Positions 1 to 64,000 of a stretch of DNA of 64,000 nt are shown here, in pieces (the stretch's first letter is position 1; the number at the start of each line of letters is the position of its first letter). The DNA is from Podarcis gaigeae (taxonomy: Eukaryota). The notes beneath the pieces were generated by a model, which was not told where the DNA came from, did no database searches, and saw only the letters and a list, made by a program, of their open reading frames with translations. The position numbers were made by a program, and so were the translations under genes. The stretch lies in NCBI GenBank assembly GCA_964106915.2, contig OZ066914.1, one strand, 5' to 3'.

Positions 1-1031
1 CTTCCAGTCTGTAAAATGGGGATACTAAGGCCAGCCTACTTACCTTACAAGGCAGTAGCAAGAATGCATGAGGAATGTACCTAAATGCTAAGCAAATGAA
101 CAAAACCAGAACTAGTCCAAAGAGCAGGTATTTCCATTCTTGACTCCGAAGTACTGAAAATCCTGTCACAAAACCTGTGTTAGCCATTAGGAGACTACAG
201 TTCTCTGTAACGTACACATAACCACAGTGAACTGTGAACCAATTAACTGTTGTACATGTAGCACCATGTCTTGTATCTGCCAGCTACTTGGAGGCCCTGA
301 TGAAGTTGCCACACTCAGAAACTGGATCTCAAGTTCATACTCCTCTTTCCAACTTCCATTGATCAGAGGCTGTTCCTTTGTTTTATGGAAAGGCACAAAA
401 AGGACAGAGGGACAAGGATAGTGAGGAGGGGCTTATCCACACTTAGCTTTTGCCCCACTTTTTCCAGGCACAGATCTGAGCTTAAAAGCTCCATGTCCAA
501 CCATTTGTTTGTATTTGCTCCAGAGCTTTCCCTGCAAAAGCCTGCTCTTCCCCACACCCTATGCCAGGTGTGGAGACCCTTTGGTCCTCCAGATGTTTCT
601 GTACAATTCCCATCTTCCCCATGCTTGCTGGGGCTGATGGGAGTTGTAATTCAGCAACATCTGGAGTCCAAAGGATCCCCACACCTGCCCTATGCTAAGC
701 TTATGCACCAATGACTCTTCTAGGCAAGGCCTGGCTGAGATTACATCCCAGATGCTGATGACATGGGCAGAAATGTGAGAAGCAGTCAGAACAGATAAGG
801 GCAAGCCAAGACTGAGCACTTACCAACCCTCTCGAGGAGCTCATACAATCCCAGGCATGCATGATGCTCTGGCCTGAATCCTAAGGGTCTTGCCTACAGT
901 GGAGGAAAGGACATTACAGGCCTCTCCATTTCTGTGGGAAGTTGGGTGGAGTTCTCCCCACGGCATACAGCACAGCCTAGCTTGCCAGCCTTCTCCCCAA
1001 GGAGACAGCAACACTTGCCCTGATTCCATAC

Positions 1032-2425
1032 CTGATTCAGGCGACGTTCGCCGCGTCCGGCGCCCTTTGCCTCTGCTCCGAGTACTCTTCCCTTCCTGAG
1101 GCTGCAATGCGTTGTCCTTTTTCTCTGCCACTTTCCCAGTCTTCCTTTCCAACTCTCTGTTTGCACCGTGGGTCCCTGCCCTGCTTCTATCTGCTCCTGG
1201 CTCCGTCTTGGCCCAGGGCAGGGAATGTCCGTTCTGGCCAGATTCCCGTTTCCGGGCATGCGAGGTTGCACTTGGACCCTTGGGCTCATGGCTCCCTTTC
1301 GCCGCGTTCACAGACCCTCCATCCATGCAGTCATTGCTCTCTGAATGCCCAGCCTGCAGGAGGTCTCTCCTTCCCAAGGGGGCCGCCAGAGTCAGCGGGC
1401 ACTGCTCCACCTTCCTCCGCAGATCTTGCCCATTCAGCTCGCTTTCCTTCTGACCCCTGCTGGGCTCTGCCACCTGCTCAGCTGTGGCCACGCTCCTCGC
1501 CAGAGGCTTTTGCGTCCCCTTGGTCTCATCTCTGGGCCCCACCAGGACCACGCTGGACAATACCAGCTGCTGCACGCCGTGGGCATTCTCTGCCAGGGGC
1601 AAAGCCTTGAGGGGCTTGAGTTTCCGTGGTGGCGGGACCCTGGGAGCAGATGGCTCGGCGGAGGAACGTGGCGATGGTGACCTGAAGAGCTCTTGCGACC
1701 GCCGCAGCTGCTGCTGAGACACGGTGCGCTTGATGCGGCCCAGCTCCTCCGTGAACTTGTGCTCCATGTCGTGCACGCGGCTGGAGAAGCGGCCGCGCTC
1801 ATCCAAGGAGGCCGCCTTCTGGTGGAAGGCACGGCGCCGGAACGCCACACCACCCAGCTCAGAGCGGGTGTCCTCTTGCAGGTCCTCGTGGGAGACGGCC
1901 GAGAGGAAGGGGCTGGCATCGTCAAAGCCGGGCTGGTCAAAAGAGCGCGTCTTGCGTAGCGGCAGCCACGTGTGCCCTGCAAAAGGGTTCTCATTCTGTT
2001 CCAGGCTTTTGCGCCGCTCCTCAAAGAACTTCAGCTTGTCAAAGATCTTGGAGCCCGTCCGCGGCAGCTTGGGGGATGGGCGGAGGACGGAGACGCGGCT
2101 GGAGGCCTCGCTCAGGGGCGTCTGGGGCCGGGACTCTCCTGTGCAAGCCTGAGAGTAGCCAGATGACTTGGGGCGCTTCAGCTTCTCGTCCAGTTCCTCG
2201 GATGCCGTATCTTGGAACTCGGGGGGCATCAGCAGCTTCCTGCGGGGAGCCACAGGTGGGGTGGGGCCACGGCCAGCCCCAGGCGGCTGGACGGGGCACT
2301 GCCCTGCTCTGGGGGACACTGGGCGCTGGAGAGGAGGCTTCTGTGCTGGTGGGTGGAGGGTATCTGTGCTGGTTTTGCTGCTGCTGTTGGCATCATCCCT
2401 CCGGTACCCACCATGGGGGAGGTTG
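1032..2425 (-). CDS. SPEG: SPEG exon 4 (1394 nt, disordered region)
   Basis: NLPHGGYRR...[17 protein letters not shown]...RRTSPES; CTGCAG acceptor, G|GTATGG donor. Confidence 0.95.
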
Positions 2426-5400
2426 CTGCAGTTGGAAGGCAAGACATGGCATAGTTTGCTAAGGCAGGACAGCCTGAAAAACTCAAAAGAAGGTGAGCGG
2501 CAAGGGAGCAGGTGCCTATGCTGATGTCTTATTCATGTTTTGAATGCTGCTTTACGGAACTTTTGTTGATTTTATCCTTATATTTGCTGATTTTATCCTT
2601 TTGTTGATTTTATCCTCCTACTCCGTCTTGCTACGTTTTTATGAAAGTGTGGATTATACATTCAAAAATAAATAAATATGGAGAACCAGTGCTATTTTTC
2701 TAGAAAAATAGGTGCCGGTACTCACCATGAAGTTGTTACAGTAAGTGCCTCACAACAAAGGGGTGCCGGTACTGCGTACCCCTGAGTACCACCTGGATTA
2801 AAAAGCACATGGCCAACCCCTCCTAATGGCAGACCTGGGGTTTAAATTACCCATGGAAGAAAGAGGTGAGGCAATGAGAAGGAGGAACAGTCGTGTACTT
2901 CTGTCCTTAGATGAAGATGTGTGTGCATGTGTACAGAGGAGGTTGTATGTGTTTGTTTTTGCCTTCTCCAGCAGTGTGTGGCTTGGCTTACTATCTGAAT
3001 CTCCTCGAGCTTTTTGCCCCACCTAGACCTTTCTACAGTGCCCCTACTCTGTGCTGTGGCATACTGTGGTCTGGATTGCATTGCGATTGGTCTTGCCTCA
3101 TAAAAACGTGGGAATTTTTTTAATGTTTGATGTCTTACTTGTGTTTTAATTTGTTGGAAGCTGCCCAGTGTGGCTGAGGGCAACCCAGTCAGATGGGTGG
3201 CATATATATTATTTATCATAATCATATTTGATTCCAAGACTGGCCAGATGGGTGAACTGGGATTCTCCGCCAAAAGTCCAGAGAAAATACCCACTCTTCC
3301 TGGCAAGATCCAACTCTTGGTCTTATCTGCTGAATGAGCCATGCCAGATGCTGCACTAGGGCAACGGAAGAGATTGGGGGGAGTTCATCAGGCTGTGCAT
3401 CAGTGGTAGATGACTATAGGCTGGCCTGGTTTGAGGAAGCAGGGGAAGACAAGGGGAGGCCCTGGTGCAGCCAGAAATGCAACAGAAGGCAGAGGGTAGG
3501 AGAATAGAGAGCTGCAGCCTGTACACACACATGCTGTTTCCCACAGGTACAAATACTAACTCAGGTGTACATACAAACAGATACATACTTGGCACACATA
3601 CATTCATTCTAAGGCCAACTCAGTTCCTTTCAACAAATGGGCAGGCGTGTCCAGCTGCATGCATACACGCACACACACAGTGAGAATTATGCAAGTGTAT
3701 ACTTAGTCAGGTACCATAGCTGGAGGATGATAAGCGTGAGGATAAAGTTGGGAAAGCAAACTCAGGAGGAAAGAAGAGGAAGATGAGGGAGTCTCAAGTG
3801 ACCTAATGTAGCTCTGCACCCACCCTCTCAAAGATCCTTACTACACTCACTGCCTCTGCAGTGTGCTGGAGTGTGCTGCCATTTTCACAGCAAGACGGGT
3901 TTCAGCTTTCGCTTTTAAGAAAAACCACTGGTATCCAGTTTCCCATTATTACAGGGGGGAAATAATAAAAATGTGTGGGCAGTGCCTGCTAATGGCTCAG
4001 AAACTGAAAGGATCTATATATGGTATGAGGAAGAGATTTGGCACTCGACATGGCTTATCATCTCTCCCTGTTTGCCTCCCTGCATCGCTGCATTTCTAGA
4101 ATAAAAAGGGGTTCTTAACGGGGGTTTTTAAAATGTGTGTGTGTTGAATTTATCAAAAGTCGCATTAGTGTAGCCAAAAGCACCACTATCAAAGAGATAA
4201 TAACATCAATATCATTACATCATTTGTTGGGTTCTTAATTACCATTCCCTTAATCACCAGCAACCAGTCTCTCTTTCACATCATCCTTATGGATGAGGAT
4301 GACTACCTACCTCTGATTGTGCTTCTGTATTCTATTGTTTCTCCAGATTTGCCTGCCTGAAGTTGTTTAATAATCATAGAATCATAGAGTTGGAAAGGAT
4401 CCCAAGGGTCGTCTAGTACAACCCCCTGGAATGCAGGAATCCTGCCCACAGCCATCCCTGGGAGGTCTTGAGCCCTCCATCTTCTGGTTAACAGTCAGAT
4501 GCACTGACCTCAGGAATAGGTGAATATAAGAACATATATATATTTACATATATTTACTTTACTTTTCTAAACTAAAATCCCCAAACGTGGATGGTGGCAT
4601 CGAAACCCTGCTATTTCTCCCCATTAATCTAGGCCTTGGTGGGAACAATATAGGCCCCTGTCTATATGACAGTCACAACCTCCTGTGACTGTCTCCACCT
4701 TTACTCCACCTTTACTAAGTAGGTCTCCTCTGTGTGTGGGTGAAATCAAACATTCAGATGAAACGGCAATTTCCCATCCAATGGTCCTGTCTCGGTTTGG
4801 CTAATTTACATAAAGTGCAATCAAGCCTCAGTAGAGCACTTTTATGTCCCACTAATCTCAAAAGGATTCATTTTAAGCAGGTGCTTAATCTTCCCTTGAA
4901 GTAAATGGAACTCAGAAGTGCTTAATATTAGCTCAGTTGCACCCATAAGTTATAAATTTGGATTTGGGTTATCCAGGATTCGGAGGGCTTAAATGACTCG
5001 CTTGGCCATGGCAATTTCTTCGCTAGCCCATACCAGGACTGGTATTCCTTTTGAAATGAAAGGTGATATAGGCATTATTTTAATAACAATTTAAATAATA
5101 TTGCCATGTGTCAGAAGAGTGAGTGCAGCCCACTGTCCTTGGATTGTTGTTTTTTTAAGTGCCACAATTGATGCCCCAATTAAATGGGCATCTCTCAGAG
5201 TTTGGTGTTGGAGGGCCCAGTACTGATGCCATTGGCTTTATGCGAAACAGGGTCAGCTCCAGGCCAAAGGAAAACAGCAAACTCTGGGGAGGGGAGGAGC
5301 TATGGAGACTCTGCTCTCTATGCTGATTGGAGAGTGGGAAGCCTGGGACAGCAACGGATACCTACCTATGCAGCCCATTGTCCTCATAGCAACATTTTAG

Positions 5401-7129
5401 GAGAGCGAAGGCAGGAGGTGATGGGGAAGGGGAAGATACTGCAGCAGAGGAAGCAGTAGGAGAGACAATGGCAGTATAGTGTGGGTGGCTTCAGAGGGTA
5501 TAGAGAGTGCAGTGGGGGCTGTGGATGGAGGGTGCCACGACATCAGGGATCGGGACTGTGATGATGGGGCTGGGGAAAGTTTCGGTGGTGCCTCGGAATC
5601 AATGACTTAAGAGGTTGAGGGTTCAGCGAGGGATTATGACTGGAGAGTAGGGGGAAAGAGATGGTCCCAGCATAATGGCCCTTGCACCCCACTCCACGGC
5701 CCCATGGCTACTTACACGTGCAAGGAGAGGGCACGGCCCCGGTACAGGCTGAAGGCACTGCCGTAGGGGTCGCTCCCCAGAGACAGGCTGTCCTCGGACC
5801 CCGGGGCCACGCCAATCAGCTCCGCCCGTGATGCCCGCACCAGCGGCTCCACCCCCAGGTGCCGGGCCTCGGCAGGTGCTTGCCTTGGAATGCTGGGGTG
5901 CAGGTAGGGTCCCCTCACCGTGGGGCCAGCCTCTGGGTCCTTCTCCAACACCGTGGTTTGGCTCCCTGACCAGTTGGAGTGCTCATCTGTCTGGGACAGG
6001 CCTGGCACTGAGGTTGGCGTGGTCTTCATGGAGGCATCCACCAGCGTGTCCGACTCCCCTGCAAGGAAAGACAAGCATGGACTGATCGAGGGGGCTGGGA
6101 AGCCCCCCATCTCCCTTGCATCAGATCGGGGCCTGGTAACCCGAGATTCTATCGATATTGTTTAATTTAGGAGGCTGTAAAGTATCAGTTTCTTGGAGCG
6201 TGCAGTGCCACTGCATATATCATGGGTTAGCGTCAGGCCGTGTTCTTGAGGGCTAAGAATAAGCATTTTTCTCTCAGCTGGAAAGGACAAAGAAGAGGGG
6301 CGAAGAAGGAAAAGAAGACAAGGCCAGGTTGGTCACTTAATAACTCAACTCAGCCACCAAGATGATGCGGCCAGAGTGAAGGGAAACACAATTATGCAAC
6401 ACACAAGGTCAGGCATTTGCAGTGAAGGAAGGAGAGACGAACAATTTCTTATTGCAATGATATAAATGAATATTCATGTAGCTCTTTTAACATGCACAGT
6501 GCATTGCAATCATTGACTTGTTTATCCTGCTTTGCAAGGTAGATCATTGTTCCCCCAACTTTTTAGAGACTAGCTTACCCAAGACTACCTACTGAAGGAA
6601 GAGCAGAGATGGAAGGCCAGAACCGCAGTGCTCTGTGCCAGGCACTGAAGACAACCTGAAAAGAGGTACCGGGATGATCAAAACAATGGGAAACCTCTTT
6701 TGTGATGGAAAACTGGGACCTGTTTTTTTGTTCAGTAAAAAGAATGTGAGAGAATAGGCCTGCATTTTTTAAAAAGAGACTCTTCGAGAGGAAAGAACGA
6801 TTTAAACTAAAGGAGATTGTGGAAAGGCAAACAGGTGGCTAAAAGTTGCCCAATGAAAAACTGAGGTTGGAAAGCCAAAGAAGGTTGCTAACAGTGAAAA
6901 GTGCATGGGGAATAATCTCATACATTTACTCAAAAGAATGAATGGAAACTATTCACCTGCTTAGGTGGGTGCTCTCAGGGAAATAAACCTGACTCCCCAC
7001 ACTGCTGACTTCTGAGAATCCAGCTTGCTCCTATCTGAATAAACATGTGCACAGCTCCATCCTGAGTTCTGTTTCTTTGTCACCCGGGAGTGTGACTGGC
7101 TTTTTTATACAGTATAATGTTATGCAGAA

Positions 7130-7172
<43 letters not shown>

Positions 7173-9795
7173 CATCAACACTTAAACCCTGCTCATTAAA
7201 GATTCCAAGTATTGCTCAATTCAGAATACAGCCCCCATTACGCACAGTTTGCTAACTGGGATGCATGATCAACCAAGGGCTCTATCTCCCCCTGCCCCAT
7301 TTGCCTAGTCATTCTGTGGAAGGTGCATGAGCACCGTCTGAAGTGACCAGATACTGAAGGAACCTAGTATGAGGAGGCTATAGCTAAAGCCTGCAATTTT
7401 TCAGTTTTATTTCTGTGGAATCTAATGACCTTTATGCTTTGCTGAGTCCTCTTCTGATATAAAGTTGCCCTCTTTAGTAAATTAATGTTCTGCGTCGGTT
7501 AATATGTGCCCTTCTTCCAGGAAAAGGTGATGTCAGGTTGGCTATGTCTCCGGGGAGCAGTAATTCTCATGCTCCAATGGTAGCTGCCTGCAAAAAGGAA
7601 CCCTGAAGGAGAGTTAAACTCTTTGGCCAATGATCCAAAAAAGCTGGACACTCAGGGGCAGAAGACGCCCCTGCTCATAGGATTCATGGTGAACAAATCA
7701 CTGGGGGGGCGGTATTTGTGTTGGCATGGTATATGTGACATACCACTCTTGCCTCAGAAAGGGCCAGGCAGCAGGGAGGCTACAGTCTCAGGGTTGTGAG
7801 GGGATTTGGGGGCAGAATTGCTGGGGCACCAGCAGCAACATCTTTGGTTTGAAATATAGTTCCATGCCCATTCTGCTCAGAATGCTTGCCAAACCTCTCC
7901 ATTCACCTGCCTTCTTCTCCTCACCTGTCGGGGAGCTATAGGTGGTCTCATCCTGGAGCTGGCTGCGTTGGGTCACCTGTGTGCTGCTGGCATCATCTTC
8001 TCCCGTCTCCGAGTCTGAAGCAAGAGAAAGGACAAGGTGAGGGGAGGACCTTGATCAACAGGTCAGTCCACACCTTCGCCTTGGGTGCTTGTACCCATCC
8101 ATCAAAACTGTATGGCAGAGTCACAAACAGATCCTGCGCGACTCAGAAGTCTCAAGTAAGATCTTGAAAATTCAGCTCTCAGTAAAGGGGTGGCCGGATT
8201 GACTCCTTTATTGGTGTTATGAAGAGAAGGTACAATATAAAAATTGAATTGCATAAAATAATTACTCATTATTGGAAATAATTGTCTATATTTTTGGTGA
8301 TTCTTTTTTCATAAGTGTGTACTAAAGTATGGGGGGCACAGAGGAAAAACATACAAAATGGTGTCAGATGTGCTGCTCCAGCAGAGATGCTCTTAAACCA
8401 CCGTCAATGCTCAGCTTTAGAGAATCCTGGAGCAGGGCTCTGTTATGCTCACAGTTTTATTGTTGTAGCATTGGAAAAGCATTGAACAATATTTGTTTTA
8501 GGGTTGTATTTGTGGCATTCTAGGTCATTTTATACATTAGTATGGTTTTATTTTGAGCTAAGGCTTATCACGGATCATTTTGAATGCTCTGAATGTAATG
8601 AAAGACATGATGGCTGATCACTAAATACAATGAAATGAATCTGATTCTAAGAAGCATTCTCTTTGTGGAGTTTCCATTTTCTTTCAGGGCTTCCCTAATT
8701 TGCAATATGCCCAACAGCAATGACCTGGAGTCTACCATATTCAGAGAAAGGCATGAAATGGCAAACTGTGTTGACTCAGCCATGTGCAGGAACATATGCA
8801 GATTATCCAGGGCCCTGCACAACCAGTGGCATCCTTGCAGTGCAGGTTTCAACTCACAATAATTTGCCACCCTCTCAGGATCTAGATACTCAGGGCAGCC
8901 ATAGTGCCTAGAGGAAAACAAATACCAAAGCTGCAAGTAAGGAAGCCTGGAAGGCCCATTCCTTCTCCCTTGAAAAGAGCCCAAGGTAGGAGGTGATTTG
9001 TATCTCTGTGATTCTACCTCTGTGGAATTCCAGAAATTTGTCTGCTAGGTAAACAAGGGCCCTGAACATTGGAAGAGGCAAGTGGAATGGGGGAGGGGTG
9101 ACCTCTCCCTTTCTTCTTGCATTTCCCTAGATGCAAATTACTGCCTCAGAAGCCACACTTTGCAAGGGAAAATGGGCTTTCATGGCAAAACTTCATATTA
9201 TAGACATATTTTCTCTTTTAAAAAAATGAAAGTTAGGCTGCAATCTGGATCAGAAGACCTGTGGGTGGGAAGGAGACGCTTTCCCCCGGCAACCATTTTT
9301 CTGCTTATAATTGCCTTTCCCTTCCCCCTGCTGCTTTCCTCTCCACAGGGAGAAAGATATGGGAGGGGGGCTGTATCTTCTTCCCTGCAGGTGGAAAGAG
9401 TAGTTTAACGGGAGCTAATCTGAGTGGGAAAACACGCTGGTGGGAATACCTTAAGCCTTCCCAAGCCACCATTCCTTTACGCCCAATTACAGCCTCCTGA
9501 AATTGCTTTTTAAATATATATATATATCTGAAAAAGTTACATGCCACTACATATTAACATGTAGGTTATCATTCTGCCCCCCTTGGTTCAACAGCAACCT
9601 CAGAGAGATTCCATGGAAGCATGACAGATTGCTCCCAAGTACAGCCTGGATTGCACATCCCCAAAGAAGGACTGGATAAAAATATACATAAATTAGTAAG
9701 TCTTTGGAGTCAAATACTGAGAGCCCAGGAGTCTGCCCCTCTTGGGCATGGTGGCTCCTCCATAAAAAAAGGAAAGGAAAGGAAAGGGAGAGGGA

Positions 9796-9833
<38 letters not shown>

Positions 9834-12800
9834 CTCATTTTTCTGGCAGCTGCAGCTCTCCATAGGAGCCTTTACCCCACAGCTAAGAAAACCACAGGGA
9901 GAGTCGTGAGTGACGCTTGACAGATCAGTGTGGCAGCAAATCGACTGGCAGGTTGAAGAAAGGCCAACAACACAGCCATGCCAGGTGAACGGAAGTCAAA
10001 CAAAAAAAATGGGCCTTTGAGAGCCCTGCTCCTTTTGGGGAGAGGACTTGAAGTGCTGGTGCGTGTGTGAGATTTATTTTATTTTTATTTTAGCAGAATA
10101 ATAGCTGGAAGGGAATGTGTCAAGCTGCTCCCACAACCGTACCTCCTCAAAGTCTGCTTTCGTTAAAAAGAGAGAATGTTGGGGGCAGGAGGGGATCCAT
10201 GTACAGCGTTGCATGTCCATCTCCATGGGAAATCGAGTCAGCCCATAATAGCAAGATTCGCGTGGAGAGACAGAGAAAACCTTCTGCCATGTACTAGTAG
10301 CGCAGGGAAGGGCTGGCAGCAGCGTGGGAAGGGAAGATGCTCAGGCCAGTCATACAGAGAAGCAAAAGGATGCCCACCAAATTCTGCTAGAATAGGATAA
10401 GCCCCGCAAAGGAAGAGAGCAGCAGCAGCAGCAGGATGAAGACGAGGTATGGAGAGAGCCAGGAGGGTAGGCTGGGAGGGGTGTGTGGGATGAGACGCAG
10501 CTTGGGAAGAGAAAAGCATGAGGCAGCACAATTTCCTACCGTAACTTTGCTTTCTGCAGGAGCGGAAAACTTCGCTTCCATAGGGGCAGCAAGAAAGAGA
10601 GACACACGTCAACAAAGCGTTACCGCCCAAATCAGCCCAGGCCCTCAAATATTCCAGCATGTGATGGAAGGGGGGATTTATAGCCTCTGGCCCATGAAAC
10701 CCATTGAAGTTTGGGAGAATGCAAGTGGACAAGAAGGCAAGGCATACGGACATAACCTAAATGGTAGAAGGTGCCGCTCTGCCATTGAAACTCATAAGGA
10801 CCTGCCTGGGGAGTGAAATCTAGCAGGAAACTAAATTAAAAACTTGGGCTGGGGTGGGTGGGGTTGCAACAGCCATTTCTCTAATAATCCCCACGTGTTT
10901 CAAGACCCGGGTTCAAAACGCCCAGCACCAGTAATATCTTCTCCACTCCCCCAAGCCACAACCCTCTCATTCCCTTTCCCCCAAGCTGCAGCCTCCACCT
11001 ATGTCACAGCACCTGAAGTGCCAGATGATGAAAGGAAACCTTGCTGGGTGGCAACAAAAGCCCCCTATTATGTGACTATGTAGAGCTTAACTTGCAGGAT
11101 CAGATCAAGATCCACCTACTCCAGCATTTATGGTTCCCAAATGGTAACTAACCACAAATCCCCCCCCTTCCACCACCCACCCCCAGCAAACTCACAATCA
11201 GGACATTAACTTGAGGGCCAACCTCTGTATTTTGTCCCTAGCATCTGGTAATAAAAGATACACTGCCTCTGAACAAGCACATTTTATATTTAGTTATTAT
11301 AGTTAATGGCAACAGATAGGCCTACCCTCTCTGAATTTATGGAATGCATCTTAAAGCCACCTAAGCTACGGACCAGCACTATGTACCATCCTAGGGAATT
11401 CTATATGGACATCATCTTGCCTGTCCTAAATATATTACCAATGGGTGGCATCAAGTTTCCAGCTTCAGAACAATGCAGGCGATTAAACCAACTTCAAACT
11501 ATGGTTTAATATCCTGACTTGTTCCAAAACTGGTAACCATTGTTTCCTGGTTTGGACAAAATAGGAAACAATGCTTTAAGTAGCGAGCTTGTTTGCTCAA
11601 ACATAAAGGGAGGGGCCAAGAGGCTGTGTGTGTGAGCAAGAGATAGGATTCAGCTGAGACAGGGTAATCCAAATGTCATAAATGTCATAAATGTGATTCT
11701 GCACAAAGCAATTCAACCTGTCTGAAATATCTGTCTTTTGGTCCTTCTTTATATAAAACACACACAACATGCCACCGTATCACAGTGCACAGCTTCCCTT
11801 TGGATCCCCCCTTTTGGCAATGTTGCCTCCTTATTCTGAAAAGGGCAGGGCTTCTATCCCTTGTAGAGATCTGAGACAGGTCAACTTTGCGAAGGTGTAG
11901 TTTCTCCCATCATTGCAACCTTGTAGGAGAAACTCTACATGTAAAATGTCACTTGTTAACGGAACAGAAACCTTTGCCTTTGTAGAATATGTACAGCTCC
12001 CAAGGTCTACAAACTGAGCTCTAACTTCTATCAGCTAAGCTCATCGCACCCCCGCAATCTACCTCCCAAAGTGGGTGCAGGAGGAGGTTGCTATGGACAG
12101 GTGTAGGGAATCTTTGGCCCACCAGATGCAGCTGAATTACAACTCCCATCAGCCCTAGGCCATTGATAACGGGAGCTGTACTTCAGCACATCTGTAGGGC
12201 CAAAGGTTCCCCACACCTGGAATAGGCTAGTCATACCCCCCTCTACCCCAGCTAGAGTCTTTTTCTATTTGACTGTTCTCTCCCCCCCCCACCAGCCCCC
12301 AACATATCAGGAAAGCCTCTGGCAGGAAAGGGCAGAAGTAATACAACGCACCATGCGTGAAGCGCCCAAAACGCCGCGAGTGGCCACCTTTCTGCAAAGG
12401 AAAAAGAAAAGGAAAAAGCATTACCTCCGACTGAGATGGAGAGGGGGAGATAGTGGAAATATGGTGACGGGGCAGTGCTCACGGGATATCGTCATCAGTC
12501 ACCACAGAGACCAGAACCCCAGCAGGAGGCCAGGGGAAAGGCTTCAGGGGAAAGGCCTTCCACCTACTTCTGAACTTGCCACCAGGGCAAAAAGTGTATC
12601 AGCCCCCTACTGCACCATCTACACAAAGCCTTGCAAGGCATGGGATCCACCAGAGCCAAGCACAATGGTCACACCCACACCATACAATTAGTGTGCATGG
12701 CTCCAGGGTACTGGGAACTGTAGCACTCTGAGAGGTAGACTGCAGATTTCAGGAGTCTCTGGAGGAAGCAATGTACATTAAACATATGGTGTGGGTGCGA

Positions 12801-15800
12801 CCCAAGGTCATGTGCTGCTGGCTCCACCGAAAGTCGGGAAAAGTCAGAAGGACAGGAGCCTGAGTGCTTGTGGTGATCCAGGCAGATAAGAAGAAGAGGC
12901 TGACTTTCTGCCTCTTTCCTGGGAGGAAATCCTCAGAGAAATTGCCCCCACCCAAAGATAAGCGTTCCACTGTTTAAATTCTCATCTTGCCGCCCTCTGG
13001 TGAGCTCTGGGCAGCTGGGAATCTGCAACATTTGGTGAGTCCCCTCAGAAGAGACACATCTTGCGCATTTCATCACAGATGAAGATCCAGCCCAGTTGCC
13101 CCAAATGCGCTGGCACACGCCGGCGCAGCAATCTAACAGTAACAGGCTGAAGTGCTGCCACTGGCAATGGCTTTCCCCTCTGCTCACTCTCTCGTCTCCG
13201 TCATGCTCTTCTATGTGGTTCTGAGCAGCTATCAAGACTTATGGGATCCATGTGGGAAATCATTCCTGGCACATGCATCCAGCTACAACTGGATTCCTAG
13301 GTGACAGGTTGCCCAAGAACAGGCCAATCATACTATCCATCAGGGAAGGACGGCTCTCTGAATTCAGGACCAGTGAAACAGATGCACTTGTGTATGTGTG
13401 TAAGTTGATACGTGCGCGCGCACACACAGAGCATCTGATGCACAAAGTCGCCCACCCCTCACTCCCAGATTTCCTGCTGTCCCATATCCCAGAAAATTTG
13501 CTCTACCAGCTAGATTTCCACGATGCTAATAGTGAGGTGAAACACCTTGTGCAGCAATAAATGGAGGTGACAGGACCATTCTGTGATAAGTAAGAGATGT
13601 GGTGATGCAGGGTGCTGGCACAAGAGAGAGGGTGATGTACACACCCACCCCACCCAGTTTGGCCTTTTCTCTTTTGTACTGGACATCATTGAGGTGGGAG
13701 GTATCAGAGGCATAAACTCCAGCCAGAAGAAACAAATGCTCCCAACAGCAACTGATCCAGGTGGATTTGTATTCCAGCCAAGCCAGCTTGCCCAAACAAG
13801 ACTGGCGCTGGCGGGCAGCCCATGTGCCAGGCCAGAAAGATGTATGAATAGATTAGCTATGCTGTTGGTGGATAATTCCCCCATTAAGAAAACGGAAATG
13901 CAATAAAACGGCAGTAATGGATACCTGGCTGGCATCCCCCCTGTCGGGCACATGGCAATGGGCAAGCCCTGGCTCCAGGATCACATACCCAGCAGCTTCC
14001 TACTGTGGCACGTTGGGCAAAGAGGCATCTGGGCAGGCAAAGTGCATCCCTGCTCCATAGCCAATAGCACAAGCAGCCCAAAATTTAAGGTGGCCACCTT
14101 GCCGGACATCCTGCTCAATATGAGTTGCACTAGGATGGTAGGAAAAAGGGGAAATGGCATTTGGACAAAGAGGTAAGTACCAAGCAAGAATGGTGTTGCA
14201 GCTGGAGGCTGCCAGGAGGCAAATCCCTTCTTAGCAATGGGGATTTGTTGCCTTGGCAATGAATGGGGATACAACAGCCTTGACTAGGGTGTACGGCCTA
14301 ACTGGACTCCAGCCTTCTTTACCAGCCAGGGTCCTTCTTTCTCTGCCGCTCTCCCTTCTTAACTGCATATAGGAGGAGAGGGAGAGATGTTTTGGATGGC
14401 TGTATGCTCCCCACTCCACCATGTGTGTCAGTCTGTTTCCTGCCTGCCTGGTTTGGGATGCAACAGCTCTCTGCTCTGCAGAGGTGAGAGACTGGCATCC
14501 CTGTCCTCAGGTCTAGAAAGCTCATCTCCCCTCAGGCTGCCAAGGCCGCAGGCCTCTGTAGAAACAGAGGAGGAAAGCCTTGAGCCATCTGATCAAAGAT
14601 GAAACATCCTGTTTCCAAGGATGCCCAAACAGATGTTACCAAGCAGGAAGAATGACAACCCCCGCCCCCACCCCCTTCCTTATTTCATCTGGTGCCCTTG
14701 CATCCCCGTCTCGCCCCTGCAGAGAGGGAAGCTAGTGGGGCATCCTGGCTGGAAGATCAGCGCTGGAGGGGTAGGGTGGGATGGGGTGGGGTACGTTATT
14801 ACTGGAGCAGGCAGTGATGGGGTGATGACATGCCCTAGCTATGCCTGCTGTGAATGATTCCCGTCCCCCTATTAGTTGAACCGGGGAGCCTCCCCCCCCC
14901 CTTTCGATCATCCCTGCTTGGAGGCCCCCGAGTGACGTCCAGGCCACGAGGAGCTGCGCTCCTGCCAGGTGCTGACGCGCAGTGCCGGATCATGACGCAG
15001 AGGCGCTCAGCCTCCGTGGCCACCGGGCTTGGGGATGGAGAGTAAAAAGAGCCACGACCCCCAGGATCCATCGCCTCGGGCATCTTAGGGGAAGAAGAGG
15101 CACGGCTCATTTAATCGCCCCCCATCCCGGGCATTTCTTAAAAGCCCCAGACAGCACCTTGCTCATCATCACCTCGAGCCCAGGGGCTTGGAAGGTGAGC
15201 GCAGAGGACCACCGATCTACAACCACCACCCTGGCGTGGCCAATCCCACCCCGGCAACAAGGTGGCACACATCCCGAGACCAGCGGGGAGTCCTACTCCG
15301 GGAAAGCCGGGTGGGGCTCCGCGAGGGGTGCGCCTTCTCACTTTCCCCTCCGGCGCCCACAACGCCCTGATGATGCCTGCTGGACACACCGCCTGGGCAC
15401 CCCGTTCCTCCCCTCCCCCGTCCCACGCCCGGACCCGTTACCTGGAGACGCTTCTTCACCCAGATCTTCTTCATGTCCGCCCCTCCGTCGCCCCCTGGGC
15501 GCCCTCCACCCCACCCCCCGGCGGTCAGCGCGATGCGGCGGGGCCGGGCTTGGAGCGCAGGGGCGGCCGGGGCAGAAGGAGCATCCCTCCGCGGGAAGCG
15601 GACGCCGGCCTCTCTCCGCTCCTTGCCTCGCCTGCGCTGGCAGAGCTGCCAGCCAGCCCGGAGCCTCGCCCGCCGCCCGCCCGCCCGAGACAATGACAGC
15701 GCAGGCGGGGAGGTGGGGGGGGGGCTGGGAGGAAGGAGGGGCCGGAGGGAGGGAGGGGTTGGAGGGAGGAGCTGGGGGGGAGAGAAATGAGAGGGGGTGG

Positions 15801-18800
15801 CCCCCCACCCCGCAGAAGGGCTGCCTCCCCTCTAAGCCTGGCGGGGTGGGGAGCTTACCCCTCCCAGAGCCACCCTCGACAGCGCCCATCAATCCACGGT
15901 TGCCATGGAGGGCTTGGAGGTAGGCGAGGGTTTCTGCCCATCTTGGAAGATGGCGAGGTGGCCTCGTGGGAAGGATCGAGGCAGGGACGGGCGAAAGGGC
16001 GCCGCGGTGCAAAGCCAAGGCTCAGCATCGGGACGTGGGTCCCGTCTAGTGGGCATCGGCACTGCCCCGGTGCTTCCCGGCTACATCCCAAGAGCGCCGT
16101 GAGGAAAGCCCCTTGCAGAGGGAGGCGTCTCTCGACAGGAGTTTCCCACTGTACCTAAAGAGAACCTCCACGTTCAAAGGCAGCATACCCCCAGTGAGGA
16201 AGTGGCGGGGGGGGGGGGGCGAGGGACAGGTAACAAGGAAAGGCTGTTGTCTTAATCCTGCCCTGCTTGAGAGCTTCCCACAGACATCCAGATAACCAGT
16301 GTTAAAAGCAGGATGCTGGACCAGATGCAGTTTTCCTCTGTTCTACAAGGCAGTCCTTGTTTCCTCCTGTCTTAAGTTGTGAGGTTCAACATCCCCTCTC
16401 TCCCTTCCCCATCCATGGATAAAATCTGCCAGTACACAGCGTGACATTCACATGCAAACACACTACACTGCCCACTACTCTGAGCAGGACTACGCTTCCC
16501 CATTTTGTGGGTGGGTGTAGTAAGAGTTTTGCTCTAGGTGCAGCACAGAACAACACAGAACAAGCAAAACTCCTGCTCAATTTAGGTTAAGTGGGAAAGA
16601 CCAGGAAGGTGTGTTTGTGTGCAATGCGCGTGCGTGCACGCACACACACAATACTTATGGGTAGAAGGGCTAAAGCAGGTAGCGGGCAAGGGCTGCATTC
16701 CCTTGGTGGAGGGCTCATCAGTTGGAGCCCTCATGAGCCAGAGACAAAGGTGTTTGGGATTATCTACTCCAGAATCAAGAAAACACCCTTTTCAATTTTC
16801 ACAATGGCTACCTCAAATTAAAATGCCCAGTCCTGTGCAGATTTATGCAGAAGTAAACCCCACAAGGTTTGATACATAGAACAGAAGACTACAAATTTGT
16901 TCTTTAACATCTGGAAGGGGTAAGAGAAACCTTCTTTGCTCCAAGGTATGCAACAAGGGGAGAAAGCAAGTACATTTATCAAATAAAATACTGACCCTTT
17001 AACAATCCAGGAAAGATAAGAAGGAAACGAATAGGAAGATTGCATCTGTGATGGAGTGGAAGAGTAACAGTTTCAGAAGACATGGGGTGGGGAGCACATA
17101 AAATGGGGCTGAGGGCTGTACACAGCCCCTTGCCTTTAGTTTGCCATCGTGTGGGTTAGAGGCTAACTATCAGATGGCAGCTAATATAAGGCTCCCAGCT
17201 TCACAAACAATGCCTCCTCTCACTGCCTCCTGCTCTAAATTTCCACACCTTGAATCCCCACTTTCAGTCAATTGTACTCCTCATATCCACTAAACCATTC
17301 ATTCCTAGCAATCCCTCCAAACAGAAATGGTGAACCAAACATAGCGGACCAAGATCCCACCATAGAGGGTACTGCGTGCAACCTCTTCGGGGCCCAGCAG
17401 AACCACACAGAACTCTGCCGACACTCCTGGCCCTCTTTCCAGCGATAGGCTTTACCAACACAGCCACTCAGCTTAAGCAGTGCAAAGAAGGTTAAATCAG
17501 GACACTCTAACTCCAGCATAAGATGCATAAACTTAGGGAGAAATGGGAGCACTTCAGGATTGTTACAGAAGGATCACCATGCTGACTCAGACTACTTCAT
17601 GCTGGTTCACCTTGGTCAGCATTTTGCCTTGTGCAATGACAGACTCCAGATGAGAAGTTTATAAGCTTACAAGCAGTACAGAATGGCAATACCCAACCTG
17701 TGAGCTCCCCTGAATGAGGAGATTGAATCTCTGGTTGTCATGCCTTGTGCTGAATCAGACCATTCATCAATCTAGCTTGGAATTGCTTGCATGGGCTAAC
17801 AGTCGCTCTCCAAGGTTTCTTTCCTAGCTCCACCTGGAGATGCTGAACCTGTGATCTGTCTGTGCAAGGCATGGATCACTGAGCTATGGGTCATCCCAAA
17901 GTGGTTAAACAATCAATCCTTCTTCCCATGGAAATCTGGAGATTGTGGGAGTGTGTGTGGGGGGGGGTGTGTTCCTTATCACTCAGCACTCTTAAAAGAT
18001 TATATTTCATAGGATTCTTTGTGAGGGAACCATGGATGTTTGCAGTGGTATATTAGTGCTTTTAAATGAATGGTGTAAATGTGGCCAGTGTGTCCACTCT
18101 AGCTTATCTAACAACTATCAACTCTCTTATAAGTATACTCAAGTGTCACCTTCATCTCATTCTCCCTCGGTTGTCCCTCTAGCCTACCAACCAACTTACT
18201 TTTCCCTCAAATGACTCTCTCTTTCTCTCAACATTTCAAAAACAGCAAAGATTCCTGCATCTGATAAAGTGGACAATGGTCTACAAGAAGCCTACAAAAG
18301 TTACCATAGTCTTTAAGATGCCTCAAGAATCTTTGTTGTTTGCACTATTGAAGGCAAGGTAATGTGGATAGACTGCTTCCACCCTCAAATGTATTCTTTA
18401 CACACATCTAATGTGTACCCTCAGTTACATATTTAGCATGTTGCAAGTGTGTGAAAGGCTGCTTCCAAAAATGGATCCGCTTAGATGTATTTGCTTTAAA
18501 GAGAGGCGGTGGTGATGTCATATTCTTCCTCCTCCCCATTTTATCTTCACAACAACCCTGTGAGTTAGACTTCATGGCTGAGTAGGAATTTGAACCCTGG
18601 TCTCCCTAGTCCTTGTCCAGCACTCTAACCACTATACCACACTGGGTCTCATAAGCCTGAGGGCAGGAGGTGGCCTTACTAAGACATTCTGGGAGCTTCA
18701 TATAAATAAATATTCTTGTAGATTTGCAGGACCAAAGCAGGCCATAATTAGATGTGGGGGGTTGAAATTGCATGGAGCGAGTGGCAGTCTGCATGAAACA

Positions 18801-21800
18801 ATATGCCTGCTGCACATAGTCACACAACATGGTTCCTATCATCAGTAAAAAAAATATAAAATAGTGTGAATTGGGTACTAGTAGATAAAGAAAAGGAACA
18901 TTAGTTTGAAATGGATCAAACGGTGCACACTTAAGGTGGAAATTCTACTTGAAAATATAAACAAGGCCTCACTCTGTGGGATATGAGAATCTGAGGGCTG
19001 ACTGCGTCATTTCACACAGGGGGGTAAACATATCTTCCTCGTTTCAGATACTTTTGTGCAGACAGACAGCGACAGTTTCAAGCTTTTGATAAGCTGATTG
19101 TGCAGTCCTCACAGGGAATGAAAAGGAATTTGTACTTTCCAAAAGAAAAGAAGGAATAGTTATTTCACATCAGTCCAGAGCCTGGACACATGGGATCCCT
19201 ATCTGAAGGTGTCATGTTGGCAAGATATAATAAGATAGGCCAAGATCTAGCTAAAAACATACTTTCTGAGCCTTTCTAGCACCAGAAAAAGAGAGGACAG
19301 AACTCCAGCACCTTTAATAGTTGCACTGAAGAGGGAATTTCAGCTCTGCAAACACCAAACGAGTGGAACTGCATCACAAAAAATAGAGAAAGGAGGGGCA
19401 GATTTGCATACATTTTGCATATGCTAATTTATAGAGAGAGATGCAAAGCTAGGAAAAAATACTATAATTTAAATGGATATGCATTTCTTTAAAAATATTT
19501 CATGGAAGAACGCAGGAGGCAATTTGTATAAAACGTGTATTTCTGAAGCTAGAAATGGGAATAAGCAGAGGTGGGGAAACCAATGGAGGAATAGGCTCCC
19601 CAGGGTTCAATTCATAACTGGTCCATTAACAATGGATCCACTCCGAGGTCTGAAAGTGACCCTTTTTAAAAGAGGTCATTTATGAGCTGACGAAGCCTCT
19701 AAATCCAAGTGCATTCCCAGAGGTGTCTGCTCTATTAGGGCAGATGGGGCACTGCCCCACCAACCTCAGTCTGCTCTCAGCCAGCCCCCACCTGCTTGCC
19801 TCCTTACCTACAGCCAGACCAGGGGGTGGGGGCACTGCCTGCCAGCTTCCTTCTCATTAGGCTCAAGGCATATACAGATTAGCAGCTTAAAACACAGCAG
19901 TTGGTTCCCCCTTCCCATCCTTTGCGTTCGAAGTAGCATTTTTAAATTGCTGTACACATCATGACCTGGTTTATTTCTCCATCTGCCCCCACTACTACCA
20001 GGCACCCAAATTATTATTCAATGAAGCTGTCATCTACACAATGACAGCAGATGCCCGAGCCAATTTTGGTTTATTAAAAATAAAAAGAACTGCAAAAAAC
20101 GGGGGGCACACACTCACACAAATCTAGCAAGTGGATTGATACCCAACTCAAGTTCATTCCAAACTAAAGGAAACTAGGAAATGCCGGGGCAGTAATGCTC
20201 ACCGATCTTCTAGTTAGGCTAGGTTGTAGGTGATTTTTCTTTTCCGGGAAGCTAAATTTGCAGCTGCTGCTGCTGCCTTTTAAAGATAACAGTAAATGTC
20301 TCAGAAATCTCCATGTTGGGTTGCTATTGGGCCAGTGTCTTGATGCTAGAAGCATTCTTAAGGAGCAATGGGGGTGGAAGGAGATAGCATAACATACAGT
20401 GGAATCCCTACGGACTTGTTAAAAAGAAAACATCCGCAAAACTAATCCTTTTCCCACTCATTGTTTTTTCCCAACTGTGGGCGGTTAGTATACTGGAGAA
20501 GGCGAAAGCAACGGTGCAGGCTGAAAAGCTTTTAGGGGACCATTTGCATAAGACATTTTTATATGTTCACAAGAGAAATGTGGGCTGGATGAAACTACTG
20601 TCAAGAGAATGCTCAGTGGGGCTGAAGACGCAACACTTTCAGACTAATTGGACAGGGGATAAAGCCAAATGATCAATGTTTGTCTAGACCCCATTAGTTC
20701 CTCTCTGTGCTCCTCCTTGCTCACTTCAATTCCACACAGACGTCAATATGGGCGCAGTGTCAGATCCAAGCAACCCTCATTTGCCCTGTTTTGTACTACC
20801 CAGTCTTTCACAGAGGAAGGCAGGAGCACCTACTAACACCTCTCTTCTAATAGCCCACTCCCCGTGCTCCCCCCATTACACATTGACTTGCTGGACTCAT
20901 TTACCCTGAAAACACCTTCCTGGTACTGGTTTTTGAAGCAGAGCATGAGCTTCAGAAACTGAACACAACAGTTTCCCAATTGTAAGAGTTTACTGGCTAT
21001 AAATAGTTTCTCATTTTATTTTCATTTGATCGCTTTTCTTCTTGCAGGTTATGCAACATCACAAATTCGACCAAAGAACCCCTCCCACAATAATAACCAC
21101 GATGCAGCACCAAAGGGAGCAACGTTATATAGCACACCAAAGAAAAAAAGAAAGATTCCAGTTTATCCAGTAAAGAGAAGACACAGAAAATCAGAAACTA
21201 AACCAGCCAGAAGATTTTATATGCTGTAGTACGTAACCAGAAATAGTTTTGAAAACTGAAAGAGGTTGGAATGAAATATTAAGTTTAAGAATAAGTCTGG
21301 TTGAATTTATAGAATAGCAGCAGCACATCCAGACACATTTGCTACCCAGTTGCGGAGGCTCGTGAGCAAAGAAATAAGCGCACTGGCATTTTGTGGGTTA
21401 ACGAGTACAACAAAATGGTGCAGCCTGGAGATTTTCCTGTTTGGCATTCCAGCCATTCCATTTCTCATCTCCCCAGTTTTGTTCCTCCCTCAATGCTCAG
21501 TCAGCATTCCAGCACCATTCCAGCATTCCTGGATTAGAATAGCTCAGCAACAGTTACCTGTGCTCTGGTAACCTCATATTTAGATGGTTGCAACACATTC
21601 CATGCATGGCTACCTGCAGCTAGCGTGGAAGGTGGCTGCCACTTTTGTGAGTGGTCCTGTTCAAACTGCACTGGTTTGCCAATATGCTACTGGGACCAGT
21701 TCAAGGTTTTTGTCACTCACTTACAAATCCCTGAATGACTTTGGTCCCAAACACTTAAAAACTATTAGCTGTAGCCTGCAGAGGAAGCCCTCTTCATGAT

Positions 21801-24800
21801 TCCATTACCAAGCATAGTGCATGAGGTAGTGATGTGGGGAAGGGCCTTATCTGTGGTGGCGCCCCATCAATGGCACTCCTTCCCCCTAGAGTAGGAGTGG
21901 GCAGATGCCAGACTTTCTGGAACCACTTTGGATTTTTTAATCGAACCCCAGGATCTATGGGTGCAAAAGCTGTAACAGTTAATATCAGATTATTTGGAGC
22001 CTGAGTCATTTAGGGCTTTCAACACCAACATTAGCACCTTGAAGCGGGCCTGGAAATGAACCGGCAACCAATGCAGCTGTTTTAAAACACAGCATCTGGA
22101 AGGAATCCCAGCCAGCATCTGGCTGCTGCACTGTGGACCAACTCAAGTTTCTGAGTTGTCTTCAAGGGCAGCCCCAAGTACATGGGCAGGATTCTTTGGA
22201 GAAAGTCATGTGCTTTAAATGTAGAGTGTGTATGTAGCCAGAGCTTAACCTTCAGTGACCTGAGGAGAGCTGAACCCTACAGAATGGAAAGTAGGCCAAC
22301 GTACATGGACTACATTTTTATTCTTTGGCTATGATGATGGAATTATCACCAGTCACGGCTGTTGTGAATGTGGTCACTTTGCATAACAAGCTTTACATAG
22401 ATTGTACTTTTTGTATTTTATTACCCCGCTGATTGTGCTGTTCACAAGACACCTCCCCCACCCCCCGTCTATACCCGTAGATATTTTATACAGCTGTCAA
22501 ACGTGGGCTCCGATCCATGAAGGCTGGTGCCATAATAAACCTGTTAGTCACAAACCCCTTTATTCAATTCTTAAGGGGGGGGGGGACATCCCTCAGTCTC
22601 CTGAAACAGTCAAAATAGTGACAACGATTTACCAGGGACTTGAAAACAGAGATTGCTCTTGATAAATAAGAACAGTTGGAACATTTGCTGTATATTTCAC
22701 ACATTCATGCACAGGATGCAGATATTCATTTCCTCCACCCTTCCACATTTTGGGGAACATGGTTTTTTCATCTAAAAAAGGAAGCAGCTGACATTTTCTA
22801 AGCTGACAGGAATTTTAAAAGGGCCTAATGCAGAGAGTACTAGTGTCAGGGAGAACACTCCCTTCACCAGGATTTCCTTTGATATCATCATCATGGCAAG
22901 GACCCTAGACTGGCTGTGGCCTCTCCCACCTTGTACAAAGGCCTGCACCTTGCGGAAAAAGATCCGGCCAGGGTGCTGACTATGACATCACCAGCTTTAT
23001 TTATGCCTAGGAAGCCTTGAGGGGAGAAGGGAGCAACCAAACTGCAACCTGACCCCCCTTGTTTAGCTCTCTGGGTGTCTGTCCACAAGGCTAAGTTGCT
23101 TAAGATAGGCTGTGTCATTCACAGCACAGCCTCTTCTCCTCCCTGCAGTGCCATGACCTTCAAGGGACACGGGCCTGGCCTGGCATTTTCCCAGCCGCAG
23201 TTTAACAATAACATGGAAGGGGAGCTGCGGCAAGCTCCTGACTTTATTGTTTTAACTCTTTTTAAATTGTTTGCTTTTCAGTTGTTTGTTTTATTCTATA
23301 TTTTAACTGAGGAAGCTTTAATACCCCCAATGGCTTTGCTATTGTGCATTTTAATTATGTATTGAGTTTATAGCTGTAAACCACTTAGAAGCCATTTTGG
23401 AATATAAGCAGTATATAAATCAATAAATGACATAACAACAACAATCATTAAGGGAGAATCTCTTTGAGTCCCAAGCCTCACGTGTGGCAAAGTGTCTGCA
23501 TACTTTCTATCTGCACTTAAAGACTATATATAAATAATGCCTAGTGTACATTTACCAAATGTGTACCTACAATGAACAGTGTGCCTTGAAATGTACCTCC
23601 TGCTCCAATCACAGCCTATGGTGTTAAGGTCTGAATGCCGCTTTGAAAATGCAAAAATGGTTATGTTATTATGAAAAGGTACCCAAAATTCCTCAGCATG
23701 CAGCGCATGCAGCATCCCCAGAACCACCTAGGTACTTGCTCATGCCACTTGCTTGCTGCTTCATTCATGGTTTGCGTAATGTAAAAGAAAGTGTACATAT
23801 CTGCATCTGTCAAACACTGAAGCGTAGGAGTGAGCCAGAGTCCCAGAAAGGCATAAGCTCCATGCATAACACATGTATATGCGCAAGCTGAACAAAAGGT
23901 GAAAGCCATTAGCACAGTAGAAGTACAAAAAATACCGGGAGGCACCAGATTTCGTTCAACAGACAAGCCTATAAGAAACAGCCTGCTGTCCTGCTGCTTT
24001 TACAAGAACCAGGGTGATGGAGTGTGCCAACTAATGCTCACCTCTGTGTGTGTTTTTTCTGGCAGAGCTCCTGAGCTTTTAACACAGGGGTGGGAACTTG
24101 AAGCCCTCCAGCTGTTGTTGGGACTCCCCATCCCTGCTTTAGCAGCTGCAGGTAGGTGAAAATTCAGCTAGTAAAAGCTCAGCCCATTCAGGTAAAAACT
24201 TTTACGTGCTGGTTTACTGGCTGTCATGCAGCAGTTAAAAAATCACAAGGGGTGGGGAAATTGGACAGCCCTGATACCAGCATGTATCATTTACTAATGA
24301 TCCCCAGCCACAAACACCTGCACAAGAGGCAACCTTAAAATGAACCATAATTTTAATGTGAATGAACAGCATGCTGGTACATGATGCTCGGAAGTTCCCA
24401 TGGCACTATTCTCCCACTCCAGCTGCTGCCACACCATGAATGAAACAAGTCACAATATGGCTCATCACATCATCCAAACCTGGGCTCATGGTTTGTTTCT
24501 CCCAAACAAACAACTGTCAGTAAGTGAAGAACAAACCTTGGTTACCACCTATAGTTTGTTTGGAGAGAAACAAACCATGAGCCTGGGTTCAGATAACACA
24601 AAAAAGCAGACTCTGGCCTGTTTCATTCATGGCTTTGCAGCAGTAACAGCAGGGAAGGAGCTCTGTGGGAGCTTCTGAACAGTATGCACCATCATGCTCC
24701 TTATTCCCATAGAACCATAGTTTGTTTTAGACTATGGTTTAATATAATATGCAAACCAGTCACAAAACACTAGAACCAGAAGATTAGCCACAGTGCACAT

Positions 24801-27800
24801 AAGACTACACATTCTAAACAAGTTGTCTTTCAACACACTAAAGACCAATACATCTCACAGGGTGGCCAGGTGAAAGAATGGGCAAGATTTCCCCAGCATT
24901 AATTACTGTGCAGAAGAGTGAATTTCAGTGAGATTTTTATGCACAAATGTGCAGGCAGCTTGTCCTCTTTGCCGTGTGCCCAGCCTACATCTATTATGGC
25001 CTATATCTATTATTCCATAACCAAGACCAATTTCATCAGCTGCAAGCCTGCAACTTACAAAACAGTTCAAGCTACCAGAGGCCACACACACAAAGTTCTG
25101 AATGGCTTTTAAAGGCTTTTAAAAAATTCATTAATTTTGAATGTGAAGCTAAGTGCTCTCACTCAATCAAACCAGCAGGAGCGCCGATTGCTGCCTGAGC
25201 ATACTCAGCCAGCCTCTGCCACAAACTACTGCCATGGGGTTTGTGTTGGGGCCAATTTATACATTTGATTTCGGCATAATCAAATGGTAAATCTTTTCTC
25301 TCTCTCTTTTTCCAGGAACATACAGGGTGCAAGTGGAGAAATCACATGTTTAATAACTCACTACCTCCTGTTAAAATACTTCAGTTTTTTCCACATTGCG
25401 AAGGAAAATACTGGAGAGAAGTCTTCAGTCTATAGCCTGCTTCCCAAACAAACAAACATATTTTCTGTGTGCAGAGCCATTTTTTTCCTTTTCTTTGTTA
25501 GGGAGCATTTAACTATCCAGGCCATTTTCTACACTGACTGTGCTCGATGCAGTTTAACCACCACAGAAATGCCCTCCATTTCGCATATTGTGTTAGTATC
25601 AGCAATAAAACAAAAAACACCATCATCAAACCATTACTAACCACCAAGACAACATCAGTGAAACACAATACACAAAATGCCGGAGGCTTCCAAAAAGAAC
25701 AGCTGAGCAGCTAGGCAGCATCTCTCCTTTCCTGTCAAGTGGGACCTGCCCAGCCCAAAAAGGTGGTCATGCCATCCATCCACCCCCATCCTGAGAGCAC
25801 AGTACTGGCTGTTCCATACGTTCAGGATCAAAGCTACCTTGAGTTGGTGCTGCATATCATGGTACAGTACAGCAGCCCCCCAGCAAGTGGTGCAGTGGAC
25901 TTTTTAGCTGCAATGAACACTGTCTTCAAATGCTGTGAGTGGCCTTGGCAGAGCTAGCCCTATAAGGCAGAATACCATCGCGAGATGCCAGAACTTACCA
26001 TGAGCGCCTCCCTTGTTCTCTTATAAGGGCAATGGCGCCCACCTGAGAGTGCCGGAACTGGCTTCTGAAGAATTCCGGCTGGAAAAAAAAGCCCTGCCAA
26101 TGCTTAAACAAATAGCACAGGGATGGAGGCTCAGGTCTAATTGCACTCACTCCTCTAGGCCTTGCAATCTAGCCACAGAGACTCTCCCCAGGCCACGCCC
26201 CTTCTCCAGCCACACCCCCTTTCCACAAGACACACCCCTCAGCAGCCTTGCTGCACATCCTTGGTGTGTGTTTTTGCCTGGCTCTCATGCATCTTTGAAG
26301 ACTGAAGATACTCTTACTTGCTTAGGCAGAGCAGGGCAGGCAAGTGTGTGTTGAAAGTAGCCTACTATTCAAAGGTAATATATATATATATATTGGTCCA
26401 CCCACGTTTGCCTCGGGCCCTGCCCACCAGTGACATGTGGCCCCTTGAAAGGTCATTCAGAAAGGAATGCGGCCCTCAAACTGAAAAAGTTCCCCACCCT
26501 TGATGTACTGCAAGACCACTGCATTTGAGTTATCTTTTCAACTTGTTTTCTACTGCTAGTCACACCCCTTCATTTCTTATATATTACTGGTTGTTACTTC
26601 AAAGCCATCTCTTTAAGGAGCCTTGCCCTCATACCATTTTTCCGTGATCTCTAAAACTCTGTTCAAGAAAAACAGTGTTCCTGCACCTTCTGAAGTGTAA
26701 TTTCAGATGAAGGGACCATTTGCAGCTTCCTTTCCTAGCAGTTGTTCTCTTCCCTGGAGGTACTCAGAGGGACTCTGGACAATCCCTACCTCCCTTTCAA
26801 GTCCTGGGGCTTATTTGAAAGTTCCACCTCTGAGCAGAGTGGCCAGTGGGAAGCAGCGCCTGCCCTGCCATTAGGCTGAGAAAAGCAGCCATTTCAGACA
26901 GTGGATGCTGAGAGAGTGGGGAGAATGATGGTAAGATGCTGGAGAGCTAAGCTGTATGTATGCCATGTGGTGTACCCCATGGCCCAGAAACTAGCCTGTT
27001 GCTCTCAGGAGCAGTGAAGGACAGTCTCTCATCACCAGTGCTGAGGTAGAATTCAATGCCAGGCTGCTATGAGTCAGCTGTGAGTGGGCAGTTGGAACCA
27101 TCTTGTCCTTTGCCTCAGGCAGCACAATGTCTTGGACTGGACCTGGATGGAAAAATAGTACAGGGCTCCTGCACCTTGATTGGTGCTGCTGAATTTTGCT
27201 CTTCTACACAACTACTAAAGGTGCAAGAGCACCTTCCTCTTCCACATCTGGTTGCTCTGCTTCTATATGCTTTGTGAACCAGAATTACAAGCCCCAATAT
27301 TTTTCTTTTCTGAGTCAGAGAGGAAGCCTTTTTTTCCACTCCCAGGAAGCAAAGCACCAAAACCTTTTAAACCTTGGAGCTGGAGAGCAGAATGGGAAAG
27401 ATTATCCCCAGAGTGCTGTGCTGCACTTCTGAAATGCTCTGAGCATAATTAGTTATAACAAGAATCTCATTCAGCTCTCACTTTCCCTGCCTACTATTCA
27501 AAATCTCTCCAGATTCCCCTATTCAGAAACTCAAGAGATGTAACTTTATTTTACCCTGTCAATTGACTGCATAGCGTTTTCGTGAAAAGTTCTCGGTCTA
27601 AGGTGTTCATTTTGCATTGTTTTTAAACTTATCTATGCTTTTTGCATAGTTTTAAAAACCATTTTACAGGCACTTTCAGACAACCTGTTTATTGATCATA
27701 CATCCTGATTTGTTTGCAGGCATATTAGGCAATGTTGGCCATTTAATAAACATTCATTAAAATTTGTTTACAGGGAGGTTAGGCAACTCTGCATCAAAAC

Positions 27801-30800
27801 AAGGGATACACAACACTTTCCAGGGCTTTCCCCCACAACTTTCCTGATGCGGATTTCTGGGTCAAGGCCTCTCAATCAACTAGAATTGTGCAACCTGGAT
27901 TTGCCAACATGTGATTGAAATCCCATTCAAAGTGCATTGAATTGTTTTTATTGTATGTTTGTAAGTCGCCTTGAGACTCATGTGAAAGTTGACTAATGAT
28001 AATAATAATAATATCTGGCTCTGAGTGAGTATTGCCAGCTTCCTTGGGTGTGCTTGGTGGAGACACCCTTCCTCGTCTTTCCCCTCTTCCTTGCCCTGAA
28101 GGTGGTGAAACATGTCAAGAGCCAGTGGGAGTGGGGAGAGAGAAGAAGCCGGCCATGTTCTCAGGCATGAGAAAGCAACACTCAGAGAAAAGCCTAGATG
28201 CCTGAGGAGGTTCAGTGCAATGTTCTAGTGTAAGCACTATATTTACTCCCCTTGTGGGCCTGGCACTTGCCCTCTGCCTGGTGTGTAACACAAGCTCTGG
28301 CTGCCCCGCTAGAATCTGAGGGGCTGGCACATTCCGTCGCAAAAATAGCCACCAAACCCCAAGCGAGAGGCTGACTGACTGGACAGCTGCAACAGACAGA
28401 GCTGTCACACAGAAACTGGGACTAGCAATGCATTTGGGACGTGCCCCCCCCCCCCCGCAGCATGTGGAAGGGTTGTTCTTGGCCCAGGGATGCTTCCAGT
28501 TGGACAGAGCCAAAGTCACTCAGCTTGACACATCTGGGGGGCAAGGCAACCATTTTGACTACCACTTATGCCAGATTTTAGTCCACTTATCCGCTTGTGC
28601 TTCTGATGAGGAGGAGAAATGGGGGTTGCACTATGGCATGAAGATGTTTTAAAAGCAGAGAAAAAGCAATAATGTAAAACACATGCTTTTTGACTGTCTT
28701 GGTCTTGAGGTGCAACCGTGCTATTAGATCCCTAACTGATATGGTGGGAACTCAAATGGGTTCAGTGTCCAATAGAGTGCAATAAGCAGGCTATCCGAAC
28801 TCTGTTCCCCAGCTCCCTGGTAGTCATGCACATCTGTAGAATAGAAGTTCTGTCAGTGACTTGTTTGGAAAGAGGTTGTGCCTTTTGAACTATGAATCTT
28901 GATGGATCCGAAACCTTTGCATCACTTTGGAAGTATTTATTAGCCACATCTTTGCATTTGTATTTCAGCAGTCCTAAGCAGGATTTAGGACACAGGCCCA
29001 GGACACAAATTTGCATTAACACTTGCATGTGCTAATTTATATGTCTGCTCAGGCATCCCCAACATTGTGCTTTACAGTACACCCAGCTTCCCTGTAAGCA
29101 AAGTGAAACATGAATCGCTGGCTTTTTAAAAGAGGAGGAAGAGGCAGACGATCCAGAGCACAATGCAAAATGCTGGGGCTCAGTCTCTTGTAATCAAGAC
29201 TCTTTCCCCAAAGTGTTTAGGATTTAAATTGCTGTTTTTAATTTGCGGATATCTAAGGGGGGGGGGGGAAATAGCAGATTTTATTATAGTCTACAACACT
29301 NNNNNNNNNNNNNNNNNNNNNNNNNNNNNNNNNNNNNNNNNNNNNNNNNNNNNNNNNNNNNNNNNNNNNNNNNNNNNNNNNNNNNNNNNNNNNNNNNNNN
29401 NNNNNNNNNNNNNNNNNNNNNNNNNNNNNNNNTTATGTCATTTCCTTGTGCATCTTGGTAATAAGTTGATTTCTTTTTTTAAAAGAAAGAGAAAGGAAAC
29501 CTTGGAGTTATCCTCAGGTTAAATACCATCCAATTGTGGTTGGAGCTTCCTTTCTCTCGGAGAAGAAGAAGGAAAGCGAACTGTTTCAACACAACATGAC
29601 ATGCAACACCTGTGGGACATTAGAAGTGAGGCTACATCTGCAGCAGGGGCGTAAGTGTAGTTTGCCCATACATACTCCTGCCCACCTTCGATCAAAGTCA
29701 GCATGTTATTAGTAGAGGTCTCCACAAGGGGAGTTTTGACACTTGTGAGCATCCAGTCTAGAAAAACATCCTGATGCTGGTTAGTCAACAAAAGCAAAAT
29801 TGAGCTGATTATATCAGTAGGGACAATGCTGGGAACACATAATGAATCATATTATGAGGAGTTTGGGGGATCGGGTCTGGGCTCCTTCCAAATCTTGGGA
29901 TCTGGGTGTGGGGATTCAGTGGAATGTATAAGAGCAAGCTTGCCAAAGCAGTTCCTTTGTCAAGGTAAGTGCCATAAACAAAGAAGAAAAAAAGCCAGAG
30001 AAATGTGTGAGAGCTGAGCTGGGAGCTGGAGGCAGAGAGAGACATGTTTTTGCTCTGTGTTGGATTCAGAGCTGTAACTAATTGAGAAGGAAGTGTGAAT
30101 GCTGTGAGCTCCTCCATCTTATGCTCAGGTTGCACTTACATGCAAATAAAACCATATAGCCTAAAAACACCACAGTTGACCTTCATTCCATGGAAACTGA
30201 ACACTGGAGTCTCTTACTGCTCAGAGGTTGAGTTGGCATTTAACAGTACGAACCATATGAAACAAAGAAAAGTGATTAAGCACAGCAGGTGCAGAGAGGA
30301 TCAATGATAATCTAAGGCGTGTGGGAAGCCTATCTGTGTTTGTAGCATGGAAAAGCAGATCAAAGAAGAGCTAACCCTAATCTCCTGTCTAGGCAGCTAG
30401 TCCTAGGTACTAAAATTAAAAAAAAAAATTGTTTAACCGAGAAGAATGTAGAGACTGCCAGCATGGGTCAACACTGGAATACAGTCTGCAATGGGATGTG
30501 AAATAGCATATATGGCATCTTTCATATATTAAATAATTATAACAAGCCCATACACATTTAGGATTAGGAAACATGGCATCTAAGGGCAGAGGATGTTACA
30601 CTTGGGAATCTTCACACACACAAATTTGGTAACAGAAACGGCAACAAACCCACCACCTCTTTTTCATTATACCTAATCCTTTCTTCAACACATGCACACA
30701 CAACTTGCTCACTCTTGCACAAAATTACAGTGCACATATGCCAGATTATCCACACATTGAAGGAATGCCTTCTGCTATCTGGAGAGCAGAATAAACTCTT

Positions 30801-33800
30801 TCTTTGAATCAACTTCGGTGTCATTTGACTTCCTTCCTCCTGTCCTGGAGCAACGCAGACCCAATCGGTGAACTCAAATAAGGCTACAACATAAACACAT
30901 GTTCTTCCCCCACCCGATCCCTACATCCTGGTCATGCACAAACACACACCCATTGGGGTACACATTTACTGAGTTCTACTGTTCTGCCAACCTAGCAGTT
31001 CAAAAGCATGCCAAAGTGCAAGTAGATAAATAGGTACCGCTCCGGTGGGAAGGTAAACAGTGTTTCTGTGCGCTGCTCTGGTTTGCCAGAAGTGGCTTAG
31101 TCATGCTGGCCACATGACCTGGAAGCTATACGCCGGCTCCCTTGGCCTGTAAAGCGAGATGAGCGCAGCAACCCCAGAGTCAGTCACGACTGGACCTAAT
31201 GGTCAGGGGTCCCATTACCTTTACTGTTCTGTTAGATAGGCCCTTCTGGTGAAAAAGGAAAGTTTGTCACCTCATACCCCTCCAATTTTTCCTTTTAATT
31301 CTCTAGTGACAGTTTGGTGGGGGTTATTTGTCAGCAAGGGAACAGGGTAAACTCAGGCAGAGCCACACCATACACTTAAAGCACATTCAATACACGTTTA
31401 AAGAACATAGCTTTCCCCCAAAGAATCCTGGGAACTGTAGTTTGTTAAGGGTGTGAAGAATGGTAGCTCCTTGAGGGCAAAACTACAGTTCCCAGGATTC
31501 TTTGGAGGAAGTTTTAGTTTTGCTTTAAATGTATTTCCTTTATTTGTGTTGTGAATTATCTTCAGTGTATTTCACCTTGGGACAGTTGTTTAGAAGGTGC
31601 CTAAACAATAAATTAATAATAATAGTCATGTGCTTTAAATGTCCACTGAATGTAACTTAATGGATGGTGTGGCTGGTGCTATTACCCACAAAGCAGAGCT
31701 CAAATCGGTTGATTACAGATATTTTGCAACCCTATGCCTCCCCAACCAAGAGTAAACACCACTGAACTCAAAGGGACTTACTTCTGAAAACACGCATATA
31801 TAGAATTGCCCTGTCAACCACTCTTGTTGGTTTATCCATAAGGGCAAATCAGGAAGCAGGAGACTGGGATTTAAAAGCAAGCACTGGATTTTCCAACAGC
31901 ACATGATGCCAGAGTGGCCAGATGCACAAGAGGATGGGGCTCCTACACCTTAAATAGGCATAGGGAATTTCAACAGGTGTAGCTGGATTGACAAGTTAAA
32001 TGTTAAAGAGTGCCACTGTCCTGTTCTCTTTTTCACATGGTCATTCTACATTACCTTCCGAAGAGAGAGGCCCACTGTCTTAGTTTGCCCTAGAGAAGGC
32101 ATGACCTACACTGGATTAAATTCAATGCTTTTCTGTGAAGGCTGCCACTCCCCTGCCCCCCTGCTTCTGGCAGTCATTTTGTGCTGGCGCCTACAACACT
32201 TTTATCATGATCTGTATCAGCACCTAACTTTTGACCGAAACACTAATTAGACTGGATTATTCCATTGTTTTCATTATTCTGGTGTTAATTGTCCCCAAGC
32301 AATTGAGGGGGTCTCTGCTTAGAAAAGCACACCATGCCTACCATGGAATAGACCTACCTTTTCTGAAACCTGCAAATCTCAACTTTCTCCTCACAATTAG
32401 CAGCTCTCTTGTTGCAGAGAGAGTGGGTGAGTGATTCATGTCAAAGCCTCAGAACAAGCAGGTGTGGATCTGAGGACTCACCACATTCCTGGAGGGGGAC
32501 AACATAAATAGGCTGCCCAGGTAGTTTTACTGGCACTTAGTCTTGCTCCACCCATTGTGGATTAGACATTGGTCACTCCCCTTTTGGTCTTTAAATAATC
32601 TTTCCATTCTTTAGCAGAGTGCAGACTTCTTGCACCTTATAGACTTCGCTCCTTAGCCATACTAGCCTCACATTCACTATATGGTACTCTTATCTCTTCC
32701 CCCCCTCCCGTTATGATCTGACTTATTCACACTATCACTTGACTCATATATAGACCATCTTGTGTACTAATCAATTCTCCCAGGTATAAAAGCTTTTCTC
32801 ATTCTTCCACAGCTGTTATTTGTTAAAATCCTACCTTAGCTGCTGAACTGAAGCTCAGTTAAGCAAAATCTTCAGATTTTCTATGCATCTGATAAGATCC
32901 ACTTCAGCGGGCAAGATTGGATTTTCGCAAAGCATAGCTTCAGAACAATGAGAAACGCACTCCGAGCTGGGAGAAGTGATCAATACACAATACAGTCAAA
33001 ATACAGGTCAAGCAAATGTGTGAGTGAGCCCCATGTCTCATCTTTTCAGCAAATGTCTTGGCCCAACTCTCTGAAAATCCAGCTCCTTCTCCTCCTTTCT
33101 GAGAGCATGTTCATATTACTCTGCCTCCATTGTACTCCGACTGCTAGTTTGTGAAGCCGCACTTACAAGACCTTAGCCACAAGCCCTATGAATCCTCTAG
33201 CTCAAAGCACTTTTTCCTCAAACCAGCTTCCATTTGACCAGAAAACTTGCCTTAAGATGCTTCAGACAGGTGCCAACCATGGTACCTCTCACAGGATTCC
33301 CCTACTGATCATCTTCTCACCTGTGGCGAGAAGGATCTGAAATTGGATCTCCCACTCCACGCACACCCTCTTTAAAACAGCTAGGTGGGCGACTGTTTTC
33401 AATCAGCGCAGTGGTGGGGATCTTTAAGCTCTTCCCTTGTCTTATTTCCCATATGTACCTCACCCCCCCCTTGCTACAGAAGGAAACAAGGCAAGTACCT
33501 GTATGATGGAATCAAGGTGTTGGCAGGGACATCAAAGGTCCAACCCCGGCCAATGCTGAAAATCTGCTGCTACAGCAATCCCTGGTCGAATGGGTGCCTC
33601 CCCCACCCTGTAGAGTCAATTACGGGTTTTGAGGAGTCATTAGGCTGGGGAAACAGTGGGAGGGGGAGCATTAAAACTGCTCCAGTTTTAGTGCATGTGT
33701 ACATACCCCTGTACATACACATTTGCTTTAAAGGGAAAGCATGAGATACCTAGTCACACAGATCTTCCACATTTGCTTCAACCCTAATTCTACCTCACAT

Positions 33801-36800
33801 CAAGAAAGGGAAGAGCAGGGCATAGGCAATGGGGGTCGCGGAGGGAAAAGGGCAGAAGGCCCTGCAGCTGCATCCTGTTTTGGTGCCTCAGAACACTGAA
33901 AGGCAGAGGCACTTTTTTCCAAATGAGAACTTGGCACCTGTTCTAATGCAACCTAAGGCCCCTTTTCTGCCCTTCTGTCCCTGTTTTCACATGTACATTT
34001 GAACAAATAAAGATGGCTAGCCAGAAAATACAAGTGCATAGATATGTATGCATTTGCAAACGTGCATACGGGTTTGTTAAAGCATTGTGGTTTTAATCCT
34101 TTGCTTCCAGGCAAATACCTGCACAGTTTATTGTGCTGGCTGTGGTCCACAGCCTGGCAGCTGTCCAGTTTCAAACCTCTTCTTTCCGTAGAGCCTCTTG
34201 AGGCAGGCAAATGACTTGCCTATGATGCTGTGCTCCCAAAAAATGCTGTCCCAGTGCTGACACCTGAAAAAATCAGGTCCCCATGTCACCCTCCTTAAAA
34301 GAGTAACTATCTCAGATGCGGGATCTCCACCCACCCAGTATAACTGCTTAGGACAATGGCAAAGGTACCAGGAGATCAATCATCACCTGGCACAGAAACT
34401 CTGAGCTTCACCAGCAATGTTGTTCGCTACTACGTTTTCTTCTCTGCTCCTGCAGAGCCATGATGCAGTCTTGTCCCACATATGGGGGCACTGGAAGTGG
34501 GCCCTCGATCCCATAATTATGAAGGGGACAGTCGTGCCAGCATGCCAACCCCTCCCTGCCGCCCTTGTTAAGCTAATCAGCCTTGAAGTCAGCACCTGTG
34601 AAGGTTGGCAAGGCAGAGCAGAGCAGAGCAGAGCACAGGACTAGGTGTTCTTGCAAGGTTTGTCCCCAAGGATGGCACTGCAGCATGGATACAAAAAGGC
34701 TGGGCACCAAGTCAGAAAGAGAGAGAGAGAGATGAAAAGGACCAGGTGAGTCCTTGGCAAATGAGGAGTTAGTGCGGAAAGGCTGCAGGAGGAGGAGAGC
34801 GAAGGGCAATGGAATGAGAGCACTGTTGATGACTGCCAAAGGGAAGGGGCCGAAGAAGAAGGGTGCACATAGCAAGGACACAATGGGCTGGCTTAAAATA
34901 AAAATTAAAACCAGGCTCCAGAGAGGGACTTTGGCCACGTTGAATAGAGGTGGCGTAGCAGTGTGGTGAGGAGTGTCAGCTGGAGCCAAGCAGGCCATGG
35001 CTTGAATTTCAACGCAGGCAGTGATCTTGTTTATGTGGCTTGAATCAAGAGGAGGCCTCACAGCTCCATGGCAGGACACCTGGTTTGCATGCAAAAGGTC
35101 CTAGGTCCAGGCCCTGACATCACCATCAGAAAGGATCAGGGGGTAGGTAGTGGTGGAAGGGCCCCCATCTGAGACCCTGAGTCATTATCAGACATAGACA
35201 GGCTGGGTGGACAAATAGCCTGCCCTGGTCGAAGGCAGCTTCCTATGTCTCCCTAAGCCATCATCTCTCTCCACCTGGAGATACCACATCACAGCAAATG
35301 CCAGCCGAAGCCCAAGAGTACCATTGTTTCTGCACCTACAATGGCAGCCACCATAGCAATTTTCCCAAATCGCGATGCCCCAAGTGTTTTGTCATTCTGT
35401 GGCATTCTGGGTAAGGAGCACATGGTGGCCATCAGACAATTTTTTTCTTCTACCCTACTGTACTGCAGAACAATTGCATTGGGGGGAGGCTTTGTGTTTT
35501 GGGAAAACAGGGGCTGCCTCCAGACTCTCAGTATTTTGTGGGAGGTTTTCAAGCAGGCAGATTAGATGAAAACTCATCTCCCACCCAGCCCAAATCAAAT
35601 GATGAAGAAGCTTAATTATATCACTTCAAATGTGGAATTATTAGTGTCCCTAAATGTACTTTAACTGTACGGTGTGAATGTGACCAATGTAGTCCCTGAT
35701 CATGATAGCTGTTGGTCTTTCCTTTCTGCTGCCCCTTCCTTCTGCCGATAAACAAGAAATTCTGGGACTGGGAGTCCCTGGGAGTGCATTTCACACAGGG
35801 CACAGATCTCTTTGTCTCTCAAATGAGAATTCCTAGTTTAACTGCACAAGCACATACTCAGTTCTAAAGAAGGGATGGGGCCATGACTCGCTGTTCAGAA
35901 TATTACTTGTTTTGCTCTAGCACTGCTTTTGATTGGCTCTAGAAAAAAACCCAAAAGATCTGGACAGTAGGTGCACAGCTACAGGGAAATCAGCTTGCAC
36001 AAACATTGCCAAGCCTTATCTACAATTTAGCTTCAGCTTCCCGGGCTGGGATCCCCTGGATCTCTGATCCCCAATAAAGTGCTTCTTTCCTCCTCATGCT
36101 TGGGTCCTGCCTTTGGGTTGAAAATGGGGTGAGGTTGGTGGCATAAACAAAATGAGATGTCCATCCTCTTCTTCCTCAGACTATTACAATCCATAGCATC
36201 TGGCTGGTCATGGTTAGGAACGAAAAAGGTTCTGATCCAGAAAGGTAACTCATACATTTTGGATAAAGGTGGTCTGATTGACATCAGCAGTAGGATTCCC
36301 CCCACCCACCAGAAGACTCTTGTTTCATCAGTACCAACCAGACCCCTACCTAATACCGTGGGATACTCTTAGTAGAAGCCCTGGATTAGTATCATAGAAT
36401 CATAGAGTTGGAAGGGATTCTCAGGGTCATTATTTGGTCCAACCCGTTGCAATGCTGGAATCCAGCCCACAGCCATCCCTGGGTGGGCTTGAACTGCCAG
36501 CCTTCTGGTTAATAGCCAGATGCACAGACCTATTGCGCCACACCACCTAGGTCTACATTACTACTTCTACACTGAACAATGATAATTCTTAAGGAAAATA
36601 GGCAGAAAAGGGCAACTTCTAACTTTGCGAATCAGATGTGGGCAGAGTGGGGTGGTTTACCCAAGCAGTGGATGCTGAGGGCATGGAGCAGAGGTTAAGT
36701 ATTGGAGCTGTGTGTACCTTGCATCCTGCCCTGCACCCAAAAGCTAGCCTGGTGCCAGTGGAAGTCGGCCCATGATTAGGTCAACTGGGCAACTGCCCCC

Positions 36801-39800
36801 ACCAACTTCAGCGTGCCCTTAACAAGCTCGCACTCGCCTGTGTTTACTTGCAACCAGTCCAGGGGTCTGGCTATTGCCATCCTCTTCATTGGTCTTATGG
36901 TTGCCCCTTGTAGAAATCAGCAGGTGGAGTCCAAAACGGAATTAACTGGCTCTGCCTGTCATTGGCTCTAGCTCCACCTACTGCAGGCCTCCTGCATTAC
37001 ACCTTGCCAGTCCCAATAGACAGCAGCCACCACTGCCTGCCTAATGCCCTGCGGTGCAGGGGAGGGTGCTGTGAGTACTGAAGTAAGATCAAGCTGCCAG
37101 TCTTGTTGGCTTGTGGTAATGAAATGGAATGGGCCACTGGAATAGCTCAACTGGTAGAACATGAGAAGCTCAGGGTTGTGGGTTTGAACCCTGTGTTGGG
37201 CAAAATCTTCCTGCATTGCAGAGGATTGAACAAGATGACCCTTCCAATTCTATGATTCTATGCTGCTTGCTGGGACCAGGATGTGGCAGGGCAGCAGCAG
37301 GGGTAGGCATGTCCCAAGTTGACAGCTGTGGGTCCAGGTGTGTGCACACTTATGCCTGCCACCACCATCAATCCACCTCACCCCACCCCACCTTGGTCCT
37401 GCTGAGTGGCAGCACTGCCTCCACCTCATGCAACTTGCAACTGGCAAGATGTCCAGGGCCAGTCCTGGGAAGATTGTGCATGAGGTGGTAATTGAATTGA
37501 CCCTCATACTAACAGCAACAACAACACTTTCCTTTTTCTTGTCCCCACTCAGACATTGTGTGCACTTAAGAAGAGCCCTGCCGGATCAGGCCAAAGGCCA
37601 AAGGCTCACAGTGGCCAACCAGATGCCTATAGGAAGCCTGCATGCAGGGACGTATATGTGGAGGTCAGAGCATGATGACATTGCTGGCCACATGCCCAGC
37701 ATCCATGTGGCACCTTCTATGTGTCTTGGAAGTCCAGACACCTGCCTACGGAAAGCCTATGTGCGAACAGCTGTTCACACATAGGCTCCCACGTGATCAG
37801 AGACCCTGGTTGCGCAGGGTTTCTTCCGATGTGGAACTTTCCCCATGCAGACAGCCCTTGCACGAGTATCCAGAGGGCATGGCCAGAGCCACGCAATATG
37901 TTGGGGCTGAGGCCAGCAGTGCAGTCCTGTTGCTCTCTTCCTCTGTGTGTAGGTTCTCTACACATAGAGAACACCTGAATGGGATAATTGCTAAGCACCA
38001 TTGAAAGCAGGGGCATTGCTAGGCGGTATTTAAAAGACTCAGGGCACAGGCCCATGACACACATTTGCAAACAACAACCAACACCTATATGCCAAATTGT
38101 ATGTAGAGATGTGGATGGTGGGTGGGCAGAATCTCACCAGCCCTGGGGTCTGCAGTGTGCCCAACTGTCCTGTAAGCAAAGTAAATTCCTTCCTCCAGTG
38201 GCAGCAGAGCAGCCCTAAATCTGCATTGCAAACCTACATTGTGTTAAGAGAAACAGTGGTTTCATACCCTCCATCACCAAGCACATAAGGTAACATTAGA
38301 GATGGGCCTTCCACCCCGAGGCCTAACCCATGCGATCCTTCCCTCTTACATGGAGGAAAGCAACATTATGCTCGGTTAGCCTCACATCATATTATATGGT
38401 GGTGAGCGGGGAACCCTACAGCATAAGAAAAATGGCTGCCTCAACCAGGTAGGACTGAACTCCTCTATGTTTCTTCTCTGTTACCAGTATCTCTGGAACC
38501 GAAACCGTTAGGCCTTGTTACAAAACATTTGCTACTCACCTATCCAGGCCAGCTGCGAAGTTGGGTGCCATCATCCCCACCCCTGGTCAGTCGTCTCCTT
38601 AAGCTGCAGCTTACCTGGCTCTGAGGAATCTCTTGCCATATTGAATTTCCCACAATGCCTTGGAGTGGACTGGTGCATTTTGGGCAGTTTAACATGGCCG
38701 GTGGCTTCCCAGACTCAGGGAAGCTCACAAATAGGCAAGCAAGTGGACTGAAGGGGCATCTGCCTCAGCATGGGCAGATCCTACCATGGCCTTTTTAGCT
38801 TGGCATTTACCCAAGTGTTCCAGATGCTCATTCTGGCCCTGTGTCTAACAAAGGAGGCCTAGGAAGAAGGTAGGCCTCCCCAGGCTGTTAAAAGTATACA
38901 AAGCTTGAGGATTTGAACATATTTGTTTCCTCTGCAGACACTGAACGTGGAACAGGGCAAGGGACGGGGGAGGGGAGGGGTAAATTTACAAAGCTGCCGT
39001 CCACACATTCCCCGTGAAGCTTTTGGGCCATATTAGGGCCAGGGTTGTTTTTCCCCTGGCCCAGATGTATCTGTATCCATCCAGGTTATGCCCTTCACCT
39101 CCCTGACAAAATGGGTGCCAGTGCCAACAATTCCCCAAGAGGAACAGCTGCCATGTGATTCTCTGGTGGTTTGGACGATGCTCAGAGAACACAACCCAGA
39201 GATGGCGCCAAATGCGTTTGTAACACAAATATGGGATTTTTCAGGAATGTGGGGACCCCAAGGCTGCAAAGATGGCAGGAGCCTCCCTAACACAACAACA
39301 GCAGAGTTGCCAAGCCTGAAAGAGTTGTTCTCTGCCTCTCCTGTCCTTGACGCCGATTCAGAAAAATGAACCACACCTAGCAGTGTTTTCCCTTCTACGC
39401 CTCTCTTAATACCGTTAAAGGGAAAAGGGTGTTTTCTCTGTGTTTTCTAACCCAGTAAGCCCAACTTTAACCCGAAATCTGAGCAGAGATCAGAGAACTG
39501 TGATGCAAAAACAGGATGTATTGCCTCTGCACACGCCAGTCCTGGCCTATGTACTGCCACCACCTTCCCAGTGGGCCCACTTTAACCCAAACCACCACCT
39601 ATCTCTGACGCAAGCCGCGATGAAGGAATCTTTCGGTTGGTAATCTTCAGCTTCTATTGCACACCCAGCACCACTGCAGAACCACAGATCATATTAAGTT
39701 TATGGAGGATGCTGGGAGGGAAGGATGATTCAGAAGATGGTGCCAGAAGCAACCTACGTGGCAGGGTGCCGGCAGAGTGTGAGGCATTTTTAATTTCCTG

Positions 39801-40405
39801 AAAGGACTCAGCTTTCAGATGCTACGGATTGCTGTGCTCACGTAGTGGGTAGGAAGGATGTGTATGTCTAGAGCCCCTTATCTTTGCCAGGTTTGCTTTG
39901 CAGTTAAAAACACAGCCTTTGATACTATCTGTGCCACAAGCTGAATTCTCCTGCAAGGTTTCAAAGCACCCTAATAGGTCCTCCAGGGGTCTGCTACCTA
40001 ATTTCAACATCAAAATTCCACCAGCAGCCAGATTCAGAGCTGCTGGGAAGCCTTATCGCATACATGTAAGAGAAAGCTGTGGTTATTAGGAACGACATGG
40101 AGCTGCCTTATAACAAGTCAGGCCAGTGGTCTATCTTGCTCAGTATTGTCTACACTGATTGGCAGCAGCTCTTCGGGATTTCATGCTGGGCTTTCCTACA
40201 TAGAGATACCTTATGCATGCAAAGCAAGTGCAGTTCCTCTGAACTATGGCCCTTCTGTAAATAGGGATTGCCGCTCTGTATGTGCTCAGAGACACTTACT
40301 TCCTTATGTTTAATTTGCACCCCAGCGATGACAAAAAGAATGAGGAGTGCACAGATTCTGGGGCTCCTGCTTCAAATTTAGTCCTAATATCTGCCTGCCT
40401 GTCTA

Positions 40406-40449
<44 letters not shown>

Positions 40450-41367
40450 CTAGCTGCTGCTGCTACAGCACTTCTTTGCCCAGTTCTATTCAGTGAAAAA
40501 GGCCCAGGTGTTTACGGGGCGACAAGTGTTCAACACGGCCTGCAGGAAGCCCCCATTCTTCCTGCAATGCCTCTACCTGCGGCAGAGGGCTGTTCCATGC
40601 CTCTGATACACTTCTAAAGAGGTGCAGGGGCTCAAGCCTGCCCAAGAGCCAACAACCAGAGTGGACCCCTTGCACCACTAATCCCAGAGGCATTCCTTGG
40701 AAACTGCTGTGTTGACTCACTCTGTGAATGGTCTGAGGCATAATTTCACCACTTCTAGGGCTGCGCTGGAAAGAGGGAGAAGCCCTAGCTGTGGTTTAAC
40801 CCTCAACAGGTCTGAAGACCCGGAGCCACCCATATCTGAGAAGAGCAGTAATCATGGATCCTTTCACAAACCTTGCTGCCGGTACAGAGACCAGGCAGAG
40901 CACCTTTGCCCACCGCCACCACCACCTCTCACTTTGCCCGTACCTTCCATATCTGTGACAGTCACAGTGGCGCTGCTGACCACTTCGCCATGTTCATTCT
41001 TGGCCATGCATTTGTAGAGTCCAGCGTCGGCTGCTTTGCAGCTGCAGATCCGGAGGCTGCCATACTCCTCCTCTTGGCCGTCCTGCTCCTTGGTGGATGC
41101 GATGGGCACTTTCTCCTTGTACCAGCTCAGGTGCGGCTGGGGGCTGCCTGCCACCACAACCTTCAGCAGGATGCTATGGCCGATGCTGACCGTTGTGTCT
41201 GTCAGCTCCTGCAGGAAGACCGGCGCAGCAGCAGCAGGGCTTCCCTGCTCAGTCATCGCAACTTTGGCTCTTTTGGGAGGGATGGCAGGGCTTGGGGGGG
41301 CTCTCCCTGAGCCCCGTCCCGTCCCCCCAGCCGGATGGAGGTTGCTCTGCCCCTGAGATCTCTGCAT
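1032..41367 (-). CDS. SPEG: SPEG (striated muscle enriched protein kinase), 5' partial CDS: join(41367-40944,8014-7925,6058-5716,2425-1032); continues off the left end
   Basis: Splice phases are consistent (1,1,2,1). Motifs [15 protein letters not shown], an Ig domain, [49 protein letters not shown] and [12 protein letters not shown] match the SPEG N-terminus. Synteny downstream of DES. Confidence 0.95.
2686..2812. mobile_element. Short MITE with CCAGTGCTATTTTT / AAAAAGCACATGG ends
   Basis: Terminal inverted repeats; internal GGTGCCGGTACT twice; related piece near 25975-26097. Confidence 0.5.
4372..4509 (-). mobile_element. tRNA-Asn-derived SINE with CR1-type tail
   Basis: Head with CTGTTAACC anticodon arm; tail CCAACTCTATGATTCTATGATT. 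Confidence 0.75.
5716..6058 (-). CDS. SPEG: SPEG exon 3 (343 nt)
   Basis: ESDTLVDAS...[17 protein letters not shown]...YRGRALSLH(V); GTAAGT donor. Confidence 0.95.
6640..6920 (+). mobile_element. Ancient CR1 remnant
   Basis: Degenerate similarity to the CR1 ORF2 end (TTTAAACTAAAGGA...GAGGTTGGAAA...AGAAGGTTGCTAAC). Confidence 0.45.
7132..7169. repeat. (TA)n microsatellite
   Basis: Seen directly in the sequence. Confidence 0.95.
7925..8014 (-). CDS. SPEG: SPEG exon 2 (90 nt)
   Basis: (D)[29 protein letters not shown](G); TTCAG acceptor, GTGAGG donor. Confidence 0.93.
9765..9830. repeat. Purine tract and (AG)n microsatellite
   Basis: GGAAA/GGGAGA repeats then (AG)n. Confidence 0.9.
12352..12391 (-). 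CDS. SPEG: SPEG alternative second exon ([13 protein letters not shown]+G, 40 nt)
   Basis: Long pyrimidine tract plus TTTGCAG acceptor; G|GTGCGT donor; phase 0 to 1 joins exon 2 as H-D-S-E-T. Confidence 0.85.
14850..16150. promoter_or_regulatory. CpG island / internal SPEG promoter
   Basis: Very GC- and CpG-rich compared with its flanks; GC boxes, three TGACG half-sites (14933, 14973, 14993), G-rich tract 15706-15780; contains the alternative first exon. Confidence 0.85.
15442..15474 (-). CDS. SPEG: SPEG alternative first coding exon ([11 protein letters not shown]), BPEG-type isoform
   Basis: ATG in a CpG island, 11 codons, donor CAG|GTAACG; in frame with 12352-12391 and exon 2. Confidence 0.85.
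24365..24700. repeat. Foldback palindromic MITE
   Basis: GGCTCATGGTTTGTTTCTCCCAAACAAAC vs GTTTGTTTGGAGAGAAACAAACCATGAGCC; outer CCATGAATGAAAC / GTTTCATTCATGG. Confidence 0.8.
29301..29432. other. Assembly gap (132 N)
   Basis: Run of N. Confidence 1.
30985..31221 (+). mobile_element. 5'-truncated Sauria SINE
   Basis: CTGCCAACCTAGCAGTT...GCAAGTAGATAAATAGGTACC...ACCTTT tail; flanking repeat TACTGTTCTG at 30977-30986 and 31222-31231. Confidence 0.88.
36391..36544 (-). mobile_element. tRNA-Asn-derived SINE with CR1-type tail (second copy)
   Basis: TGTGGCGCAATAGGT...GTTCAAGCCCACCCAGGGA head; ATTCTATG tail. Confidence 0.78.
37133..37262 (+). mobile_element. tRNA-Lys-derived SINE with CR1-type tail
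   Basis: ATAGCTCAACTGGTAGAACATGAGA...GGGTTTGAACCC head; ATTCTATGATTCTATG tail. Confidence 0.72.
38960..39260. promoter_or_regulatory. Candidate muscle enhancer in SPEG intron 1
   Basis: CArG CCATATTAGG 39028-39037; MCAT CATTCC 39006-39011 and GGAATG 39244-39249; E-boxes 39062 and 39145. Confidence 0.55.
40399..40448. repeat. (CTGT)n/(CTAT)n microsatellite
   Basis: Seen directly in the sequence. Confidence 0.9.
40944..41367 (-). CDS. SPEG: SPEG exon 1 (long-isoform start; I-set Ig domain)
   Basis: MQRSQG...PPKRAKV...APVFLQEL...LSWYKE...[15 protein letters not shown]; donor G|GTACGG. Confidence 0.93.
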
Positions 41368-41399
41368 GGCTCGGTGGGGCCTGCACACCTGTCACGTCG

Positions 41400-42090
41400 A
41401 GTACTGCCTGGGCTTGCAGATCTAGTCCATAACAAAAGCCCCTCTTCTAGCAGGCTGGGAATCCCACCGGCCACCTGGGCCCTGGCAGCGCTCCCCAAGC
41501 AGCCGTCCCCCTTGCTTGATGTTCACCCTCTGCGCGCGTGTGACCTCCCACCCCCGGCTGCTGGGTACCTGCCAGGGGGCATGGACACCGCAGCCCCAGG
41601 TGCCTGCCCACCCAGCCGGACAAAGTCCCAGAAGGTCATTCCTCTGCCGGGCAGGGGGTTATTTTTAGGATGCTCTCAGGTTGCAGCCAGCCCATCCCAG
41701 CACTTCAAGAGAGCCGGGCTGGTTGGTGCAGGCTGAGACGGCCCTCCTGAGTTTGCTCACCAGCACTCACTTCTCCCCAACCCACAACTCCTAAAACTTT
41801 CCCTACCTCTTAGCAGACTTGGTGCCTCCCCTATCCCAAAGGATCCCCCTATTTTTTTCTTTTCTGTGGAGCCCAGGACCAATGAGTCCCCAGCCCCTAT
41901 GCAGTTTCCAACATGCCCCCCCCCCCCGTCTCCCCCTGCTCCTCCTCCTCCCAAATAGCAGCTGCCATCTGATGTGTCACATTCCTTGACCCAAGCTGAG
42001 AAGAGCAGAGCGCATGACTGGGGCGGCTTAGCTTTCCTTGCAAAGATAGACATGGGAGGATGGGGCTTTCCATATTAAGGCCTTGGGGGC
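41400..42090 (-). promoter_or_regulatory. SPEG muscle promoter region with a MEF2 site
   Basis: Consensus MEF2 TTATTTTTAG at 41659-41668; E-boxes CAGCTG/CATCTG at about 41959-41971; one-mismatch CArG-like CATATTAAGG at 42071-42080. Confidence 0.65.
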
Positions 42091-42214
42091 TTTTCAGGCC
42101 CAGCCCTCACTTACCTGTCCCTACGCAAACTGTGCTGGGGACACCTGGAAGACTGGCTGGGGAGACAATGGGAGCTTCTAGGCCCAGCCTGCTCTGTGAG
42201 CGTTTGTCCTGATT

Positions 42215-42500
42215 TAAGAACAGAAGCAGAGCCTGGCTGGATCAGGCCAGTGACCTGCCTGGTCCAGCTTCCTGTTCTCACAGTGGCCAACCAGATGCTT
42301 GTGGTGAAAGTGCAAGCAGGATCTAAGCGCAGGAGCGCTTTCTCCTCCGCTGTGGTCTCCAGCAACTAGCATTTGGAAGCACTGCTGCCTCCAGCTGTGG
42401 AGGCACAACATAGCCGACATGGCTGGCAGCCCTCAGCGCTTTCCTCCCTCAATTTGTCTATTCTTCTTTTAAAGCCATCTAGGTTGATGGCTATCACTGG
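42215..42500 (-). mobile_element. CR1 LINE 3' end fragment
   Basis: AAGAACAGAAGCAGAGCCTGGCTGGATCAGGCCAGTG...TCTTTTAAAGCCATC, typical of squamate CR1 3' ends; related pieces near 11240-11460 and 37568-37640. Confidence 0.6.
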
Positions 42501-42711
42501 CATTTGGTCCCACACGTGTTCCAGTGCATTTCCCCCAGCCACTTTCCCTGCTGTAAAAAAAGTCCAATCTTGGGGAAATGGGTTTGTGGTGCAAGAGCTC
42601 CCTATTCACTCTAATGGTGCAACCTGATTATATGGTGGGATCTCACCCTCAAAATAGTGACAATTTGGAAGTGTGTTTTCCCCATGTAGCCCAGTGGCCA
42701 CAAGAATATTG

Positions 42712-43000
42712 TTTTTGTTTTAAATAATATTTATTAAATTTTCCAGAATAAAAAAGAAAGATAGAAAGAAAAGAAAAATATAGTTTACACTTAGTTTCAG
42801 TAACATCTTTCCCGGACTTCCCCCCCTCCCCCTCTTGTATTCCATTTCCCTTAAGTTGATTCCACAAATTCTTACCCCGAATTTTAAAGCCTTATTATAA
42901 TTTTAAATAACCCATTTATTCCAAATTAATTTATCTTATTTAACCATTTCTCCTTATATTTTATATACTTCCCTAAGGTCGACCCCATTTCCCTTCCACG
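42712..43000 (-). mobile_element. L1-like 3' UTR fragment
   Basis: T-rich end with TTTATT, AT-rich body with the CCGGACTTCCCCCC motif similar to the GAGGAAGTCAGG motif in the 55.8-kb copy; close to an assembly gap. Confidence 0.5.
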
Positions 43001-43195
43001 AATTCCCCTATTTTCAAACAACAGACAAGAAAAAAAAAGGTAGGGGGACCCCACAAACAAAGCACAGGGAGAAGAGCGAGATGATCGTTCCAGCTTGCCA
43101 GCTGCAATGCTTGCACAGAGAGAATGTCCATCACAGTGCAATGTTGGATTCTGCCCATTAATTCCATAGATTGCACTTCCCCGTATATTGATTTT

Positions 43196-43481
43196 NNNNN
43201 NNNNNNNNNNNNNNNNNNNNNNNNNNNNNNNNNNNNNNNNNNNNNNNNNNNNNNNNNNNNNNNNNNNNNNNNNNNNNNNNNNNNNNNNNNNNNNNNNNNN
43301 NNNNNNNNNNNNNNNNNNNNNNNNNNNNNNNNNNNNNNNNNNNNNNNNNNNNNNNNNNNNNNNNNNNNNNNNNNNNNNNNNNNNNNNNNNNNNNNNNNNN
43401 NNNNNNNNNNNNNNNNNNNNNNNNNNNNNNNNNNNNNNNNNNNNNNNNNNNNNNNNNNNNNNNNNNNNNNNNNNNNNNNNN
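43196..43481. other. Assembly gap (286 N)
   Basis: Run of N. Confidence 1.
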
Positions 43482-45159
43482 GTTTTTATCAATCTATAAT
43501 GAGCCTCCCAGTGAATTAAGTTGAAGTACCAATGAACTATCTCACTAAAAACATACTACATAAACAGTACGATTTATCATTCACATTGTCTTTAAACTCT
43601 TAATTGGTATTGTAAGGAATATCACTGAAATATTCGAAAAGCTGTCTGTAAAGTTATTCAGAATCCAAGAACAATGATGTAAGAGTGCCTGGATGATGGG
43701 TGGACACAAGGTGTTAGAGTTTTGTAACAAATTAGCACAGAAGAAGAAAGTGAATGCAGAATAAAATTAGATGCTAGACAGGGTCTTCCTTTTCTTAGGG
43801 TTCCTACTTCACATTAGCAGTTTAAACAGTAACACTTATTGTCCTTGCAAAGTTGCATTTTAGTTGGCTGTGGCTGACAATTTTTTGTCAAAGCTCAGTA
43901 TGTTTTAAGAGTTGAACCTCTGCCATCAGAAATAAGTACCATTGGGTTCCTTATTCCTAGGAAATTATGCATTTGATTGCAACCATGCTGATCCTAATAA
44001 ACTGAGCATCATGCTGTGTGCTGCTGCTCTTTGTGTGGTGTGTGTGAGAGAGAGAGGGAGATTATATACACCTATAATAACTGATCAACACATCTCTCTG
44101 CATTTTGGGGTTCTTGAGGATGTAGGCGGCTATGGAGGGGTCTGTCATTATCATCATCCTCATCATCATGACTGATATTGTTATTATTTATTAAACTTCT
44201 ATACCACCGTTCATCCAGAAATCGCAAGGTGGTTTACAAATGACTCAGGACTCTTGCACGTCAGCATTTACTACTACACCACTGCCAGAAGCGAAAGTGG
44301 GAGGTAATATGATCTGGTTTGTAGCAGGAGGCAGAAAGGAAGATAACACTGGTTTTGTGTTTGTGGAGTGGGTGGGGTAGAGGAGAAATAAGAATCACAG
44401 CCAGGGAAGATAAAAAAAGAATTAGGGTGTTGGAGAAGGAATGGAGAGAATGTGCAAGTCCTCACTCGGCCATAATGCTCACCTGGGGCAGCTGTCATCT
44501 TTCAGCCTAGCTTACCTCCCAGGGTTTTTGTTCAGATTAAATTGGAGGGGGCAGAACAATGCACATCACTATGAGCTCCTTGGAGGAAGGGCATGACATA
44601 AACGTAATGAATTAAGAGAGGGAGGCTGGCAAGAGCTGGTAAAGATGGATGGGAAGAGAGGGGGGAGGGAGGGAAGGAGGGAGGGAGGAAGAGGAAGGTT
44701 ATGGATGCACAGGCCGATGAAGCCAGATCAGAGACCTGAGAGTGCAAGAAAAAGGAGGCAGGGAGAGAGAGAGAATAGGGGAGGCACAGAGCCAGATAGT
44801 GCTGGCTCAAGGATTTGGGGACATCTGCTAAATCTGGGGAGCCCAGGGCCAAGAAAACAGGAAGGATAAACTCTGCACTGGAGGAACATTGGCAGAGTGG
44901 TAAAATCAGTGTAGGTTCCAGCTACATGATTTGCTACAGAAGGCTCTGACAGGTGGAGGAGCCAGGAGCAGCCCACAGCCTTATGTAGGATAATTGTAAA
45001 AAACCAGCCCGAGAGAAATTGATGGATAACAATAATCAACAATCATAAAACGCAATGAAAGCAAAGGATCAAAATTAAGGCTCCTCCTGCTCTGGGATTC
45101 AATCCATTGTGGAGAACTATTGCATAGCCTGGTGCCAGGCCCGGGGAAGGGTTGAACTA

Positions 45160-45175
45160 TGCTGCCACCTGCTGG
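45160..45175 (-). promoter_or_regulatory. CTCF-like motif between DES and SPEG
   Basis: CCAGCAGGTGGCAGCA matches the CTCF core consensus. Confidence 0.55.
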
Positions 45176-45392
45176 ATATCGGTTGCCTTTGTGCCAGGTA
45201 GTTTAGTTGATCTCATGAAAGAAGGAAAAAGGATGTGCTGCATTGGATCAGGCAGATCCTTTGAATACATTGCACTCCTTTTGCATTAAAAGTTATTCAC
45301 TTAGGCCCAAAAAGAACCTTGTCTCTGCCAAAAAGACTTGCTGGGGGGGGGGGGCAGAATGACTTCCCGTCTCTGTTCTTGGTGAAAGCCCT

Positions 45393-45756
45393 AAAGGTAA
45401 AGGTAAAGGTACCCCTGCCCGTGCGGGCCAGTCTTGACAGACTCTGGGGTTGTGCGCCCATCTCACTCAAGAGGCCAGGGGCCAGCGCTGTCCGGAGACA
45501 CTTCCGGGTCACGTGGCCAGCGTGACATCGCTGCTCTGGCGAGCCAGAGCCGCACACGGAAACGCCGTTTACCTTCCCGCTGGTAAGCGGTCCCTATTTA
45601 TCTACTTGCACCCGGAGGTGCTTTCGAACTGCTAGGTTGGCAGGCGCTGGGACCGAGCAGCGGGAGCGCACCCCGCCGCAGGGATTCCAACCGCCGACCT
45701 TTCAATCGGCAAGTCCTAGGCGCTGAGGCTTTTACCCACAGCGCCACCTGCGTCCC
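45393..45756 (-). mobile_element. Full-length Sauria SINE (young) with 12-bp TSD
   Basis: Head GGGACGCAGGTGGCGCTGTGGG, (ACCTTT)n tail, TSD GGTGAAAGCCCT at 45381-45392 and 45757-45768; CpGs retained. Confidence 0.92.
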
Positions 45757-45927
45757 GGTGAAAGCCCTGCCTGCAATCTATTTAGGGCAGGAGCGAGGAA
45801 TATTTCTCAGCCCAAGGGTCACATTCTGACCTGGGCAACCTTCTGGGGGCCACATGCCTGTGGCGGGCAGGGCCACAAGCAAAGGGTGAATTTTACTTTT
45901 GTACAGTAGGCTAACAAAAACTTTTGC

Positions 45928-46169
45928 AAGTGGTAACTCAGGTTACATACGCTTCAGGTTACATACGCTTCAGGTTATAGACTCTGCTAACCTAGAAATA
46001 GTGCTTCAGATTAAGAACTTTGCTTCAGGATGAGAACAGAAATCGTGCTCTGGTGGCGTGGCAGCAGCAGGAGGCCCCATTAGCTAAAGTGGTGCTTCAG
46101 GTTAAGAACAGTTTCAGGTTAAGAATGGACCTCCGGAACAAATTAAGTACTTAACCTGAGGTACCACTG
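45928..46169. mobile_element. Tc1/mariner (Tigger-like) MITE
   Basis: TIRs AGTGGTAACTCAGGTTA ... TAACCTGAGGTACCACTG followed by TA; internal CTTCAGGTTA repeats. Confidence 0.75.
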
Positions 46170-46367
46170 TAATGGGAAAAAATTATAAGTTACCTTGCAG
46201 AACACTGAAAACAATTAAAATTTTTGGCAGGATCGTAACAACACTTGTAATGTAACAGAACTATGGTAAAAATGGAATTTTAAGGCAGGACAAGAGTCTC
46301 AAAGATGTGTTCTCCCAAGCCCACATTTCCAGCATTTTCGCACTTCTGTCTCAATGACATTTATGCT

Positions 46368-46770
46368 GCCTTGGTCATGTCCACAGAGTGGAAGATGGCA
46401 GGATCCCCAAGGAGATGCTTTACAGGGAGTTGAGTTGGCAGGTCAACTCTGCATTACAAAGATGTCTGCAAACATGGCATGAAGGCTGACATCATGCCTT
46501 CCAGACAACCACAGCGCCTTGAGACAGTCAGATTGTGCGTCCACAGCAGTGGCCAGAGGAGAAAGGACTGCTGGGAGGAGTACAGAATGAAGAAATGTCC
46601 TGGTACATCTGTAGCAGTGAAACCAGAAGCCTTCATCTGCCCTACCTGCAATAAAACATGTCTCTCCTATATTGGTCTCCACAGCAGGCGCTGTAACTCT
46701 CCAGCAGCTTGACTTTACCCTTGATGGCTCACTCTTCCATTGTCTCTTGAGACAGACGGATGCCAACAAT
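46368..46770 (+). mobile_element. RTE-clade LINE 3' remnant
   Basis: LGHVHRVEDGRIPKEMLY and zinc-finger-like FICPTCNKTCLSYIGLHSRRC with frameshifts; ends ...GACAGACGGATGCCAACAA. Confidence 0.75.
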
Positions 46771-48586
46771 AGGACCTTGTAGACTTGTAAGGATTTCTGA
46801 GCTAATGTATGTGAAGGGCTTTGAACACTCAAAACGTGCTATATTATAAAGTTGTTAGTGAGCCTTGTCAAGGAAATGAGCACATCTCGGGCTTTAAGCC
46901 TTTGAAGATGGTGTAGCAAATGAAAAGAGAGAGAGAGAGAGCAAGGAAAAATATAATGATGAATGCATTTCTCCATCTCTAGTTCTATGTGGGGCCCAGG
47001 GAACTGTGGTGAAACTGAACAGTGCTTCAGAAAATGCCAAACACCCCCACAAGAAATGCTAAGAGCAAAGCTGCCCCTCCTATTTTTTCTTAACAGAGAG
47101 CAGCTGATATTCCACATGAGGAAAAAGAGCCTTCTGGCAAATTAGATAAAGATGATAGAAATCACGGGCTTACATGCGGGGCTAATGAGAGTTTGTGTTT
47201 GGTGGGGCTGTTATTGCACCAGCGAAGGAAGCTTAGCTAATAAAGCGATCCAATGATTGCAGGGGGTGGACTTGATGACTCTCAGGGACCCTGCCAACTC
47301 TACAATTCTCTATTTCTGTGCAATTCTATCATGGACGAAAAACTGCCAAATATTCTTTTTTAGCCCTGAGCAATGAACCACGTGCTGGTTCATGTGATAC
47401 AATTACTCTGAAAGGAAGCCACACTTCCACACATGCTTGTAATAAAGACACCTATGCATAGTGTGAGGCACACAAGAGTTTGTGTCATTACCCAGTATTC
47501 TCCCATGCAGGCAGTGTGCGGAAGTATAGAAGTATAAATGGGTGTGTGTGTGTTTAATCTTATAAACCAACAATTCTGGGAAGAATGACAAATCTCTTAC
47601 AGAAAAGCAGCAGCATAAAAGATCAATGTGCCTAAGGGTGTCGCCAGATGGACCTTTTATAGCCTTTCTCTGTGGTTCATTCCTTTTGTTTACAGGGAAT
47701 CCACAGAACATCAGCCCTTCCCGACAAGCTGTTTATTGAGCATTCATTCTGATTTGCTTGCAGGTATATTAGAAAATGTTAGCTATTTAATTAGCATTCA
47801 CTCTGATTTGTTTGTGGGGAGGTTAACTGACTTTGCACCAAAGCAGTATCATTTTATACTTCTGTTGCATTTCCCCAACACTTCTCTCATTGCAGACAAA
47901 GCCCATTGGTGTATGGAGAAGGGTCATCGCTCAACGGTGGATCTTCTGCTTTGCATCCCTGGCTCAATCTCTACCCATCTCAAGTAGGGCTGGGAAAAAC
48001 TCCTTGCCTGAACCCCTAGAGAGCCATTGCCATCTTAACCGATGCTAGTGAAAATCCTCAGAGCGTGGGGCAGTTCATTCATGGAAAGCTGGCATACTTA
48101 GAGAACAAAAGAGAGCAGGGAAGGCAAATATCAAGTGTGTGAACTCAGAATTCTTCTTTGGGTACCAGTGCAGTTCTGTAATTCACCCAACAGTTGCCAG
48201 TGGTACATCTTTGTGCACAACATTGGACTGGGAGGGAAGATGTAGAAATCCTGGGTACAAAGTGGACGTTTTGTGCTTAGCAATCCAGAAGACAACACAG
48301 CTGTCAGTACATATATTAGTTCATGGACATAGCGGATATATAATGTACTTATTAAGTGGACGGAAGAAAGCTTCATCAAAAGATACACCCATTTTAATAA
48401 AGAATATGAGAGATTATTAAACATTACCTGCTCAACCATGCAGCATCCCAACATCTGTAGTATTTCATATGATCAAATTAATGTTGATCCAAGACATGAG
48501 AGTTATGGATACAAGGACTCTTATTGATTCAAAATCCAGGTGATCTATTGATTTTAAAACTGTGGCTCTTCTGGCCCCATGCTGGG

Positions 48587-48625
48587 GTGTGTGTGTGTGT
48601 GTGTGTGTGGGTGTGTGTGTGGGTG
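48587..48625. repeat. (GT)n microsatellite
   Basis: Seen directly in the sequence. Confidence 0.9.
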
Positions 48626-49562
48626 ACAGAGAGCATATGCATACACATGTTTCCATATACCGTATATATGCATAAACACATACATGCACATATACTTGTT
48701 GAATATTTTCAGCTCATGGTCAGTGACGGCCTTCCGTGAATCACTGGCCTGCAATAGGCCAGTGGACAAGTTTGTAATTTGCTCTTGAATTTCCAGAATA
48801 GTGTTACTAAAAGTAAAGTCACATTAGTTTTTGCAACTATATTATGCATCAACAAACATTGCATGTTATTAATATTCTCAGTGTGGCAACTGATAATATT
48901 TCAACTGTCAAAATGAATTTTTGTACTGCCTAAATACTTAGGAAGGCAATTTCTGTGCAGAGACAGCCTTCTGTCACAGATGTATATTTATGTGTTAGTC
49001 GTGAAAGGGTAACTTGTTGATTGCAAGACCAATTTCAGAAACGAACATGTTTGTTACAGGAAAGTAGCGATACTACAGTATGATAAGTATTTGGTGCTTT
49101 TATTGTTGATGATTAATGCCGGAAGGTTGTTTTTTAATTATATGGTTGTCAATACATATGTCTTACAAAGATGTTCAAAGCAGCCTGGGAATTATTATTC
49201 ATTACATTGTAACTGCATCCATCGGCTTTGCCTGTTGCATTTTTGCTGCTTTTGGTGAAGCCCACTTTTCTTTTGTTTGCAGATATAAGTCAAATCTCCC
49301 ACTGCTTGGGCTGCATTTGTATTTTAAAATCAGCAAATAGATTACTCAGGAGGGGAAGGGTTACATCTAGATTCATCTTTTATGCACAGAAGTATTCCAA
49401 GTATTCCTTTTGTCACACAGGAGAGCCCATTTCAGGAATGCCATGAAGCATCCTCAAACCTGAAGTTATAAATAACAGTCCTTAAGATTTGCATAGCACT
49501 TTGAAGAATGGAAGTGCTTCCCATGCATTATCTTAGCAGCAATCCTTCCAACAGCCTTATAA

Positions 49563-49702
49563 AGCAAGGACGGGGAGACTGTGGCCCTCTCTAGGTTCCT
49601 GGACTACAACTCCCATCTCCCCTAACCATTGGCCCTGCTGGCTGGGGCTGATGGGAGCTGGAGTCCAACAACACCTGGAGGACCACAGGCACCCCATCCC
49701 TG
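49563..49702. mobile_element. Short hAT-like MITE (ACTACAACTCCCAT family); related copies near 565-690, 12098-12220, 24085-24265, 51860-51952, 60750-60830 and 61075-61350
   Basis: Shared internal palindrome GGACTACAACTCCCATC...GATGGGAG(T)TG(T/G)AGTCC with CAGGG/CCCTG-like ends. Confidence 0.6.
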
Positions 49703-50079
49703 CTGTAAAGTAAACCAGTATTGTGGGGCTCATGGGAGGATGGACCCCTTTCTTCCTGGGCATGGGGATATCCAGGAGACCTTGGGCTGCAGTACAGAGT
49801 GTAGGTTCATGTACGGTTGCTCCTGTCTGACTTTGAGGCACATCCATGTGCTTGTAACAGCTGCATGGCAGAGAGACGTCTAGCTGGGTGCTGAGGAGAC
49901 GGTTCGATCAAGCCATTGTGTGTCACACAGTTCTAGGAAGGCACAGACGCCCAGTTTTGAACGACCATTGACCAGACAAGGCTTTTATCATCATTATTGA
50001 TAAAGAATTGTGTGTGATCACATGGGATAAGACTCGCCCAGGCAAAGGCATGCAACGGGATGGGAAAAGACACAGACCA

Positions 50080-51372
50080 CCAATTTTGTGCTCCATAGTT
50101 TATTAATCACTTGGCAGAGCCAGGGGCGTGCTGGGGTGGGAGGGTCAGGGGCACACAGCATCTCTCCATCTCCTCCCTCCTCTTTCACTCACACACCCAC
50201 CATTTTTTTCCACACTCTCGCTCTCTCTCCCCCCAAATCCATCACCTGCCAGTTCCTTCTCTTATCTTCTCCAGCTCCTGTAAATGGCCCCTTGTATGCA
50301 GCAGCCCCTACAAGAGAGATTGGGATCTAGGATGGGGATAACACTCAAGACAGGGATGCCTCTAGCTGGCACCCATCGGTGCTGTTCTTCCCTCCTTGGT
50401 GTTTCCCATAGCTCACACCCCAAGTCTAGGAGCTTTGCTTTGCAGCAGGTGTGGGTTCATTTACCCTAAGCAGTCCCACTCACTTCCTCCTTTAAGGGGG
50501 CCCAACCCTCCCAACCTTCTGCCCGCTGCCCTGGCAGGAAATCCCAGCATGGGTGGGAGGGTAAGCGCTTGTCTGAAGCCAAAACTGCAAGCTAAGAATA
50601 TCAGGAGAGCTGCTTTCTTGGAGGGACTGACATTCACTGAAGCTAGAGATAACAAGCCCCTCCCCACAACCCTCCAGGCAAGGAGTCCTGCTCCATTGCA
50701 GGAGGTGGGGTGAGGAGAGGCGCGCTGTGGCTTTGGTCTCAGAGGCAAGGCTGGGCAGTTGGCTCATCTCCGTCCTCTGGGCTGTGCCAGCTTCCCCTGC
50801 CTCCTTCCCCTGTCCCCTCATAGCCTGCAGACCAGGCACATTTCTGCTGCAGCAGACGGGCCTTGAGGGGACAGGGGGCCTGTGGCGGCACTCAGGCTGG
50901 GGGTGAAGCTTCACACATGGCTGTCATCTGGGCATGTTGGTGGGGAGTCAGTGCCTGCATGGTGCATGGGTGAGAGATTGACACTGCAGTCGGCGGCCGG
51001 AGTTTCAGACCCTATGTAGCAGGAAGCCTCCCCACCCCCAACACAGGAAGGGCACAGGAACATACGCATTGATGCACACACACACATACACACACAGCTG
51101 CCCCTCTCTTTCAGTCTTCCTAGCCACAGGAAAAACAGAAGGGGAGCAGAAAGAGAGAGGCGTTGGGAAACGGGGTGCGGGGAGAGCCATGCGCGCACGC
51201 ACACACACACACACGTGTATGTGTGCGGCTGGGTGTGTGAGGTTTTCCAAGTAGTGCCGTCACAGAATGGGTGAATGGAAGACTGCGTGGGAGCTAGCAA
51301 CCCCGGGCCTTTGCACGCGGTAGGGGAGAGGGTTTTGAGATGCGCCAGTTGCCTCTCTGGGGACGAAAAAAT
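50080..51372 (-). other. DES: DES 3' UTR (about 1.3 kb)
   Basis: Runs from the stop codon to the AATAAA at 50099-50104; cleavage site is approximate. Confidence 0.7.
50099..50104 (-). terminator. DES polyadenylation signal AATAAA
   Basis: TTTATT on + strand; GU/U-rich element (GTGGTCTGTGTCTTTT) about 20-40 nt downstream on - strand. Confidence 0.75.
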
Positions 51373-63481
<12,109 letters not shown>

Positions 63482-63559
63482 GGTGGCGGCTGGACAGGAC
63501 GGAGGCAGAGAGAGAACAGCTGCTCTGGGTGAGCAAGTCAGAGTCGGGACGGGGATCTG

Positions 63560-63660
63560 AGCTCTGGCTATTTGTATCCCTGAGTGTTGACATCATCCCA
63601 CTGTTCCCTCCCCGTTTCCCCCTTGCCCTCCTCCAGCTCCCATTTTGGAACAGCTGTGGA
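63560..63660 (-). promoter_or_regulatory. DES core promoter: TATA-like GGATACAAATAG, TGATGTCA element and E-box
   Basis: Minus strand GGGATGATGTCAACACTCAGGGATACAAATAG (about 63568-63599) resembles the mammalian desmin proximal promoter as I recall it; CAGCTG at 63651-63656. Confidence 0.75.
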
Positions 63661-64000
63661 TTCCTCTCGTCAGTGAGAAATCTCTTGTGGGGCGGGAACA
63701 AGCCAGTCATGGGATGCAACAGTTCCGTTCTGCTAGGCAACGGCTAGGCCTCATCTGGGAGTGGGCCCAGATCATGCCCGTGGGCTCTGAGGACGATGGT
63801 CAAGGGATACTGTGAAGGAGGGGGGTGAAGTGGAAAGTACCAGCTTTGGAAAGTGAAAGGGGATGTGAGATCACTGAAAGAATAGGTCAGGCTTGATGAC
63901 GGGGGTAAACTTTCAGATATGTAAACAGCTATGCCAGGACCATGGTTTGGGAAGAGGGGGAAAGAAGCAAACGCTAAATTAGGACATTGAAATCCCACCA

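Follow-up and report, generated by a model that had tools for sequence, protein, structure and literature searches.

An alternative SPEG start, shared by teleosts and mammals, as a possible displaced smooth-muscle MLCK regulatory tail

SPEG is implicated in myopathy and cardiomyopathy. In 1-8-14 calmodulin-binding motifs, bulky hydrophobic anchors occupy positions 1 and 14, and a hydrophobic residue occupies position 8. A calmodulin-binding motif has been predicted behind SPEG kinase 1, as stated in the accessible part of one report (PMC7957886). BPEG is described as a 4-kb, kinase-less isoform of SPEG present in brain and aorta; the accessible text of the reviewing literature characterises this isoform merely as kinase-less and assigns it no function (PMC8199188). 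In the MLCK family, intron 27 of mouse mylk1 separates the calmodulin-binding exons, the codon position not being given in the accessible part of that paper (PMC10533999).

The window, i.e. the whole stretch of 64,000 nucleotides of Podarcis gaigeae DNA analysed here, contains two small exons that form an alternative start of SPEG and take the place of an exon encoding an Ig domain; all of the exons described below lie on the minus strand. The coding part of exon A (15442..15474; 33 nt) runs from ATG to CAG, specifies residues 1-11 (Met1 to Gln11) and ends at a GTAACG donor. It is followed by a phase 0 intron after Gln11 (12392..15441) and by exon B (12352..12391; 40 nt; residues 12-24), which has a long pyrimidine tract with a CAG acceptor, and a GTGCGT donor. 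The shared part of the gene consists of exon 2 (7925..8014; 90 nt, phase 1-1, with an acidic start and its acceptor at 8014), exon 3 (5716..6058; 343 nt) and exon 4 (1032..2425; 1394 nt, a low-complexity linker); the 3′ end of SPEG falls outside the window. The reading frame through A, B and exons 2-4 is open over 633 codons, and that obtained when exon B is left out closes after 24. The other first exon, of the SPEG-beta type (40944..41367), encodes one I-set Ig domain (Pfam I-set, E 3e-19), maps to residues 1-141 of protein P0003 and is likewise in open frame into exons 2-4. Its donor is phase 1, the phase in which A+B also finish. When the Anolis protein P0006 was compared with the window by tblastn, its residues 1-11, 10-24 and 25-34 matched exon A, exon B and positions 10569-10540, respectively, each at 100% identity. 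The encoded peptide has 24 residues, nine of them Lys or Arg and none Asp or Glu. The first-pass annotation, which had proposed these two exons, their in-frame splicing to exon 2, a basic peptide free of acidic residues and the displacement of the Ig domain, was thus borne out by the coordinates, splice signals, residue count, matching phase and open frame, as was its claim of a CpG island at exon A.

That CpG-rich region (14851..16200, no strand assigned) has a GC content of 0.67, an observed/expected CpG ratio of 0.65 and 99 CpG dinucleotides; in its core (15251-15750) both GC content and ratio reach 0.74, compared with ratios of 0.27 over the entire window and 0.41 at the Ig first exon. Five GC boxes were found upstream of exon A, and a pattern scan there returned no TATA match. 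The region is likely an alternative, TATA-less promoter with a putative start site. A CArG box at 8205-8214 is one of six in the window and was given no weight.

A further cassette, overlooked in the first reading, is exon C (10540..10569; 30 nt, phase 1-1), the inclusion of which lengthens the open frame to 643 codons. Its 10 residues include a Cys and an R-K-x-S site, and are identical at 10/10 positions in 10 of the 12 other alignment rows (9/10 in frog). Exon C directly follows A+B in 69 of the 90 collected proteins that start with the peptide, is missing from one bird isoform, and is also joined behind the Ig exon in 12 collected proteins. A tandem acceptor lies 5 nt upstream (10570..10574); its use would shift the frame and lead to a stop after 49 residues, and proteins P0209 and P0212 carry the same frame-shifted tail.

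Exons A and B are already annotated in other species and are therefore not new. The Anolis entry UniRef100_A0A803U1S2 is identical to the lizard sequence over A+B+C (34/34) and over the peptide (24/24), and the curated human RefSeq isoforms 7, 8 and 13 (NP_001425857.1, NP_001425858.1 and NP_001425863.1) open with a 25-residue form, in agreement with the earlier suggestion that the lizard peptide resembles a mammalian N-terminus one residue longer. The peptide stands at residue 1 in 81 of 213 collected proteins; birds and squamates have one residue fewer in it than mammals, frog, lungfish and teleosts do. Conservation across amniotes, as originally claimed, thus holds and was understated, since the peptide is kept across bony vertebrates. 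Between the lizard and teleosts, peptide identity is 19-21/24, as against 45-56/101 for Ig2 in the four teleost rows with this domain; the peptide is better kept and is therefore under strong selection. Its annotated bearers have neither a function nor a domain assigned to it, and no Pfam family was detected in 10 N-termini. The peptide may correspond to the N-terminus of BPEG, to which the first-pass annotation likened it. Databases contain kinase-less proteins of ∼740-970 aa that begin in this way and carry an APEG-1 Ig domain at the C-terminus, a size that fits the 4-kb BPEG mRNA reported in the accessible text (PMC8199188). Kinase-less proteins are not its only bearers, as the peptide also starts predicted full-length two-kinase isoforms; 52 of the 90 collected proteins with this start exceed 1600 aa and belong to the length class with kinase domains, these long isoforms being gene predictions.

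Sequence comparisons indicate that the peptide is very probably homologous to the regulatory tail of smooth-muscle MLCK (smMLCK; gene MYLK), which comprises a pseudosubstrate and a calmodulin site. A profile search of 177,635 PDB sequences, not blind since a suspected resemblance had prompted it, gave nine hits (best E 0.0064), the first six being the smMLCK calmodulin-binding peptide or variants of it. Five of these six are named smMLCK or RS20, and the first, labelled otherwise, agrees with them in its 17 aligned residues; the nine included no other calmodulin-binding peptide. The lizard-type sequence alone had no hits in PDB. A profile search of 1.84 billion representatives returned no MYLK at E 0.001, its eight hits being seven SPEG-type sequences and one repetitive protein judged to be a chance match.

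The genomic counterpart was a MYLK-type locus, L001, which represents the end of an MLCK-family kinase. There, an exon ends in M-K-K, seven codons, Gln and GT, and the next starts with Lys-Thr-Gly-His. The intron between them (828-1118) follows the codon equivalent to Gln11 and is in phase 0, as between exons A and B; this match in position rests on a single locus, and Gln codons with a final AG are common splice points. Exon A would correspond to the 11 codons that close the MYLK kinase-end exon, i.e. the pseudosubstrate half (identity with L001:795-827 at 4/11 residues and 19/33 nt), and exon B to the second half of the smMLCK calmodulin-binding site (7-9/14 residues identical). All 15 distinct 25-residue forms aligned with L001 without gaps at 8-13/25 identities, scores reached by none of 200,000 shuffles in each case; a profile built from the full set of 22 distinct N-termini gave L001 22.9 bits, a value attained by none of 20,000 shuffles (best 13.2). 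The lizard form itself required one gap (10/25 identities), and its score was reached by one of 5000 shuffles. A second locus match, L002, had no flanking MYLK residues, looked bacterial and was set aside as chance. Neither tblastn with proteins such as P0006 and P0003 nor the ORF lists showed a kinase exon before exon A. The literature searched, which did not extend to the original BPEG paper, contained none of four peptide motifs, no printed form of the peptide and no link between SPEG and the MLCK tail.

The anchors of the calmodulin site are kept in part. Lungfish, teleost, marsupial and horse retain both outer anchors (aromatic or aliphatic residues at 10 and 23, with 1-14 spacing); in frog, position 10 is Ser. 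In birds and squamates, the window included, the loss of one residue turns the 1-14 spacing into 1-13, so that register 6-19 or 10-19 is needed; the lizard and bird forms indeed have bulky anchors at 1 and 14 only in the shifted register, at 6 and 19. In every SPEG form scored, the middle anchor (position 8, Val17 in MYLK) is replaced by Arg, Ser, Thr or Gly, and in the four 1-14-spaced ones by Arg or Ser; the hydrophobic moment is 0.56-0.62 in SPEG forms as against 0.71. The peptide may nevertheless bind Ca2+/calmodulin. Of the three functions offered by the first-pass annotation, calmodulin binding gained support from the homology to the smMLCK tail, with the middle anchor lost, and nuclear localisation gained none, no pattern for it being found.

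Loss of the middle anchor, with invariance of the basic residues and of the M-K-K start, would also suit a peptide of the same MYLK origin that has retained its pseudosubstrate half and acts on a kinase domain of the MLCK family, as an inhibitor or by docking, with little control by calmodulin. The target would be SPEG's own kinase in long isoforms, and MYLK, DAPK or ZIPK in trans for kinase-less ones. The MLCK autoinhibitory peptides SM1 and AV25 do inhibit ZIPK in trans, according to the accessible part of one study (PMC4033950), and more than half of the proteins with the peptide start are of kinase-bearing length. However, exon B, the calmodulin-site half, is the better kept (7-9/14, compared with 4/11 for exon A), the peptide lies ∼1500 residues away from kinase 1 in the long isoforms, and these isoforms are predictions; this alternative appears unlikely.

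Whatever its origin, the peptide might now serve as a membrane anchor without any role for calmodulin, acting as a polybasic segment with Trp and Phe aided by palmitoylation of the exon C Cys. N-terminal placement suits polybasic membrane anchors, the net charge is +7 to +9, Trp5, Phe20 and Phe/Leu23 are invariant, and the invariant Cys adjoins basic residues. This would leave the retained MYLK residues Gln-Lys-Thr-Gly-His and Gly-Arg unexplained, however, and exon C follows the Ig exon, in the absence of the basic peptide, in the 12 proteins noted above; we regard it as quite unlikely.

It is improbable that the exons arose in place and that the likeness to MYLK, a matter of two short basic helices, reflects convergence or chance. 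With just 25 residues, a best PDB E-value of 0.006, no MYLK at the scale of 1.84 billion representatives and no PDB hit for the lizard form alone, such a resemblance could be accidental, but the ungapped match from the same Met, the shuffle controls, the intron at the same codon and in the same phase, and the want of any other calmodulin-binding peptide among the nine PDB hits argue against it. A nuclear localisation signal, suggested by 9/24 basic residues, is highly improbable, since K-[KR]-x-[KR] and bipartite (10-12 spacer) patterns occurred in 0/9 peptides scanned.

Two other sources were considered. The peptide is identical to the tail of SPEG kinase 1 at only 2-5/25 positions, so that this tail is not the source, and the N-terminal profile gives kinase-1 tails -0.5 to 2.5 bits, which likewise rules it out. 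The kinase-less isoform as a whole might have been left over from the MYLK 3′ end; Ig2 does match telokin (E 1e-11), without preference over titin, ROBO or OBSL1 domains, and the transfer of a longer piece of MYLK is therefore unsupported.

Our principal reading, on which we place about even confidence, is that this start, conserved from teleosts to mammals, is a displaced smMLCK regulatory tail acting as a Ca2+/calmodulin-sensitive, basic N-terminal switch. Two tail exons of a MYLK-type kinase gene would have entered SPEG intron 1 and come under a CpG promoter, the former internal Met of the M-K-K motif becoming the start codon. At low Ca2+, a helix of net charge +9 would dock onto an acidic partner, either a membrane or the substrate groove of a kinase; Ca2+/calmodulin would wrap residues ∼7-23 and release the peptide, changing the location or cargo of the isoform, and phosphorylation of the invariant Ser16, or of the R-K-x-S site in exon C, might tune the response. 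More broadly, and tentatively, falling just short of an even call, SPEG could be a mosaic gene into which the smMLCK calmodulin-switch exons moved with their intron before the bony-vertebrate split, yielding a free-standing sensor in brain and vascular isoforms and possibly a trans-inhibitor of MLCK-family kinases in kinase-less ones. Neither of these proposed roles is recognised in Pfam or in the literature searched. If correct, an N-terminus that surpasses the Ig domains in conservation and descends from the smMLCK switch would offer a specific, easily tested hypothesis for the brain/aorta isoform, and would clearly exemplify how the regulatory tail of a kinase can be put to new use, free of its kinase, as the start of a protein. 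Variants in such small exons might escape notice where only the muscle isoform is screened.

Compared with annotated SPEG isoforms (Anolis, human and gecko XP_060117589.1), the lizard start has the same two exons, optional cassette and exon 2 junction, and differs in no structural respect. In contrast to the kinase-less BPEG, predictions also place this start on two-kinase isoforms. The tail of SPEG kinase 1 is also of MLCK-family type and has the R-R-K/R-W-Q half in common with MYLK, but sits elsewhere in the protein. With the smMLCK regulatory segment (RS20; PDB 1CDL, 2O5G, 1QS7 and 5JTH), the peptide shares M1 K2 K3, Q11, K12, G14 H15, R18 and G21 R22 in register, and the outer anchors 10 and 23 are kept in most non-sauropsid SPEG forms. 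It differs in having Phe or Leu for MYLK Trp10, and Ser plus a polar or basic residue for Ala-Val at 16-17. Whereas the MYLK segment follows a kinase domain and is succeeded by telokin, the SPEG peptide is itself the N-terminus, with no kinase in front, and is succeeded by cassette exon C and an acidic exon.

The alternative start of SPEG is real, and is already annotated in the isoforms of other species. The basic peptide of 24 residues encoded by exons A (15474-15442, minus strand) and B (12391-12352, minus strand), both placed by reading the sequence, stood at the N-terminus of 81 of the 213 stored proteins. An Anolis database protein (P0006) showed identity over 34 residues, mapping at 100% onto A, B and the exon at 10569-10540, and three curated human RefSeq isoforms (7, 8 and 13) open with a 25-residue form, which bears out the likeness to a mammalian SPEG N-terminus, one residue shorter in the lizard, proposed in the first-pass annotation. 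This residue is absent in birds and squamates. When residues 1-45 were compared with proteins of 1592-4545 aa, 54 of 109 candidates matched, all with kinase domains on record; they came from squamates, birds, marsupials, placentals, lungfish and many teleosts, and frogs also have the peptide. Conservation across amniotes, as first claimed, therefore held, but the age had been understated, since the spread over tetrapods, lungfish and teleosts makes the peptide at least as old as the bony-vertebrate ancestor. There was no shark entry among the proteins with this peptide, which is weak evidence. Proteins with this start were shorter than 1600 aa in 38 of 90 cases and longer in 52, the longer ones being gene predictions. 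Several teleosts have annotated proteins of 183-219 aa (P0207 and P0214-P0218) forming one cluster, the representative of which has the peptide at its start and neither an Ig nor a kinase domain; very short products of this start may exist. Between lizard and teleosts, identities were 19-21/24 for A plus B, as against 11-14/31 for exon 2 in all but one of the six teleost rows, where it was 10, and 45-56/101 for Ig2 in the four rows having it.

The minus strand of the window carries desmin-type and SPEG exons. In the region searched, the large SPEG exon shares 99% identity with an entry from Podarcis muralis. Intermediate-filament (desmin-type) exons lie upstream of SPEG at 62930-63481 and 56672-57130 (both minus strand), in the known DES-SPEG neighbourhood. 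Two further stretches rich in CpG (45401-45850 and 51101-51400), which lie between the SPEG Ig exon and the desmin-type gene, are candidate regulatory elements; two runs of N (assembly gaps, 29301-29432 and 43196-43481) both fall outside the finding. Inspection of the sequence confirmed the proposed exons A and B, the exon 2 acceptor (8014) and the in-frame splicing of A and B to exon 2, with 633 codons open through exons 2, 3 and 4 (8014-7925, 6058-5716 and 2425-1032, minus strand, from sequence reading). Skipping of B closes the frame. The Ig first exon (41367-40944, minus strand) also ends in phase 1 and leaves 750 codons open with exons 2-4, so the two starts are interchangeable. The CpG island noted at exon A was present, with an O/E of 0.74 in its core (15251-15750) versus 0.27 for the whole window and 0.41 at the Ig exon. 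The exon A start codon has G at -3, and the closest upstream ATG opens an out-of-frame ORF of 19 codons. A CArG box, one of six in the window, lies at 8205-8214, 190 nt ahead of exon 2.

Exon C (10569-10540, minus strand), a 30-nt phase 1-1 cassette identical in 10/10 residues between lizard and teleosts, came straight after B in 69 of the 90 proteins; in a further 12 proteins it followed the Ig exon. A second AG lies 5 nt upstream of its acceptor (10574-10540, minus strand), behind a purine-rich stretch, and its use shifts the frame to yield a 49-residue product. Since the same shifted tail occurs in a tailed-frog entry (P0212) and in P0209, another stored protein, the tandem acceptor seems old; it may be a conserved decay switch, or may provide a short peptide of the calmodulin-like segment alone. 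The intron just ahead of exon C (about 10600-10570, minus strand) reads in frame as L-S-C-C-x-Y-G-S-E, a stretch also seen in many mammalian isoforms with exon C extended upstream, which suggests either that the intronic sequence is conserved or that there is another internal start.

A likeness to the tail of smooth-muscle MLCK (smMLCK; MYLK) was suspected beforehand and then put to a PDB search. The lizard-type sequence alone gave no match in PDB. A profile built from 10 N-termini picked across taxa (E up to 10) gave nine; ranks 1-6 were the smMLCK calmodulin-binding peptide and its variants (E 0.0064-0.29), the other three being coagulogen, EF-Ts and a calcium-sensor construct. A pattern scan over metagenome contigs yielded two loci, L001 and L002, the latter a chance match. 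Separately, a giant-virus contig (L003:741-1190, plus strand) codes for a full 149-aa calmodulin. L001 is a genomic piece of the end of an MLCK-family kinase (best PDB match MYLK4, E 2e-14), and its tail is identical to the smMLCK peptide. The last codons of its exon read M-K-K, seven more residues and Gln; a 291-nt GT-AG intron comes next and then Lys-Thr-Gly-His. Exon A is built alike, with M-K-K, seven codons, Gln and a phase-0 intron. The available text of PMC10533999 has intron 27 of mouse mylk1, which holds the telokin promoter, lying between the exons of the calmodulin-binding domain, the codon being left unstated.

Ungapped alignment of 15 distinct 25-residue forms with L001 gave 8-13 identities, at scores reached in each case by 0 of 200,000 shuffles. 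When every one of the 22 distinct forms went into the profile without selection, it scored 22.9 bits against L001 (E 0.00075 at PDB size; reached by 0 of 20,000 shuffles). The window's own form scored 44 in gapped local alignment, a value that 1 of 5000 shuffles attained. The tail of SPEG's own kinase 1, in which a calmodulin motif is predicted (PMC7957886, available part), was ruled out as the source by its poor match (2-5/25 identical, versus 11-13 for MYLK, in four species) and by the lack of an internal copy of the peptide in 66 long proteins. Against homology stand the shortness of the match, a codon-exact intron known from one locus, the absence of any MYLK at E 0.001 among 1.84 billion proteins, and SPEG Ig domains that show no favour for telokin. 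On balance, the peptide is very probably homologous to the smMLCK tail.

As to function, a weaker, tunable Ca2+/calmodulin switch is the best reading, held with middling confidence. At rest the basic helix would be docked on an acidic partner, from which Ca2+/calmodulin would release it; Ser16 and the exon C site R-K-x-S are the likely points of control by phosphorylation. Compared with the 1-8-14 class of calmodulin-binding motifs, the lungfish, teleost, marsupial and horse forms retain the outer anchors at residues 10 and 23 (25-residue numbering), but in these forms the middle Val of MYLK is Arg or Ser. The frog form has Ser at residue 10, and the residue lost in sauropsids calls for a different register. 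Inhibition of ZIPK in trans by MLCK tail peptides (PMC4033950, available text) favours a pseudosubstrate or kinase dock, which nonetheless seems unlikely; anchoring in the membrane, helped by palmitoylation of a Cys, appears somewhat less probable still, and we give little credence to the likeness to smMLCK being due to chance. The nuclear localisation first suggested is highly improbable, the peptide having no NLS pattern.

The available parts of PMC8199188, PMC1352370 and PMC10502019 present BPEG as a 4-kb isoform that lacks kinase domains and belongs to brain and aorta, and a 2026 paper, in its available part, reports a kinase-containing SPEG isoform with a preference for cerebellum (PMC13478751). 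An N-terminal MLCK-type segment in SPEG was not found in the SPEG, BPEG, calmodulin and MLCK literature searched, including the available parts of PMC3114093, PMC5440522 and PMC4054884, although the likeness may have been remarked on before in Hsieh 2000, Sutter 2004 or Tam 2006; the reference lists of PMC2116294 and PMC2289613 contained nothing bearing on it. The same literature yielded neither any of four motifs of the peptide nor a paper on SPEG and a microexon. The likely descent of the peptide from the calmodulin switch of smMLCK, its intron retained, has no print record in the literature searched and makes the function of the peptide directly testable. In MLCK and DAPK1, according to the available text of PMC4033950, binding of Ca2+/calmodulin displaces a pseudosubstrate segment that is autoinhibitory, and more calmodulin is required when this segment is phosphorylated. 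In the SPEG copy, no kinase precedes the peptide.
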